A stretch of 64,000 nt of DNA from Vulcanimicrobiota bacterium. GTDB lineage: Bacteria > Vulcanimicrobiota > Vulcanimicrobiia > Eremiobacterales > Eremiobacteraceae. Shown one piece after another: positions 1 to 64,000 of the stretch. The stretch spans positions 653,027 to 717,026 of the forward strand of contig CAWDVP010000002.1 of assembly GCA_963805945.1 (NCBI GenBank), written 5' to 3'. The notes beneath the pieces were generated by a model. It was not told the origin of the DNA and made no database searches. It was given only the letters and a program-made list of their open reading frames with translations. A program made the translations under genes and the position numbers. Numbering within the stretch: position 1 is the first letter of the stretch; the number at the start of each line of letters is the position of its first letter.

Positions 1-699
1 TTTCTTGCGATTCGACTCAAGCGGACCGTCCGACGCGCCGGTCGTCGGTAATGGAGCGGTCGAATTTATTCGACCGTCCGAAACATCGGCGAGCGATACT
101 TCTTCGATCGGCTTCTTGGACGCGCGCATGAGCAGGATCGGCGAGATCGACCGCACGCTGATCCCGTAGGCGGCAGCCGCGATGACGATAGGAGCCGGAG
201 CGCCGGAGCGCACGAGATCGGATCCGCGGATACAAGTCACGTCGAGTGAGTCGCCTGCCGCACCGACCTCGACCGCCTCGCACCGAAGTCCGGCGCCGAG
301 AAACGCGGAGAGATAGCCGGCGACCGATCCGCTGCCGAGCGACGCGGTCGAGGCGCCGCAGAACACGACGTCGGCGCCGTCCTCTTGAAGCGCGGCGGCG
401 AGCGCCGCGGCGATGCCGGCTTCGTCTGCCTGCTCGAGCAACGGATCTGTGATCGCGACGAGCCGCGCCGCGCCGAACGCGGCCGCCTCGCGCAGCGCCG
501 AGGATGCGCCCACGCCCGCGCTATACGCGTCGAACGTCGTCTCGCGCGCCTTCGCCAAACGCGCCGCGAGCTCCACAGCCATGCGGTCGGCCGGGTTGAG
601 CAGCATCTCGGCGTCCTGCACGTCGAGCAGCTGACGAAAACGGTCCCACTTCACCTTGTCGGGATGTGGGACCGCCGCGACGCAGACCGCGATGCGCAC
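1..699 (-). CDS. etfB: Electron transfer flavoprotein beta subunit-like (EtfB/FixA), runs off left edge
   Basis: Manual translation from GTG at 699: VRIAVCVAAVPHPD...LNPADRMAVELA...FGAARL...DVVFCGAST...MRASKKPIEEVSLAD; directly downstream of the acyl-CoA dehydrogenase; not in ORF track because incomplete. Confidence 0.85.
   Translation of the reverse strand, partial: MRIAVCVAAVPHPDKVKWDRFRQLLDVQDAEMLLNPADRMAVELAARLAKARETTFDAYSAGVGASSALREAAAFGAARLVAITDPLLEQADEAGIAAALAAALQEDGADVVFCGASTASLGSGSVAGYLSAFLGAGLRCEAVEVGAAGDSLDVTCIRGSDLVRSGAPAPIVIAAAAYGISVRSISPILLMRASKKPIEEVSLADVSDGRINSTAPLPTTGASDGPLESNRKK
52..80. repeat. Palindromic element TGGAGCGGTCGA-N6-TCGACCGTCCG, copy 1 (in-frame within etfB)
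   Basis: tggagcggtcgaatttattcgaccgtccg; near-identical copies at 23684, 55611, 58936. Confidence 0.85.
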
Positions 700-700
700 G

Positions 701-1870
701 CTACTTGAGGAGCTCTTCCGCGATGATCATCCGCTGGATCTCGTTCGTGCCCTCGTAGATCGCGAGGATGCGCGCGTCTCGATAGCCGCGCTCGATGCCG
801 GTCTCCTTCATGAAGCCCATGCCGCCGAAGATCTGCAGCACACGGTCGACGACATGGATCGCCATGTCTGAGCAGTAGCGCTTCACCATCGCGGCTTCCA
901 TCGAGAAGCGTTCGCCGCGATCGGCCTTCCACGCGCCGTTGTACACCATGTTGCGCGCCGCGTAGATCTCGGTGGCGATGTCGGCGAGCATGAACTGCAC
1001 CGCCTGCTGCTTCGCGATCGGCTTGCCGAACTGGATGCGCTCCTTGGCGTGCGCGATGGCCTTCTCGAGCGCGAACTGCGACGCGCCGACGCAGCCTGCG
1101 CCGAGCGACAGCCGTCCGAGGTCGAGCGTCTTCATCGCGGTGATGAAGCCCATGCCGACTTGACCGATGACGTGATCGGCCGGCACTTTGGCGTCGGTGA
1201 AGATGAGCTCGCATGTGTGGCTGCCGTACAGCCCCATCTTGCGGTCGTTCGGTCCGCGCTTCACGCCCGGCTGGTTGAGATCGACCCAGAACGCGGTGAT
1301 GCCGCCGCGCGCGCCGAGGCTCTTGTCGGTCACCGCGAACACCGTCGCGAAGTCGGCGATGTCGCCGTTCGTGATGTAGTGCTTCACGCCGTTGAGCAGG
1401 AACGTGTCGCCGTCGCGCATGGCGCTCGTCTGGATGTTCGCGGCGTCCGAGCCCGCTGCGGGTTCGGACAGCGCGAAGCACGCGATCTTGTCGCCGGCGC
1501 TCAGGGCGGGGAAGTACTTGTCCTTGAGCTCCTTGCTGCCGTCGAGGTAGAGCGCCATCGCGCCGATGCTGCAATGCGCGCCGATGAGGTTCGAGAAGCA
1601 CGCGTTGGTGCGGCCGAGCTCCTCGAGCGCGACGCAGTAGCCGAGCTCGCCGATGCCCGCGCCGCCGTACTCCTCGGAGAACGACAGGCCGAACATGCCC
1701 ATCTCTTTCATCTTCTCGATGGTCGCCTTCGGGATGTCGTCGGTGTCCTCGACCTGCTGGCTGATCGGCCACAGCTCTTTTTCCACGAACTCGCGGATCG
1801 AGCGCCGCAGCAGCTTGAGGTCCTCGGGCAGTTCGAAATTCAGACCTTCGGATTTGGTGGCGATTGCCAT
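701..1870 (-). CDS. Acyl-CoA dehydrogenase
   Basis: FALSEPAAGSD, LNGVKHYITNG, R-QFGKPI, QIFGGMGF, IYEGTNEIQR motifs. Confidence 0.95.
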   Translation of the reverse strand: MAIATKSEGLNFELPEDLKLLRRSIREFVEKELWPISQQVEDTDDIPKATIEKMKEMGMFGLSFSEEYGGAGIGELGYCVALEELGRTNACFSNLIGAHCSIGAMALYLDGSKELKDKYFPALSAGDKIACFALSEPAAGSDAANIQTSAMRDGDTFLLNGVKHYITNGDIADFATVFAVTDKSLGARGGITAFWVDLNQPGVKRGPNDRKMGLYGSHTCELIFTDAKVPADHVIGQVGMGFITAMKTLDLGRLSLGAGCVGASQFALEKAIAHAKERIQFGKPIAKQQAVQFMLADIATEIYAARNMVYNGAWKADRGERFSMEAAMVKRYCSDMAIHVVDRVLQIFGGMGFMKETGIERGYRDARILAIYEGTNEIQRMIIAEELLK

Positions 1871-1883
1871 GATGCGAACCTTT

Positions 1884-2681
1884 CTACGATCCGGTGAACT
1901 TGGGCTTGCGCTTGCCGAGGAAGGCGGCCACGCCTTCCTTGGCGTCGTTGCTCGCGAATATCGTGTGGACGCTGTCGGCTTCCGCTTTCAATCCCGCGGC
2001 GAAGCCCTGCTCGAGGCCGGTGTTGGTGGCGTCTTTGATGTGCTTCATCGCCAGCGGCGCGCCCATCGCCAGCTTGCGCGCGAGATTGCGCGCCTGCGTG
2101 AGCACTTCGTTGTCGGGCACGACTTTGTTGACCAGGCCGTAACGCATCGCGTCGTCGGCCTTGACGAGATCGCCGGTGAGCATCATCTCAAGCGCGCGAC
2201 CTTTGCCGACGAGCCGCGGCAGACGCTGGCTGCCGCCCCAGCCGGGGATGATGCCGAGGTTCACTTCCGGTTGGCCGAACTTGGCCGACTCGGCGGCGAT
2301 GCGGATGTCGCACGCCAGCGCGAGTTCGTTGCCGCCGCCGACGCACACGCCGTTGACCGCGGCGATGACCGGTTTGGGGAAGTGCTCGATCTTCGAGAAG
2401 AGGTCGTGTCCGCGCTGCACCGAGGCGCGCGCGCCCGCTTCGTCGAGCCCCACGAATTCGGAGATGTCGGCGCCGCCGACGAACACGTACTGACCTGCGC
2501 CGGTGATGACGATGGCGCGCGCATTGGCATCGCTTGCAAGTGCGTCGAAGGCCGCGTTGAGCTCTTCGAGGGTCGCCTTGGACAGCGCGTTGGCCGGCGG
2601 ACGGTTGATGGTGATGACGGCGACGCCGCCTTGGACGTCGACGAGGATGTTGGAGTAGGTCGCGGTGGCCTCAGGCATCAC
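1884..2681 (-). CDS. Enoyl-CoA hydratase (crotonase family)
   Basis: INRPPANAL, GGADI, GGGNELALACDIR, FGQPEVNLGIIPGWGG. Confidence 0.93.
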   Translation of the reverse strand: MMPEATATYSNILVDVQGGVAVITINRPPANALSKATLEELNAAFDALASDANARAIVITGAGQYVFVGGADISEFVGLDEAGARASVQRGHDLFSKIEHFPKPVIAAVNGVCVGGGNELALACDIRIAAESAKFGQPEVNLGIIPGWGGSQRLPRLVGKGRALEMMLTGDLVKADDAMRYGLVNKVVPDNEVLTQARNLARKLAMGAPLAMKHIKDATNTGLEQGFAAGLKAEADSVHTIFASNDAKEGVAAFLGKRKPKFTGS

Positions 2682-3004
2682 GAGTACTCCAAGAAGCCGC
2701 GGCCGGTCTTCTTGCCGAGCGCGCCTTTGGCGACGAGCTGTTCGAGCGTGGCGCTCGGTTTGTAGTTGTCGCCGTACTTCGCGTGCAGCGTGCGCAGCGT
2801 CTCGAGCACGGTGTCGAGCCCGACCGTGTCGGCCTGCTCGAGCGGCCCGGTCGCGAAGCCCGCGCCCGCGCGCAGCGCGAGATCGATGTCCTTGGCGCTT
2901 GCGATGTTCTCATCGAGCAGTCTGCCCGCTTCGGCGATCGCGGCGTAGGTGAAGCGCTCGACGAGCGCGGTTTCTTTGTCTTGTGTGACGGCCATGATGC
3001 TCAC
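2678..3004 (-). CDS. Stand-alone 3-hydroxyacyl-CoA dehydrogenase C-terminal domain protein
   Basis: DIDLALRAGAGF..GPLEQADTVGLD, GALGKKTGRGF. Confidence 0.85.
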   Translation of the reverse strand: MSIMAVTQDKETALVERFTYAAIAEAGRLLDENIASAKDIDLALRAGAGFATGPLEQADTVGLDTVLETLRTLHAKYGDNYKPSATLEQLVAKGALGKKTGRGFLEYS

Positions 3005-3864
3005 TCGCCTTTCGCGCTGGTGTGGGTGTAGAAGCCTTTGCCCGTCTTCACGCCGAGATTGCCGGCGGCGACGAGGTCGCGCAATTCCTTGGGCGCGGCG
3101 AAGCGCGGGCCGTACGCCTTCTCAAGCGTCGCCGCGACGTCGGCGGAGATGTCGAGCCCGAGCATATCGGCGAGCAGGAACGGCCCCATCGGCACGCCGC
3201 CGCGCTCGACGACGATCTTGTCGACCGTCTCGTGGTCGACGCCGAGCTCTTCGCGCGCCTTGATGATCTCGACCATCGATGCCATGAGCACGCGGTTGAC
3301 GACGAAGCCGGCGCACTCTTTGACCTTGACGGGGATCTTGCGCAGCTCTTCGGCGAACGAGACCGCGGTGTCCATCGTGTCCTGGCTCGTCTGGGCGCCG
3401 GCGACCACTTCGATGAGCTTCATGACCGACGCCGGGTTGAAGAAGTGGAAGCCGACGACTTGACCGGGGCGCTTCGTCGCGCTTGCGAGCGCAGATATGG
3501 AAAGCGCCGAGGTGTTGCTCGCGAGGATCGCCGTGCTCTGACAGCGCTTGTCGAGCTCGGCGAAGACCGCCTGTTTGATCTCGAGCTTCTCCGGCACCGC
3601 TTCGACGACGAAGTCGACGTCGCCGAACTCGTCATAGGTGAGCGTCGGCGTGATGAGCGCCATCTTCTCGTCCATCTCGGCCTGCGTGAGCTTGCCGGCC
3701 TTCACGCGCCGCGCGTACACGCCGCTCGCGGTCGCCATGCCGTGGTCGAGCGCCTTCTGATCGACGTCCTTGAGCAGCACCGGCAAGCCGGCCCACGAGA
3801 TCACCTGCGCGATCTCGCCGCCCATCGCACCCGCGCCGACGACGGCGCACTTGAAGATATACAT
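3001..3864 (-). CDS. 3-hydroxyacyl-CoA dehydrogenase
   Basis: GAGAMG, VEAVPE, LASNTS, GFHFFNP, GFVVNR, PMGPF. Confidence 0.95.
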   Translation of the reverse strand: MYIFKCAVVGAGAMGGEIAQVISWAGLPVLLKDVDQKALDHGMATASGVYARRVKAGKLTQAEMDEKMALITPTLTYDEFGDVDFVVEAVPEKLEIKQAVFAELDKRCQSTAILASNTSALSISALASATKRPGQVVGFHFFNPASVMKLIEVVAGAQTSQDTMDTAVSFAEELRKIPVKVKECAGFVVNRVLMASMVEIIKAREELGVDHETVDKIVVERGGVPMGPFLLADMLGLDISADVAATLEKAYGPRFAAPKELRDLVAAGNLGVKTGKGFYTHTSAKGE

Positions 3865-3868
3865 AGGA

Positions 3869-5078
3869 CTACGCGGCCTCCATGTTCTCGATGACGAGCG
3901 AACCGCCCTGACCGCCGCCGACGCACATCGTCACCAGACCGTAGCGTTTGCCGCTGCGGCGCATCTCGAAGACGAGCGTCGTGGTGAGGCGCGAACCGGT
4001 CGCGCCGATCGGGTGGCCTAAGGCGATCGCGCCGCCGTTGACGTTGACGATGCTGCGATCGAGCTCCATGAGCTTCTCGCAGGCGAGGTACTGCGCGGCG
4101 AACGCCTCGTTGAACTCGATGAGCTGGATGTCGTCGAGCGTGATGCCGGCGCGTTGCAGCGCTTTGGGCGTCGCCACCGTCGGTCCGAGGCCCATCGTCT
4201 TGGGGTCGCAGCCGGCGAACGCGTACGAGAGGATGCGCGCGATCGGCTTCAGGCCCAGTTCGCGCGCCTTCGCCGCGCTCGCGACGATGAGCGCCGCACC
4301 CGCGTCGTTGATCGGGCACGAGTTGCCCGGCGTCACCGTGCCGCCTTTCTTGAAGACGGTGGGATAGAGCGCGAGCTTCTGCACCGAGAGACCTGCCTGC
4401 GGCCCCTCGTCCTTGGCGACGGTCTCAGGCTCGCCGTGCTTCTTTGGCACTTGCACGTGCACGAGCTCGTCTGCGAACTTGCCGGTGCGCTGCGCGCGAA
4501 ACGCTTTGTTGTGGCTCTCGACCGCGAGCTGGTCCTGCTGCTCGCGCGTGATGCCGAACTCTTCGGCGAGCACTTCGGCCGTCTGGCCCATGAGCATGCC
4601 GGTGTGATGATCGGTGAGCCCGGTCCAGATCGGGTCGAGCATCTCCGCCGGGCGCAGCCGCGCGCCCCAACGCGCCGACGGGATGATGTATGGCGCCATC
4701 GATTGGTTCTCAGTGCCGCCGACGAGATAGACGTCGCCGTCGCCTGAGGCGATGGCTTGCACCGCGTTGGCGATCGATTGCACGCCGCTCGCGCAATTGC
4801 GCTGCACGCTGTACGCCGGGCGTGCCGATCGGGATGCCGACCTCGAGCGAGATCTGACGCGCGATGTTGGCGAACTCGATGGGCTGGCCGCCGCTGCCGA
4901 TGATGACTTCGTCGATGTGCTCGACGCCGATGCCCGCACGTTCGATCGCCGCCTTGGCGGCGGTGGTGCCGAGCTGGAGGGCGTCGTATTCACGATACGC
5001 GCCGCCGAAGTTGCCGACGGGCGTGCGCGCCGCGCTGAGGATGACCGTGTCGCGGTCGTTCAAGGATCCGTTCTTCAC
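3869..5078 (-). CDS. Acetyl-CoA C-acyltransferase (thiolase), one frameshift near 4818
   Basis: N-term SAARTPVG in ORF 4710..5078; NCASG, NEAFAAQ, GAIALGHPIGATG, MCVGGGQG in ORF 3869..4993. Confidence 0.92.
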
Positions 5079-5539
5079 GATGCGAGCTCCGATGCGGCCG
5101 CGCGCGCCTTGCGGCGGCGGGTCGGTTTAGCCGGGGGTAGGTCGAGCACTTCGCTGCGCAAGCGCAGCATGGCTTCAATGAGGGCGTCTAAATGTGGACG
5201 CATGCGCACCTTGATCTGTTCGTAGCGGTCCTGGCCGGCGCGCGTGATGCGGTAGATGCGCCGGCTGCGGCGGTCCGGATGCTCCCAGGTGCCGACGACG
5301 AAGCCGCGCTCCTCGAGCCGGCGCAGCAGCGGATACATCGTGTTGGGGTTGACGGGCATGACCGAGCCGGTCAGCTGTTCGATGCGCTCCATGAGGCCGT
5401 AGCCGTGGTCGGGGTTCTTTGAAAGCAGATGCAGGATGAGCAGCGGCACGATGGTCTTGGTCTTCACCGGCCCGCGGAAGATGGCGGAGCCGAAGACGGC
5501 GTCTTGGATCGGGACGGTGCTATTACTTTTAATAATCAT
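5075..5539 (-). CDS. PadR family transcriptional regulator
   Basis: HGYGLM...MYPLLRRLEERG...RRIYRIT..G. Confidence 0.9.
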   Translation of the reverse strand: MIIKSNSTVPIQDAVFGSAIFRGPVKTKTIVPLLILHLLSKNPDHGYGLMERIEQLTGSVMPVNPNTMYPLLRRLEERGFVVGTWEHPDRRSRRIYRITRAGQDRYEQIKVRMRPHLDALIEAMLRLRSEVLDLPPAKPTRRRKARAAASELAS

Positions 5540-5556
5540 ACAATTGGAATGATACG

Positions 5557-5585
5557 AGTATAGCGGCCAGGGTCGCCCCGGTCAA
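5557..5585 (-). promoter_or_regulatory. Sigma70-type promoter of the padR/beta-oxidation operon
   Basis: Minus strand TTGACC-N17-TATACT; ATCAT-N9-ATGAT inverted repeat at 5535-5553 just downstream (candidate operator). Confidence 0.65.
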
Positions 5586-5604
5586 GAGCGAACACCGATT
5601 CGCT

Positions 5605-7119
5605 GTGCTCGAGGAGATCCGCGACGCCCCCGTCTGGAAGCCCACGAAGCCGTGGGCCGACTGGCAGGCGGAACGGGATGCGCGCCTCCACCGCTTCATC
5701 AATGAGCAGCTCTACCCGTACAGCCCCTTCTATAGGCGGCTGTTCGACCGCAATAAGCTCGACCCCAAGAGCATCCGCACGATCGCCGACCTGCGACGCA
5801 TCCCCTTCACCACGAAAGTCGATATCGCGCCCACCGCCGACAACCCCACGCGGCATCTCGATCTCGTGTTGCAACCCGACGCCGAGAAGATACGCGCATT
5901 CGCACCCAAATCGAAACTGCTCGGGCTCGCGCTCACGCGTCTGCTGCACGGCGCGAAGGCGGCCGAGCAGCAGGTCCGCAACGAGTACGGCCCGCTGCAG
6001 GTGATCTTCACCACCGGGCGCACCGCATTGCCGACGCAGTTCGTGTACGCGATCGGCGACATGGATCGCTTCTATCGGGTGGGGCGCCGGCTCATGGACG
6101 TCTTCGGCATCGAAGGCGACAACCGGTGTCTGAACATGTTCCCGTTCGCGCCGCATCTCGCGTTCTGGCAGACCTTCGCCGTCGGCATGGCGGGCGGCAC
6201 GCTCACGCTCCACACGGGCGGCGGCAAGGTGATGGGAACGGCCGGCAACATCATGGCTCTCAATCGCATGCAGCCGCACGTGATCATGGGCGTGCCGGGC
6301 TATATCTATCATCTGTTGCGCCAAGCCGACAGCGAAGGGATCAAACTTTCGCAGCTGCACACCATCGCGCTCGGCGGCGAGCGCGTACCCATCCCACTGA
6401 AGGCCAGGCTCGGCGAGATCTGCGCGCACATGGGTCGCCCCGACGTGCGGGTGCACAGTGTCTACGGCTTCACCGAGTCGAGACAATGCTGGGCCGAGTG
6501 CAAGCCGCCGGACGCCGAGACGTCATATGGCTTCCACACCTATCCCGAGCTCGACGTGTTCGAGATCGTGAACCCAGAATCGGGCGAGCCGGTCGCCCCG
6601 GGCGAGCGCGGCGAGCTCGTGTACTCGACCCTGGAAGGGCGCGGCTCGTGCGTGCTGCGCTATCGCACCGGCGATATCGCGGAGACCGGCATCGTCTACG
6701 ATCCGTGTCCGGGCTGTGGCCGCGTCGTGCCGCGCATCTCGACGACGCTCTCGCGCCGCACGGATATGGGCGAGCTGCAGCTGACCAAAATCCGCGGCAC
6801 CTTGGTGGATCTCAACAATTTCCTGCCCTCGATGGCGGCGATCCCCGAGGTGATCGAGTGGCAGCTCATCGTCAAGAAGCACAACGACGACCCCAACGAT
6901 CTCGACGAGCTCGTGCTCTATATCGCGGTCGCGCCGCATGTGGATCACACGGCGATCAAGGAGACGGTGGCGCGCAAGCTGATGGCCGACACCGAGGTGA
7001 CGCCCAACCATATCGAAGTGATCCCGCTGGCGCAGCTCGAGGAACGTCTCGGGCTGGACACGCAGATGAAAGAATTGCGGATACGCGACTTGCGGGGTCA
7101 TGCAAAGCCCGCCAAGTAA
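5605..7119 (+). CDS. Phenylacetate-CoA ligase-like adenylate-forming enzyme (PaaK/F390 family)
   Basis: PFYRRL..IPFTTK, GGE, YGFTE, GERGELVYS, LRYRTGD. Confidence 0.8.
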   Translation: MLEEIRDAPVWKPTKPWADWQAERDARLHRFINEQLYPYSPFYRRLFDRNKLDPKSIRTIADLRRIPFTTKVDIAPTADNPTRHLDLVLQPDAEKIRAFAPKSKLLGLALTRLLHGAKAAEQQVRNEYGPLQVIFTTGRTALPTQFVYAIGDMDRFYRVGRRLMDVFGIEGDNRCLNMFPFAPHLAFWQTFAVGMAGGTLTLHTGGGKVMGTAGNIMALNRMQPHVIMGVPGYIYHLLRQADSEGIKLSQLHTIALGGERVPIPLKARLGEICAHMGRPDVRVHSVYGFTESRQCWAECKPPDAETSYGFHTYPELDVFEIVNPESGEPVAPGERGELVYSTLEGRGSCVLRYRTGDIAETGIVYDPCPGCGRVVPRISTTLSRRTDMGELQLTKIRGTLVDLNNFLPSMAAIPEVIEWQLIVKKHNDDPNDLDELVLYIAVAPHVDHTAIKETVARKLMADTEVTPNHIEVIPLAQLEERLGLDTQMKELRIRDLRGHAKPAK

Positions 7120-7132
7120 GGGCAATTGAGCG

Positions 7133-7721
7133 ATGAACAAGGCGCGCTTCGAGGCGTTCTCCGATGGAGTCTTCGCGTTCGCGATCACGCTGCTCGTGCT
7201 GGGTTTCGTCCTTCCAGCGATCTGCACGCGCGCCTGACTCGAATCACGATCTGGCCGCGGCGCTGTTGGCTCTGGCCGAATCTCATCGCTTACGCGCTCA
7301 GCTTCGGCGTCATCGGCATCATGTGGCAGAACCACCATGCGCTGTTCCGCCAAGTCGAACGCATCGATCGCCGCACGATCTTCTGGAACCTGCTCTTTGC
7401 TCGGCGGCACGGCGTTCATCCCGTTCGCGACGAGCGCGCTCGGCGACTACCCGACGATGCGCGCGTCCGCGTTCCTCTACGGCCTGACGCTTTCCACCAC
7501 CGCCACGGCCTACAATCTCATGCTCGCGCACTTGGTGCGGGCGAAGGCGTTCCATTCGGTGAGCGAGCAGACCATCAACGCGACCGTGCGCGCGTATCGC
7601 ACCGGGTGGATCGTCTACATCGCCGCGACGCTGCTGGCGCTGGTGTTTCCGGTCGTCAGTTTCGCCGCGTACATCATCATCGCGGCGTATTACCTCGTGC
7701 CGCGCGGGCTCGATTCCGACA
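7133..7721 (+). CDS. TMEM175 (DUF1211) K+ channel homolog, frameshifted, 3' end lost in noise
   Basis: MNKARFEAFSDGVFAFAITLLVL; later LIAYALSFGVIGIMWQNHH and AFIPFAT in shifted frames. Confidence 0.85.
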
Positions 7722-9040
7722 CGGGGGGGTTTGTGGTATTGGGGTGGTATAGAGTATAAGAATGGTAAAAGAGTGGGATTGAGATGTTTGGGAGTTGAGG
7801 GTGAGGGTGGGGTGAAGAGGGTGGTAAAGAAGAGTGTGTGGTAAGGGTGGGTGTGGATGTGGGAGGGGGAGATGAGTGTGGAGATGGTTGGGGGTGGGGG
7901 GGAAAGGGAGGCGGGGAGGGGGGCGGTGAGCGGGAGGGGGGCGGAGAAGGGGGGAGGGGGGCAAGCGGTTTTCGCGGGGGGGGGTGTTGGTGGGGGGGGT
8001 GTGGGAGGGTGGGAGTGTACAAGCGTTGAGAGTTCGCGGGTTGGTGGGGGAGAATAAGGTGCGTGCGGTGAGTGGAGGGGGAGTGAGCTGTATGCTGAGG
8101 TGGTAGTGGCGCTATGGGGCAAGTGAGGTGGGGAGGGAGTAGGAGAAGCAGCAGTAGCGTGTGGAGGTGTTGCGCGGTGCGTTGGGTGGCAAGGAGTGCG
8201 CGCTGGAGGATGTGCTGCTGGTGCGATTAGGTGTTGATTTGAGCTGGGTGGGTTGCTTTGGTATGGCGCTGGTGTGTGCTGCTGGTGTGTGTTGTCAGCG
8301 GTGTGGCGCGGAGATAGCATGAAGCGTAGCTGCTGCGTTAGTTGGCTGCGGGCACGCGGTGCTGTGGAGCATGGGTACTAGGTGTGGGGGTATGAAAGAG
8401 TGAGCGCGCAGCGGGTGGTGCGGTAGAGTTGCGGTGCGATGTAAGGCAGAACAGCGGTTTGGAGAATGCGTATAGACGATATGGAGAAGGAGTGCGTCGA
8501 TAGACTGGCACGCGCGGCGCTAGAAGTGTGGAAAGAGGCGACGCTTGGAGCGGCTGTTGGCAGTACACGCAGTGGTGCTGACGTGGCGCACGCGGGTGCT
8601 GCACACACGCTGCGATGATGGTGGAGAGAGAGAGAGACTTAGAGTGGGTGCGTTGAGCGAGAGACGATGGAAATGGCGCGTGGTGCGCGAGCGCGCAGAT
8701 TTGCTGCGCGGATGCATTGAAGGTACAAAAGTGAGTTGGAGAGTGGTGCGCTGGCTGGGTGCGAGTGTAGATGGCAGCGGCGCTTTGTGAGGTGTGAGTG
8801 TTTGCGAATTCTGTGACGAGAGCGCAGGTGCTGCGCGGTATGTTGAAAGCGCTGCGGTGCAGAGCTGGTTGATGCGATTGGGTGTGAAGGAGTGCGGTGA
8901 GAGTGTTGTTACGCAGCGCAGCAGAGTTACGGTGTGCGGTGAGTGTGAGCGACGATGGTAACTGGAGGAGGTGCGCAGGTGATTCTAGCGAGTGTGGTTG
9001 TGGAGTAGCTGTGGGTGAGTGCGCAGGTGCGGGGCTACTG
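7722..9040. other. Low-complexity G/T-rich, C-depleted stretch; probable base-calling artefact
   Basis: Abrupt compositional shift, G runs, no credible coding frame, interrupts genes on both sides. Confidence 0.8.
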
Positions 9041-9386
9041 GTGCGTGACGTCTACATCGCACGATGCCGATGAGGGCTGCACGCGCGTCTGCTCACGACT
9101 CCTCGATACGTGGTTTCAAGCAGAGCGGGCGCAGCTATTTCGTGCTCTACGGGAACAGCCGCGCCCGGCGCCCGTGTACGACTTCGCATCGCTCACCACG
9201 CGCGCGCAGCGCGACGCCGCCACGGTCGTCGCCGTCCGTGCAGAAAACAGCAATGCCGCATACCAGAGCCCGGAGCCTTGGACGGAGCGAAACGGCTGGG
9301 TGCTGTGGGTGGCGTTGCTCGCCGCGGTCGTCATCATCGGCGGCCTCGCCATCCGCATGATGCGGACGCCTCCGCCTGCTGCGTAG
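9041..9386 (+). CDS. 3' remnant of a membrane-anchored protein, DUF3999-like
   Basis: YFVLYGN...PVYDF...PWTERNGWVLWVALLAAVVIIGGLAIRMMR; 5' part lost in noisy segment. Confidence 0.55.
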
Positions 9387-9415
9387 CTGGCCGACTGAAA
9401 GGTCGGCCCCTACAT
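9383..9415 (-). repeat. GTAG-type REP palindrome
   Basis: Minus strand atgtaggggccgacctttcagtcggccagctac between convergent genes. Confidence 0.75.
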
Positions 9416-10043
9416 CATCCCCTTCGCTTGGCAGCGGGATGACCGCCGCGCGCACGTTGCGCGGCATCGCGTAGAAACACGTCAGCAGGAAGAACGCTAT
9501 CACCGCGCCGCGCGGCCAGACGAAGGCGATCAGCGTCGCGGCCGGATACGCGAGCAGCCCCACGACGTTCCACGCCGTGTGCCTCACCGAGCGGCCGCCC
9601 GGACCATGGACGGACCGCCAGGCCTCGTGCCACAGCAGGTTATAGAGCAGCGACAAGACGGACAGCGTAACGCCATAGAGGATGACGGCGGGCCGCGTGG
9701 TGCCGAACGAGCCCAACACATGCATCACGAACGGCACGAAGCAGACGACCAGCAAGAAGATCAGGTTGAGGATCGCGATCGCCAGCGTGATCCGGCTGAC
9801 GTTCTTGAACATGGCGTGGTGATTGACCCAGAAGATGCCGATCGTCGCAAAGGCGACGACGTAGACGAGAAACGTCTCCAGCTGCGCGGCGAGCTCGTGC
9901 CACTGCGCCGCTTCGCCCGCACCTCTCATGTTCTGGACGCGCAGCTCCAAGATCAGCAGCGTGATGGCGATGGCGAAGACGCCGTCGGTGAAGGCCTCGA
10001 AGCGGTTCTTGCTGATGTTGAGGGTCTCATCGCGCAGCAGCAA
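9415..10043 (-). CDS. TMEM175 (DUF1211) K+ channel homolog 2; 3' end uncertain (ORF reads on to 9147)
   Basis: KNRFEAFTDGVFAIAITLLILE, FATIGIFWVNHH, FVPF. Confidence 0.88.
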
Positions 10044-10049
10044 CCGGCC

Positions 10050-10562
10050 CTACCTTTCGCTCGCCTCGAGCGGCGGACGCCGGAACATCATGAGCAGGCC
10101 GGCGATCTGCAAGAGCACGAGCACGAAGTAGATGATGAGCGGGATCAGCACGCGGTCAGTCGGCAGGCGCGGATCCGGGGTCGTGTTCGCAACCAGCACG
10201 GCCTGGATCACGACGTCGAACAAGACGATCGCGAACACTCCAAGCCACTGAAAGCGCGCGGCGAGTTCGCCCAGCGTCCGCTCGCGGCGCTCGGGCGCGA
10301 GCCAGTACTCCTTATACGGCATGTTGACGGATGCCGGCAAGCGGTAGAGCAAAGCCGGAAACCCAAGGAATATGGCGCTGAGCAGCGCGAGCATGACGCC
10401 GCACGAGGTGAAGAAGACCTCTTTGGTCTGCCAGCCGTTCGGCACGCCCGCGACGTTGAAGTGCGACGCCATCGGATCGGCGAGGATGAGCGGATAGTAG
10501 TGCACCATCTGCACGCAGGCCACCACCGCCAGGACGATGATGACGACGCCCGGGAAGCGCAT
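10050..10562 (-). CDS. DUF1648-domain membrane protein
   Basis: MASHFNVAGVPNGWQTK motif, four hydrophobic segments. Confidence 0.75.
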   Translation of the reverse strand: MRFPGVVIIVLAVVACVQMVHYYPLILADPMASHFNVAGVPNGWQTKEVFFTSCGVMLALLSAIFLGFPALLYRLPASVNMPYKEYWLAPERRERTLGELAARFQWLGVFAIVLFDVVIQAVLVANTTPDPRLPTDRVLIPLIIYFVLVLLQIAGLLMMFRRPPLEASER

Positions 10563-10639
10563 CGCCCTGGCGATTCGCGCTCCAAGGGGTGCCTGCCTCG
10601 CGGGCATCCAATCCGGCCCGCAGAGCGTAGACAGCACAT

Positions 10640-11416
10640 ATGAAGCAACGCGTGTATCGCCATCCGATCGTCGTCCGCGTGACGCATTGGGTCATCGCGC
10701 TCGCCTTGCTCGTGCTCACGATGAGCGGGCTGCAGATCTTCATGGCGCATCCGAACCTCTATGCGTCGGACGCATCGGTCTTCGACCATCCAGTGCTCTC
10801 GATCTACGCCGACTCAGACGCATCCGGCAACCCCGTGGGCCATCTGCAGATCGGTTCGCACGTCTTCACCACAACGGGTTGGCTCGGCTGGACCAGTGAC
10901 GGCATGGGTGGCCTCGACGCGCGCGCGTTCCCGGCCTGGACGACCATCCCGGCGTATCGCGCGCTCGCCGATGGCCGCCGCTGGCACATCTTCTTCGCCT
11001 GGCTGCTCGGCCTGTGCGCGCTCGCGTACGCGTATTGGGCGTTCGCGCTCGTGCCCAAGAAAGCGGATATCGAAGAGCTGCCGCACGCGCTCAAAGAGCA
11101 CGCGCTGCCGTGGAAAGTGAAATCCAAAGCCGAGTACAACCCGATGCAGAAGATCGCGTACTTCTCGGTCGTGTTCGGGCTCGTGCCGCTGGCGATCGTG
11201 TCCGGCCTCGCGCTCTCGCCGTCGGTCGACGCGCACGCGCACTGGCTGCCGTGGCTTCTCGGCGGCCGGCAGTTCGCGCGCATCTGGCACTTCATCGCGA
11301 TGTTCGGCATCATCGGCTTCTTCATCGGGCACTTCGTCATGGTCGCGTTGACCGGATTTTGGAACAACCTGCGCGCCATGATCACCGGCTGGTTCGTCGT
11401 GGAGAGAGCATCATGA
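10640..11416 (+). CDS. Cytochrome b/b6-domain membrane subunit (Ni_hydr_CYTB-like)
   Basis: VRVTHW, MSGLQIF, RRWHIFFAW, YNPMQKIAY, ARIWHF, FIGH. Confidence 0.88.
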   Translation: MKQRVYRHPIVVRVTHWVIALALLVLTMSGLQIFMAHPNLYASDASVFDHPVLSIYADSDASGNPVGHLQIGSHVFTTTGWLGWTSDGMGGLDARAFPAWTTIPAYRALADGRRWHIFFAWLLGLCALAYAYWAFALVPKKADIEELPHALKEHALPWKVKSKAEYNPMQKIAYFSVVFGLVPLAIVSGLALSPSVDAHAHWLPWLLGGRQFARIWHFIAMFGIIGFFIGHFVMVALTGFWNNLRAMITGWFVVERAS

Positions 11417-12162
11417 ACGTGCGCCGCGCCCAATTCCTCGCGCTGCTCGCCGGTTCGACGCTCACCGGCTGCGCGCGCGTCGCGACCTCGCTCAACGACA
11501 CCCAGTGGTTCCACGACCTGCTCGGATCACCGGAGCGGCTCGACATGGCGCTGCTCGGCGCGGGCCAGCCGCTCGCGCGCGAGTATGCGGATCGGTACAT
11601 CTCGACTGATTTCCGCCACAACGGCTTCGATCCGCCCAGCGACGCCACGTACGTGCGCTGGACGCGCGACGGCTTCACAGGCTATCGGCTCTTCGTCTCG
11701 GGGCTCGTCGACAAGCCGACGTCGTACAGTTTGGCGGAGCTGCGCAGCCATTTCACGCCGGCGACGCAGACGACGCGGCACGATTGCGTCGAAGGCTGGA
11801 GCGTCATCGGCAAGTGGCGCGGCGCGCTGCTGCGCGATGTGCTTGCCGCCTCAGCGCCGCAGGCAAACGCGAAGTACGTCGTCTTCCACTGCCTCGATGA
11901 TGACGGTGCCGGGAACAAATACTACGAATCATTGGACCTGCGCCAAGCCGCGCATCCGCAGTCGCTGCTCGCCTACGATCTCAACGATGCGCCGGTGCCG
12001 CCGAAGAACGGCGCGCCGCTGCGGCTCAAAGTGCCGGTGCAGCTCGGCTACAAGAGCGCGAAGCACGTCGCGCGCATCGAACTGGTCGCCGGATTAGGCG
12101 GCGAGCTCGGCAAGGGCGGCTACTGGGAAGACCGCGGCTACGAGTGGTTCGCGGGCATCTAG
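11413..12162 (+). CDS. Molybdopterin-dependent oxidoreductase (sulfite oxidase/MsrP family), Tat-like signal
   Basis: RRAQFL, TRHDCVEGWS, NGAPLRLKVPVQLGYKSAKH, GGYWEDRGY. Confidence 0.9.
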   Translation: MNVRRAQFLALLAGSTLTGCARVATSLNDTQWFHDLLGSPERLDMALLGAGQPLAREYADRYISTDFRHNGFDPPSDATYVRWTRDGFTGYRLFVSGLVDKPTSYSLAELRSHFTPATQTTRHDCVEGWSVIGKWRGALLRDVLAASAPQANAKYVVFHCLDDDGAGNKYYESLDLRQAAHPQSLLAYDLNDAPVPPKNGAPLRLKVPVQLGYKSAKHVARIELVAGLGGELGKGGYWEDRGYEWFAGI

Positions 12163-12167
12163 ACCCG

Positions 12168-12542
12168 TCAGGCGGTCTTGCGCTTGTGGAACGTCACCAA
12201 GTTACCCTCGGTGTCGTTGACCATCGCCATGCGGCAGGCGGGCGTCTCATGTTCCATTTGCACTGCGAGGCCGCGCGCCTTGACCGCCTTGACGGCCGCA
12301 TCGAGATCGTCGACCGCGAACAGGATCCCATTGCTGGGCTGGAAGGGCATCACTGCGCCGCCGCCGCCCCATAAGCCGAACGCCGTGCCATCCGCGAACT
12401 CGTATTCCGCGCCGCGATTATCGGGATAGACCCTGGTGGGTTCCAGCCCGAGCACGTCGCGATAGAAGCCGATCGCGCGCGCAGCGTCTTTGACCATGTA
12501 ACCGCTGAGGTCCAGTCCGGTGACCTTGAAAGGATGACTCAC
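12168..12542 (-). CDS. VOC/glyoxalase family protein
   Basis: VKDAARAIGFYRDVLGL, FAVDDLDAA, DTEGN. Confidence 0.85.
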   Translation of the reverse strand: MSHPFKVTGLDLSGYMVKDAARAIGFYRDVLGLEPTRVYPDNRGAEYEFADGTAFGLWGGGGAVMPFQPSNGILFAVDDLDAAVKAVKARGLAVQMEHETPACRMAMVNDTEGNLVTFHKRKTA

Positions 12543-12589
12543 AATCGCTCTCCCGTCGTCTCGTGCCGGCGGTCGCGACCCGTGCGCGC

Positions 12590-13111
12590 CTAGCTACCCT
12601 CGCGGAGCAGCTGATTCACCGTCGCATCGACCACGTCGTCCTGCGAGTCGCCGATGACGGTCTTGCGCAGCACGCCGTGACGATCGAAGATCATCTGGGT
12701 CGGCCAGCCGGTGATGCCGTACGCGTTCCAGAGAGCGAAATCATTGTCGATCGCGACCGGCCAGGCGACGCCCTGCGCTTTCGTGGAGGTGATGACCGCC
12801 GAGCGGTCATGCTCGTACGTGGTCTCCGGGCTGTGCACGCTGAGGATCACAAGATCGCGCCGCGATTCGTTCTTGTAGAGCGCGCGCAGGTTCGGCTCGA
12901 CGTTCTTGCAGTTGTAGCAGCCGAAGGTGTAAAAATCGAGCACCACGACCTTGCCGCGGACGTCGGCCGCGGTCGGCTTGCCGTTGAGCCAATCCGTGGC
13001 CGCGAGCACGCGGGTGAGGCTCGCCGAGGGGGCGGTCTGCGCCGCATGCGCTGCGTAGGCGGCGCCGCCGGCGAACGCCAGCGCCGCGAGCGCGAGAACG
13101 AGCTTTTTCAT
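12590..13111 (-). CDS. Exported redoxin (TlpA/DipZ C-terminal-like thioredoxin)
   Basis: Signal peptide MKKLVLAL; WLNGKP, DFYTFGCYNC, VHSPE, WPVAIDND. Confidence 0.88.
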   Translation of the reverse strand: MKKLVLALAALAFAGGAAYAAHAAQTAPSASLTRVLAATDWLNGKPTAADVRGKVVVLDFYTFGCYNCKNVEPNLRALYKNESRRDLVILSVHSPETTYEHDRSAVITSTKAQGVAWPVAIDNDFALWNAYGITGWPTQMIFDRHGVLRKTVIGDSQDDVVDATVNQLLREGS

Positions 13112-13183
13112 ATCCCTTGGTACGTCGTCTGCGGCCGGATGGATGTTTAGGAGAAGGGCCGCGGGGCAAAGAAGCGGTCCGCC

Positions 13184-13990
13184 ATGTTCCGAGGTGCGAA
13201 AACCGGCGCGACGTATGTCGGCGAGAACCGGGTCCTGCTCAAGACCGCCAACGGGTTCAAGATGTACGTGGACGGGCGCGACGTCTCGATCGCGCCGCAC
13301 CTCATCCTCGACGGCGTGTGGGAGGAGTGGACCGAGGCGGTGCTGCGCACGCTGCTGCGGCCGGGCATGACCGTGTTCGAAGTTGGCACGAACGTGGGGT
13401 TCTTCACGTTGATCATGGCGGCTGCAGTAGGGCCAGGCGGCAAGATCTTTTCATTTGAAGCGGACGCCGAGCTGGCGCAACTCGCGCGCGACAACATCGA
13501 GATCAACGGTCTGCATCGCACCGCGCGGGTCGTCGAGCGTGCCGCGGGTGAACACGCGGGCACCGTCACCTTCTACAAGACCGATCGCCACCTCGGCGGC
13601 GGTTCGATCGTCGAAGGGCTGGAGCAGATCCCGCACAACCCATCGGACCATCGCCGCGCGGTCGAGGTCGCGATGACGACGCTCGACGTGTTCTGCAAAG
13701 AGGTGAGCGCGCAGCCGGACGTGCTGAAGATCGACGCGGAGGGAGCAGAGTCGGCGATCCTGCGCGGCGCGAGCGAGCTGTTGGACTCGAAGCGGCCGCT
13801 TGCGATCGTCATGGAGTTCTTCCCGCGTTTCGTGCGCGCGGCGGGCGATGAGCCTGACGCGCTGTTGGCGCGCATGGAGCAGCGCGGCTTCTCGCTCTAC
13901 GTGATCGACGAGCGTCGCCGGCGCTTGGAACCCGTGAGCGCGCAAGCGCTGCTGCAGCGGGAGAACGCGGAGATCGTCCTGCGCCGCTAG
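13184..13990 (+). CDS. FkbM family methyltransferase
   Basis: EVGTNVGFFT, FSFEAD, VLKIDAEGAE. Confidence 0.88.
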   Translation: MFRGAKTGATYVGENRVLLKTANGFKMYVDGRDVSIAPHLILDGVWEEWTEAVLRTLLRPGMTVFEVGTNVGFFTLIMAAAVGPGGKIFSFEADAELAQLARDNIEINGLHRTARVVERAAGEHAGTVTFYKTDRHLGGGSIVEGLEQIPHNPSDHRRAVEVAMTTLDVFCKEVSAQPDVLKIDAEGAESAILRGASELLDSKRPLAIVMEFFPRFVRAAGDEPDALLARMEQRGFSLYVIDERRRRLEPVSAQALLQRENAEIVLRR

Positions 13991-14015
13991 ACGACATCGC
14001 CCGGAACGCGGAGAT

Positions 14016-17000
14016 CTAGGTCGAGGTCGGCGTCGCCTTCGCGCGGCGCTCGCGCCAGCGTTCCTCTGCGCCTGCGATGATGATGTAGAGCAGCGGGATG
14101 ACGAGCAGGTTGAGCAGCGTCGAGATGAGCATGCCGCCGACGACCGCGGTGCCGATGGAGTGGCGGCTCGACTCGCCGGCGCCCGAGGCGAACACGAGCG
14201 GCATGATGCCGAAGATGAACGCGAACGACGTCATGAGGATGGGACGCAACCGTGTCATCGCGGCTTGGACGGCAGCTTGCGCGACCGGCATGCCCTGCTT
14301 GCGCAGCAAGTTGCCGAACTGCACGATCAGGATCGCGTTCTTGCTCGCGAGGCCGACCAACATCACGAGGCCGATCTGGCAGAAGATATCGTTCTGGACG
14401 TCGTTGGTGCTGGGGAGGATGTGCAGCATCGTGAGCGTATGCCGTATCCAGATGCCGCCGAGCGCCCCGAGGATCGCCAGCGGCACCGCCAAGATGATGA
14501 TGAGCGGATCGACGAGGCTCTCATACTGCGCGGCGAGCACGAGGAAAACGAAGAGCACCGCTAAGCCGAAGATGATGATGGTGACGCTGCCGGCCTCGAT
14601 CTGATCGAGCGACGTGCCCGTCCACTCGTAGCTCATGCCCGGCGGCAGCGTCTGCGCCGCGACTCTTTGCATCTCAGCAAGCGCTTGACCGGACGAGGCA
14701 CCGGGCGCCGGCTGGCCGTTGAACTCCATCGAGCGGAAAAGGTTATAGTGCGAGATGGTCGGCGGGCCGAGCGTGCGCTGCACCGTCACGAACGCCGACA
14801 GCGGGATCATCGCGCCGCTGTCGTTGCGGACGTACATCCGGCTCAGGTCGCCGATCTGCGACCGGAACGGCGCGTCCGCCTGGACGTACACGCGGTACGA
14901 CTTGTCGAGATAGTTGAAGTCGTTGACGTAGTCCGAGCCCAACATGATCTGGAGCGTGTCGAACACGTCGCCGAGATTGACGTGCATCGCCTGCACGGCG
15001 TTGCGGTCGACGTTCACCTGCACTTGCGGGCTGTCGGCGCGGAACGTCGTGAACACCGAGCGCAGCATCGGGTCGGTATTGGCGTGGTATTCGATCAAGC
15101 CAGCGGCCTGCGCGAGCGCCGGAATGCCAAGCCCGGTCTGATCCTCGACCTGGAAGTCGAAGCCGCCGATGTTGCCGGCGCCTTGGATGGGCGGGAAATT
15201 GAAGGCGAACGCGGATGCCCCGGTGATGCCGAAGAGCTTGCCGCCCGTCCGCTCGATGATCGCGGCGACCGAATGGTCGGCCCGCTTGCGCTCCGACCAC
15301 GGTTTGAGCGTCGCGAACATGATGCCGTTGTTAGGCCCGACGCCGGTGAAGCTGAAGCCGGCGACGCTGAAGATATTGACGACGTCGGGTTCGGAGCGCA
15401 CCACGCCCTGCACCTGAGCCATGATCTTGGTCATGTACTGGAGCGAGACGCCCGGCGGCGCCTGCGCGATGACGACGAAGAAGCCCTGGTCTTCGTCGGG
15501 CACGAACGCGGTCGGCACGATCTTGATCATCAGCACGGTCGCGCACAGCAGCGCGGCGAACACGACCAGCACGACCGCGGGCTTCGCCAGCACGGCGGGG
15601 AGCAGGCGCTTATAGCCCGCGCGGACGCCGGTGATGAAGTTGCCGATCGCCTGCATGAACTTGTTGTGGTGCGGCTCTTCTCTATCGAGCAGGATCGCCG
15701 CCAGCGCCGGCGCCAGCGTCAAGGCGGTGAAAGCGGAGATGGTGATGGTCGAGGCGATCGTCAGCGCGAACTGCTTGTAGAGCTCGCCCGTCGTGCCGGG
15801 GAAGAACGCGACCGGTATGAACACCGCCAGCAGCACGAGCGACGTCGCGATGACCGCGCTCGTGATCTCCGCCATCGCCAGAGGCGCTGCCGTCTTCGCG
15901 TCCATGTTGTGCTCGTGGATATAGCGCACGATGTTCTCCACGACCACGATCGCGTCGTCGACGACGAGCGCAGTCGCGAGCGTGAGGCCGAAGAGCGTCA
16001 GCGTGTTGATCGAGAAGCCGAACGCCTTGAGCAGCGCGAACGTGCCGATGAGCGAGACGGGGATGGTGATCGCCGGGATCAGCGTCGCGCGCCAATCCTG
16101 CAGGAAGAAGAAGATGACGAGCACGACCAGCGAGATCGCCAGCGCGAGCGTCGTCATGACCTCCCTGATGGATTGGTTGACGAACACCGTCGTGTCGAAG
16201 GCGACGTCGTACTTGATGCCGGGCGGGAATGATTTCGAAAGCCGCTCGAGCGCCTGGTGGACGCCCTTGGAGAGGTTCAGCGTATTGGCGTCCGAGAGCT
16301 GCAGCACGCCCATGCCGACCGCGGTCTTGCCGTTGAAGTTGAGATTGGTCGAGTAGTCCTGCGCGCCGAGATCGACGCGCCCGACGTCGGAGACGCGGAC
16401 CAGGTAGTTCTGCCCCGATTTGACCACGATGTTCGCGAACTCGGCCGGCGAGGTGAGCCGGCCGGCCACCCGGACGTTATAGGTGTACGCCTGCGTCGCG
16501 GGCGCGGGCTGCTGTCCGATGGCGCCCGCGGCGACCTGGACGTTCTGCTGCGAGAGCGCCGCGATCACGTCGTCCGGCGTGAGCTTGAACGCCTGCAGCC
16601 GCGCGGGGTCGAGCCACAGCCGCATGGCGTACTTGCGCTCGCCGAAGATGATGACGTTGCCGACGCCCTTCACGCGCTTGAGCGCTTGCGTGATGAAACG
16701 ATCGGCATAGTTGCTCAAGAAGGTGTCGTCGTATTTCGGATTGTCCGACGTCAAGGCGATCGCCATGACGAACGACGATGAGTTCTTGCTCACCGTGATG
16801 CCGGTCTGCTTGACCTGAGCGGGCAGCAGGCCTTGCGCCACGTTGACGCGCGTCTGCACGTCCTGAGCCGCTTTGTCCAAGTCGCGGCCAAGATTGAAGG
16901 TCGCGTTGATCGTGCTCGACCCGTCGTCCGAGCTCGCCGAGGAGATGTAGCGCAGCCCTTCCGCGCCGTTGATCTGTTCTTCCAGCGGGTTGGTGACGGA

Positions 17001-17180
17001 TTGTTCCACCGCTTGCGCGTTCGCGCCGATGTACTCCGATTGCACGGTGACGGTGGGCGGCGCGATGTTCGGGTAGTCCGCGACCGGCAACGTCGGGATG
17101 GAGATGGCGCCGGCGAGCAGGATGACGGCCGAACACACGGCGGCGAAGATCGGCCGCGAGATGAAGAAATTGCCCGACAT
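14016..17180 (-). CDS. RND efflux permease, HAE1/AcrB family
   Basis: FFISRPIFA, YPNIAPP, LVVDDAIVVVEN, GLASKNAILIV, RLRPILMTS. Confidence 0.96.
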   Translation of the reverse strand: MSGNFFISRPIFAAVCSAVILLAGAISIPTLPVADYPNIAPPTVTVQSEYIGANAQAVEQSVTNPLEEQINGAEGLRYISSASSDDGSSTINATFNLGRDLDKAAQDVQTRVNVAQGLLPAQVKQTGITVSKNSSSFVMAIALTSDNPKYDDTFLSNYADRFITQALKRVKGVGNVIIFGERKYAMRLWLDPARLQAFKLTPDDVIAALSQQNVQVAAGAIGQQPAPATQAYTYNVRVAGRLTSPAEFANIVVKSGQNYLVRVSDVGRVDLGAQDYSTNLNFNGKTAVGMGVLQLSDANTLNLSKGVHQALERLSKSFPPGIKYDVAFDTTVFVNQSIREVMTTLALAISLVVLVIFFFLQDWRATLIPAITIPVSLIGTFALLKAFGFSINTLTLFGLTLATALVVDDAIVVVENIVRYIHEHNMDAKTAAPLAMAEITSAVIATSLVLLAVFIPVAFFPGTTGELYKQFALTIASTITISAFTALTLAPALAAILLDREEPHHNKFMQAIGNFITGVRAGYKRLLPAVLAKPAVVLVVFAALLCATVLMIKIVPTAFVPDEDQGFFVVIAQAPPGVSLQYMTKIMAQVQGVVRSEPDVVNIFSVAGFSFTGVGPNNGIMFATLKPWSERKRADHSVAAIIERTGGKLFGITGASAFAFNFPPIQGAGNIGGFDFQVEDQTGLGIPALAQAAGLIEYHANTDPMLRSVFTTFRADSPQVQVNVDRNAVQAMHVNLGDVFDTLQIMLGSDYVNDFNYLDKSYRVYVQADAPFRSQIGDLSRMYVRNDSGAMIPLSAFVTVQRTLGPPTISHYNLFRSMEFNGQPAPGASSGQALAEMQRVAAQTLPPGMSYEWTGTSLDQIEAGSVTIIIFGLAVLFVFLVLAAQYESLVDPLIIILAVPLAILGALGGIWIRHTLTMLHILPSTNDVQNDIFCQIGLVMLVGLASKNAILIVQFGNLLRKQGMPVAQAAVQAAMTRLRPILMTSFAFIFGIMPLVFASGAGESSRHSIGTAVVGGMLISTLLNLLVIPLLYIIIAGAEERWRERRAKATPTST

Positions 17181-18514
17181 CAGTGCTTCGCTGCGCTTGC
17201 CGTGGGAGAGGCGCCAGGCTTGGTGGCGGCGCCCGGTTTACTAGGACCACCTGGCGGAGCCGCGCCTGGCGGCGGCATGACCTGCACCGGCGTCCCCGGT
17301 TGCAGCAGCGCCGAGTGGTTCAGGATCGCCTGCACGCCCGGCTTCAATCCAGCCCCGGTGACTTCGGCCTGTTCGTCGTTTTGGAGGCCGACCTCGACCG
17401 GCACCTCCTTCGCCTTGCCATCCTCGATGATGAACATCGAATAGCCTGCAGGCGTTTGATAGACGGATGCGCGCGGCGCGAGCAGCACGCCGGATTTGTG
17501 CGCGCGCGCGAACTGGACGGTCGCGACCATGCCGCCGTGCAGCACCAAGTCGGGATTGGGGAGCGGGATGCGCGCCGTATAGATCAACGTGCCGGGCGTG
17601 GTGGCTTCATTGAGGTACGCGACCTTGCCGTTCCACGTGCGCCCGGACGCGCCGGCGATAGAGACGTGGACGGGCGTGCCGACGTGCACGTAGGACATGT
17701 CCTCGCCCGAGATGCCGGCGTCGATGTACACCGGATCGAGCTGCGACACTTCCATCAGCACCGTGCCTGGCGACGCGAGCGATCCGGGATCGACGTTGCG
17801 CGCGGTCACCACGCCGTCGAACGGTGCGCTCACCTGCGACTGCGCGATCTGGCGCTCCACGAATGCGAGCGACGCTTCGGCGTTGCGCAGCGAAGCGTTA
17901 GCGGCCGAATTGTTCCCACTCAGGCTGGCGTTGCGGGCCGCCACTTGTGCAGATTCATAGGCGGCGAGATCGGCATTCGCCCGGCTGTGCGCGTCGTCGA
18001 GCGCCGATTGGGAGACGTAGCCTTGCTTGAACAGATCTTCGTCGCGCTTGAGGTTGAGCGCAGATGCTTGATATGTCGTCCGAGCGGAGATCAGGTTGGC
18101 TTGGGCCGTCGTGACGCCGCCTGTGGTGTTGGCTTGGACCAGCGAGAGGTTCGCCGCTTGTTCGGACTGTTGGGCGCGCAGCGTGCTATCGTCGATCTGG
18201 ACGAGCAGCTGACCTTTGTGGACGTGCTGGCCGATCTGCGCGCCGACCGTGAGCACGGCGCCCGAGACCACGGATGAGAGCGAGGCGGAGAGCTTCGGCA
18301 CGACGCTGCTCGTTACGCTCGCGTAATCGGCGATGTCGCCGCGCGTGATCGGCGCCGCCGCGACCGGGAACGCGAAACCGCCCGCGCCGCCGCCACCGCC
18401 TGGATAACCGCCCGGCTTGCCGCAGCCCGACGCGACGAGCGCGACCAGCGCCACGCCTAGGGCGGCCGTCGTATAACGCCGGCGTTTGAAACTGTTTTGC
18501 ATGGCGTGGCGCAT
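17180..18514 (-). CDS. RND periplasmic adaptor (MFP), lipoprotein
   Basis: LVASGC lipobox, GQHVHKGQLL, APFDGVV. Confidence 0.92.
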   Translation of the reverse strand: MRHAMQNSFKRRRYTTAALGVALVALVASGCGKPGGYPGGGGGAGGFAFPVAAAPITRGDIADYASVTSSVVPKLSASLSSVVSGAVLTVGAQIGQHVHKGQLLVQIDDSTLRAQQSEQAANLSLVQANTTGGVTTAQANLISARTTYQASALNLKRDEDLFKQGYVSQSALDDAHSRANADLAAYESAQVAARNASLSGNNSAANASLRNAEASLAFVERQIAQSQVSAPFDGVVTARNVDPGSLASPGTVLMEVSQLDPVYIDAGISGEDMSYVHVGTPVHVSIAGASGRTWNGKVAYLNEATTPGTLIYTARIPLPNPDLVLHGGMVATVQFARAHKSGVLLAPRASVYQTPAGYSMFIIEDGKAKEVPVEVGLQNDEQAEVTGAGLKPGVQAILNHSALLQPGTPVQVMPPPGAAPPGGPSKPGAATKPGASPTASAAKH

Positions 18515-18531
18515 TCAAGCCCGCGGCGCGA

Positions 18532-18559
18532 ATACCCCGCCGATTCGGCCGACGAAATC
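18532..18559 (-). promoter_or_regulatory. Candidate SigB/SigF-type promoter of RND operon
   Basis: Minus strand GATTT-N17-GGGTAT. Confidence 0.4.
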
Positions 18560-18631
18560 GAGCGGGACGCGCGACCCGGCGCTAACTATCTCTTCGGGTA
18601 GGTAGCGGCCGCGTGCGCCGTGGCGCGAACG

Positions 18632-19330
18632 CTACAAGCGCACGTAGGGCGCGAGGCGGTCGAACTTCGACGGCCCGATGCCCGGCACGTTCTGCAGATC
18701 GTCGATGGTCTGGAACGGGCCGTTCTGCTGGCGGAAATCGACGATGCGCCGCGCCAAGCCCGGACCGACACCGGGCAGCTGCACGAGTTGCTCTTCGCCG
18801 GCGGTGTTGACGTCGAGCGTCTGTCCCGGCGCCAATTTGTTGGCGCCTCGTCCGCCGTGCGATCTGCTATGACGCGAGCGATGCACGGGTACGCCGGTAT
18901 CGGCGGTGTACGGGCCTGAGTCAGTCGCGATGGTCTGGCCTTTGTGCGGCACGGTCACCTTCATCGCGTCGCGCAAGGGTTCGGCCAGGTTGATCTGATC
19001 CATGTCGGCATCCGCCGACTCGCCGCCGGCCTGTTTGACCGCGTCGACGACGCGGGCGCCCGGCGCGAAAAGGTAGACGCCGGCGCGCTTCACCGCGCCG
19101 CACACGTAGACCGCGAGTTCGCTCGGCGACGGGCTCGCGGCATCGGGCGAAATGCCGGGGCTCGGAAAGCCGTGCGCGTCGGCGACCAGTGTCGGCGGCA
19201 CTGTGGCCTCGGCCGCAAGCGGGTGTGGCGCGCCCGCCGGCCGCGGCAGCATGAATCCGGCGGCGACGGCGACCGCCGCGCCGCCGATGAGCCAACGTCG
19301 ATCGAATTGCATCGTGGCCACGCCGGACAC
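18632..19330 (-). CDS. comEA: ComEA DNA receptor (SLBB + helix-hairpin-helix)
   Basis: VYVCGAVKRAGVY, INLAEPLRD, VNTA..EQLVQLPGVGP, VPGIGP. Confidence 0.9.
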   Translation of the reverse strand: MSGVATMQFDRRWLIGGAAVAVAAGFMLPRPAGAPHPLAAEATVPPTLVADAHGFPSPGISPDAASPSPSELAVYVCGAVKRAGVYLFAPGARVVDAVKQAGGESADADMDQINLAEPLRDAMKVTVPHKGQTIATDSGPYTADTGVPVHRSRHSRSHGGRGANKLAPGQTLDVNTAGEEQLVQLPGVGPGLARRIVDFRQQNGPFQTIDDLQNVPGIGPSKFDRLAPYVRL

Positions 19331-19391
19331 ATCCCGCGAACGCGGGGCCGCGTCAAGGGCTTCATCGCGAGCCTATGGTACAATTGCCCCG

Positions 19392-21873
19392 ATGGCTGAG
19401 ACACCGATTCCGCCGTACGAACCGCAGGCGATCGAACCGAAATGGCAACGCGCGTGGGCGCAGCGCGGCCAGAACGAGATCCACGAAGATCCCACGCGGC
19501 CGAAATTCTACCTGCTCGAGATGCTGCCGTACCCGAGCGGCGATCTCCACGTCGGCCACGCGCGCAACTACACCCTCGGCGACGTCATCGGCCGCTATTG
19601 GCGCATGCGCGGCCGCAACGTGATGCACCCGATGGGCTGGGACGCCTTCGGCCTGCCCGCCGAAGGCGCCGCCATCCAGCGCGGCATCCACCCGGCCGAC
19701 TGGACCGAGACGAACATCGCGAACATGCGCCGCCAGCTGCAAGGGCTGGGCATCGCCTACGACTGGTCGCGCGAGATCGACACGTCATCGCCGGAATACT
19801 ACCGCTGGACGCAGTGGCTGTTCTTGTTCATGCACCGCAAGGGGCTCGCGTATAAGAAGGAAGCGCCGGTCAACTGGTGCCCGACCGACCAGACGATCCT
19901 CGCCAACGAGCAGGCCGAAGGCGGCGTCTGCTGGCGCTGCGGTTCGCGTGTCGAGCAGCGCATGGTCAACCAATGGTTCTTCAAGACGACGGCGTACGCC
20001 GATCGGCTGCTCGAGGGGCTCGATCGCCTCGAGCATTGGCCGGAGCGCGTCAAGACGATGCAGCGCAATTGGATAGGACGCAGCGAGGGCGTCACGTTCT
20101 CGTTCGAAGTCGGCAACGCGGCGCTTTCGACGTTCACCACGCGGCTCGACACGATCTTCGGCGTCACGTTCATCGCCGTCGCGCTCGACCATCCGCTCGT
20201 CGCGTCGTTCACCGCCGGTACGTCGAAAGAGGCTGCGCAGGTGCGACGAGTTCGTCGACGGACTGAAAAGCAAGAACGAGCTCGAGCGCACGATGATGGA
20301 GAAGCTCGGCGTCTTCTCCGGCGCGCACGCGCGCCATCCGCTCACCGGCGAGCGCATCCCCATCTGGGTCACCAACTACGTGCTCAGCAGCTACGGTTCT
20401 GGCGCGGTCATGGGCGTGCCGGCGCACGATCAGAGAGATTTCGAGTTCGCCCATAAATACCGCATCGACGTGAAGACGGTGGTGACGCCGCCCGGCCAGC
20501 CGGATTTCGTCGCGCGCGATGCCGCATATGTCGACGATGGCGTGCTCGTGCGCTCGCAAGATTTCGACGGCCTGGCAAGCGCGCAAGCGCGCAAAGCGAT
20601 CGCCGAACTGCTCATCGAGCGCGGCATCGGCGAGGAGACCGTCAACTACCGCTTGCGCGATTGGCTGATCTCCCGCCAGCGCTACTGGGGCGCGCCGCTT
20701 CCGTTCGTCAATTGCCCGACCCACGGGCTCGTGCCCGTGCCGGAGGACCAGTTGCCGGTGCTGCTGCCGTACGACGTGCCGATCACCGGCGTGCAAGGCA
20801 GTCCGCTCGCGCAAGTGCCGTCGTTCGTGAACACGACCTGTCCGATCTGCGGCGGTCCCGCCACGCGCGAGACCGACACCATGGACACGTTCATGTGCTC
20901 GTCATGGTATTTCTTGCGCTACCTGAGCCCGCACGACGACAAAGAGCCATGGAGCAAAGAGGCTGCGTCATACTGGGCGCCGGTCGACCACTACATCGGC
21001 GGTATCGAGCACGCGGTCATGCATCTCATGTACGCCCGCTTCTTCTACAAGGTGCTCCACGATGACGGCCTCGTGCCCGAGGACGAGCCCTTCAAGCGGC
21101 TCTTCAATCAGGGGTTCGTGCTGGGCGAGAACAACGAGAAGATGAGCAAGTCGCGCGGCAACGTCGTGGGCATCGACGAGACGGCCGATCGCTACGGCGT
21201 CGACGCGCTGCGCGTTTTCGAGATGTTCGCCGGACCGCCCGACGGGGATTACCCTTGGTCGACGACCGGCATCGCCGGCGCCACCCGCACGCTGCACCGC
21301 GTGTGGAAGCTCGTGCTCGCGCATGCGAACGCGCTGCAACGGCCGCCGCCCGCGGGGCAGGGGGACGGCGTCGCGGATGCCGGCTTACGCTTCAGCGTCC
21401 ATGCTAAGATCAAACAGGTGACCGATGAGATCGGCGACCGCATGCATCTCAATACGTGCGTCGCCGCGATCATGACCTTGCTCAACGACCTCGAGGCGTA
21501 CGCGGCCGCGCACGAGCACCCGTCGCAGTCGAGCGCTTTCGCCGAGGGTCTGCGCGCGCTACTGCTGTTGCTCGCGCCGTTCGCGCCGCACATCACCGAG
21601 GAGCTGTGGGAGCGCACAGGGCATAGCGGCAGCATCCATCTCGAAGCGTGGCCGCGCTATGAAGAGGCCGCGCTCGCGCGCAGCCTCATCCCGTTCGTGA
21701 TCCAGGTGAACGGCAAACACCGCGGCACGATCGAGGCGGCGCCCGGCTCGAGCGAGGACGCCGTCTTCGAACGCGCGACGAAGGTGACGACGGTGAGCGC
21801 TCAGCTCGACGGCAAGAAGGTCCGCAAGCGGATCTTCGTGCCGGACAAGCTGCTCAATATCGTCGTCGCGTAG
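19392..21873 (+). CDS. leuS: Leucine--tRNA ligase, one frameshift near 20245
   Basis: MLPYPSGDLHVGH, GWDAFGLPAE, RDWLISRQRYWG, KMSKS across two frames. Confidence 0.96.
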
Positions 21874-21879
21874 CGGACC

Positions 21880-22359
21880 TTACTTGGTGGCCTTCACCAT
21901 GTTCATGCTCTCCGGACCCATGCCCGTGATCTGGAGGATCACTTCGCCCTTCGATTGGGCGTAGTGGTGCAGGTTCGGGGGAATCGAGACGAACGAACCG
22001 GCGGGCAGTGCCGTCATCTTCGCCGCGTTCCACGTATCGCCGAGACCGACGAGGAATGTGCCGCTGAGTATGGTCACCTGCTCGGTGTTCGTGTGCCAAT
22101 GCGCCGGGAACTTGACGCCGTTATCAAGTTTGTAGCGCATGACGTACACGCCGGTCTTGGTCGGATCGCCGTACAACACGGCGGTTGATACGCCTTTCAT
22201 CTGGGGATACGGCGTCCACTTGACCGAACCGGCCGGCACCACCGTCGGCGTCATGGCCGCGTTCATCATCGCCGGCCCTGACGCCGCCGAGCGTGCGACC
22301 GACGTCAGGCCCACGAACACAAATGCCAGCGCGACGCAGAATAGAAAAGTCTTCTTCAT
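21880..22359 (-). CDS. Exported cupin-domain protein (DUF4437-like)
   Basis: Signal peptide; LYGDPTK, PAHWH...E, GSFVSIP..HHYA. Confidence 0.8.
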   Translation of the reverse strand: MKKTFLFCVALAFVFVGLTSVARSAASGPAMMNAAMTPTVVPAGSVKWTPYPQMKGVSTAVLYGDPTKTGVYVMRYKLDNGVKFPAHWHTNTEQVTILSGTFLVGLGDTWNAAKMTALPAGSFVSIPPNLHHYAQSKGEVILQITGMGPESMNMVKATK

Positions 22360-22459
22360 CTGAAGCAACCTCCGGAACGCCACGGACAGACCCGTGGCGC
22401 AGCATGAGAACATTTGGTGCTTGGACACGCAGGGCACCTCCCCCGCGCAGGACCGGGCT

Positions 22460-23405
22460 TTAGCGCTTGGGCGCGCGACCCTTGAAGAAGTCGACGGTCT
22501 TGGCGATGCCCGCCGTCATCCCCACGCTCGGCTGCCAGCCGAGGACTGTCCTAGCTTTCTCGATCGCGAAGACGCATGTGCGTATATCGCCCGCCCGCTT
22601 CGGCGCGTGCTCCACTTCGACGTCGCGACCGGCGGCGGCTGCGATCGTCGCGTGCAGAGCGTTCACCGACGTGCCGACGCCGCCGCCGATGTTGATCGCC
22701 TCGTCGTCGGCGGCGTCGAGCGCCAAGATGTTCGCGCGCGCGACGTCGGCGACGTAGACGTAGTCGCGCGTCTGCTCGCCATCCCAATCGATGCGGACGC
22801 CGTGCGCGACGAGAACTTCGCGGCGAAGATCGCGATGACGCCCGCTTCGCCGTTGGGATCCTGGCGCGGTCCGTAGACGTTGCCGTAGCGCAACGCCGTG
22901 AAATCCAGGCCCGATCGTTGCGTAATAGCGCAGGTAATGCTCGCCGACCATCTTCGTGATGCCGTACGGCGATTCGGGCAGCTGCGGAGTATCGCCTCGT
23001 CGATCGGCAGGCTACTCCGGCTTGCCGTAGGTCGCGACGCTGAGGCGAAGATGATCTTGCGCGCGCCGGTCGTGCGCACGGCGACTTCGAGCACGTTGAG
23101 CAGTGCCGCGAGACGTTGACGTCGCGAGTCGTAGCGCGGGTCGCGCACGGTCGAGATCGCGACGCTGAGTGCTGCGCGGCGTGATGGCTCACGATCTCCG
23201 GCTGGAAGCCGTCGAAGATCCGGCCAGCGCTTCGTCGCGGATGTCGCCTGTCGCGAAGCGGCGCCTGCGGACACGTTCTCGCGCCGGCCGCCGCCGTGCT
23301 CCCACAGGCTGTCGACGGCGAGCGACATCGTGCCCGGCGGCGACGATAGGCATCGACGACGTGCGAGCCGATGAAGCCGGCGCCGCCGGTGACGAGGATG
23401 CGCAC
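22460..23405 (-). CDS. NAD-dependent epimerase/dehydratase (GalE-like), multiple frameshifts
   Basis: MRILVTGGAGFIGSH, HHAAQ, LRYGNVYGPRQDP, DGEQTRDYVYVADVA in different frames. Confidence 0.85.
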
Positions 23406-23417
23406 GTCTACGCGCGC

Positions 23418-23486
23418 TTAGAGGGTCAGGTGACCGCTGACCAACAGCAGGATCAGGATCAAAACGACGATGATGAAGGTCGTCAC
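23418..23486 (-). CDS. 22-aa hydrophobic micropeptide 1: MTTFIIVVLILILLLVSGHLTL
   Basis: GTG start after AAGGAG RBS; homologous to peptides 2 and 3. Confidence 0.8.
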   Translation of the reverse strand: MTTFIIVVLILILLLVSGHLTL

Positions 23487-23525
23487 GGATACCACTCCTT
23501 CCGTTTTGGTGATCTCGTCACGAGA

Positions 23526-23594
23526 TCAGAGATGCAGATGGCCGGCGACCGCCAGCAAGATCAAGATGAGCAGCGCGATGATGGCCCAAGTCAC
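23526..23594 (-). CDS. 22-aa hydrophobic micropeptide 2: MTWAIIALLILILLAVAGHLHL
   Basis: GTG start after GAGGAGG RBS; tandem with peptide 1. Confidence 0.8.
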   Translation of the reverse strand: MTWAIIALLILILLAVAGHLHL

Positions 23595-23651
23595 GTCATG
23601 TCCCTCCTCGGACTAGACAGCGGACTGTCTGGACTTGCTTGTTCCCTCAAT

Positions 23652-23665
23652 CGAACATGTGTTCC
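23652..23665. promoter_or_regulatory. Candidate LexA (GAAC-N4-GTTC) SOS box
   Basis: CGAACATGTGTTCC between micropeptide pair and comEC. Confidence 0.5.
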
Positions 23666-23683
23666 TATCCGCCTTCTGAGGCT

Positions 23684-23712
23684 TGGAACGGTCGAATTCA
23701 TTCGACCGTCGG
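23684..23712. repeat. Palindromic element copy 2 (intergenic)
   Basis: tggaacggtcgaattcattcgaccgtcgg. Confidence 0.8.
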
Positions 23713-23754
23713 GGAGCTGGACACCGAGCGATGTGGGTGGGACAGTGAAGTGTC

Positions 23755-26190
23755 GTGCACATCGCGGACACCCTGGCGCGCGGCCATCTTCTCGCGATGG
23801 CTTTCGCCGCCTACGCGCTTGGCATCATCGCCGCCGCTCATCACGTGCCGTTGCTGGCGAACGCGAGCATTGCGCTCGCGCTCGGCGTCATTCTACCCGG
23901 CGCTTTCGCCCTTGAAACGCACCTGCGTCGCGCCGCGTTGCTGTGCGCGGCCTGCTTGGCCGGTGGAGCAGCGGCGGCGATCGCCGCCGAGCATCATAGT
24001 CAAGCGCTAGGGCTCGACGCGCTCGACGGCAAGCACGTCGTCTGCGAGGTGGTCGCGCTGGAGCGCCCGCGTCCATCGTCGTCTGGCCTGTCCGTCCGGG
24101 TCCGCATAGAGCAGGTCGCATCGACTGCCGGCCCGGCTGCCCGCTTGCGCGGCGTGGGCGCTGTGCTCGAGATGCCCGAGTCGAGCGAGGCACGCCGATT
24201 CGCCGGACAGCTGCTGCGGATCCGTGCGCGCATCGGCGTGCCGTCGGGGCCGCGCAACGAGGGCGAGCCGGCGGAACGCGACCAGCTCGCGGAGCAAGGC
24301 GTGACCCTCGTGCTCGTCGCGCAGCGTCCGCGCGACGTCGCGCCGCTCGGCGCAGCTGTAGGTTGGCAGGCGTGGTGGGCGCGGCTGCGTTCGCGCTTCG
24401 CCGCTGCGGTCGAGTCGCGTCTGCCGCCGCTAGAAGCGACCGTGCTCGAGGGCGTGCTGTGGGGCGATCGGGGCGAACTGCCCGCCGCGCTGCGCCAAGA
24501 GTTCTCGGACACCGGCGCCGTGCATGTGCTCACCACCGCGGGCCTGCACTTGGGCATCATGGCGGCGCTCGTCGCCGCGTTGCTGCTGCAGACGCCATTG
24601 CCGCGACCCGCTCGCTCCGCGCTCGTGATCGCGGCCGGTTGGGCGTACGCGATGCTCGCGGGCATGCATCTGCCGACGCTGCGCGCCGCCACGATGCTCA
24701 CCGCAGGTATGCTCGCGGTCGAAAGCGGGCGCGGCCGCACCGCGTCGGCGGTGCTAGCCGCCGCGGCGTTCTCCGTGACGCTCGTCCATCCGCTCGCGCT
24801 GCTGTCGCCATCGTTCTCGATGTCGTTCGCCTGTGTCGGCGGCATCGCGCTGCTCAGCCCGGCGCTGAGCGCGCTCGGTCTGCGCGGCGGCGAGTGGTTG
24901 CCGCACTGGATGGCGGAGCTGGTGCGAACCGGCCTGTGCGTCCAGCTCGCGCTGTGGCCGTTGCAGGCGCTGTACTTCAATGCGTTCACGCCGTATGCGG
25001 TGGCCGCCAATCTCGTCGTCGTGCCGATGGTCGGCTTCGTCATGGCGACGGGCACCGCGTATGCCGGCGCGGCGTTGTTCTTCGCGCCGCTCGCGCAGCC
25101 GCTCGGCAATCTCACCTGGTGGTGTCTCACCGCGCTCATCGCCGCGGTCGAACGGTTCGCTGAGCTGCCGTTCGCGCACGTCGACGTACCGCCGCCGAGC
25201 CACGCGTTCCTCGTCGCCTATTGGCTCGCGCTTGCGGCGTTCGCTCGCGCGGCGCACGCGGGCGTCGCATGGCGGCATATCGTGAAAGTCGGCATTCCCG
25301 CGGCGCTGGCTCTCGCACTCGTCTACTGCGCGCCGGGCATCGCCGCTGCGCTTGATCCGCGTTTGCACCTCGACGCCATCGACGTCGGACAAGCTGACTG
25401 CCTGCTCGTGCGCGCACCCGGCATGCACGCGATGCTGGTGGATGGCGGCGGCAAGCTAGAACGCGGCGGCGGCGCTGTGGTCGCGCAGCCCATCGGCGAT
25501 CGCATCGCGGCGCGCACCGTCATGCCGTTTCTGCTGCGGCATTGGGTGCTGCATCTCGATGCAGTCGTGCTGACGCATCCGCATGGCGACCACGCCGGCG
25601 GTCTGCCGGTCATCCTCGCACGGGAGCGGGTCGGTGCGCTCTATGACTCCGCGCAGCTCTACGGCGGCCCGGCATATCAACGCGCGCTGGAGATCATGCG
25701 CGAGAAAGGCATCCCTTGGTTAGCAGCGCGGCGCGGCACGCGCTTCGATCTCGGGCCGCAGACGCACGTCGTCGTCCTCGCACCCGAGCTGCCGCTCATC
25801 ACCGGCACGAGTTCGGATATCAACAACAATTCCGTCGTCCTGCGGGTGGAGTTCGGCCGCACTGCGCTGCTGCTCACCGGGGACGCCCAATCGGAAGCCG
25901 AGGTTCGGCTGCTCTCGCACGGTGGCGGCGATTTACGCGCCGACATCCTCAAGGTCGGCCATCACGGGAGCGCGTATTCATCGACGCCGGAATTCTTGGC
26001 CGCCGTCCGCCCGAAGATCGCGCTCATCTCGTGCGGCAGGCACAACGTGTTCGGCCACCCAAGCCCGGGGACACTGGACGCGCTCCGCGCCGAAGGCGCC
26101 GCGATATACCGCACGGATACGGATGGCGGCATTTCGATCGAGACCGATGGCGCGAGCATCGAAACGAAGACGGCCGCCGCACCGGAATAA
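23755..26190 (+). CDS. comEC: ComEC/Rec2 DNA uptake channel with metallo-beta-lactamase domain
   Basis: TGAVHVLTTAGLH, SFSMSF, DVGQAD, THPHGDH, KVGHHGS, FGHP. Confidence 0.93.
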   Translation: MHIADTLARGHLLAMAFAAYALGIIAAAHHVPLLANASIALALGVILPGAFALETHLRRAALLCAACLAGGAAAAIAAEHHSQALGLDALDGKHVVCEVVALERPRPSSSGLSVRVRIEQVASTAGPAARLRGVGAVLEMPESSEARRFAGQLLRIRARIGVPSGPRNEGEPAERDQLAEQGVTLVLVAQRPRDVAPLGAAVGWQAWWARLRSRFAAAVESRLPPLEATVLEGVLWGDRGELPAALRQEFSDTGAVHVLTTAGLHLGIMAALVAALLLQTPLPRPARSALVIAAGWAYAMLAGMHLPTLRAATMLTAGMLAVESGRGRTASAVLAAAAFSVTLVHPLALLSPSFSMSFACVGGIALLSPALSALGLRGGEWLPHWMAELVRTGLCVQLALWPLQALYFNAFTPYAVAANLVVVPMVGFVMATGTAYAGAALFFAPLAQPLGNLTWWCLTALIAAVERFAELPFAHVDVPPPSHAFLVAYWLALAAFARAAHAGVAWRHIVKVGIPAALALALVYCAPGIAAALDPRLHLDAIDVGQADCLLVRAPGMHAMLVDGGGKLERGGGAVVAQPIGDRIAARTVMPFLLRHWVLHLDAVVLTHPHGDHAGGLPVILARERVGALYDSAQLYGGPAYQRALEIMREKGIPWLAARRGTRFDLGPQTHVVVLAPELPLITGTSSDINNNSVVLRVEFGRTALLLTGDAQSEAEVRLLSHGGGDLRADILKVGHHGSAYSSTPEFLAAVRPKIALISCGRHNVFGHPSPGTLDALRAEGAAIYRTDTDGGISIETDGASIETKTAAAPE

Positions 26191-26212
26191 GAAGTCGAAG
26201 GAACTAGGAACA

Positions 26213-27362
26213 ATGCCTACACGCATAGTGGTGCTCGGCGCCGGCTTCGGAGGACTCGAGCTGACGACGATCCTTTCGGATGCGTTCGGCGACGGACTCG
26301 ATCTCGTGCTCATCGACAAGAGCGACGCGTTCGTCTTCGGCTTCTCGAAGCTCGACGTCATGTTCGGACGGATCGAGCTCGCGCAGGTGCGCCACCCATA
26401 TCGCGACGTCGTCAAACCAGGTGTGCGGTTCGTCCAGACGACGGTGCGCTCCATCGACCCAGCCGCGCGGCGCGTGAAGACCGACGCGGGGACGTTCGAC
26501 GCGGACGTCCTCGTCGTCGCGCTCGGCGCGGATTACGACATCGCGGCGACGCCCGGGCTCGCGCAAGGCAACGAGTTCTACTCGATCGCGGGCGCGAATC
26601 GCGCTGCGCGACGTTTTGCCGCGCTTCGAGCGCGGCACGGCGATCATCGGCGTGACCTCGACGCCGTACAAATGCCCGCCGGCGCCAAGCGAGGCGGCGT
26701 TTCTGCTGCACGACTACCTCACCACGCGCGGCCGGCGCGCCGCGGTCGATATCTCGGTGGTGATCCCGTTCGGCCGGCCCATTCCCCCGTCGCCTGACAC
26801 CTCGAAGGCGATTCTCGCCGGCTTCGCCGAGCGCAACATCCGCTGGGTCCCCGAGCGCGAGGTGAGCGCTCTCGACCCGAACCGAAAGGTCGCGATGTTG
26901 GACGACGGCACGGAGATGCCGTACGACTTGTTCCTCGGCGTGCCCGTGCATCGGGTGCCGAAGGTCGTCGAGGAATCCGGCCTGGCCGTCGACGGCTGGG
27001 TACCGGTGAATCCCAAGACGCTGGAGACGCGCTTTCCGGGAGTCTATGCCGTCGGCGACGTGGCGCTCGTGGGCACGCCGAAGGCCGGCGTGTTCTCGGA
27101 GGGCCAAGCGCGCGTGGTGGCGGCGGAGATCACCGCGCAACTCAAAGGCGGTCCGTCAGCACAGCCCTACTCGGGGATCGGCGCGTGCTACATCGAGTTC
27201 GGCGGCGATGTCGTCGGGCGAGTCGTGGTGGATTTCTTCAGCGGCCCTGAACCGACGGGTACGTTTGACGCGCCGTCCGCGGCGCTCGTCGCAGACAAGG
27301 CGGAGTTCGGCTCCAGCCGCATCGCGCGCTGGTTCTCACGACCGCACGACGCGCGCGGCTGA
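26213..27362 (+). CDS. FAD-dependent oxidoreductase, sulfide:quinone oxidoreductase-like; frameshift near 26600
   Basis: VVLGAGFGG, YKCPPAPSE, VYAVGDV, PKAGVF, GACYIEFG. Confidence 0.75.
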
Positions 27363-27386
27363 TCTGCTAGAAAGATCTGGAAGACT

Positions 27387-28139
27387 ATGCTGCAAGCAGG
27401 ATCACCCGCACGCGATGCGACGCGCATCGTACCGCTTATGGGTCTCGCAGGCGCGCTGCGAGCCGTGCCCAGCGCGAAGCTCACCTATCGCGGCGGCCCG
27501 CTCATCGCCAACGCCGAAGTGACCACCGTCTTCTGGGGCGGGTGGTGGCTCAAAGCGCCGCAGGCCGACATCGTCACGCGCCTCAACAAGTTCTTCGACG
27601 ACATCTTGGTGAGCGCGCTCATGGACCAACTCGCAGAATATAGCGTGCCGGGCACCGCGATCGGCCACGGCAAGCGCGTCGCGACCGCAACGGTCGATAC
27701 CGCGCCGCCGGCGACGGTCGATGACGCGGGCATCACCTCGTTCCTGCAAGGGCTGATCGCCGCGAAGAGCGTGCCGGCCGCCAACGCCAACTCGATCTAT
27801 TTCGTGTACTTGCCCTCCGGCGTCAGCGTGACGATGGGCGGCCAGGCGTCATGCAGCTCGTTCTGCGGCTATCACGACATCATCGGAGGGAAGATCGCGT
27901 ACGCGGTCGAGCCGTACCCCGATTGCACAGGCTGTATGGGCGGTCTTGCGGCGTTCGACGCCCTCACGGTCACCTCGTCGCACGAGTTGTGCGAGGCGGT
28001 GACCGATCCCGTCCCCGGTCACGGCTGGTACGATGATGTCAACGGCGAGATCGGCGACATTTGCGCCTGGCAGTTCAAGAAGGTCGCCGCCTACACCGTG
28101 CAGCTCGAATGGTCCAACAAGGCCGGCGCCTGCGTGTGA
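27387..28139 (+). CDS. Hypothetical protein, Phi-1/EXORDIUM-like
   Basis: LTYRGGPLI, VFWG, FCGYH, SHELCEAVTDP, GWYD...EIGDICAW. Confidence 0.6.
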   Translation: MLQAGSPARDATRIVPLMGLAGALRAVPSAKLTYRGGPLIANAEVTTVFWGGWWLKAPQADIVTRLNKFFDDILVSALMDQLAEYSVPGTAIGHGKRVATATVDTAPPATVDDAGITSFLQGLIAAKSVPAANANSIYFVYLPSGVSVTMGGQASCSSFCGYHDIIGGKIAYAVEPYPDCTGCMGGLAAFDALTVTSSHELCEAVTDPVPGHGWYDDVNGEIGDICAWQFKKVAAYTVQLEWSNKAGACV

Positions 28140-28166
28140 GCGGCCGGCCCTAGTCGGAGGATGCGG

Positions 28167-28919
28167 CTATCTCACCACGACGGTGAGGGACATGTTGTTA
28201 TGCCCGACGCCGCACTCGATCGCGCAGTGGATGACGTACGTCCCCACGGTCCTCGGCGTAAAGGTCACGCGCACGGGTTGACCCGGTCTGATCGTCGTGA
28301 GCGGGATGCCGAGCGCGTCCGATTGGATGCCGTGCACGCCTGAAGTTGAGGTCAATCGCAGCGTCTCTGGTGTGCCGACGGCGATGGTGATCGTGTTCGG
28401 CGTGAACTGCCAGTCGGATGCGACGATGTTGGTCAGATTGCTGACCGTCGGAGTCGCGGTCGGCGGAGGAACTGCCGATGCCGGCGCTCCGGCCGAGGCC
28501 ACGGTCACCGTCTGCGAGTTATCGTCATAGTTGACGCTCGCTCCGAGCGCTTCGGAGATGAACCGCAGCGGCACCAACGTGCGCGCGCCGACCAAGAACG
28601 GGGCGACGTCGAGCGTGGTCGGCTGACCGTTCACGGTCGCCGTCGTCGAGCCGATATGCAATTGGATGTTGCGGCCGTTGCCGGTGGCGTTGATCGCGCC
28701 GTTGTCGTAGACGACGCTCGCGCCCAGGCGCTCGAAGACGCCGCGCAGCGGCACGAAGACCCGCCCGCTTCGCTCGATCGGCGGCTGATCGAACGTCATC
28801 GCCTGGCCGTTGACGACGATGCGCACGTCGGCCAAGGCCGGTGCCGATGAGAATAAGCCGAGGATCAGACTGAGAAACAAGACTCCGGTGACGAGCGTGA
28901 GAAAACGAAGGATTCGCAT
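28167..28919 (-). CDS. Exported copper-amine-oxidase N-terminal (stalk) domain + CuA-type cupredoxin fusion
   Basis: GRVFVPLRGVFERLGA / RTLVPLRFISEALGA; C-term VHG...CAIECGVGHNNM. Confidence 0.82.
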   Translation of the reverse strand: MRILRFLTLVTGVLFLSLILGLFSSAPALADVRIVVNGQAMTFDQPPIERSGRVFVPLRGVFERLGASVVYDNGAINATGNGRNIQLHIGSTTATVNGQPTTLDVAPFLVGARTLVPLRFISEALGASVNYDDNSQTVTVASAGAPASAVPPPTATPTVSNLTNIVASDWQFTPNTITIAVGTPETLRLTSTSGVHGIQSDALGIPLTTIRPGQPVRVTFTPRTVGTYVIHCAIECGVGHNNMSLTVVVR

Positions 28920-29010
28920 ATGATGCCTCTTTCTGATAGAGGCATACCCAATTCTGAGGCGCGGCAACCAGGTCTAATCGTGCATTCGGCTCGCGGCGGG
29001 CGTGTTGCGA

Positions 29011-29041
29011 CACGGCCGACCTTTGGGTCGGCCGTGCCTAC
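29011..29041 (-). repeat. GTAG-type REP palindrome just 3' of micropeptide 3
   Basis: Minus strand gtaggcacggccgacccaaaggtcggccgtg. Confidence 0.65.
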
Positions 29042-29056
29042 GACCGGTCGAGGGGT

Positions 29057-29125
29057 TTAGAGCTTGAGGTGTCCGGTCACCGCGAGTAGGATCAAGACCA
29101 GTAAGACGACGACGAGAACGTCCAT
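29057..29125 (-). CDS. 22-aa hydrophobic micropeptide 3: MDVLVVVLLVLILLAVTGHLKL
   Basis: ATG start after AAGGAGGT RBS; homologous to peptides 1 and 2. Confidence 0.85.
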   Translation of the reverse strand: MDVLVVVLLVLILLAVTGHLKL

Positions 29126-29164
29126 GTGCGATCCACCTCCTTGATAGATAGGATCGCTATGCTT

Positions 29165-29190
29165 ATACCCGCTTTGCGCCGCGATTAAAC
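29165..29190 (-). promoter_or_regulatory. SigB/SigF-type promoter of micropeptide 3
   Basis: Minus strand GTTTAA-N14-GGGTAT, matching the B. subtilis SigB consensus. Confidence 0.65.
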
Positions 29191-29196
29191 CCCTGC

Positions 29197-29721
29197 TCAC
29201 TTGCCGCTATGGCCCGCAAATCGGACTTGCGCCACCAGGGCGTTGAGGGCCGCTGCGGAGGACGCCGAGATGCCGCGCGCCGCCAAGATCGCCAGCGACG
29301 CGTAGTGGGAAGAATCGAGCTTGACGAGCACGAGTCGCATGTCGATCACGACGCCTCTGTCGTTGCTCATCGTCGTGATGAACGCTTCACCGGGGATGCC
29401 CGCGATGGATCCAGGCTCGCTCTTCGTGTACGGGGCTGCGCCCGCGGCCTTGATGATCTTCACCGCGACCTCGGGCGCCGTCGCCGTGGCGACCGATGGA
29501 TCGACGATAAACGATAACAGCAGCGCGCTGGATCTGTCGTCTGCGGTGACGCGCATGTTGCCGAAGTTGTCCTGCGCCGATGACCAGCCGGTCGGCAGAT
29601 CGAAGGCATAGGCCGGAGTGCCGGTGGCGGGGAAGCGTATCGAGTCGGCGCGCGCTCCGGAGATGCCCAACACCGTCAGGCCGAGCAGTACGAACAAGAT
29701 CGCAGAGCTGGTGCGGATCAT
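29197..29721 (-). CDS. Exported hypothetical protein
   Basis: Signal peptide ending ARA; AGGAG RBS; FDLPTGW. Confidence 0.7.
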   Translation of the reverse strand: MIRTSSAILFVLLGLTVLGISGARADSIRFPATGTPAYAFDLPTGWSSAQDNFGNMRVTADDRSSALLLSFIVDPSVATATAPEVAVKIIKAAGAAPYTKSEPGSIAGIPGEAFITTMSNDRGVVIDMRLVLVKLDSSHYASLAILAARGISASSAAALNALVAQVRFAGHSGK

Positions 29722-29845
29722 CGGTCACTCCTGATGCGGCGGCGCAACGAAACGGCTTCGAGCCGCGTTTGCGGTTTGAGAAGCCTTCTCTCTTCTTATT
29801 CACGGCTCTTCGCGCCGTGATGTGACCTTGAAAGGTCGGAACTCG

Positions 29846-30886
29846 ATGAAGCTCCCCGCTCGCAGCCTTGTCGCCGCGCTTTCGCTCGGCGTGCTGCTCG
29901 TCCTGAGCAGGCAACCGGCGGCTGCTGCGACGGCCTACCTCACGCTGTCGGGTCCCAACCCGTTCAACGGCACGTGCCCGGCCACGCTCAACTTCACCGG
30001 CCATATCGACGGCCCCGCCAGCTCGAGCGTCACGTACAACTTCGCCTGGTTCACCAATGGCGCGTGGTTCCGCCCCGCCGCCGTCACCGCCACGATCCCG
30101 GCAGGCGGCTCGCTGCCGTTGACGGGCGCCGTGACCGCCGACACCGCGCACCAAGGGCTGCAATCCTACGAGGTCGACATCTCTGCGCCGGCGGGCAGCG
30201 ACAGCGCCACGCACGGCAAAGTGTTCTACACGGTCCATTGCTCGACGCTCGTCGCCGTGCCCACGACACCGCTCCCGCTGCGGCCGGTGATAGTGCTCCC
30301 CGTCTCCGCGAGCATCGCGTACTTCCGCGACGCGACGGGAGCCAACTTCATCTGCGGACGGTTGACGCACTACGGCACCATCCCGACGGATTTCGGCGGC
30401 GCGGTCGCCGTAGGGTACACCCATTCCCAGACAGGCGGTCCGAACGGCGACCCATGCGGCGTTCACGACGACGTCATCTACCGCATCATGCTCGCGTCGG
30501 GGTTTTCGGCGATTCACGGCCGGCTCAGTTCGGTCGTGCTCACCGCGACGCACACCGGCACCGACGCCAACACGGCGTGCAAGCTGGACGCGCTGACCCG
30601 AGTGTCCGGCGCGTTCCGCGAAGGCGACGTCCACGATGCGAGCGGCTTCTCCACCGCCACCGGCGTGTCGTGGTACTCCTCGAATCCCACCTCGGTGCAC
30701 TATCAGATCTATCCCACGACGGATCCCATCGCCGGCCCCGCCACCAACGCGCTGTTACAAGCGCTCTTCGGCGGCGGCGGCACGCTGCAGCTCATGCTGC
30801 GCGGGCCGAATGAGCACATCGACCGCGATAATCTGCGCTGCCTGCTCAAGTTCACGACCTTCAAGCTCAACGTCATCGCGGGCTAA
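29846..30886 (+). CDS. Exported hypothetical protein, beta-rich, two apparent domains
   Basis: Signal peptide MKLPARSL...AAAA; genome-like codon usage; Pro-rich linker. Confidence 0.7.
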   Translation: MKLPARSLVAALSLGVLLVLSRQPAAAATAYLTLSGPNPFNGTCPATLNFTGHIDGPASSSVTYNFAWFTNGAWFRPAAVTATIPAGGSLPLTGAVTADTAHQGLQSYEVDISAPAGSDSATHGKVFYTVHCSTLVAVPTTPLPLRPVIVLPVSASIAYFRDATGANFICGRLTHYGTIPTDFGGAVAVGYTHSQTGGPNGDPCGVHDDVIYRIMLASGFSAIHGRLSSVVLTATHTGTDANTACKLDALTRVSGAFREGDVHDASGFSTATGVSWYSSNPTSVHYQIYPTTDPIAGPATNALLQALFGGGGTLQLMLRGPNEHIDRDNLRCLLKFTTFKLNVIAG

Positions 30887-30935
30887 GCCGCAGGAGGGGC
30901 GGCCGTCGAGTGAACCAAAGGCCGCCCTCCCTCGT

Positions 30936-31553
30936 ATGAATGACATGAAGCTCTTCTCACTCGGTCTGATCCTGGTAAGCGCGATGGTCCTCACGATGAC
31001 GATGGCATCGCAGGCGCGGGCCGAGACCACCGTGCTCGCCGGCGGCTGCTTCTGGGGCATGGAAGGCGTCTTCGAGGACCTTAAAGGCGTCTCCAAGGTC
31101 GTGTCCGGCTACGCCGGCGGCAAGAAAGAGACCGCGCAGTACGATCTGGTGAGCACGGGGGACACCGGCCACGCGGAATCCGTGCAGATCACCTTCGATC
31201 CCGCGAAGATCTCGTTCCAGCAGCTGCTCGAGGTGTACTTCCTCGTCGCGCACGATCCGACGGAGCTGAACTACCAAGGCCCCGATCACGGCACGCAATA
31301 CCGCTCGGAGATCTTCTACACGAGCGATGCGCAGAAGAACCAGGCGCAAGCCTACATCGTACAGCTCGAACGCGAGAAGAAGTTCTCCAAACCGATCGTG
31401 ACCGTCATCGCGCCGCTCCAGGGTTTCTACGCGGCCGAGGCCTACCACCAGCACTTCATGGCGCTCAACCCGTACTATCCGTACATCGTCTTCAACGATG
31501 CGCCGAAGATCGTTGCGCTCAAACAGCAGTTCCCGCAACTCGTCAAGAACTAG
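30936..31553 (+). CDS. msrA: Peptide methionine (S)-sulfoxide reductase with signal peptide
   Basis: AGGCFWG, TGHAE, HDPT, GTQYRS, AEAYHQ. Confidence 0.95.
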   Translation: MNDMKLFSLGLILVSAMVLTMTMASQARAETTVLAGGCFWGMEGVFEDLKGVSKVVSGYAGGKKETAQYDLVSTGDTGHAESVQITFDPAKISFQQLLEVYFLVAHDPTELNYQGPDHGTQYRSEIFYTSDAQKNQAQAYIVQLEREKKFSKPIVTVIAPLQGFYAAEAYHQHFMALNPYYPYIVFNDAPKIVALKQQFPQLVKN

Positions 31554-31624
31554 CGCCGCCGTCGCGCACGTAGGTTCGGTGATCCACCGGATCGGCCATA
31601 TTGCATTTCCTCTAGCACAAGGCT

Positions 31625-32959
31625 ATGATTGCCACAGGTATGGACGCTGACGCCATCGTTATCGGCGCCGGCGCAGCTGGCTTGGCGGCTGCCCGAAGTC
31701 TGGCAGGCCAGTCGCTGCGCGTGGTCGTCGTAGAAGCGCGCGACCGCTTTGGCGGCCGCGTGTGGTCGGCCGCTTCGGGTCGCAGCGCGGTGCCGGCAGA
31801 GCTTGGAGCTGAGTTCATCCACGGTCCGGCCGCGGAGACGATGGCCCTGCTCCGCGAAGCCGGAACCGCTGCCGTCGACACGGTCCGCGAGTCGTGGACG
31901 CTGTGCGCAGGCGGGGAGCTGCGACGTGGGGACGACGAGTTCATGTCGTCCGCCCGCATCTTCGGACAAGCGCTCACGCTCGCAAACGACGAGAGCGTGG
32001 AGCGGTTTCTGCGGCGCTTTGACGATGACAGGGCATTGCGACAGACGGCGGAGACGGCCCGCGCATTCGTCGAAGGCTTCGACGCCGCCGATCCCGCGAT
32101 CGCGAGCGCGCGAGCGATCGCGGACGAGTGGCGATCGGGCGTCGATTTCGCTAGCGCGCGGCCGCTCGGCGGATACTTCCAGCTGTTCGAGCTTCTGCGC
32201 ATGGCCTGCACTCGCGCCGGCTGTCAGATCCTTCTATCGACCGCAGTGCGTCGAATCTCATGGCGCAGGGGCGCTGTCACGGTTGAAGCGAGAAGCGGCT
32301 CGGGGGAAGCGCTGTCGACTTGCGCTCGGGCTGCCGTCGTGACGCTGCCCGTCGGCGTCCTGCGTCATCGCGGCGACGAGACGGAAGTCGTGTTCGACCC
32401 CGAGCTGCCGAAAGCGAAGCGCAAAGCGCTTGCGAGCATCGAGATGGGCGACGCGGTGAAGGTGGTTCTGCTGTTCCGGACCGCGTTTTGGGAACGGATC
32501 CGCAATGGGAGCTATCGCGACACTGCGTTCTTCCGCCGCGCGGGCCCGACATTCCCGACATACTGGACGCAGTTTCCAGTCCGCAGCGAGTTGATCGTCG
32601 CATGGGCCGGTGGCCCGAAGGCGACCGCGTTGAAGGGCGCCTCGGCGGCGGAACTCGTCGATCTCGCGCTGGACGGCCTCGGCGCGTTGTTCGGCGAGCC
32701 CGCACTCGTCCGCGAGGAATTCGAAAAAGGGCTTGTGCACGATTGGGGCGCCGATGCGTTCGCGCGCGGCGCATACAGTTACATCGCCGTCGGCGGCGGG
32801 AACGCGCACAAGGCGCTCGCGGCACCCTTGAACGACACGCTGTTCTTCGCGGGCGAAGCCACGTCGGACGACGGTCAGGCCGGAACGGTGAACGGCGCGC
32901 TCGAAACCGGCGAACGCGCCGCTCGCGAGGCCGCGATGTCGCTCGGTGTATCACGGTGA
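31625..32959 (+). CDS. Flavin monoamine oxidase family protein
   Basis: IGAGAAGL, EARDRFGGR, ELGAEFIHG, RGAYSY, FAGEAT, GTVNGA. Confidence 0.9.
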   Translation: MIATGMDADAIVIGAGAAGLAAARSLAGQSLRVVVVEARDRFGGRVWSAASGRSAVPAELGAEFIHGPAAETMALLREAGTAAVDTVRESWTLCAGGELRRGDDEFMSSARIFGQALTLANDESVERFLRRFDDDRALRQTAETARAFVEGFDAADPAIASARAIADEWRSGVDFASARPLGGYFQLFELLRMACTRAGCQILLSTAVRRISWRRGAVTVEARSGSGEALSTCARAAVVTLPVGVLRHRGDETEVVFDPELPKAKRKALASIEMGDAVKVVLLFRTAFWERIRNGSYRDTAFFRRAGPTFPTYWTQFPVRSELIVAWAGGPKATALKGASAAELVDLALDGLGALFGEPALVREEFEKGLVHDWGADAFARGAYSYIAVGGGNAHKALAAPLNDTLFFAGEATSDDGQAGTVNGALETGERAAREAAMSLGVSR

Positions 32960-32962
32960 TCG

Positions 32963-33502
32963 ATGGCTGAAACCGCATCGGCTTTCCTCGCTCCCTGGTC
33001 GACCTTCTACGTGATGGTCGGTTCAGCGGCTGCCGCCCTGACCGGTCTCATGTTCGTCGTCATCACCCTGGTCACGCGCATAGAGCACGTGGAGAAGAGG
33101 AGCGATGGGATCGCGACGTTCAGCACGCCGATCGTCGTGCACTTCGGCGCGGCATTGCTCGTCTCGATGATCCTCAGCGCGCCTTGGCACTTGCTGCTTC
33201 ATCCTGCCGTGCTCGTCGGGTGTGTCGGCGCGGGCGGCTTGGCGTACTTGTCGCGTGTGACGAACGTGGTGAAACGACTGGCCTACGAACCGGATTTCGA
33301 GGACTGGACCTGGTATACGGTCATCCCATTCCTCGGCTATGGCGCGCTCTTGGCGGGCGCGATCATGCTTCTAGGGATCCCGGTGAAGGCGCTGTTCGTG
33401 CTCGCCGCCGGCGCCGCGCTACTGATCTTCGCGGGCATTCGCAATGCGTGGGACATCGTGACATATATCGCGATAGGGCTCCGTGAGGGACCACCGGGCT
33501 AA
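32963..33502 (+). CDS. Membrane protein of unknown function
   Basis: GSAAAALTGLMFVVIT, GIRNAWD; about five TM segments. Confidence 0.8.
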   Translation: MAETASAFLAPWSTFYVMVGSAAAALTGLMFVVITLVTRIEHVEKRSDGIATFSTPIVVHFGAALLVSMILSAPWHLLLHPAVLVGCVGAGGLAYLSRVTNVVKRLAYEPDFEDWTWYTVIPFLGYGALLAGAIMLLGIPVKALFVLAAGAALLIFAGIRNAWDIVTYIAIGLREGPPG

Positions 33503-34344
33503 GCGGTGACGCGGGCGCTATACTCCCACATGCGACGCGCGAGCTCGGCGTCGTTCGCGAGCGGGTTCGGCGCAGCGGGTCGACAGAGTCTGTAGAAGCC
33601 GCCGCTCTGCCCGGCCAGTTCCGGCGCGGAGGCGACATAGACCGATGTCTTCGCCCCGTCCTCGGGCGAGATGCCCCACGGCCTCACGAAGAACCAGCCG
33701 AAGCCCACGACGCCGCCGACCTCGCCGAAATCGGTCGCGACCAACCCCGGATGCAACGCGTTGACGGTGACCACCGCCGGATCGAGCCGCCGTGCGAGCT
33801 CTTTGGTGAACAACATGTTGGCGAGCTTCGACCGCTCGTAGGCGGTCGGCGGCCAGAAGCTGTGCTCGGCGTTGAGATTCGCAAAATCGATGACGGCGGA
33901 CAGGTGCGCGTCGGAGTTCACGTTGACGATGCGCGCCGGCGCGTTCGCGCTGAGCACGGGCAGCAGCGCCTGGCTGAGCACGAACGGTGCGAGATGGTTC
34001 ACCGCGAAGGTGAGCTCGAAGCCGTCCTTCGTGATGAAGCGCCGCGGCGCGATGAGGCCGGCGTTGTTGACGAGCACGCTGAGAGTTGGAAAAGACCGCG
34101 CGAGCGTCTGCGCAAGGCCGCGCACCTCTTCGAGACTCGAGAGATCGGCGAATGCGATATCGGTGCGCGCCGCCGGCAACGCTCGTGTGACGAACGCCTG
34201 CGCTTCTTCGGCGCGCTCGCGTGTGCGGGCGATCAACACGACGTGCGCGCCCTGCTCGGCGAGGCGCAGCGCGGTATACTTGCCGATGCCGCCGTTGGCA
34301 CCGGTGATCGCGACGACGCGCCCGGACATCGCTTGCGACACCAT
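33499..34344 (-). CDS. SDR oxidoreductase (retinol dehydrogenase-like)
   Basis: TGANGGIG, NNAG, NHLAPF, YERSK, LHPG. Confidence 0.9.
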   Translation of the reverse strand: MVSQAMSGRVVAITGANGGIGKYTALRLAEQGAHVVLIARTRERAEEAQAFVTRALPAARTDIAFADLSSLEEVRGLAQTLARSFPTLSVLVNNAGLIAPRRFITKDGFELTFAVNHLAPFVLSQALLPVLSANAPARIVNVNSDAHLSAVIDFANLNAEHSFWPPTAYERSKLANMLFTKELARRLDPAVVTVNALHPGLVATDFGEVGGVVGFGWFFVRPWGISPEDGAKTSVYVASAPELAGQSGGFYRLCRPAAPNPLANDAELARRMWEYSARVTA

Positions 34345-34424
34345 GCGCGGGTCTTCCCGGTCATCGGCGGTTGGCCTTCGCGCCGAAACGGAATGGCGCT
34401 GCGCGTTCGCCAAGCCGGACGGCC

Positions 34425-35264
34425 ATGGGGGTCATCCTTGCACTGCTCGCGGCATGCGTCTATGGCATCGCCGATTTTCTCGGGGGTCTCGCGACCAAAC
34501 GCAGCGCGGTGTGGACGGTGGTGGTGCTCACCGGCTCGGTCGGGCTGGTCACCGCATTGGCGCTCCTGCCGCTGCTGCATCAAGGGCCGCCGCTGCGCAG
34601 CGATCTCGAGATCGGCGTCCTCATCGGCGTGGTGGGCGCGGCCGGCTTCGCGTCGTTCTATCGCGGCCTCGCGGTCGCGCGCATGAGCGTCGTCGCGCCG
34701 ATCACCGCGGTCATCGCGGCGATCGTGCCGGTGGGCTACGGTCTGCTGCGCGGCGAGCATCTCTCGCCGCTCGCGTTCTTCGGCATCGCGCTCGCGCTGC
34801 TCGCGGTCGCGCTGGTGTCGCGCTCGAGCGATGAAGATGTCGCCGGCGATCCCGAGCCCGCGCGTTCCGGCCTGCTGCTCGCGCTCGTCGCCGGCCTCGC
34901 GTTCGGCCTCATCTACGTGCTGCTCGCGATGTCGTCGCGCGGCGTGTGGCCGCTCGTCGCATCGCGCGCGACGAGCGTCACGCTCGTCTTGATCTTCGCG
35001 CTCGTCACGCGACGGCTCACGCGGCCCGCGCCCGGTTCGCTGCGCATCATCGTCGGCGCCGGCGTGCTCGACATGGCGGCCAACGTGTTCTATCTCGTCG
35101 CGCTGCGCTACACGCTGGTGAGCATCGCCGCGGTCGTCGCATCGCTGTATCCCGCGAGCACGGTGATGCTCGCGCGCATCGTGCTGCACGAACGCCTCGG
35201 CCTGGTGCAATGGGCGGGCGTGGCGTGCGCGATCGTGGGCGTGGTGTTGTTGTCCGCCGGCTGA
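34425..35264 (+). CDS. EamA/DMT transporter
   Basis: YGIADFLGG, MSVVAPI, ASLYPASTV, LHERL. Confidence 0.88.
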   Translation: MGVILALLAACVYGIADFLGGLATKRSAVWTVVVLTGSVGLVTALALLPLLHQGPPLRSDLEIGVLIGVVGAAGFASFYRGLAVARMSVVAPITAVIAAIVPVGYGLLRGEHLSPLAFFGIALALLAVALVSRSSDEDVAGDPEPARSGLLLALVAGLAFGLIYVLLAMSSRGVWPLVASRATSVTLVLIFALVTRRLTRPAPGSLRIIVGAGVLDMAANVFYLVALRYTLVSIAAVVASLYPASTVMLARIVLHERLGLVQWAGVACAIVGVVLLSAG

Positions 35265-35269
35265 TCCGT

Positions 35270-35332
35270 ATGTAGGGGTCGACCTTTGTCGACCTCGTTA
35301 GCATATGTAGGGGTCGACCTTTAGGTCGACCC
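35270..35332 (+). repeat. Tandem pair of GTAG-type REP palindromes
   Basis: atgtaggggtcgacctttgtcgacc ... atgtaggggtcgacctttaggtcgaccc between convergent genes. Confidence 0.8.
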
Positions 35333-35336
35333 TCGC

Positions 35337-35717
35337 TTAGCGGCGGCAGCACACCTCGAGCTTGTTGCCTTCCGGGTCTTCGAAGAACACCGCGTAGTAC
35401 GGCTGGATGTAGGTCGGACAATCCTCCGGCCCTTCGACGTTCTTCGCGCCGGCTCGCGCGAGCAGCGCGCCGATCGCGTCGACGTCCGCCCGTGAAGCCG
35501 CGGCGAAGGCGATGCGCGTCTCACTCGGCGCATGCCCGGAGTACTCGTCGATGGCGAAGAACTGGCCGGCGTCGTCCGGGCAGTAGTACTCGACCACACG
35601 AGCGCTTTCGTCCACCTTGGTGAAGCCGAGCGCGGGCATGAGCGCGTCGTAGAACGCGCGCACGCGCTGCAGGCTGCCGACGCGATGGTCGATGTGGTCG
35701 AAGGGATATTTCCTCAC
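35337..35717 (-). CDS. VOC family protein
   Basis: FDHIDHRV..FYDALM..IAFAAASRADVD..YYAVFFEDPEGNKLE. Confidence 0.88.
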   Translation of the reverse strand: MRKYPFDHIDHRVGSLQRVRAFYDALMPALGFTKVDESARVVEYYCPDDAGQFFAIDEYSGHAPSETRIAFAAASRADVDAIGALLARAGAKNVEGPEDCPTYIQPYYAVFFEDPEGNKLEVCCRR

Positions 35718-36928
35718 GGCGCGACCTTGGCCGGCGAGCCGTTCGTCTTCGCCACTCCGGGGCGCTTCGCGAAGAACTCGGTCCACGCGCGGAAGCCCTT
35801 CTTGAGCAATGGCCGCTCCAAGATGTACGTGATCAATGTGGACACGACGATCGACACGACGATCGTGACGACGGTGAACGACCACTGCCACCGGAGATCG
35901 GTGAAGAAGTGCTCGGTGCGCACGGACGGGATGTTGTGGCGTCCGAGGAAATTCGCGATGAGCTGATGCCACAGGTACAGGTTGTACGAGATGATCGACA
36001 GGAACACGAGCACGCGGTTGGCGATCACCTTGCGCCACCATTCGAACGCCAGACACGAGCTCACGGTGAGCAGGATGAACGTCAAGCCGAGCAGCGTGAG
36101 ATGCGAGTTCGTCCACAGCTGCTGCCAGTACAGCACGACGCGGATCTCGAACAAGCTGTAGAGCAGCACGCCGTACACGACGAAGCCGGTCATCCCCAGC
36201 AGCGTGAACGCGAGCCGCCAGCTCGCGGGGTCCGGCAAGCGGTTCTTCGCCAGCACGAACAGCCACGACGCGAGCATGCCGCAGCCGAAGAGATCCAGGA
36301 ACGCCGGCATCTGCGACATCACGACGTAGTCGCCGAGGTAGTGCGGCGCGAGCACCAGCCGGTAGGTGTTGGCGATCGCGAGCATCGCGCCGAACGTGAG
36401 CAGCGGCCAGCGCCGGAAGCACCAGCAGATGAGCGGGAACGCGACATAGAACTGGACCTCGATCGCGAGCGTCCACCACACGCCGTTGATGGCGCCGAAG
36501 CTGTCGCGGAACCAGTTCTGGATGAAGAGCATGTGCGTGACGTATTGGAACACGAGGTGGGCGCCGACGAACGCGGCGACGATCCACGGCGTGAGCACCA
36601 GCAGTTGGAAATAGTACGACGGCACGATCTTGATGAACCGCCGGTAGGCGAACTCTCTGACCGTCTGGAGCTTCTTGCCTTCGAAGATGTGGCGCGCGTA
36701 CGGATAGAACAGCACGAAGCCGCTGATGAAGAAGAACAGATCGACGCCCGTGAAGCCGGTCTCCACCGCGAACTGGAAGCTGATGTGCTTGCCGAACGCG
36801 TTGAACTCCGTCCCGAGCCAGCTCCACTCCCACACGTGATACCACAGCACGATGAGGATCGCCAGGCCGCGCAGCCCGTCGAGCACGTCGAGACGCGCGT
36901 CAGGCGTCGGGCGCGTGGACTCAACCAT
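35714..36928 (-). CDS. Acyltransferase family 3 (OafA-like)
   Basis: LDGLRGLA, GVDLFFFISGF, WTLAIEVQFY, ISYNLYLWH. Confidence 0.92.
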   Translation of the reverse strand: MVESTRPTPDARLDVLDGLRGLAILIVLWYHVWEWSWLGTEFNAFGKHISFQFAVETGFTGVDLFFFISGFVLFYPYARHIFEGKKLQTVREFAYRRFIKIVPSYYFQLLVLTPWIVAAFVGAHLVFQYVTHMLFIQNWFRDSFGAINGVWWTLAIEVQFYVAFPLICWCFRRWPLLTFGAMLAIANTYRLVLAPHYLGDYVVMSQMPAFLDLFGCGMLASWLFVLAKNRLPDPASWRLAFTLLGMTGFVVYGVLLYSLFEIRVVLYWQQLWTNSHLTLLGLTFILLTVSSCLAFEWWRKVIANRVLVFLSIISYNLYLWHQLIANFLGRHNIPSVRTEHFFTDLRWQWSFTVVTIVVSIVVSTLITYILERPLLKKGFRAWTEFFAKRPGVAKTNGSPAKVAP

Positions 36929-38147
36929 CGCTGCTCGCCGGCGCGGGCGCGGGCGCCGGTGCGGCTGTCGGCGCGATCGGTCGCCGCGTGAAGAGATCGC
37001 TGATCGCCCGGAATCCTTTCTTGAGCAGCGGCCGCTCGATGAAGTAGGTGATCGCGGTCGAGACGCCTACCGAGACGACGAGCGACCAGACCGTGTACTG
37101 CCACTTCCAATGATCGTCATAATGCGGGTCCGGCGTGAGCGGCGTGGGGATGCGGTGGTGGAGCATCCACAACATGATGACGTTATGCCACAGGTAGAGA
37201 TTGTACGAGATGACGCCCAGGAAGAGGAAGAACTTGTTGGCGATGATCGCGCGCAGCCAGGGATACGAGAGGCAGGCCGCCACCGCGAACACCGCGAGCA
37301 AGGCGCCCAGATACGTGCGGTTGTGCGCCTGCCATGCGTAATAGCCGTTCTGCACATAGAGCAGCGTCAGCAGGTTGTTGAGCATCGCGTAGATGCCGGC
37401 GAAGGCGCCGGCCGCGACGAGCGTCGCCAGCGGACGGAAGCGCTCGATGTCCGGTACCTTGTTGCGCAGCAAGACGAAGAACCACGACGCGAGCATGCCG
37501 CTGGCGAAGAGATCGAGATACGCCGGCATCTGGTTCAGGCTCACGTAATCGCCGATGCAGCAGTTGGCGTAGTGCGCGCGGTAGAGGATCGCGCCGCCGG
37601 CCATCGCGAGGTACACGAGCGGCGGCCAGCGCCGGAACGCCCAGCACAGCAGCGGGAAGAAGAGATAGAACTGCACCTCGACCGCGAGGCTCCACAACAC
37701 GCCGTTGACGCCGACCCAGGTGTCGACCCAGAAGCTGTGGATGAAGAAGAGATGGGTGAAGCCTTGCCACAGCACCTCGCGCCACGAGTGGAAATCCCCC
37801 AGCAGCAGCATCGCGGCGACGAGCGCGATGACGTAGCTCGGCACGATCTTGATGAAGCGGCGATAGGCGAACTCCTTGACGGTCTGGAGCTTCTTGCCTT
37901 CGAACATGTGGCGTGCATAGGGATAGAACAGCACGAAGCCGCTGATGAAGAAGAACACCTCGACGCCCATGCCGCCGGTGCCGGGCACGATGAGCAGGTT
38001 GAACTGGTGGCCCCACAGGTTGAAGTACGGGCTCAACCACGAGAAGAGCCACAGATGCCACCAGACCACCATGAGAATGGCGATCCCGCGCATGCCGTCG
38101 AGCACGTCCAGCCGTGCATCGGAAGTAGGACGGACCGTTGTAGCCAT
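36921..38147 (-). CDS. Acyltransferase family 3 (OafA-like), tandem paralog
   Basis: LDGMRGIA, GVEVFFFISGF, WSLAVEVQFY, ISYNLYLWH. Confidence 0.92.
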   Translation of the reverse strand: MATTVRPTSDARLDVLDGMRGIAILMVVWWHLWLFSWLSPYFNLWGHQFNLLIVPGTGGMGVEVFFFISGFVLFYPYARHMFEGKKLQTVKEFAYRRFIKIVPSYVIALVAAMLLLGDFHSWREVLWQGFTHLFFIHSFWVDTWVGVNGVLWSLAVEVQFYLFFPLLCWAFRRWPPLVYLAMAGGAILYRAHYANCCIGDYVSLNQMPAYLDLFASGMLASWFFVLLRNKVPDIERFRPLATLVAAGAFAGIYAMLNNLLTLLYVQNGYYAWQAHNRTYLGALLAVFAVAACLSYPWLRAIIANKFFLFLGVISYNLYLWHNVIMLWMLHHRIPTPLTPDPHYDDHWKWQYTVWSLVVSVGVSTAITYFIERPLLKKGFRAISDLFTRRPIAPTAAPAPAPAPASSDG

Positions 38148-38228
38148 AACGTCGACGACCTGCGGCTTCGGCGGCGGCGGGCGCGCAGCCTAGGGATGGC
38201 CGCCACACCCCCATAAGTGCGCGGCGGC

Positions 38229-39107
38229 ATGGACCTCACACGCGGCCGGCTCATCGTGTGTCCGACGCCGCTCGGCAATCTGGAAGATATGACCGCGCGC
38301 GCGCTGCGCGCGTTACGCGAGTGCGACGTGGTCGTGGCCGAAGACACCCGCGTGACCGGCAATCTGCTGCGGCATTTCGGCATCGTCAAGCCGCTGCGTT
38401 CGCTGCACGAGCGCGTCGAAGCGCAGCGCTTGCGCGAGATCCGCGGCCTGCTCGAGGAAGGCAAGACGGTCGCGTTCGCCACCGACGCCGGCATGCCGGG
38501 CATCTCCGATCCCGGCGGCGCGCTCGTGCGCATGGCGCGCGAAGCCGGTGCCGCGATCGACGTGCTGCCGGGTCCAACGGCGTTCGTCGGCGCGCTCGTG
38601 CTCAGCGGCTTCGATGTCAGCCGCTTCCGCTTCGACGGCTTCCCGCCGCGCAAGCAGGGCGAACGGCGCGCGTACTTGCACTCGCTCGCGGCCGAGACGT
38701 GCGCGGTCGCGTGGTACGAGGCGCCGACGCGCGTCATCGCGCTGCTCGACGACGTCGAACGCGAGTTGCCCGACCGGCGCGTCTTCGTGCTGCGCGAATA
38801 CACCAAGAAATTCGAACAGCACGTGCTGGGGACCGCGCGCGAAGCGAAAGCGGCGATCGCACGCCCGCCGCGCGGCGAGTTCAGCGTCGTGCTCGAGGGC
38901 GCGCGCGTTGTCGCGGCGCCGGACGAGATTCCACCCGAGGCGATCGTGGCGGTCCGCAAACTCATCGCGCGCGGCAGCGGTGCGCGCGACGCGGTCGAGG
39001 CGGTGGCGCTCGCGACAGGCCTGCCGAAGCACGCGCTGTACAAACTCGCGCACCCGCCCGCGATATCTACTGGGTCGGCGCCGCGCGCGCCTCGCGTCAA
39101 GAAATAG
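38229..39107 (+). CDS. rsmI: 16S rRNA C1402 2'-O-methyltransferase
   Basis: PTPLGNLED, AEDTR, DAGMPGISDPG, RGEF. Confidence 0.95.
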   Translation: MDLTRGRLIVCPTPLGNLEDMTARALRALRECDVVVAEDTRVTGNLLRHFGIVKPLRSLHERVEAQRLREIRGLLEEGKTVAFATDAGMPGISDPGGALVRMAREAGAAIDVLPGPTAFVGALVLSGFDVSRFRFDGFPPRKQGERRAYLHSLAAETCAVAWYEAPTRVIALLDDVERELPDRRVFVLREYTKKFEQHVLGTAREAKAAIARPPRGEFSVVLEGARVVAAPDEIPPEAIVAVRKLIARGSGARDAVEAVALATGLPKHALYKLAHPPAISTGSAPRAPRVKK

Positions 39108-39872
39108 ATGCACCCCGAGTGGTGGGTGCTCGTGGCGCTCGGCGTCACCGCGTTTTTCGCCGGCGCGGTGGATGCGATCGGCGGGGGCGGCGGACTGCTC
39201 AACGTGCCGGCACTGTTGCTCGCCGGGCTGCCGCCGCAGCTGGCCCTCGGCACCAACAAACTCGCCGGCATCGCCGGCACTGCGACCGCGACCGCGACCT
39301 TCGCGGCGGCGCGCGCGATCCGTTGGCCGATCGTCATCGCCGGTGCCGTTGCAGCATTCGTCGGCGGGCTGCTCGGCGCACGGACGGTGCTGCACATCGA
39401 TCCCGCGCTGCTGCGCATCGTCGTGTCGGTGCTGCTGCTCGTCGCGTCGGTCGTCGTCGTGCTGCGGCCGCAGATCGGTGAACGTCCAGCCGCGAGCGTC
39501 GCCGAGCGTTCGATCTGGCGCTCTGGCGCGATCGGCTTGGCGACGGGCTATTACGACGGCTTCTTCGGCCCCGGCGCCGGCACGTTCATGGTGTTCTTGT
39601 TCGTCGCGCTGCTCGGGCTGGATTTCCTCGCCGCGACCGGCGTCGCCAAAGCCGCGAACCTCGCCTCGAATCTCGGCGCGATCATCGTGTTCGCGCTCGC
39701 CGGCACGATCGACTATCGCATCGGCCTCATCATGGCGGGAGGCGCGATCGCCGGCAGCTTCACCGGCTCGCGTCTCGCGCTCGCCCGCGGCGCCGCGTTC
39801 GTGCGCTACGTGTTCCTCGGCATCGCGGTCGCACTCGCCCTACGGTTGTTGTGGCAGGCACTGCACGGCTAG
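39108..39872 (+). CDS. TSUP (TauE/SafE) membrane transporter
   Basis: DAIGGGGGL, ALGTNK, GYYDGFFGPGAGTF. Confidence 0.9.
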   Translation: MHPEWWVLVALGVTAFFAGAVDAIGGGGGLLNVPALLLAGLPPQLALGTNKLAGIAGTATATATFAAARAIRWPIVIAGAVAAFVGGLLGARTVLHIDPALLRIVVSVLLLVASVVVVLRPQIGERPAASVAERSIWRSGAIGLATGYYDGFFGPGAGTFMVFLFVALLGLDFLAATGVAKAANLASNLGAIIVFALAGTIDYRIGLIMAGGAIAGSFTGSRLALARGAAFVRYVFLGIAVALALRLLWQALHG

Positions 39873-39894
39873 CCGCACAAGCAACACGTGACGT

Positions 39895-41430
39895 ATGAGC
39901 AAAGATAGCTATTACCTGACCACGCCGCTGTACTACACGAACAGCACGCCGCACATCGGCCACGCCTACAGCACGATCGCCGCCGACATCCTGGCGCGTT
40001 TTCACCGCGTCACGGGCAACGGCCGCGCGCATTTCCTCACCGGGACCGACGAACATGGCCCCAAAGTCGCCGATGCCGCCGCCGCCGCGGGCAAGACGCC
40101 CAAGCAGTTCGTCGACGAGATCGTCGAGCGCTGGAAGGCGCAGTGGCTCGAGCTCAACATCGGCTACGACCAGTTCATCCGCACCACCGATCCGGACCAT
40201 GAAGCCGCCGTGCAGCAGATCTTCACCACGCTGCGCGAGAAAGGCGACATCGTCGCCGGTCCATACGAAGGCTGGTACTGCCGCAACGACGAGACCTTCT
40301 GGGTGGAGAGCAAGCTCAAAGATGGGCGTTGTCCGAATCCGGAGTGCGGCCGCCCGGTGGAATGGGTCTCGGAAGACGCGTGGTTCTTCCGGCTGTCGGC
40401 GTATCGGGATACGCTGCTCGAGCATTTCCGCGCGCATCCGGACTGGGTGCGCCCGCAGAGCGCATACAACGAGATGATGGCGATCATCGAAGGCGGGCTC
40501 GAGGATCTGTGCGTTACGCGCACGAGCGTGCCGTGGGGCGTGCCGATGCCTGATGGCGGCGGCACCATCTACGTGTGGTTCGACGCGATCTGCAACTACG
40601 CGACCGCTGCCGGCTACCCGCACGACATGCAACGCTTCGAGCGGCTGTGGCCGGCGGACGTGCATCTCATCGGTAAGGAGATCGCGCGCTTCCACACGAT
40701 CATCTGGCCCGCGCTGCTGCTCGCGCTCGGATTGCCGCCGCCGAAACTCGTCTTCGCCAACGGCTGGATCACCATGGACGGCGCCAAGATGAGCAAGAGC
40801 CTCGGCAACTTCATCACCGCGGGCGAACTCGTGGAGCGATTCTCTGTGGACGGCGTGCGCTATCTGCTGTTCGCGCAGGCGACGTTCGGCACCGACTTCA
40901 GCCTCAGCGACGAGGGGTTGCTGCACCGCTACAACGCCGACCTCGCCAACGATCTCGGCAATCTCGTGCAGCGCACGCTCTCGATGCTGCAGCGCTATCG
41001 CGCCGGCAAAGTGCCGAAGTCCGCTGACTCGTCGTTGGCTAAAGGCTTCGACGATGCGCGCGACGCGGTGGTCAGCGCACTGAACGCGTTGGATTTCCGC
41101 GGCGCGCTGGCCGCGACGTGGGAGCGCGTCGGTGCGCTTAACCTGCACGTCGAGCAGAGCAAGCCGTGGGAGCTCAACAAGAAGGGCGATGAGGCGGGGC
41201 TCGACGCGGTGCTCTACGAGCTGTGCGAAGGCGTGCGTTGGCTCGGCGCGTTCGTGTATCCGTTCATGCCGTCCACCGGCGAGGCGATCTGGAAAGCGCT
41301 CGGACAAAGCGGCGTGCCCGGCGACCGCTGGGAGCAGACGTTGCGCTGGGGCGGGCTCGCCGCCGGCACGCAGACCACGCTGCCGCCTGCGCTCTTCCCC
41401 CGAGCTGAGGCGGACGTCAAAGCTTCGTGA
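39895..41430 (+). CDS. metG: Methionine--tRNA ligase
   Basis: PHIGH, TGTDEHG, YVWFDA, KMSKSLGN. Confidence 0.97.
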   Translation: MSKDSYYLTTPLYYTNSTPHIGHAYSTIAADILARFHRVTGNGRAHFLTGTDEHGPKVADAAAAAGKTPKQFVDEIVERWKAQWLELNIGYDQFIRTTDPDHEAAVQQIFTTLREKGDIVAGPYEGWYCRNDETFWVESKLKDGRCPNPECGRPVEWVSEDAWFFRLSAYRDTLLEHFRAHPDWVRPQSAYNEMMAIIEGGLEDLCVTRTSVPWGVPMPDGGGTIYVWFDAICNYATAAGYPHDMQRFERLWPADVHLIGKEIARFHTIIWPALLLALGLPPPKLVFANGWITMDGAKMSKSLGNFITAGELVERFSVDGVRYLLFAQATFGTDFSLSDEGLLHRYNADLANDLGNLVQRTLSMLQRYRAGKVPKSADSSLAKGFDDARDAVVSALNALDFRGALAATWERVGALNLHVEQSKPWELNKKGDEAGLDAVLYELCEGVRWLGAFVYPFMPSTGEAIWKALGQSGVPGDRWEQTLRWGGLAAGTQTTLPPALFPRAEADVKAS

Positions 41431-42203
41431 CCCTGGTCGACACCCACGCGCATCTCGACGGCTCGGATTTCGACGCCGACCTCGCCGACGTGCTCGCACG
41501 CGCGCGCGCCGCGGGCGTCGCCGCGATGGTGTCGTGCGGACAAGACGAGGCGACGAGCTCGGCGACGCTGGCCCTCGCGCGCGCGCATACGGTCATCGCG
41601 CCGGCGGTCGGCGTGCATCCGCACGAAGCCAAGTCCGCCGGCGATCTGCGCTGGCTCGAGACGATGCTCGACGACGAGCGGGTCGTCGCGGTCGGCGAGA
41701 TGGGCCTTGATTACCATTACGATTTCTCACCGCGCGACGTGCAGCGCGCGGTCTTCGCGCGCCAGCTCGACATCGCACGCGCGCGCGATCTCCCCGTCAT
41801 CATGCATTGCCGCGAATCGGAAGAGGATCTCGTCGCCACCCTGCGGGCCGCGCGTTTCGACTCTAGCAGGCGCGGCGTCTTGCATTGCTTCACCGGCACG
41901 TTCGAGTTCGGCGAGCGGCTCATCGGTGAGTTCGGCGTCTACTTGGGTCTCGGCGGCGCGGTGACGTTCAAGAACGCGAAGGAGCTGCATGACGCGGCTG
42001 CGCGTCTGCCGGTCGAGCATCTCGTGCTCGAAACGGATTGCCCGTTCATGACGCCGGCGCCGTATCGCGGCAAGCGCAACGAGCCGGCATACGTGACGCT
42101 CACGTGCGCGCGCCTGGCCGAATTGCGTGGGGCAGACGTAGAGTCCATCGCCGCGGCGACGACGGCGAACGCGCTGCGCCTCTTCCCGAAATTACTTATG
42201 TAG
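41427..42203 (+). CDS. tatD: TatD family nuclease
   Basis: DTHAH, GVHPH, GEMGLDY, HCR, LHCF, ETDCP. Confidence 0.95.
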   Translation: MTLVDTHAHLDGSDFDADLADVLARARAAGVAAMVSCGQDEATSSATLALARAHTVIAPAVGVHPHEAKSAGDLRWLETMLDDERVVAVGEMGLDYHYDFSPRDVQRAVFARQLDIARARDLPVIMHCRESEEDLVATLRAARFDSSRRGVLHCFTGTFEFGERLIGEFGVYLGLGGAVTFKNAKELHDAAARLPVEHLVLETDCPFMTPAPYRGKRNEPAYVTLTCARLAELRGADVESIAAATTANALRLFPKLLM

Positions 42204-42222
42204 GGCCGACCTCTAGGTCGGC
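42198..42222 (+). repeat. GTAG-type REP palindrome supplying the tatD stop codon
   Basis: atgtagggccgacctctaggtcggc. Confidence 0.7.
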
Positions 42223-42293
42223 TCATGCGAAGCTCGGGAGAAGTGATGCCCCTCATCCAGGAGCGGGTGGGGGACGGCGCAAAGGTCAACGCG

Positions 42294-43592
42294 ATGCATG
42301 TCCCTCGCCGATTCTCTTCCACGTGGGTCGCGGTTCTTTTCGCCCTCGGCATCGCTGCGAGTGGCGGCGGTTGCGGCGGTTCTTCGAGCGTGATGTCGGG
42401 GAATGGCGGCTCCGGAACGCCGACACCGGTGCCATCGATTCGCGACGACTGGCCGATGTATGGGCACGACGCGCGGCACACGTCGGCCTCGGTCGGCAGC
42501 ATCGCAGGATCGCTCAAGGTGGCGTGGCGGTATAACCCAGTGGCCGCGCCGAGCGACACGTTCAGCACGGTCTACAACGCGGTCGGCACGATCTCAGGCG
42601 TCTACGTGCATTGGTTTCAAAGCGGCGTGTCGATCTTGAGCGCCGGCCCCTCCGTCGACGCCGTGTCGACTGGAGGCGGGCGGACATGGACCTTTGTGGA
42701 ACTGCGCGATTACGACGAAGGTCATTGGCTTAGCATCTTCAACAACGGCGTCGTCCTCCAAGATGACGGAGAGCCGAACCTCGATACAGGCACCGGCAAG
42801 GTCGTGAAGTATCTCGCGAGCAGCTACGATTCGTGGGGCGAGACGATACCTGATCCGTCGGGGTTCTACGGCGCGAACACATTTATCGCCGATGGACCGA
42901 ATCTGTTCGTCTACTCATTTGATGCGAGCAACGCATTGCGCTGGAAAGCCCTTCAGCAGACGGGCACCAAGTACTCGCAGGACGCGAATGGTGGGATCTT
43001 GCTCTCCAACGGCGTTCTGTTCTACGCCGCCAGCTACTCCGACCCGGTGCCGCATGCGTCAGGCATCTATGGGCTCAACTCTTCCACGGGTACGCAGGTC
43101 GCATATGTGGCGGCCAACCCATCGTCGGAGATGAGCGCCGACGCGAGCAATATCTATCTCGTCGAGAACAACACGAGCCTCGTCGCGCGAACGCAGTCCA
43201 ATCTCGGGGCCGTGTGGTCGACGAATATCGGGTTCGGGTCGTATGCGGCGCCGGTGCTGGCAAACGGTCTCGTCATCGTGGCGACCGGGAGCGGGGTCGG
43301 GGCGTATAACGCCAGCACTGGGAAGGTGGCGTGGACGTCGCCGGTCTCCGTCTCTTACGGCGGGCAGTACGGCACCGCGATGTGCGCGGCGCTCGGCAGC
43401 AACACGCTGCTCGTCACCGGCAACGACGGCCTCCACGTCTTAAACCTGGCGACCGGAGCCGAGATCTGGCACGGCGCCGTGGCGGGCGCGCAGGGAACCG
43501 TCGCAAACCCGGTGATCGTGAACAACCCGGCTCTAGGCGTGACGGTCTACGTCACCGACAGTCGCGGCGTCATCGCGCTGATCCCAGGCTAG
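42294..43592 (+). CDS. PQQ-like beta-propeller lipoprotein
   Basis: Hydrophobic leader + GGGC; DWPMYGHDARHT; repeats TGKVAW, TGAEIW. Confidence 0.75.
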   Translation: MHVPRRFSSTWVAVLFALGIAASGGGCGGSSSVMSGNGGSGTPTPVPSIRDDWPMYGHDARHTSASVGSIAGSLKVAWRYNPVAAPSDTFSTVYNAVGTISGVYVHWFQSGVSILSAGPSVDAVSTGGGRTWTFVELRDYDEGHWLSIFNNGVVLQDDGEPNLDTGTGKVVKYLASSYDSWGETIPDPSGFYGANTFIADGPNLFVYSFDASNALRWKALQQTGTKYSQDANGGILLSNGVLFYAASYSDPVPHASGIYGLNSSTGTQVAYVAANPSSEMSADASNIYLVENNTSLVARTQSNLGAVWSTNIGFGSYAAPVLANGLVIVATGSGVGAYNASTGKVAWTSPVSVSYGGQYGTAMCAALGSNTLLVTGNDGLHVLNLATGAEIWHGAVAGAQGTVANPVIVNNPALGVTVYVTDSRGVIALIPG

Positions 43593-43601
43593 CTGCTCGG
43601 G

Positions 43602-44117
43602 TTAAGACCCCGGCGCCGGAATCGTCACGCGGAACGGTTTGAACGCGCCCTTGGCGCACGAACCGCACTGGAAGATCAACTTCGTGGGCACGTAGGATTT
43701 GTCGACGGGGAAGAGCGCCGTCTGCTTCACCGAGGCACCCTGCTGGATCGTCAGCGACACGGGCGTGAAGAAGTGCCCCGGGATCTCGAATGAGATGTCA
43801 TCTTTGTCCGCGAGGGTGTAGCTCACGAGCTCGCCCCACGACGAAGTCGTGCCGTTGCGGATGATGGCGGTGACCACCATGACCTTCTGACTCGCAAGCG
43901 GCACCACCGATTCGGGGTGATCCGCCGGCGTCGCGTCGCGGACTTCCACGACTTTGAAGCGGAGAACGCCGTTCCAGAGCGTGTCGCCGACCTTGCCGGA
44001 GATCGCGTTGAGCTGATTGGCGCCGCCGGGCACGGGCGTGGGTGCGGCGGCGACCTGCACCGCTCCGGCCAGAGCGAGCAGCGTCGCAAACGCGAGAACG
44101 CGGAGCGATGATGGCAT
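43602..44117 (-). CDS. Exported hypothetical protein
   Basis: Signal peptide MPSSLRVLAF...; PTPVPGGANQ. Confidence 0.72.
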   Translation of the reverse strand: MPSSLRVLAFATLLALAGAVQVAAAPTPVPGGANQLNAISGKVGDTLWNGVLRFKVVEVRDATPADHPESVVPLASQKVMVVTAIIRNGTTSSWGELVSYTLADKDDISFEIPGHFFTPVSLTIQQGASVKQTALFPVDKSYVPTKLIFQCGSCAKGAFKPFRVTIPAPGS

Positions 44118-44197
44118 GGAAGATCCTTTCAGCGAAACGATGCGGACGGTGCAGGCGCGTTCGCCGGTCTCACGCCATACCCCGCCCGCTCGCTTGC

Positions 44198-44341
44198 TTA
44201 GTACGCGTGTGCCACGTGCACGTTGGCGTTGATCTTCGCCTGCGGCTGATCGAGTCGCGATGCGAACATCGGAACGAGCAGCACCGCGACGAGGATCACC
44301 GCACAGACGGCGTCGATGATGTGTTGTGTTGAGAAGCGCAT
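44198..44341 (-). CDS. 47-aa single-TM small protein MRFSTQHIIDAVCAVILVAVLLVPMFASRLDQPQAKINANVHVAHAY
   Basis: GGAGG RBS 8 nt before ATG; fills intergenic gap. Confidence 0.6.
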   Translation of the reverse strand: MRFSTQHIIDAVCAVILVAVLLVPMFASRLDQPQAKINANVHVAHAY

Positions 44342-44462
44342 GGTTCAAACCTCCGTGAGAGAGCGAGTGTTGATGCTCTTATGGTACTCACGGGATGCGG
44401 GACGGACATCGTGGGAAACACCGAAGAAGGCCTGGCTGCAGTACGGATATTGTCGGTGCCGT

Positions 44463-45509
44463 TCAAGCCTGGCCGAGCGTTGCGTCCTGGAGCGCGGGAG
44501 GGCTGGAGCGTAAAACGGGCTCGGCCAGCGACCACATGCGGTCGAAATCCGCTCGCAGCGCCGTGGCACCGTCGCCGAAGTCAGCGGCCGGGGCGATGAC
44601 GCCGATCTCGCGCGCCTCTTCAAGTCCGTTCCTTGTAAGGTTCGCGGACCCCACATAGATGCGATCGCCCGCATCGATGTACTTCTCGTGTAGATGGGCG
44701 CCGGGCAGCGTGCGCAGCGCGACGCCTGAGGCGGCGAGGATGCGTAGCGATGCCGGCGATGCAGTCCCCTCACGCTTCACCAGCACTTCATCGAGCAGTC
44801 CGCGTTGCCGGCGCGCGACCAGTGCCCCGATGATCTGCGGATCGGAGAGGTCCTCCATTGCGATGCGCTCCGCAACGGGCGCGTCAAGCAGCGAAGCGAT
44901 CCGCTGCCTGGTGGCTGCGTCAGGCCCAGCGACGATGCGCTGCGCAGATGTGCCTTGGCCCTCGATCGCCGCGCGTACGACCGCAACGTCTTCAGCGGCG
45001 CGATCTTCGACGAGCACCTCACCCGGCTGCGAGAATCCGTCGGCATTAGGATTGGCGGTCGCGATGAACGCGCGAGAGCCATCCACGACCGCGGCTTTAC
45101 CGTGCTCGAGAGCCAGCTCGTCGCCCTCGACGATGACGTGCACGCTGCTATCGAAGAGCTTCTCGTAGCCCGCGGCCGCGTCGCGCACGTGCGCGGACTG
45201 CGGTACGTGCTCGCCGCGATGCGCGTAACGGCCGCGATCGCCTTCGAGGAACAGCGTCACCGCGACGCCGCGGCGAGCGGCATCGTTCAATGAGGCGACG
45301 ATAGAGGCGTCGCCGACGCTGTAGAATTGCGCTTCAATGGAGCTTCGCGCAGAATCGAATGCCGAGCACAGCTCGGCGCGCGCTGCGCTGCCCAGAGTGA
45401 CGCGAAGATCTCCCACAGCAGAGCTTGTCACGCGGGGAGCGTGGTTCGTCAAGCGTGCGGCCAGGAAAGCCCCAGAAACCGTGGAAACGCATACACGATT
45501 CATGAGCAC
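44463..45509 (-). CDS. Phospholipase D superfamily protein (start uncertain, probably near 45420)
   Basis: HGKAAVVDG and HEKYIDAGDRIYVGSANL HKD-type motifs. Confidence 0.8.
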   Translation of the reverse strand: MLMNRVCVSTVSGAFLAARLTNHAPRVTSSAVGDLRVTLGSAARAELCSAFDSARSSIEAQFYSVGDASIVASLNDAARRGVAVTLFLEGDRGRYAHRGEHVPQSAHVRDAAAGYEKLFDSSVHVIVEGDELALEHGKAAVVDGSRAFIATANPNADGFSQPGEVLVEDRAAEDVAVVRAAIEGQGTSAQRIVAGPDAATRQRIASLLDAPVAERIAMEDLSDPQIIGALVARRQRGLLDEVLVKREGTASPASLRILAASGVALRTLPGAHLHEKYIDAGDRIYVGSANLTRNGLEEAREIGVIAPAADFGDGATALRADFDRMWSLAEPVLRSSPPALQDATLGQA

Positions 45510-46248
45510 AGATAAAGGAAGCGTGGTCCGCGAGCTCTTCGACCGGATCGCCGCCCGCTATGACCGCGCCAACACCGCCATGACGGGCGGTCTCGACGAG
45601 CTGTGGCGCCGCAGCGCCGTCGACCAGCTGCACGTCGCCGATGACGGGCATCTGCTCGACCTGTGTTGCGGCACGGGCGCCCTGTCGCGCGACATGGCGC
45701 GCAAGGTCCCTGAAGGGCTGGTCGAAGGCGTGGACTTCAGTCCGAACATGCTCGAGGTCGCGCGTGCGAACAAGATCCCGGCCAACGTCGTCTATCACCA
45801 AAGCGACGTCTTGCAGCTGCAGTTCGGCGACAACATCTTCGACGGCGCCGCGATGGGCTACTCGATGCGCAACATCGTCGACATCGCTGCGTGTTTGCGC
45901 GAGATCGCGCGCGTGCTCAAACCCGGCGCGTCATTCGTCAACCTCGAGATCAGCAAACCGCCGAACCCGCTGTGGCGCAAGATGTTCTACGCCTACTTCT
46001 ACAACGTGTTGCCCATCGTCGGCAAGATGGTCGGCGGCGACGCCGCGGCGTACAGATATCTGCCGCAGTCGCTCGTCAACTTCCCGGATGCGGATGGACT
46101 CGCGGCGCTCTTCCAGCACAACGGCTTCGCGCACGTGCGCTACGTGCGGCTCATGGGCGGCGTCGCCGCGCTGCACATCGGCACGAAGGAACGCGTGGCG
46201 ATCGCACCCGACCCGAACCGGCCGATCACGGCGGACCTGCTCGCATGA
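45502..46248 (+). CDS. menG: Demethylmenaquinone methyltransferase (MenG/UbiE)
   Basis: FDRIAARYDRAN, LDLCCGTG, RVLKPG, AYRYLPQS. Confidence 0.92.
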   Translation: MSTDKGSVVRELFDRIAARYDRANTAMTGGLDELWRRSAVDQLHVADDGHLLDLCCGTGALSRDMARKVPEGLVEGVDFSPNMLEVARANKIPANVVYHQSDVLQLQFGDNIFDGAAMGYSMRNIVDIAACLREIARVLKPGASFVNLEISKPPNPLWRKMFYAYFYNVLPIVGKMVGGDAAAYRYLPQSLVNFPDADGLAALFQHNGFAHVRYVRLMGGVAALHIGTKERVAIAPDPNRPITADLLA

Positions 46249-47252
46249 TAGAAGAGTCCGGCTCCGCCATCCACGCGGTCGTCGAGGAATTCGTCCGCGA
46301 AGAGCTCTCGCATGAGAACGCGCACATCGCCGGCGCGGTGTGGAACATGCTCGACGCCGGCGGCAAGCGGCTGCGCCCGCGCATCACCATGCTCGCCGGC
46401 CGCGCGACCAATCCGAACGCGCCCGACGATCCGGTGCTCGCGTCATACATGGAGCTCATCCACGTCGCGACGCTGATCCACGACGACGTCCTCGACAACG
46501 CCGACATCCGCCGCGGCCGCGAATCCACCAATCACGCCTTCGGCAATCGCTTCTCGGTGCTCGCGGGCGACTATCTCTTCTCGTGGGTGTTCAAGAAGAT
46601 CACGCTCGGCTACGCCTCGCCGATCCCGACGATCCTCGCCGCCATGCTCGCCGAGATCTGCAACGGCGAAGTGAAGCAGTTGCGCGCGAGCGGCGATCTC
46701 GACATGACGCCGGAGCGCTATCTCGAGATCATCGGCAAGAAGACCGCGGAGCTGTTCGGCTCGTGCGCCGAGGTCGGCGCGATCAACGCGCTGCTCCATG
46801 CCGGTCGCGCGCCCGGGCCGGCGCTGCGTGACGACACGAGCGTGCGCGCGCTGCGCGAATACGGCCGCCTGTACGGGCTCGCGTTCCAGATCCGCGACGA
46901 TCTGTACGACGCGACCGCATCGCAAGCCGAACTCGGCAAACCCGCCGGCACCGATCTGCGCGAGAAGAAGATGACCATGCCGCTCATCGAGGCGATCGCC
47001 GATGGCGGCGCACAAGCGCGCGGCCTCGTCGCCGCGCTTTTCAGGTTCGAAGATGCCGGCGCGCCGGAGGCGCAGGCAGCGCTCGAGCGCGTCGCCGGGT
47101 TGCTGAAAGGCAAGGAAGTTTCCAAACGCAGCAAACGCGCCATCGAGGACTATGCCAAAGCGGCGGAAGCGGCCCTCGGGGACCTCGCGCCGTCGCCCTC
47201 GCGCGACGAATTGGCCGGACTCGCCCGTTCTCTTAGCGTATTTTCATCGTAA
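46245..47252 (+). CDS. Polyprenyl diphosphate synthase (HepT/IspB-like)
   Basis: GGKRLRP, ATLIHDDVLD, RRG, AFQIRDD. Confidence 0.93.
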   Translation: MIEESGSAIHAVVEEFVREELSHENAHIAGAVWNMLDAGGKRLRPRITMLAGRATNPNAPDDPVLASYMELIHVATLIHDDVLDNADIRRGRESTNHAFGNRFSVLAGDYLFSWVFKKITLGYASPIPTILAAMLAEICNGEVKQLRASGDLDMTPERYLEIIGKKTAELFGSCAEVGAINALLHAGRAPGPALRDDTSVRALREYGRLYGLAFQIRDDLYDATASQAELGKPAGTDLREKKMTMPLIEAIADGGAQARGLVAALFRFEDAGAPEAQAALERVAGLLKGKEVSKRSKRAIEDYAKAAEAALGDLAPSPSRDELAGLARSLSVFSS

Positions 47253-47351
47253 GTGCAGGGCATCTGCGGCCGATTCTCATACAATGGATGAGAGAAGGCG
47301 ACGGCGTTCCCGGACGCTCGGACTTCGCCGCCTGAAAGGAGCCCCACCGCC

Positions 47352-47618
47352 ATGTCGCCCGTTTTCGCCATCATCGACGCACCGATCATCGCCATCATCA
47401 TCGGCGCCGCCGTGATCCTCTTCGGCGCGGAGCGCCTGCCCAAACTCGCGCGCTCCATGGGTCAAGCGAAGAAAGAATTCGAAGCCGCCGCCGCGGCCAA
47501 GACCCTGCCCCCTGACCCGGAAGCGCCGGCCACGCCGCCCGCCCCGCCGGCCGCTCCGCCCGTCGCGAACATACCGCCGGCCACACCCCCGACCACGCCG
47601 CCGAGCCCGCAACAGTAG
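47352..47618 (+). CDS. tatA: Tat translocase TatA/E
   Basis: ILFGAERLPKLARSMGQAKKEF. Confidence 0.9.
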   Translation: MSPVFAIIDAPIIAIIIGAAVILFGAERLPKLARSMGQAKKEFEAAAAAKTLPPDPEAPATPPAPPAAPPVANIPPATPPTTPPSPQQ

Positions 47619-47626
47619 CCCGTCTC

Positions 47627-48388
47627 TTGAGCGAGGCCGACCAGGGCGACCTCAAGGACGGCGCAGAGATGACGTTTACGGAGCACCTCGCGGAGCTCCG
47701 TACGCGTTTGATCATCTCGATCGGCGTCGTCTCGGTCCTCTCACTCGTCGCGTTCCCCTTGATGCCCCATGTGCTCAAGCTGCTCGAGGCGTACTTCATC
47801 CCCGGGATCCAACTGCACGTCTTCTCGCCCGCCGAGATCATCCGCGTCTACATCAAGCTGTCGGTGCTGCTCGGTTTGATCGTCGGCTTTCCCATCGTGC
47901 TCTACCAGCTCTACGCGTTCGTCGCGCCTGCGCTCGACAAACGGGTGCGCACGCGCGTGGTGTGGTACGCCCTGCCTTCGCTGCTCATGTCGGTCGCGGG
48001 CATCGCGTTCTGCGGTCTGGTCGTGCTGCCGATCGTCATGCGCGCGCTCTTCGCGCTCACGCAGAGCTCGGGGCTCGAGGGCACGTATCAGCTCGATCCG
48101 ACCATCGGCTTCATCGTCATCCTGCTCGGCATCTTCGCCATCATGTTCCAGCTGCCGATCGTGCTCTCGCTGCTCGCCAGCGTCGGCATCGTCAACGCGA
48201 AGATGCTCAGCGAGAAATGGCGTCACGCGGTGATCGCGATCCTCATCCTCGCGGGCATCGGCGCGCCGGACGGCAACCCGCTCACCATGGCGCTGCTCGC
48301 GCTGCCGCTCATCGGGCTGTACATGCTCAGCATCGTCGTGGTGCGGATCACTGAGCCCAAGGTCGCACGCGAGGAATCGCTAGCCTAG
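47627..48388 (+). CDS. tatC: Tat translocase TatC
   Basis: MTFTEHLAELRTRL, FVAPAL, FQLP, APD. Confidence 0.93.
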   Translation: MSEADQGDLKDGAEMTFTEHLAELRTRLIISIGVVSVLSLVAFPLMPHVLKLLEAYFIPGIQLHVFSPAEIIRVYIKLSVLLGLIVGFPIVLYQLYAFVAPALDKRVRTRVVWYALPSLLMSVAGIAFCGLVVLPIVMRALFALTQSSGLEGTYQLDPTIGFIVILLGIFAIMFQLPIVLSLLASVGIVNAKMLSEKWRHAVIAILILAGIGAPDGNPLTMALLALPLIGLYMLSIVVVRITEPKVAREESLA

Positions 48389-48425
48389 GAATGGCCCGCA
48401 AAGCGGCAGAACAGCGCGGCGTTCC

Positions 48426-49842
48426 ATGAAAGCTCGCACGCAACCCGCGCCGCGCAAAGAACGCGGCCTGTACGACCAGACCCTCGACGTGCTCTCCAAC
48501 GTCATGTTCCCGGTCGTCGTGTTCTTGGTGTGGGCCGCGTTCACCATCGTCGGCACGAGCGTCGACCAGAACCAAGCGCCCGAGCAATACTATCAAGAGT
48601 ACCCGGCCGCCATGGCCAACGCGATCCTGCGCCTGCATCTCACCAACGTCTTCCACTCGTGGCCCTATCTCGCGCTCGTGCTGCTGCTGCTGCTCTCGAT
48701 GGCGGTATGCACCTTCCGGCGCGTCATCCCGAAGCGCTTTCCCAAAGACCGCGCGCTCGCGATCGAGAACCTCGGCCTGTACGCCTCGCGCGAGTCGACG
48801 CTCGGTTTCGAGCAGACCTGCGATGCCGTCGATGAGTTCGCAAGCGCGCGCGGTTTCGCGGTGCGCCCGCAAGAGATCGACGGCACGCATTGGCTCTTCG
48901 CCGACAAGCACAAATGGGCGCGCTACGGGGTGCTCGTCGCGCACGTCGGCTTCGCCGTCATCTCGATCGGCGTGTTCTTGGGCTGGCTCGCGGGCTATAA
49001 GGGCGAGATGCAGCTCTACACCGGGCAGACCGCCACGATCGAGCAGGCGGGGCTCGACGTCACGCTGCGGCGCTTCATCGGGCGCTTCGAGCCGGTGTCG
49101 ACCAAGAACGGCGTGATGTATCAGGCCAAGCTCTTCCAATCCGACCTGCGCATCGCCGATGCGAACGGCGCGCAAGAGACCAATGTCATCGTCAACCATC
49201 CGTATGTCTCCAGCGGCCACGTGTATCTGTATCAGGCGTCGTACGGCTTCGGCGGCAATCTCGCGTTCCAGCGCAACGGCACGCCGGTGACGCTGACCAA
49301 AGAGCCCGGCCGGCTCGCGCCGGGCGACTCGATTTTGTTGCCGGGCACGAGCCGTGCGGTCGAGTACGCGACGATGCTCGGCCCGTCGGATCCGTCGCAG
49401 ACGCCGAGCGGCGTCGCGGTGCCGGCGCACGACACGTACGCGCTGTGGGTCATCCACGACAACATTCCGACGACCGATCGACCCGTGCTGCTGCAAGTCG
49501 GCAGGACCTTCGACGCGGGCGACGGCTACACGATCACCGCGCTGCCGCCGATCGCGTGGTCGGGCCTCACCGTATCGCTACGATCCGGGCGAGGCGTGGG
49601 TCGGCATCGGCGCGCTCATCCTCACGCTCGGCTTCGTCATGTCGCTCATGTTCATGCCGATCAAGCTGTACGCGCGCGTGCGCAAGGGCGAGCGCGGGCC
49701 GCTCGTCGATATCGCCGCCACGACGACGAAGGGCAACGCGATGTATGAGGATGAATTCGCCTCGATGGTGAAGCGGTTGGAAGATCGGCTCTCGCGGCCC
49801 TCGCCCGGAACCGCGCCTGAAACGGTGAACGCCTTTGCCTAA
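48426..49842 (+). CDS. resB: Cytochrome c biogenesis system II ResB/Ccs1, frameshift near 49570
   Basis: IVGTSVDQ, NVFHSW, SMAVCT, AHVG, VNHP, YQASY, RYDPG. Confidence 0.88.
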
Positions 49843-50782
49843 CTACACGCAGTACAACACCAATACCGCTGCCGTCATGGACGCGCACGTCGCGGCGTAC
49901 ATGGCATGGTACGAAGCGGCCGTCATGCTGTACTTCGTCGCGGCCATCATCTTCGCCGTCTACTGGTTCATCCGCAACTGGAGCGTGCTCGGCGCGGGGG
50001 TGGTCGTCGCGTCCATCGGCATCATCGCGCAGATCGTGAGCCTCGGCCTGCGCTGGGGCTATAGCCAGCACGTGCCGTGGAACGATCTCTACGGCTCGCT
50101 GTCGGTGGTGTCGCTGTTCACCGCGGTCATCTTCTTGATCTACGGCTTCCGCTATCAGATCTGGTTCGCGGCGCCGTTCGCCTTCCTCGTGTCCGACGGG
50201 CTGCTCGCGTACGCCAAGGGCTGGAACAAAGGGCTCGAGCCGCTCGTGCCGTCGCTGCAGAGCAGCTGGATCTACATCCACGTGCCGGTCGTGCTCGCGT
50301 CGTACGCGGCATTCCTCATCGGCGCGGTGCTCAGCGTCATCTATCTATTGAAGAAGAACGACGAGGACCGCACTTTGCGCATGGCAGGCCAGTCGGTCGG
50401 CGCGGCCGTCTCGGCGCAGACCGCCGAGCTGGGCGCGCCAAGGCCGCTGTGGCTGCGCTGGCTCGACAGCGTGCCCGCATCGACGAGGCTCGACGTCGCA
50501 GCGTATCGCGTGAATTCGGTCGGCGAGATCCTGCTCACCGCCGGCATCATCCTCGGCGCGCTATGGGCGCACGTCGCCTGGGGCAGTTACTGGCAGTGGG
50601 ATCCCAAGGAGACCGCCGCGCTCACCAACTGGATCGTGTACGCGGCGTACGTGCATCTGCACACGCGGCCGTCGATGCGCGGCACGGTGGCGGCCTGGGT
50701 GTCGATCGCGGGCTTCCTCACCGTGCTGTTCAGCTACTTCGCGGTCAACATCGTCATCAGCGGGTTGCACTCGTACAAATAA
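49835..50782 (+). CDS. ccsA: Cytochrome c biogenesis CcsA/ResC
   Basis: LVPSLQSSWIYIHV, GALWAHVAWGSYWQWDPKE, GLHSY. Confidence 0.95.
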   Translation: MPNYTQYNTNTAAVMDAHVAAYMAWYEAAVMLYFVAAIIFAVYWFIRNWSVLGAGVVVASIGIIAQIVSLGLRWGYSQHVPWNDLYGSLSVVSLFTAVIFLIYGFRYQIWFAAPFAFLVSDGLLAYAKGWNKGLEPLVPSLQSSWIYIHVPVVLASYAAFLIGAVLSVIYLLKKNDEDRTLRMAGQSVGAAVSAQTAELGAPRPLWLRWLDSVPASTRLDVAAYRVNSVGEILLTAGIILGALWAHVAWGSYWQWDPKETAALTNWIVYAAYVHLHTRPSMRGTVAAWVSIAGFLTVLFSYFAVNIVISGLHSYK

Positions 50783-50797
50783 GCGGCGCCGCCCTAC

Positions 50798-51113
50798 TCA
50801 CAGCAAGCGCAGTTCCGCCAATAGCCGGGCCACCTTCGCCACGCTTTGGGTACTTGGCGCGGCGCTGATATTTCTGCTTTGATTGCATAGCTTGTGAGCT
50901 AACCGCAGGTCGCTCAGCTCTCCCCTTCGACCGCCTCTTGAGATGGGTACTATGTGATCCACGGTTGGCGCGCAAGGATGATTTTGCACTCTGCCGCCCT
51001 TGGAGGGTTGATACTGAGCGTCGAAATAGATCGGCAGACGGCAGATCTCGACAGTCTCGCCCATCGCGCTCGACCAAAGTCCGGATCACCGAGTGCAGTG
51101 TGACTTTGCTCAT
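50798..51113 (-). CDS. Small HNH endonuclease, frameshift near 51048
   Basis: MSKVTL...ERDGRDC / ICRLPI...TVDHIVPISRGG...LRLAHKLCN. Confidence 0.75.
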
Positions 51114-51138
51114 GGGAAAGAAGAATGCAGCAAAACGC

Positions 51139-51492
51139 CTAGCGGCGTCGCGGGCCCGGCCTCGCAGAACCGCCGATCGCCCTCGCCGCGAAGTCCGGTG
51201 CCCACGCGATGATCCGCAGGAGAACGCGCGCAGGCTGATCCGGCTTCGCTCGGCCTTGTTCCCACTGCTGCACGGTTCTTTCACTTAGACAGAAGCGCTT
51301 TGCAAATTCGCTTTGCGACAAGCCAAGCGAGCGGCGAATCGCCTTGACGTTCGGCGTCCTCGAGCCGAGCGGCCTACGGAACTTGAGATCTTCCCAACGG
51401 ATTCCGAGGGCCTTAAGTTCTCGCTCCGCGTTCCTGTCGATCGCGTCCTGATCAGCGGCGCGGATCTTCACCCAATCAATCTTGCCCGTCAT
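51139..51492 (-). CDS. XRE-HTH antitoxin
   Basis: VKAIRRSLGLSQSEFA...TVQQWEQGR..PDQPARVLL; overlaps toxin gene. Confidence 0.85.
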   Translation of the reverse strand: MTGKIDWVKIRAADQDAIDRNAERELKALGIRWEDLKFRRPLGSRTPNVKAIRRSLGLSQSEFAKRFCLSERTVQQWEQGRAKPDQPARVLLRIIAWAPDFAARAIGGSARPGPRRR

Positions 51493-51826
51493 CTCTGTAT
51501 CCCATTTGTCGAGCGAATTCGTCGATATCAATTCGGCTGGACGGCCAGGCTGTGACGATGCGTGTGCGGCCACCGCGAGTCGTATAGACGGCCGTGATGA
51601 AGAGATGGTGCGCTCGCCCGATCACTATCATTCGCTCCTCGGTCTCAGCGCGATCGTCGATCCGCGCATGGATGTACGCCTGGCGCTCGAACATCTCTGC
51701 GACGATGTGGAAATCGAAACCATGTCTCGCGTAGATTTCCTCGCTCTTCTCCACGTTCCATTCAAAATGTTCGCTGACGTAGTCTGGCACAGTGCGACCA
51801 TCCAAAGACTCGCTATACGTTTTCAA
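51476..51826 (-). CDS. brnT: BrnT (DUF497) family toxin
   Basis: FEWNVEK...HGFDF...EERMIVIG...VYTTRG..TRIVTA. Confidence 0.85.
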   Translation of the reverse strand: MKTYSESLDGRTVPDYVSEHFEWNVEKSEEIYARHGFDFHIVAEMFERQAYIHARIDDRAETEERMIVIGRAHHLFITAVYTTRGGRTRIVTAWPSSRIDIDEFARQMGYRDDGQD

Positions 51827-51891
51827 CGTACTACGTCAAAAGCGTATGGTTGCGCGCCCGATTGATAGAAGCCGACCAGCTTCATAGCTGC

Positions 51892-51905
51892 CGAACGCAT
51901 GTTCT
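51892..51905. promoter_or_regulatory. Candidate LexA SOS box upstream of brnT operon
   Basis: CGAACGCATGTTCT. Confidence 0.45.
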
Positions 51906-51959
51906 ATGTCACGCGTCGGACCATATGGGTCAAGTGCTGTGGATTTGGGATCGCGGGGG

Positions 51960-52892
51960 CTAGGCGGTGCGGCCCACCGCCACGGGTTGGCGAGGCTCGT
52001 TGACCCGTAAGGTCAGACATTTCGCGCCGCCGCCTGCTTTGAGGAACTCGGTGAGTTCCGTCTCGATTAGCGTGTAGCCGAACGCCGCGAGGCGTGCGCG
52101 CAAGCCCGCACTTGCTTTGTTCATGACGATCGTGCTGCCGACGCTGACCGCGTTGCAGGCGAAGTACAGCGCGTCTTCTTCGGTGACGGCGATGAGCGAC
52201 TGCGCGCCTGCGTGCCGCTCGATGATCCTGTTGGATTCCTCATCGAATGCCGCCGGATAGTAGAGGATCGGGCCGCCCTCGAGCGGGCAGAAGCACGTGT
52301 CGAGATGGTAGAAGCGCGAGTCGACGAGGCGCAGCGAGATGACCTCCACGCCGAGCCATTTGGCCAGCAGCTCGTGCGAGGCGCGCGCGGAGCGGTGCCC
52401 CCACGCGGCCCAGATCCTCGTGCGGGCGCGATCGACGAGCGCGTCGCCCGCTCCCTCGAACGGCATGTCCGGCGGCATGGTGAGCACCGAGAAGCGCCGC
52501 GAGCGGAACCAGCTTTCGAAGTGCTGCTCTTCGCCTTGTCGTTCGTGATGGCGGAAGCGGCTGACGACTGCGACGTCGTCCAAGACGAAGCCGGCGTTCG
52601 CCGTGAACACCATGTCGGGCAGGCCGGCATGGGGCTCCACCAGCTCGATCCGTGCGCGCCGCGCCAGCACGCGTAGCAGATCGCGCCACTGAGCGGTAGC
52701 GCGATCGAGCGAAGTGTTGGCGATGTTCCCTTGCATCCAAGGGTTGATGACGTAGGTGACGCCGAAGTGCGTCGGCTCGCACATGAGGAGGTAGCGCGGT
52801 TCGATCACGCCTGTGTCTATACGCACCGAGCGCCGCGCTTGCCTTACGACGAGTGAACCGAAGCGGGCACGTTCTCTTGGCCACCCGGCCAT
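51960..52892 (-). CDS. Amidinotransferase / dimethylarginine dimethylaminohydrolase family (true start probably near 52808)
   Basis: LMCEPTHF..YVINPWM, PDMVFTAN, FEGAGD, FYHLDTCF, GGGAKCL. Confidence 0.9.
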   Translation of the reverse strand: MAGWPRERARFGSLVVRQARRSVRIDTGVIEPRYLLMCEPTHFGVTYVINPWMQGNIANTSLDRATAQWRDLLRVLARRARIELVEPHAGLPDMVFTANAGFVLDDVAVVSRFRHHERQGEEQHFESWFRSRRFSVLTMPPDMPFEGAGDALVDRARTRIWAAWGHRSARASHELLAKWLGVEVISLRLVDSRFYHLDTCFCPLEGGPILYYPAAFDEESNRIIERHAGAQSLIAVTEEDALYFACNAVSVGSTIVMNKASAGLRARLAAFGYTLIETELTEFLKAGGGAKCLTLRVNEPRQPVAVGRTA

Positions 52893-52919
52893 ACGCGAGT
52901 GCTCAAGCCCGCCGGGCGG

Positions 52920-53627
52920 TCAATCGAGTAATCTCTGACAGACCTCTTTCAAAGGCGCAGCAGCGCCCGTCGCGATCGGCGTGCCGTGTCCGACGATCAG
53001 GCGATCCGGCGCCCACTCGAGGATCTGTTGCGCCGCCTTGCGCAGCGACTGCCGAACGGTGAACCCGAACCACCGGAGATAGGGAAGCTGCGTGAGCCGG
53101 CCCTCGACCCCGCCAAGACCGTACATCAGTCGCGTGAAGCTCGGAGCGTCGGGACCTGCCGAGAGATTCGTGAACAGGTCGGCGACGATGAGCGTCTTGC
53201 TTGCAGCGTGGAAGAAGATGCTCTCATCGAACGTCAGCAAGCCAGGCACTGCAAAGGTGTATAGTTCGTCCAGCCACGGCGGTCGGGCGGTTTCGTCAAG
53301 GACGTTATCGATGATCTCCGGGCCGAATTGGCGGCGCAACGCCGGCGGCCCCCAGATGGCGGCATCAGGGTACGTCTGCCGGCATTCGCGGAGATAGAGG
53401 TCGTGGAACCAATTCGGCGCGACGATGTACGCGACGCTTCCGAGCTGCGCGATCTCATCGACAAGCGCGCTGGCCGGCGCACACGGAGAATGCAGCAACA
53501 GGCGGCCATCTGCAAGCCGAACCACCGTCATGACGTGGGGAATGGACATACCCGCAAAGCGAATGGGCGTCGCTGCCGTCCACAGCGAGTCGGCGAACGA
53601 CGTGAGCTGCCAGCTACCGAACCCCAC
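52920..53627 (-). CDS. DUF4336 family (metallo-beta-lactamase-like) protein
   Basis: MTVVRLADGRLLLHSP, IVAPNWFH, FFHAASKTLIVAD, IVGHG. Confidence 0.85.
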   Translation of the reverse strand: MGFGSWQLTSFADSLWTAATPIRFAGMSIPHVMTVVRLADGRLLLHSPCAPASALVDEIAQLGSVAYIVAPNWFHDLYLRECRQTYPDAAIWGPPALRRQFGPEIIDNVLDETARPPWLDELYTFAVPGLLTFDESIFFHAASKTLIVADLFTNLSAGPDAPSFTRLMYGLGGVEGRLTQLPYLRWFGFTVRQSLRKAAQQILEWAPDRLIVGHGTPIATGAAAPLKEVCQRLLD

Positions 53628-53749
53628 TGATCTCTTGCTTCCGATCTAAGAACTAGGCGCCTGCGAGGCATCGTTCTTGTCGCCGCGCTAAACGTGCGGG
53701 CCTCCGAGCGTGATGGCGCGGCGCTGGGAGGAGGCAAGTAGACGCGCTT

Positions 53750-53945
53750 GTGGTCACGAAGATACGACAGGTTCTTGTACGGCTCCGCTACGAGGGGTGG
53801 ACGCTTACTCGGGTGAGGGGAAGCCATCATATCTTCCACCACCCAAACAAACCGGGAACGGTCACGATAGCCTACCACAGGGAAAGCGAAGAGATCCCGG
53901 TGGGGACGTTAAGAGGCATTCATGAAGCAAGCAGGTTGGCGATGA
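53750..53945 (+). CDS. hicA: HicA toxin (appears fused to HicB through a probable 1-nt insertion near 53919)
   Basis: GWTLTRVRGSHHIFHHP..GTVTI..H..EIPVGTL. Confidence 0.85.
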
Positions 53946-54151
53946 AGTATATTGCGGTCATCGAGCGCGGTGAAACGGGATGGGGCGCATATGTGCCGGA
54001 CCTTCCGGGGTGCGTCGCAGTCGGTCCCACGCGGGGCTTCGTGGAAGAGGAGATCCGCGCGGCTATCTTATCGCATATAGAAGCCATGCGCGAACACGGC
54101 GAGGCCGTGCCGGAGCCGGTGTCAGTCGCCCTTACGATCGAGAGCGCATAA
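53942..54151 (+). CDS. hicB: HicB antitoxin (short form)
   Basis: MKYIAVIE..GWGAYVPDLPGCVAVG...GEAVPEP. Confidence 0.9.
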   Translation: MKYIAVIERGETGWGAYVPDLPGCVAVGPTRGFVEEEIRAAILSHIEAMREHGEAVPEPVSVALTIESA

Positions 54152-54189
54152 CTTCGTTCTTAAATTCAGGGGGCGTAGTCGGGTTATTT

Positions 54190-54615
54190 ATGGTCTTTCA
54201 CGGAATCGAAGGCGCCTTCGTCAAGCAACTGTTGCAACGGTTTCCTGATTGGACTTCGCACACGGAGCTCTGCGAGCATGGCGTTCCGCTTATCGACGTG
54301 CCCCCACCTCACGGTGGCCGGTTCAATCTGATGATCGAAACCGATGAAGACGAGGCGACCCTGAACCTTGGCATGTGGCATGAGCACCACGGTCTGGATG
54401 AAGCGGAAATGGTCGCGCAGCGGGTTGACGACCTCTTGAGCGAACGCGTGGTGATCGCGGTGAGCACCAAGGATGGAGCCTGGACGGGTTCAAGGGCGCT
54501 GCCGAGCGATGATCTACAGTCGATATCGCCCGACGAGAACAGCGACACTGTCGCACTTCACTCATGGCGCGGATCTTTCGACCGTGAAATCAGGCGGCCG
54601 GCCGCGTCGTCCTAG
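54190..54615 (+). CDS. Hypothetical protein
   Basis: Acidic globular ORF, WHEH motif, atypical codon usage. Confidence 0.6.
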   Translation: MVFHGIEGAFVKQLLQRFPDWTSHTELCEHGVPLIDVPPPHGGRFNLMIETDEDEATLNLGMWHEHHGLDEAEMVAQRVDDLLSERVVIAVSTKDGAWTGSRALPSDDLQSISPDENSDTVALHSWRGSFDREIRRPAASS

Positions 54616-54623
54616 GTCGTGCT

Positions 54624-56276
54624 CTAGCGGTTCGTCACCAGCCACATGTTGGGATGCCGCTCGAGCACCCGCACGTGGATGCCGCGTTGGCGCAGATCGC
54701 CGTACTCGTACGGCACGATGAGCGCGTAGATGTGTGCGCTGCCTTGGAGCAGCTTGCCCGCGTTGGCGTCCACGTCTTCGGTCTTGAGGAAGTGCAGCGG
54801 GCCGGCGTTGGTATAGAACAACAGCGAAAAGCCGCCGTGCACGCCGGTGATCGCGAGCTCATCGCCCGGCTGCAGCAGCGATTGGATGTGCAGCGCCATC
54901 GCCTTCATCGGCTTGCGCGCTTCCAAGCCCGGTAGGATAGACAGCACGAGCGCGCCGACGACCCCGGCCATCATCACCGCGAGTCCCGCCGGCGCAATCC
55001 ATGCGCGGCGCAACAGCAGCGCGAGCACGACCGCGAGAATCGCTGTCGGCACGACGACCCAGCCGAGCAGCGTCAGCGGCGCCACGAGATCGCCGGTCGG
55101 GCCGAGGCGCTGCGTTTGCACGTAGAGCGCGATCGCGACCGTCAAGAGCACCAACGCCAACGGCAACATGAGGAGCGCACCGCGCAGCGTCTTCAAGTCA
55201 TTGCGTTCCACCGCACCGCCCACGAGCGCGCCGACGAGCACCGCGAGCGGCGGGAAGATGATAGCGAGATAGTTCGGCAGCTTCGTCTGGGCGATGGAGA
55301 AGAACACGAACGGCACCGCGGCCGCGCACAGCAAGAAGATCTCATCTGAACTGCGCGAGCGCCACGCCTCCTTGATCGCCTTGGGCAAGAACGCGATGTA
55401 CGGGAAGAAGCCGAGCAGCAAGATCGGGAGGTAGTACCAGAACGGTCCCGGCTGGTTTTCGAACGGTGTGACGTAGCGCCCGAAGGTCGAGCGCCCTATG
55501 TACTCCGCGAGGAATGGGAAGCCGTGCACCACTGTCTGCTGCGCGAACCATGCGCCCGCGATCACGAGGTACAAGCATAGGCCGGCGAGCCACGGCAGTC
55601 GCCTTGCGTCTGGAGCGGTCGACTTTAGTCGACCGTCCGCCTCGGCCGAGTTCGCTAGTGAGTAGCGGCGCAGAAAATACCAGGCGGCTAGCGACAGCAC
55701 CGGCAAGACGACCGCGACCGGACCTTTGACCATCGTGCCGAGCGCCGCCGCGACCGCCGCGATCCAGAACGCGCGCCGGTCGCCGTCGCGCATGGCGAAG
55801 AAGCCCCACAAGGTCGCGACCGCCATGAAGAAGATGAGCATCGTGTCGAGGATGGCCAGGCGCGCGAGCACGATGTACTCGAGACTCGTGCCGATCGCCA
55901 GCCCCGCGATGATGCCGGCCGTCTCGCCATACAGCCGCCGCGCAGCGAAGTACGTCGCCACCGCCCCGAGCACCCCGAAGAGCGCGCTCGGGAAACGCAC
56001 CGAGAACTCGTTGAGGCCGAAGACGAGCGACGCCGCGCCGGCCGTCCAGAACCACAGCGGCGGGTGGACGAACCACGGCTGGTAATTGTATGACAGCGAC
56101 AGCCAGTCGCCCGAATGGAGCATCTCCTTGACGATCTCGGCGTAGGTCGGCTCGGAGTTATCCCATAGGCTGCCGTTGCCCAGCCCCAGGAAGTACAACG
56201 CCGCGACAAGGACCAGCGCGCCGATGCGCACTGCCCATACCGCCGGTCCGTCAGTCGTGCGGATCGCTGTCGTCAT
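54624..56276 (-). CDS. ArnT/GT-C (PMT_2) membrane glycosyltransferase
   Basis: SEPTYAEIVKEM..GDW, HPPLWFW, VRFPSA, KGPVA, PFWYY, TKLPNY. Confidence 0.9.
   Translation of the reverse strand: MTTAIRTTDGPAVWAVRIGALVLVAALYFLGLGNGSLWDNSEPTYAEIVKEMLHSGDWLSLSYNYQPWFVHPPLWFWTAGAASLVFGLNEFSVRFPSALFGVLGAVATYFAARRLYGETAGIIAGLAIGTSLEYIVLARLAILDTMLIFFMAVATLWGFFAMRDGDRRAFWIAAVAAALGTMVKGPVAVVLPVLSLAAWYFLRRYSLANSAEADGRLKSTAPDARRLPWLAGLCLYLVIAGAWFAQQTVVHGFPFLAEYIGRSTFGRYVTPFENQPGPFWYYLPILLLGFFPYIAFLPKAIKEAWRSRSSDEIFLLCAAAVPFVFFSIAQTKLPNYLAIIFPPLAVLVGALVGGAVERNDLKTLRGALLMLPLALVLLTVAIALYVQTQRLGPTGDLVAPLTLLGWVVVPTAILAVVLALLLRRAWIAPAGLAVMMAGVVGALVLSILPGLEARKPMKAMALHIQSLLQPGDELAITGVHGGFSLLFYTNAGPLHFLKTEDVDANAGKLLQGSAHIYALIVPYEYGDLRQRGIHVRVLERHPNMWLVTNR
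55611..55639. repeat. Palindromic element copy 3 (in-frame within the ArnT-like gene)
   Basis: tggagcggtcgactttagtcgaccgtccg, translated DGRLKSTAP. Confidence 0.85.
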
Positions 56277-56359
56277 GCGAAGATGAAGGTGCGGCGCGCG
56301 AACCCGCTTTCCCCTGCTAAAGGTCGCCCCTCTACATCCCGCCGAAACCGCACTCATAC

Positions 56360-57313
56360 ATGCCGATCGCCACGACCGTTCGTGTCGCCACGCGTGCGAG
56401 CGCATTGGCGCTCGCGCAGACGCAGCTCGTCATCGATCGCCTCAACGGCGACGGCGGCGAGACACACTTCGAAATCGTCGAGATCAAGACGCGCGGCGAC
56501 GCCGAACAGACCAAATCGCTCACGAGCTTCAACGGCGAGGGCATCTTCACCAAGGAGCTCGAGGCCGCGCTGCTCTCGCACCGCGCCGATATCGCCGTGC
56601 ACTCGATGAAGGACCTCCCCACCGAGCTGCCGGCCGGGGTGCGAGCAGGCGTCGTGCTCTCAAGAGAAGACGCGCGCGACGTGCTGCTGTCGCGCGACAA
56701 CGAGCACAAGAGCATCTTCGCGCTGCCGAATCGAGCGGTCGTCGGCACGAGTTCGCTACGGCGCGCCGCGCAACTTCGCGCCATCAAGCCGATGCTCGAG
56801 ATAAAGGATCTGCGCGGCAACATCGACACGCGCATGCGCAAGCTCATCGCGGGCGAGTACGACGCGATCGTGCTCGCGCTCGCGGGCGTGCAACGACTCG
56901 GCATCCCGCCCGAGCTCGGGTCAGGTTCGCCGATCCCCGTCGACGAGATGGTTCCCGCAGTGGGCCAAGGCGCGCTGTTCGTGCAGTATCGCGAAGTGGA
57001 CGAAGGCATACGCGAGCTGCTCGCGCCGCTCGAAGAGCCCTTAAGCGCGATGGCGGTCTCCATGGAGCGCGCCTTTCTCAAACAGATGGGCGGGGGCTGC
57101 GCCGTGCCGCTGGGGGCCAACGCGATCGTCATGGGCGACCGCTGGCTGTTCCACGCGTTCGTCGGTAGCGTCGACGGCAAGCACTCGCTGAACCGCGACG
57201 CCGAAGGCATCGCCCGCGATGAAGCCGATTGTGTGCTCGCCGTCGAAGACATGGCGGACGAGATGATGGAATCCGGCGCGCGCTGGATCCTGGCGCAGTA
57301 TAAGAAAGAGTAG
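56360..57313 (+). CDS. hemC: Hydroxymethylbilane synthase
   Basis: TRASALALAQ, AVHSMKD, GTSSLRR, RGNIDTR, GGGCAVP. Confidence 0.96.
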   Translation: MPIATTVRVATRASALALAQTQLVIDRLNGDGGETHFEIVEIKTRGDAEQTKSLTSFNGEGIFTKELEAALLSHRADIAVHSMKDLPTELPAGVRAGVVLSREDARDVLLSRDNEHKSIFALPNRAVVGTSSLRRAAQLRAIKPMLEIKDLRGNIDTRMRKLIAGEYDAIVLALAGVQRLGIPPELGSGSPIPVDEMVPAVGQGALFVQYREVDEGIRELLAPLEEPLSAMAVSMERAFLKQMGGGCAVPLGANAIVMGDRWLFHAFVGSVDGKHSLNRDAEGIARDEADCVLAVEDMADEMMESGARWILAQYKKE

Positions 57314-57321
57314 GACGTAAG

Positions 57322-58353
57322 ATGCGCGGCGACGTCACACCGAAGGTCTCCACGGCGGAAGGCGCCGGGCTCGTCGAGCGCCCGCGACGTCTCAGGCGCA
57401 GCGCCACGCTAAGAGGCATGGTCGCAGAGAACGCGGTGACAGCCGCCGATCTCGTCGAGCCGTTCTTCGTCGTCCCCGGCGCGGGCGTGCGCAAAGCGAT
57501 CGACGCGATGCCCGGCTGTTTCCAACAATCGGTCGACGTGCTCTTCGAAGACGTCAAGAAAGCCGCCGCGGTCGGCATCCCCGCCGTCATCCTCTTCGGC
57601 CTGCCCGAGAAGAAGGACGACGCGGCGTCAGAACTCGCCAACCCGGAAGGTCCGGTGCAGCGCGCCATCAGAGCCATCAAACGCGAGCTGCCCGACATGC
57701 TGGTCATCGCGGACCTGTGCGCGTGCGAGTACACCTCGCACGGTCACTGCGGCCTGCTCGGCGCCGACAACACGATCGACAACGACGCCACGCTCAAGCT
57801 GCTCGCCGCCGGTGCGCTCTCGTACGCCAAGGCGGGCGTCGACATCGTCGCGCCATCGGACATGATGGACGGTCGCGTCGCCGCCATCCGGCGCGAGCTC
57901 GATGCGCACGGCTTCATCGACACCGCCATCCTCTCGTACGCGGTGAAGTACGCGTCCGCGTTCTACGGGCCGTTCCGCGAGGCCGTCGGCTCCGCGCCGG
58001 CGTTCGGCGATCGCCGCACCCACCAGATGGACCCGCCCAACGCGCGCGAAGCGGTCAAAGAAGCGCTGCTCGACGTCGCCGAGGGCGCCGACGCGGTCAT
58101 GGTCAAGCCGGCGCTCTCCTATCTCGACGTCGTGTTACGCGTGCGCGCCGCGGTGAACGTGCCGGTCGCGGTGTACAGCACGAGCGGCGAATACGCGATG
58201 ATCAAGGCGGCCGCCGCCAAAGGTTGGATCGACGAGGAGCGCGCGGTGGACGAGATCATGGTCTCGTGCAAACGCGCGGGCGCGGATTTCATCGTCACAT
58301 ATTTCGCGCGCAGCGTCGCCACCAGGCTGGCCGCACGGGCCGGCCGGACCTAA
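57322..58353 (+). CDS. hemB: Porphobilinogen synthase (Zn-type)
   Basis: RPRRLR, CACEYTSHGHC, APSDMMDGR, SAFYGPFR, MVKP. Confidence 0.97.
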   Translation: MRGDVTPKVSTAEGAGLVERPRRLRRSATLRGMVAENAVTAADLVEPFFVVPGAGVRKAIDAMPGCFQQSVDVLFEDVKKAAAVGIPAVILFGLPEKKDDAASELANPEGPVQRAIRAIKRELPDMLVIADLCACEYTSHGHCGLLGADNTIDNDATLKLLAAGALSYAKAGVDIVAPSDMMDGRVAAIRRELDAHGFIDTAILSYAVKYASAFYGPFREAVGSAPAFGDRRTHQMDPPNAREAVKEALLDVAEGADAVMVKPALSYLDVVLRVRAAVNVPVAVYSTSGEYAMIKAAAAKGWIDEERAVDEIMVSCKRAGADFIVTYFARSVATRLAARAGRT

Positions 58354-58969
58354 TGGATGAGTCTCGCGTCACCATCGCGCTGCTCGCCGGCGGCCCCGCG
58401 ACGCGCTTGCCCGGCAAGCTCGCGCTCGATGTCGAGGGCGAGCCGATGCTAGCCCGTGCGCACCGCCGCCTCACCGCAAAGGGCTGGCCCTGCGTCATCG
58501 GGCTGCGCAAACCGGTGACCGATCACGCAGTGCCCGCCGGATGCACCGTTGCGATCGACGAGATGCCGGGGAGCGGCCCGCTCGGCGCGCTGTGCACCGT
58601 CGCGCGCAAGATACGCACGCCGCTGTTCTTCGCCGCCGCCGGCGATCTGCCGAATCTATCGACAGCATTCGTTGAGAAACTGCTCGCCGCGTACGACGCG
58701 GTCGGCGATCGCAAACCGGCGGCCGTGCTGCCGACGTGGCCCGACGGCAAAGTCGAACCGCTCGCCGCGCTGTATGACACGAAGGCATTCCTGCGCGGCG
58801 CAGAAGCGGCGCTCGCCGCTGGCCGGCGCAAAGTGACCGCCGCGCTCGACGGCGCGGACGTGCTGGCATACAAGGTCCAGGCAGACGACGAGCCGACGCT
58901 CCTGAACATCAACACGCCCGAAGACTATGCGGCCCTGGAGCGGTCGAATTTATTCGACCGACCGTTGGC

Positions 58970-58973
<4 letters not shown>
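58353..58973 (+). CDS. mobA: Molybdenum cofactor guanylyltransferase-like (MobA)
   Basis: LLAGG..TR...K, GPLG, AGDLP, EPLAALY, NINTPED. Confidence 0.85.
58936..58964. repeat. Palindromic element copy 4 (encodes the MobA C-terminal tail)
   Basis: tggagcggtcgaatttattcgaccgaccg, translated LERSNLFDRP. Confidence 0.85.
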
Positions 58974-60256
<1,283 letters not shown>

Positions 60257-60266
60257 GTCCAAGTAC

Positions 60267-60902
60267 ATGCCGCGGCCGAAGCAGAAGGACTCGCTCGTCA
60301 TCAGCCTGCCGCGGCTGTTCTTGTATCATCGCGGCCTCGAGGACGCGCTGCGCGAGGGCAAGTCGGTGGTCACCTCAGAGGGTTTGGCGAAGCGTGTCGG
60401 CCGCGGCGTGTCCTCCGCGCAGATCCGCAAAGACCTCTCGTATCTGGGCACGTTCGGGCGGCGCGGCCAGGGCTACGACGTCGTCATGCTCGTGCGCAAG
60501 CTCGCGCGCGTGCTCGGCCTAGACCGCGATTGGCGCATCGCCATTCTCGGCTTCGGGTACCTAGGCCACGCGCTCGCGACGTTCATGGAATACCGCGAAG
60601 AGAAGTTCCACATCGCCGCTATCTTCGACGTCGCCAAGGAGCTCGTCGGCACGCGCTGGCACGGCGTGCGGATCAGTCATGTCGACGATATGGAGAAGGT
60701 GCTGCCGTTCCTCGACTGCGGCATCGCGATCCTCACCGTGCCGGCGCCCGCCGCGCAAGCGGTCGCGCAGCGGCTGGTGAAGTGCGGGCTGGGGGCGATC
60801 CTCAACTTCGCGCCTGCGAGCCTCACCTTGCCGCCGCGCGTCGCGGTGCGTTCGATCGATCTCGCATCCGAGCTCTCGATCCTGACCCACTTCTTGTCGT
60901 GA
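60267..60902 (+). CDS. rex: Redox-sensing repressor Rex
   Basis: QIRKDLSYLGTFGRRGQGY, GFGYLG, ILNFAP. Confidence 0.95.
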   Translation: MPRPKQKDSLVISLPRLFLYHRGLEDALREGKSVVTSEGLAKRVGRGVSSAQIRKDLSYLGTFGRRGQGYDVVMLVRKLARVLGLDRDWRIAILGFGYLGHALATFMEYREEKFHIAAIFDVAKELVGTRWHGVRISHVDDMEKVLPFLDCGIAILTVPAPAAQAVAQRLVKCGLGAILNFAPASLTLPPRVAVRSIDLASELSILTHFLS

Positions 60903-60905
60903 CGA

Positions 60906-61265
60906 TCAAGACGCCGGGCTGATCAGTGCGACGATGTTATCGAGCACGTCCTGGACGACGGCGTGAACCACCCGACCCTTGCGCGTCGCCTGTCGGGCTC
61001 TCCAATCAAGAGATTTCACGTGATCGGAGAGAACGACGCCGCTCACCCATCGATTGCTTGGAATAGGAACGTCAAACGGGTTGCCCTTCGCCTGGTTCGT
61101 GATCGGGCAGGCGATGCACAGCGAGGTTCGGTCGTTATAATCAGCCGGAGATAAAACGAGGGCCGGGCGTCGCCCGGCCTGCTCGTGGCCGCTTTGAGGA
61201 TCGAAGTTCACCATGATGACGTCGCCTACATCAGGGACGTAACCCGATGGCGGCGGAACTACCAA
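60906..61265 (-). CDS. mazF: MazF/PemK endoribonuclease toxin
   Basis: FDPQSGHEQAGRRPALVLSP, CPIT, DHVKSLDWRAR. Confidence 0.95.
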   Translation of the reverse strand: MVVPPPSGYVPDVGDVIMVNFDPQSGHEQAGRRPALVLSPADYNDRTSLCIACPITNQAKGNPFDVPIPSNRWVSGVVLSDHVKSLDWRARQATRKGRVVHAVVQDVLDNIVALISPAS

Positions 61266-61495
61266 ACCTCATTCCCCACGGGCTTGTCGGCGAACGTCTC
61301 GCCGTAGAGGTTATCGGGCGTGATCGCGGCCAGCATCTCAACCAAACGCCGCGCTCGGCGCGGACGCAGAACGAGACAGCGACCCGAAGCCTCGACGTCC
61401 ACCTCATCGCCCTCGTTGAGCCTTGCCCCCTCGAGCAATGGGCGCGGCAGGCGAACACCAAGGCTGTTCCCCCACTTGCAGATCTGAAGCTTCAT
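61259..61495 (-). CDS. mazE: MazE/AbrB antitoxin
   Basis: KWGNSLGVRLP...ITPDNLYGE...PVGNEVW. Confidence 0.93.
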   Translation of the reverse strand: MKLQICKWGNSLGVRLPRPLLEGARLNEGDEVDVEASGRCLVLRPRRARRLVEMLAAITPDNLYGETFADKPVGNEVW

Positions 61496-61516
61496 TCTGG
61501 GCCTACCTCGCAATCA

Positions 61517-61535
61517 GTATATACACCGTATATAC
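61517..61535. promoter_or_regulatory. Candidate MazE operator overlapping the -10 region
   Basis: GTATATAC-acc-GTATATAC double palindrome. Confidence 0.65.
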
Positions 61536-61567
61536 CACACTTTGGAGTGTCAGGTCCAATACCCTCG

Positions 61568-62125
61568 CTACTTCGGTTGCGCGGACGCGAACAGGCGGGA
61601 AGTGTGCAGACGAAAGCCCGGTAGCGCCTCGTGCGTGAGCACGTCGCCTTCTTCGACGCGGCGCTCGCCGAGCGGGTCGCGGACCGTCACGATCTCCGTG
61701 TCGGTGTTGACGAGAAAGACGACCTTCGTCCCCGCGGCAAGGTACACGCGCACCTTCTCGTCCACGTCCCGGCGGCGATCGCCCGGCGAGAGGACTTCGA
61801 CGACAACATCGGGCGCGACGCTCGGCTCACCCGCCTCTTTCCGTTGGGCGAACGGCAGACGATCGTAGGATAAGAAGGCGACGTCGGGCACCAGCGGGCG
61901 GCGCAACTCGCCAGGTGGCTGGATATGAAAGCGCCATTCGGTAGCCACCCTTCCGGCGCCATGCCCTTGCGCCCACTCGTCGAGCGCAGTAAAGAACCGG
62001 CCTTGAGCCACACCATGCGGGTGTTGCGGACTCACCTTCTGCAGCGCTCGGCCGTTGACCCATTCGAATGCCGGTTTCGCGTCGGGGAGCGTGATGTCGT
62101 GCGTTTCCATTTCACCAGGAATCAT
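61568..62125 (-). CDS. Uma2 (DUF820) family endonuclease-like protein
   Basis: EWVNG, PDVAF, APDVVVEVLSP, YLAAG, LPGF. Confidence 0.9.
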   Translation of the reverse strand: MIPGEMETHDITLPDAKPAFEWVNGRALQKVSPQHPHGVAQGRFFTALDEWAQGHGAGRVATEWRFHIQPPGELRRPLVPDVAFLSYDRLPFAQRKEAGEPSVAPDVVVEVLSPGDRRRDVDEKVRVYLAAGTKVVFLVNTDTEIVTVRDPLGERRVEEGDVLTHEALPGFRLHTSRLFASAQPK

Positions 62126-62147
62126 ATCACGCGCGCCGGGCCTTTCG

Positions 62148-62546
62148 TCAACCGCGCGGGTAGTGCTCGGCCAGCGCCTCGCCGGTCGCGTTGACGCCAT
62201 GCACGATGCCCGCCGTCAGGTCCGTCGTCTTGATCTGCTCCGCGACCTCGCGGACGACGCGATCCCAATACGCTTGCCCGACTTTGCCATGGATGCCCGC
62301 GCCGCCGAGCACGTGCAGTTCGCGTCGCGACGGCACGACGAAGAACAACACGCCGCTTTCATCCATCGGGTGCGCACCGCGCAGCTTGTCGAAGGCGTGC
62401 TGTACGCCGGGTTGCGCCGCTCCCCAGAAGTGCGGCGACAGGGTGACATAGATCTTGCCGCTCGTGTTCTGCTCGGCCGCCTTGATGGCGTCGCTGATCC
62501 GCTGTTCGTCGACCTGACGGGCGAGATGATGTTTGCGCTCAGCCAT
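62148..62546 (-). CDS. TPM-domain protein
   Basis: AIKAAEQNTSG, GVLFFV, GIHGKVG..YWD. Confidence 0.85.
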   Translation of the reverse strand: MAERKHHLARQVDEQRISDAIKAAEQNTSGKIYVTLSPHFWGAAQPGVQHAFDKLRGAHPMDESGVLFFVVPSRRELHVLGGAGIHGKVGQAYWDRVVREVAEQIKTTDLTAGIVHGVNATGEALAEHYPRG

Positions 62547-62558
62547 AACAGACGACAC

Positions 62559-63339
62559 TCACCATGACGCCGATGCGCCGCCGCCGCCGCCCATGCCGCC
62601 GCCACCGGAGAAACCGCCGCCGCCCGAAAAGCCGCCACCGCCGAAGTCGCCGCCGCTCGAACCGCCCCACCACATGGGACCGAAACCGCCCGAGCCGATG
62701 GTGTAGCCTCGCCCCGCTGCATATCTCGACCTGCGCGCGGCGATGGAGATGATGATGAAGAGAAGCAGGAAAGCGATCGGGACGAACGCCGTCCAGGAAG
62801 ATGCGGAGCTGCCCTGACCATTTTCGCCCGTCTGCTCGGGCGAGGCGCCGCCGATCACCGAGATCAGCGCGTTGACGCCGTCGGTGACCGCGCCGTCCGC
62901 ATCGCCGGCCTTCAGACGCGGCGCGATGACGTTGCGCGCGATCTGCGATGCGCGTCGCGTCGGTGACCACGCCCTCCAAGCCATAGCCGACCTCGATGCG
63001 GATCTTATGGTCCGCCATGAGGATGAACAGCGCAAGCCCGTCATCGAGCCCCTTGCGCCCGACCTTCCACTTGGTGAACGCGCGGATCGTCCAGTCTTCG
63101 AGCGGCGCGTCGCCGGTCGTCTGGCCGACCCACACGATGATCTGATGGCCGGTCTTCTTGTTATAGTCCGCAAGCTGCGTGTTGAGCGAGTCGACGGTGG
63201 AAGACGACAGCGCGCCGGCGGTATCGGTGACCCACTGCGCGGGCATCGGGGGGATCGGCGCCTCGGCCGCGCGCGCGGGCAGGGCCGCCAAAGCGAGCAG
63301 CACGCCCAAGAGCGCGCCGCCCGCGAACCGGCGCAGCAA
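62559..63339 (-). CDS. TPM-domain (YgcG-like) protein, frameshift near 62950
   Basis: WVTDTAG, WKVGRKGLDDG, IRIEVGYGLEG; Gly-rich tail GGGGASASW. Confidence 0.88.
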
Positions 63340-63948
63340 CTAGAACTTGACCTGCGGCGCGTTCTGCGCGCCGGGCTGCGACTTGAAGTACTCCTTGGGC
63401 TTGAACTGATCGCCGAAGATGCCCGCGACGAGCACCGTCGGGAACGACTGGCGCGTCGTGTTGAACGTCTGCGCGACCTGGTTGTAGCGCATGCGCTCGA
63501 CCGCGATGCGGTTCTCCGTCCCTTCCAACTGCGATTGCAGTTCGAGGAAGTTCTCGTTGGCCTTGAGCTGCGGATAGTTCTCGACCACCGCCAGCAAGTG
63601 CGAGAGCGCCGACGTGAGACCGTCCTGGGCGGCTTGGAACTGCGCGAAGGCCGCGGGGTTGGTCGGCAGGCTCGAGGCGTTGATGTTCACCTGCCCGACC
63701 TTGGCGCGCGCTTCGGTGACGGCGGTGTACGTGCTCTTCTCGAAGTTGGCGACGCCCTTGACCGTCTCCACGAGATTCGGGATGAGATCGGCGCGCCGCT
63801 GGTAGACGTTTTCCACTTGGGCCCACTGCGCGTCGACCGCCTGGCTCTGCGCGACGAGCGTGTTGTAGGTGCCCGCCAAGAAGACGCCGATGACGACGAC
63901 GACGACCACGATGGCGACAAGGCAACCGAGTAGGGCGCGACTGCCCAT
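63340..63948 (-). CDS. lemA: LemA family protein
   Basis: YQRRADLIPNLV, ENYPQLKANENF, LEGTENRI. Confidence 0.96.
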   Translation of the reverse strand: MGSRALLGCLVAIVVVVVVIGVFLAGTYNTLVAQSQAVDAQWAQVENVYQRRADLIPNLVETVKGVANFEKSTYTAVTEARAKVGQVNINASSLPTNPAAFAQFQAAQDGLTSALSHLLAVVENYPQLKANENFLELQSQLEGTENRIAVERMRYNQVAQTFNTTRQSFPTVLVAGIFGDQFKPKEYFKSQPGAQNAPQVKF

Positions 63949-64000
63949 GCGAGCTCTCCTTCACATCAAAGGATTGAGGCGAAGCCGGAGAGTTCCACCG

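What the first reader, a model, noticed from the sequence alone, without database searches (positions are those of the whole stretch)
23418..29125. Unannotated family of three 22-aa membrane micropeptides with an invariant C-terminal G-H-L-x-L
Three 69-nt minus-strand ORFs sit below the ORF-track cutoff: 23418-23486 MTTFIIVVLILILLLVSGHLTL, 23526-23594 MTWAIIALLILILLAVAGHLHL and 29057-29125 MDVLVVVLLVLILLAVTGHLKL. All are the same length, align without gaps (L-[IV]-L-I-L-L-x-V-[SAT]-G-H-L-x-L-stop) and have strong Shine-Dalgarno sites (AAGGAG, GAGGAGG, AAGGAGGT). The DNA has diverged at synonymous positions while the peptide motif is kept, which points to selection on the peptide. I do not recognise the family. 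Possible roles, all inferred: a type I toxin-like pore former (size and hydrophobicity recall Ibs/TisB), a stress-induced regulator of a membrane protein, or a His-dependent metal/heme-binding helix.
Basis: partly seen in the sequence, partly recalled or inferred. Interest (0 to 1): 0.88.

Follow-up and report, generated by a model that had tools for sequence, protein, structure and literature searches.

The report
Conserved 22-residue membrane micropeptide gene family
Three tiny genes in this window belong to a previously undescribed, strongly conserved family of about 22-residue membrane-spanning peptides found in soil bacteria of the phylum Eremiobacterota, always with one copy sitting directly in front of a sugar-epimerase gene; what the peptides do is still unknown.

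Summary
The three minus-strand 22-codon ORFs exist as described, and they are the only three places in all six frames of the window with G-H-L-x-L-stop.

They are real genes.
- A profile search of 1.84 billion proteins found 31 short proteins that end in the same peptide.
- A degenerate DNA scan plus an HMM found 51 more copies in 22 genome assemblies.
- Epimerase phylogeny and shared synteny place these assemblies in one Eremiobacterota lineage.
- Third codon positions vary freely while the residues stay fixed: entropy 1.36 against 0.32 at position 2.
- 52 of 54 copies have a Shine-Dalgarno-like site, against 9% background.

In 22 of 22 assemblies and in the window, one copy or a tandem pair sits 7-71 nt upstream of a GalE-like epimerase. 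Where it was scanned, this copy is divergent from comEC. It is at least as conserved as the enzyme.

There is no match in Pfam, NCBIfam, PDB or Rfam, and no paper was found.

Best reading: a core, lineage-specific single-pass membrane microprotein acting through helix packing (inferred). A type I toxin role is less likely but not excluded.

The parts
29057..29125 (-). Micropeptide gene 3 (MDVLVVVLLVLILLAVTGHLKL, 22 aa, ATG start, TAA stop). It appears to be its own small transcription unit.
   Evidence: HMM E 1.3e-11. An identical peptide sits at the syntenic place in L016.
29135..29142 (-). Shine-Dalgarno site AAGGAGGT, 9 nt before the ATG of gene 3.
   Evidence: 52 of 54 family copies have an SD-like site, against 9.4% background.
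29009..29038 (-). 13-bp GC-rich hairpin 18 nt after the stop of gene 3. It has no T-run, so a terminator role is only a possibility.
   Evidence: MFE structure, z-score -3.06 for the 186-nt stretch.
23526..23594 (-). Micropeptide gene 2 (MTWAIIALLILILLAVAGHLHL, 22 aa, GTG start, TGA stop). It is the first of the tandem pair and the ortholog of the 'F-type' copies.
23603..23609 (-). Shine-Dalgarno site GAGGAGG, 8 nt before the GTG of gene 2.
23511..23527 (-). 7-bp hairpin (3-nt loop) that overlaps the stop of gene 2, inside the 39-nt spacer between the tandem genes.
   Evidence: The spacer is 39-45 nt in all 6 F-G pairs.
23418..23486 (-). Micropeptide gene 1 (MTTFIIVVLILILLLVSGHLTL, 22 aa, GTG start, TAA stop). 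It is the second of the pair and the ortholog of the 'G-type' copies. It ends 12 nt before the epimerase start.
23495..23500 (-). Shine-Dalgarno site AAGGAG, 8 nt before the GTG of gene 1.
22460..23405 (-). GalE-like NAD-dependent sugar epimerase/dehydratase gene, downstream in the same orientation. In this window it is spread over at least three reading frames.
   Evidence: PF01370 hits fall in three different ORFs. tblastn with the intact L017 homolog gave two HSPs in two frames, the longer at only 45% identity. 20 scanned homologs are single ORFs of 307-316 aa; L028 is 470 aa and L022 is split.
23629..23668 (-). Conserved upstream DNA motif (AGGAAC, about 16 nt, GGAAC, a few nt, AAGTCCAG) in the comEC/peptide intergenic region. 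It is probably a promoter or operator (inferred).
   Evidence: It is conserved across the A, E and F loci in the alignments. RNAalifold found 0 pairs on 21 sequences.
23755..26190 (+). comEC (811 aa), transcribed divergently from the peptide pair. It is a conserved neighbour given here as context.
   Evidence: The same arrangement is seen in 17 scanned loci.

Best explanation
The three ORFs are genuine translated genes of a previously undescribed family, found here in one Eremiobacterota lineage, that encodes microproteins of about 22 residues. Each peptide is essentially one transmembrane helix. It has a short polar N-terminus (formyl-Met plus Asp, Glu or Thr), about 15 aliphatic residues, and an invariant cap V-x-G-H-L-x-L-COOH in which x is usually Lys, Arg, His or Thr.

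Shown:
- The family exists in at least 22 further genome assemblies and in many metagenomic proteins.
- It is multi-copy, with 1-4 copies seen per assembly inside the fetched 10-kb loci, often as tandem pairs 21-148 nt apart.
- It is under strong purifying selection on the amino-acid sequence.
- One copy or pair is always the first gene in front of a GalE-like epimerase, 7-71 nt upstream. Where scanned, this copy is divergent from comEC.

Inferred:
- The peptide is released from the ribosome before it can be targeted co-translationally. It then inserts with the N-terminus out and the basic C-terminus in (positive-inside rule), which places His19 at the cytoplasmic membrane interface.
- Nine of the twelve C-terminal residues, on every helix face, are invariant or nearly so. 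The helix is therefore probably packed on all sides. It may lie in homo- or hetero-oligomers made by the tandem-encoded pairs, or against a conserved membrane protein, as an accessory or regulatory subunit. It is not free in lipid.
- The 7-12 nt spacers in the F-G clade suggest translational coupling to the epimerase.
For: Reality of the genes:
- The motif occurs 3 times in the window, all in these ORFs.
- 31 of 33 profile hits in 1.84e9 proteins are short proteins that carry the peptide at their very C-terminus. 28 of the 31 end in GHL[KRH]L.
- The degenerate-DNA scan gave 45 unique matches, of which 41 are small ORFs of the family and 4 are chance. The HMM added 10 copies the pattern had missed.
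- There are 54 unique copies in all. 53 have an ATG, GTG or TTG start. 39 are exactly 22 aa. 53 of 54 end in GHLxL.

Translation:
- 52 of 54 copies have an SD-like 4-mer at -16 to -5, against 9.4% at all ATG/GTG positions. For a 5-mer the figures are 49 of 54 against 3.3%.

Selection:
- Entropy is 0.86/0.32/1.36 at codon positions 1/2/3. G18 uses GGC/GGT/GGA/GGG 27/10/9/7 times, H19 uses CAT/CAC 27/26 times, and all three stop codons are used.
- L14, V16, G18, H19 and L22 are invariant. L11, I12, L13 and L20 are at least 90% conserved.
- The epimerase-linked peptide has mean identity 0.78 (0.87 over the C-terminal 12 aa) against 0.71 for the epimerase over 210 pairs, while 49% of third positions differ.

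Core, vertical inheritance:
- An epimerase lies directly downstream in 22 of 22 assemblies plus the window: Pfam-confirmed in 21 assemblies (20 as one ORF, L022 split), L021 by the alignment.
- Peptide type tracks the epimerase tree: the A clade and the E+FG clade each have 98/95 support, and the FG clade 100/99.

Membrane character: GRAVY is 2.25-2.52.
Against: - No expression, proteomic or localisation data exist. Topology, oligomerisation and any partner are inferences.
- The gene neighbourhoods name no membrane partner. The one constant neighbour is a soluble enzyme. The other contexts differ: a TonB-dependent receptor with a sortilin/BNR protein, tig-clpP-clpX, and an SDR gene.
- Multiple paralogs per genome are unusual for a stoichiometric subunit of one complex.
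- The invariance of G18, H19 and L22 is partly built into the DNA pattern used for the scan. The 10 HMM-only copies and the 31 pattern-free protein hits reduce this circularity but do not remove it.
- Only 10-kb loci around pattern matches were examined, so copy numbers are lower bounds and the taxonomic range may be wider.
Confidence: 0.6

Rival explanations
1. The peptides are type I toxin-like. They are small hydrophobic peptides that depolarise or permeabilise the membrane when made, and they are normally silenced by antisense RNAs. The multiple copies and tandem pairs would reflect toxin-antitoxin locus duplication, as in Ibs/Sib.
For: The size (22 aa), extreme hydrophobicity (GRAVY 2.25-2.52), multiple copies, tandem arrangement and narrow taxonomic range match my recalled criteria for candidate type I toxins. 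Several cluster-final copies are short stand-alone units that end in a GC hairpin plus T-run.
Against: - No match to any toxin family in Pfam or NCBIfam: 0 families at E<=10.
- One copy is a fixed first gene of an epimerase operon in 22 of 22 assemblies, and its type follows the epimerase tree.
- Residue-level conservation equals or exceeds that of the enzyme. From recall, type I toxins diverge quickly.
- The SD sites are canonical and unhidden.
- There is no consensus 5' RNA structure, no Rfam hit, and no sigma-70-like promoter on the opposite strand at these sites. That scan is weak for this phylum.
Confidence: 0.15
2. The epimerase-linked copies are cis-acting leader peptides (upstream ORFs). 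Translation of their Leu/Ile/Val-rich ORF, or stalling at the conserved C-terminal motif, would control expression of the downstream epimerase.
For: A copy lies 7-71 nt upstream of the epimerase in the same orientation in 22 of 22 assemblies and the window. In the F-G clade the spacer is 7-12 nt, which fits translational coupling. 15 of the 22 residues of gene 3 are Leu, Ile or Val, which from recall resembles branched-chain amino-acid operon leaders. Conserved residues next to the stop codon occur in some arrest peptides (recalled).
Against: - At least 28 of the 54 copies are not at the epimerase locus. Many are followed by a hairpin or a convergent gene rather than a regulated gene.
- Spacers of 7-12 nt leave no room for a terminator/antiterminator switch.
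- Which of Leu, Ile or Val occupies each position is itself conserved through synonymous change. Codon-counting attenuation would not require that.
- The downstream gene is not an amino-acid biosynthesis gene.
Confidence: 0.08
3. The helices bind a cofactor through the invariant histidine. Two or more helices, for example a tandem-encoded pair, would ligate a metal ion or a heme at the cytoplasmic membrane face, or form a His-lined proton path.
For: His19 is invariant in 54 of 54 copies and in 31 of 31 database proteins, and it is preceded by an invariant Gly. Tandem pairs with conserved partner types (F with G, and the gene-3 type with a diverged partner) recur across genomes.
Against: There is no direct evidence. 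No cofactor-biosynthesis or redox partner is consistently adjacent. Only three residues follow the His. The PDB profile search found nothing. In the clade A genomes the epimerase-linked copy is single.
Confidence: 0.1
4. The ORFs are not genes. They are chance ORFs or a non-coding DNA or RNA repeat that happens to be open.
For: The ORFs are very short and lie in 65% G+C DNA, where spurious ORFs abound. No gene caller would report 22-codon ORFs.
Against: The substitution pattern is codon-periodic. All four Gly codons, both His codons and three stop codons are used. The start codon, the SD site and the exact distance to the stop are conserved. There is no consensus RNA structure. The flanks diverge while the ORF is kept.
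Confidence: 0.02

Closest known systems
Ibs/Sib-type and other type I toxins (Ibs, Ldr, TisB, ShoB; features recalled, not fetched)
   Same: Peptides of about 20-30 residues that are almost wholly hydrophobic, with several copies per genome, some in tandem, in intergenic DNA. Each has a narrow taxonomic range and is missed by gene callers.
   Different: There is no sequence match and no antisense RNA is known. Here one copy is a syntenic core gene that heads an epimerase operon. The residues are conserved as strongly as in a housekeeping enzyme. The ribosome-binding sites are strong and exposed.
Accessory single-helix microproteins of membrane complexes (KdpF, CydX, AcrZ, MgtS/MgtR, sarcolipin-like regulators; recalled)
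   Same: One transmembrane helix of 20-50 residues, with function through intramembrane helix packing. Conservation all round the helix, as seen here, is what burial in a complex would give.
   Different: Those microproteins are usually single-copy and encoded with, or co-regulated with, their partner. Here there are several paralogs, and no membrane complex is a constant neighbour. No sequence similarity was found.
Phenol-soluble modulins / delta-toxin (recalled)
   Same: Peptides of about 20-26 residues made without a signal peptide from tandem small genes.
   Different: Those peptides are amphipathic surfactant helices. These are uniformly aliphatic (GRAVY 2.25-2.52), with a fixed G-H-L-x-L end.
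DUF3309 small membrane proteins (PF11752)
   Same: Short, Leu/Ile-rich bacterial membrane peptides. This was the only named lead from the ESM Atlas feature search.
   Different: The lead is weak: score 0.75, and the family is carried by 23% of that cluster's members. Pfam gave no DUF3309 hit for any of the three peptides, even at E<=10.

Membership tests
Type I toxin (Ibs/Ldr/TisB-like) | Small (<60 aa) peptide dominated by one hydrophobic helix | tested here: met
   22 aa, GRAVY 2.25-2.52.
Type I toxin (Ibs/Ldr/TisB-like) | Sequence membership in a described toxin family | tested here: not met
   0 Pfam and 0 NCBIfam families for 3 of 3 peptides at E<=10. Of 8 further members scanned against NCBIfam, 7 had no hit and 1 had a sub-threshold E=0.01 match to an unrelated family.
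Type I toxin (Ibs/Ldr/TisB-like) | Cis-encoded antisense or overlapping RNA antitoxin | tested here: inconclusive
   No sigma-70-like promoter on the opposite strand at the three genes, no Rfam match, and no consensus RNA fold upstream. No transcript data were available, and promoter rules for this phylum are unknown.
Type I toxin (Ibs/Ldr/TisB-like) | Toxic or depolarising on overexpression | not testable with these tools
   Needs an experiment.
Accessory subunit of a membrane complex (KdpF/CydX/AcrZ kind) | Encoded in or beside the genes of the partner complex | tested here: not met
   The constant neighbour is a soluble GalE-like epimerase. The other contexts vary.
Accessory subunit of a membrane complex (KdpF/CydX/AcrZ kind) | Similarity to a small chain seen in a solved complex | tested here: not met
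   A profile of 46 family members against PDB sequences gave 0 hits at E<=10.
Leader peptide / attenuator upstream ORF | Lies directly upstream of the regulated gene in every instance | tested here: not met
   True for the epimerase-linked copies (22 of 22 assemblies plus the window). At least 28 of the 54 copies lie elsewhere, many before a hairpin or a convergent gene.
Leader peptide / attenuator upstream ORF | Alternative terminator/antiterminator structure between leader and gene | tested here: not met
   The spacers are only 7-12 nt in the F-G clade, L012 and the window, read. The longer A-type spacers (39-64 nt) were not folded.
Pfam DUF3309 | Match to the PF11752 model | tested here: not met
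   No hit at E<=10. The only pointer is a 0.75 feature-score lead.

The most novel reading that the evidence does not exclude
The tandem-encoded 22-residue helices assemble into defined hetero- or homo-oligomers. Their invariant Gly-His at the cytoplasmic membrane face would ligate a metal or heme, or line a proton path. That would make this one of the smallest natural cofactor-binding or channel-forming membrane proteins. It would also be a core component, specific to this Eremiobacterota lineage, that annotation has missed entirely because the genes lie below gene-caller length cut-offs.
Probability: 0.1. Interest if true: 0.85.

Novelty: new member of a known kind. Interest (0 to 1): 0.6.

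Why it matters
Eremiobacterota (WPS-2, Vulcanimicrobiota) are abundant in cold, acidic and nutrient-poor soils and have very few cultured members. This family appears to be a core, multi-copy gene family of that lineage, and it is conserved more strongly than a neighbouring housekeeping enzyme. It is invisible to standard annotation because its genes are 69 nt long.

It gives small-protein research a clean, testable case:
- an invariant Gly-His-Leu-x-Leu C-terminal cap;
- orthologous tandem pairs;
- a fixed position at the head of a sugar-epimerase operon.

It also shows that public protein sets hold the family only as wrongly extended ORFs of 25-151 aa, carrying unrelated N-terminal extensions.

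Tried and rejected
With the 47-aa upstream-extended ORF it returned only 4 unnamed proteins.
Source names and accessions of the database proteins therefore stayed unseen.
It was lengthened by one hydrophobic codon and accepted.
- **Rfam** on 22300-30000 gave only two sub-threshold chance matches, radC RNA (E 0.1) and mir-598.
- **RNAalifold** on 21 upstream regions gave 0 pairs, so I dropped the idea of a structured leader RNA.
- **ECF-sigma-like promoter** (GGAAC, 15-18 nt, CGTC/GGTT): only 13 of 54 copies match, against 3% background. The matches are mostly orthologous sequence rather than independent events, so this stays a lead only.
- **Light-harvesting-like pigment binding** (an A-x-x-x-H spacing is present) was dropped. 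The family occurs in a lineage said, from recall, to be non-phototrophic. A passage of the Vulcanimicrobium alpinus paper reports a normal pufBALMC operon (PMC9758169, passage only).
- **ESM Atlas**: best score 0.82, all 'hypothetical'.
- **My crude gene finder** mis-called some genes, for example the strand opposite msrA. I replaced it with a GC3-filtered ORF list plus Pfam. 73 of those 310 ORFs were not scanned.
- **Not attempted:** structure or complex prediction, because the peptides are below the 30-residue minimum.
- **Not checked:** the Vulcanimicrobium alpinus genome and the closed metagenome and viral collections.
Full report
**1. Observation**

Two start with GTG and one with ATG. 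Shine-Dalgarno sites AAGGAG, GAGGAGG and AAGGAGGT lie 8-9 nt upstream. In the six-frame translation of the whole 64-kb window (65.4% G+C), G-H-L-x-L-stop occurs three times, all in these ORFs. The ORFs share 41-45 of 69 nt and 11-15 of 22 residues. Similarity stops at the ORF and its ribosome-binding site. Pairwise dN/dS is 0.21-0.49, which is weak evidence on 20 codons.

**2. Homologs**

Pfam and NCBIfam gave no family for any of the three peptides, even at E<=10.

I built a profile from the three peptides with their upstream in-frame residues and searched 1.84 billion representative proteins. It gave 33 hits at E<=1e-3. Two are long repetitive proteins and count as noise. The other 31 are proteins of 25-151 aa whose last 22 residues are the peptide. 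28 of the 31 end in GHL[KRH]L and the other three in GHVRL, GHASL and GHANL. Their N-terminal parts are unrelated to each other, so they are over-extended gene calls in G+C-rich DNA.

A degenerate DNA pattern for the 15 C-terminal codons plus the stop, scanned over one genome per species (185,579 species), gave 40 loci. These hold 45 unique matches. 41 are small ORFs of the family. 4 are chance: two Lachnospiraceae, one Chloroflexota, and one Thermoguttaceae match that ends in TGG rather than a stop.

An HMM built from these, run over all six frames of the loci and the window, found 54 unique copies. 10 of them were missed by the pattern, and none beyond the known three is in the window. The 51 copies outside the window lie in 22 assemblies (table).

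**3. Evidence that the ORFs are translated and selected as peptides**

- Across 53 distinct 69-nt sequences, entropy is 0.86/0.32/1.36 at codon positions 1/2/3.
- Invariant Gly18 uses all four codons (27/10/9/7) and His19 uses CAT/CAC 27/26. Leu14, Val16 and Leu22 are invariant residues encoded by several codons. TAG, TAA and TGA all serve as stop.
- 53 of 54 copies have a start codon (GTG 30, ATG 21, TTG 2). 39 are exactly 22 aa, and the rest are 23-29 aa through N-terminal additions.
- An SD-like 4-mer sits at -16 to -5 in 52 of 54 copies, against 9.4% of all ATG/GTG positions in the same loci.
- Caveat: the scan pattern required Gly-His and the final Leu, so their invariance is partly by construction. 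The 10 HMM-only copies and the 31 pattern-free database proteins show the same residues.

**4. Anatomy and context**

Pfam scans covered 237 of 310 candidate neighbouring ORFs. One arrangement is present in every assembly: comEC (divergent), then one peptide gene or a tandem pair, then a GalE-like NAD-dependent epimerase, then convergent leuS.

- The epimerase is a single ORF of 307-316 aa in 20 of the 21 Pfam-scanned assemblies, with PF01370 E about 1e-55 to 1e-62; L028 gives 470 aa and L022 is split.
- The epimerase follows the peptide in 22 of 22 assemblies and in the window.
- comEC was confirmed in 17 loci and leuS in 20. The others run off the contig or were not scanned.
- The spacer from peptide stop to epimerase start is 7-12 nt in the clade with a pair (including the window, 12 nt) and in L012. 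It is 39-71 nt elsewhere (coordinates).

The window's gene 2 and gene 1 are orthologs of a conserved 'F' plus 'G' pair. That pair has a 39-45 nt gap in all 6 cases. Gene 3 has an identical peptide at the syntenic site in L016. In L016, L019 and L030 that copy is followed 130-148 nt later by a diverged partner, which the window lacks.

Other copies lie:
- beside a TonB-dependent receptor and a sortilin/BNR protein (4 assemblies);
- beside tig-clpP-clpX (2 assemblies);
- after an SDR gene (3 assemblies).

Several cluster-final copies end in a GC hairpin with a T-run. Gene 3 is followed by a 13-bp hairpin.

A maximum-likelihood tree of 21 epimerases shows that peptide type follows the tree. Clade A and clade E+FG each have 98/95 support, and FG has 100/99. 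MAGs labelled Acidiferrales, Proteobacteria or Binatus nest among Eremiobacterota-labelled rows. Those labels are therefore doubtful, and every copy found here comes from that one lineage.

Over 210 genome pairs the epimerase-linked peptide is 78% identical on average, and 87% over the last 12 residues. The epimerase is 71% identical. Third codon positions of the peptide differ at 49% of sites.

**5. How it most likely works**

Shown: this is a core, vertically inherited, multi-copy gene family. It encodes a uniformly aliphatic 22-mer (GRAVY 2.25-2.52) with an acidic or polar N-terminus and a basic, His-containing C-terminus.

Inferred:
- It is a single-pass helix inserted after release from the ribosome, because a 22-mer never emerges from the exit tunnel before termination.
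- It is oriented N-out, C-in by the positive-inside rule, with His19 at the cytoplasmic interface.
- L11-L14, V16, G18-L20 and L22 are fixed on all helix faces. I therefore expect the helix to be packed all round, either in oligomers of the tandem-encoded partners or against a conserved membrane protein.
- The short spacers suggest translational coupling with the epimerase. I see no evidence that the peptide and the soluble enzyme interact.

**6. Rivals**

- **Type I toxin.** The size, hydrophobicity, copy number and tandem layout fit. The core synteny, enzyme-level conservation, exposed SD sites, and absence of any toxin-family match or detectable antisense element do not. This rival is not excluded without RNA data.
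- **Leader peptide.** It fits only the epimerase-linked copies. It fails for at least 28 of 54 copies and for the 7-12 nt spacers.
- **His-ligated cofactor or proton path.** This is attractive but has no direct support.
- **Non-coding artefact.** Contradicted by section 3.

**7. Comparison with known families and novelty**

No membership in any described family could be shown:
- Pfam and NCBIfam gave no family for the three peptides.
- Eight further members scanned against NCBIfam gave only one sub-threshold E=0.01 match to an unrelated family.
- The PDB profile search gave 0 hits.
- Rfam gave nothing relevant.
- The ESM Atlas best score was 0.82, 'hypothetical'.
- The word-index protein search returned 4 unnamed proteins.

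Full-text searches gave the following:
- 0 papers hold the string LLAVTGHL.
- 3 irrelevant papers hold 'Eremiobacterota' plus 'small protein' (listing only).
- 23 papers mention Vulcanimicrobium alpinus. I read only one passage of PMC9758169.

Supplements and subscription journals were not searched.

The family is a new member of a known kind, bacterial single-helix microproteins. Its unusual features are core status across this lineage, orthologous tandem pairs and an invariant C-terminal cap.

**8. Limits**

- Copy numbers are lower bounds, because only 10-kb loci were examined.
- The taxonomic range rests on one pattern-based scan.
- Cluster membership and names could not be read.
- No structure or complex prediction was possible for 22-mers.

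Noticed in passing
window 19152-21873 (+), 22460-23405 (-), 25922-27362 (+): Three genes are split across reading frames. leuS has one frame change near 20240-20290. The epimerase is spread over at least three frames. A Pyr_redox_2 oxidoreductase is in two frames. Most homologs in other assemblies are intact. leuS is essential, so indel errors of a long-read assembly are more likely than pseudogenes. L022, from a similar MAG series, shows the same kind of splits.
   Followed up: partly
window 23629-23668 (-), and the same place in L001, L011-L013, L015, L016, L019, L021, L022, L024-L026, L028-L030, L033, L035, L037, L039: A DNA motif in the comEC/peptide intergenic region is conserved across all three clades: AGGAAC, about 16 nt, GGAA[AC], a few nt, AAGTCCAG. 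It has no consensus RNA structure. It is probably a promoter or operator. An ECF-sigma-like reading fits only some loci.
   Followed up: partly
L001, L005, L010, L019/L020, L025, L034, L037, L038: MAGs titled Acidiferrales, Proteobacteria, 'uncultured proteobacterium' or Binatus carry the same synteny. Their epimerases nest inside Eremiobacterota-labelled rows. For example, L019 'Binatus' is sister to L030. The record labels look wrong, or the bins are mixed.
   Followed up: partly
window 27387-28139 (+), 29197-29721 (-), 29822-30886 (+): Three sizeable ORFs (250, 174 and 354 aa) around gene 3 have no Pfam or NCBIfam match. At least two begin with signal-peptide-like hydrophobic N-termini.
   Followed up: no
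L016 1824-1892, L019 5180-5248, L030 5178-5246: A diverged fourth paralog type (M-[VL]-TAILVIVALIFL-[IM]-VSGHLKL) follows the gene-3-type copy by 130-148 nt in three relatives. It is absent from the window, where only 90 nt separate gene 3 from the next gene.
   Followed up: yes
L028 3531-4943 (-): The epimerase ORF is 470 aa here instead of about 310. This suggests a lost stop codon or a frame error that fuses it to downstream sequence.
   Followed up: no
window 28685-28819 (+): A sub-threshold Rfam match to radC RNA (25.2 bits against a gathering score of 40, E 0.1) lies inside the coding region of the Cu_amine_oxidN1/cupredoxin gene on the opposite strand. It is most likely chance.
   Followed up: no
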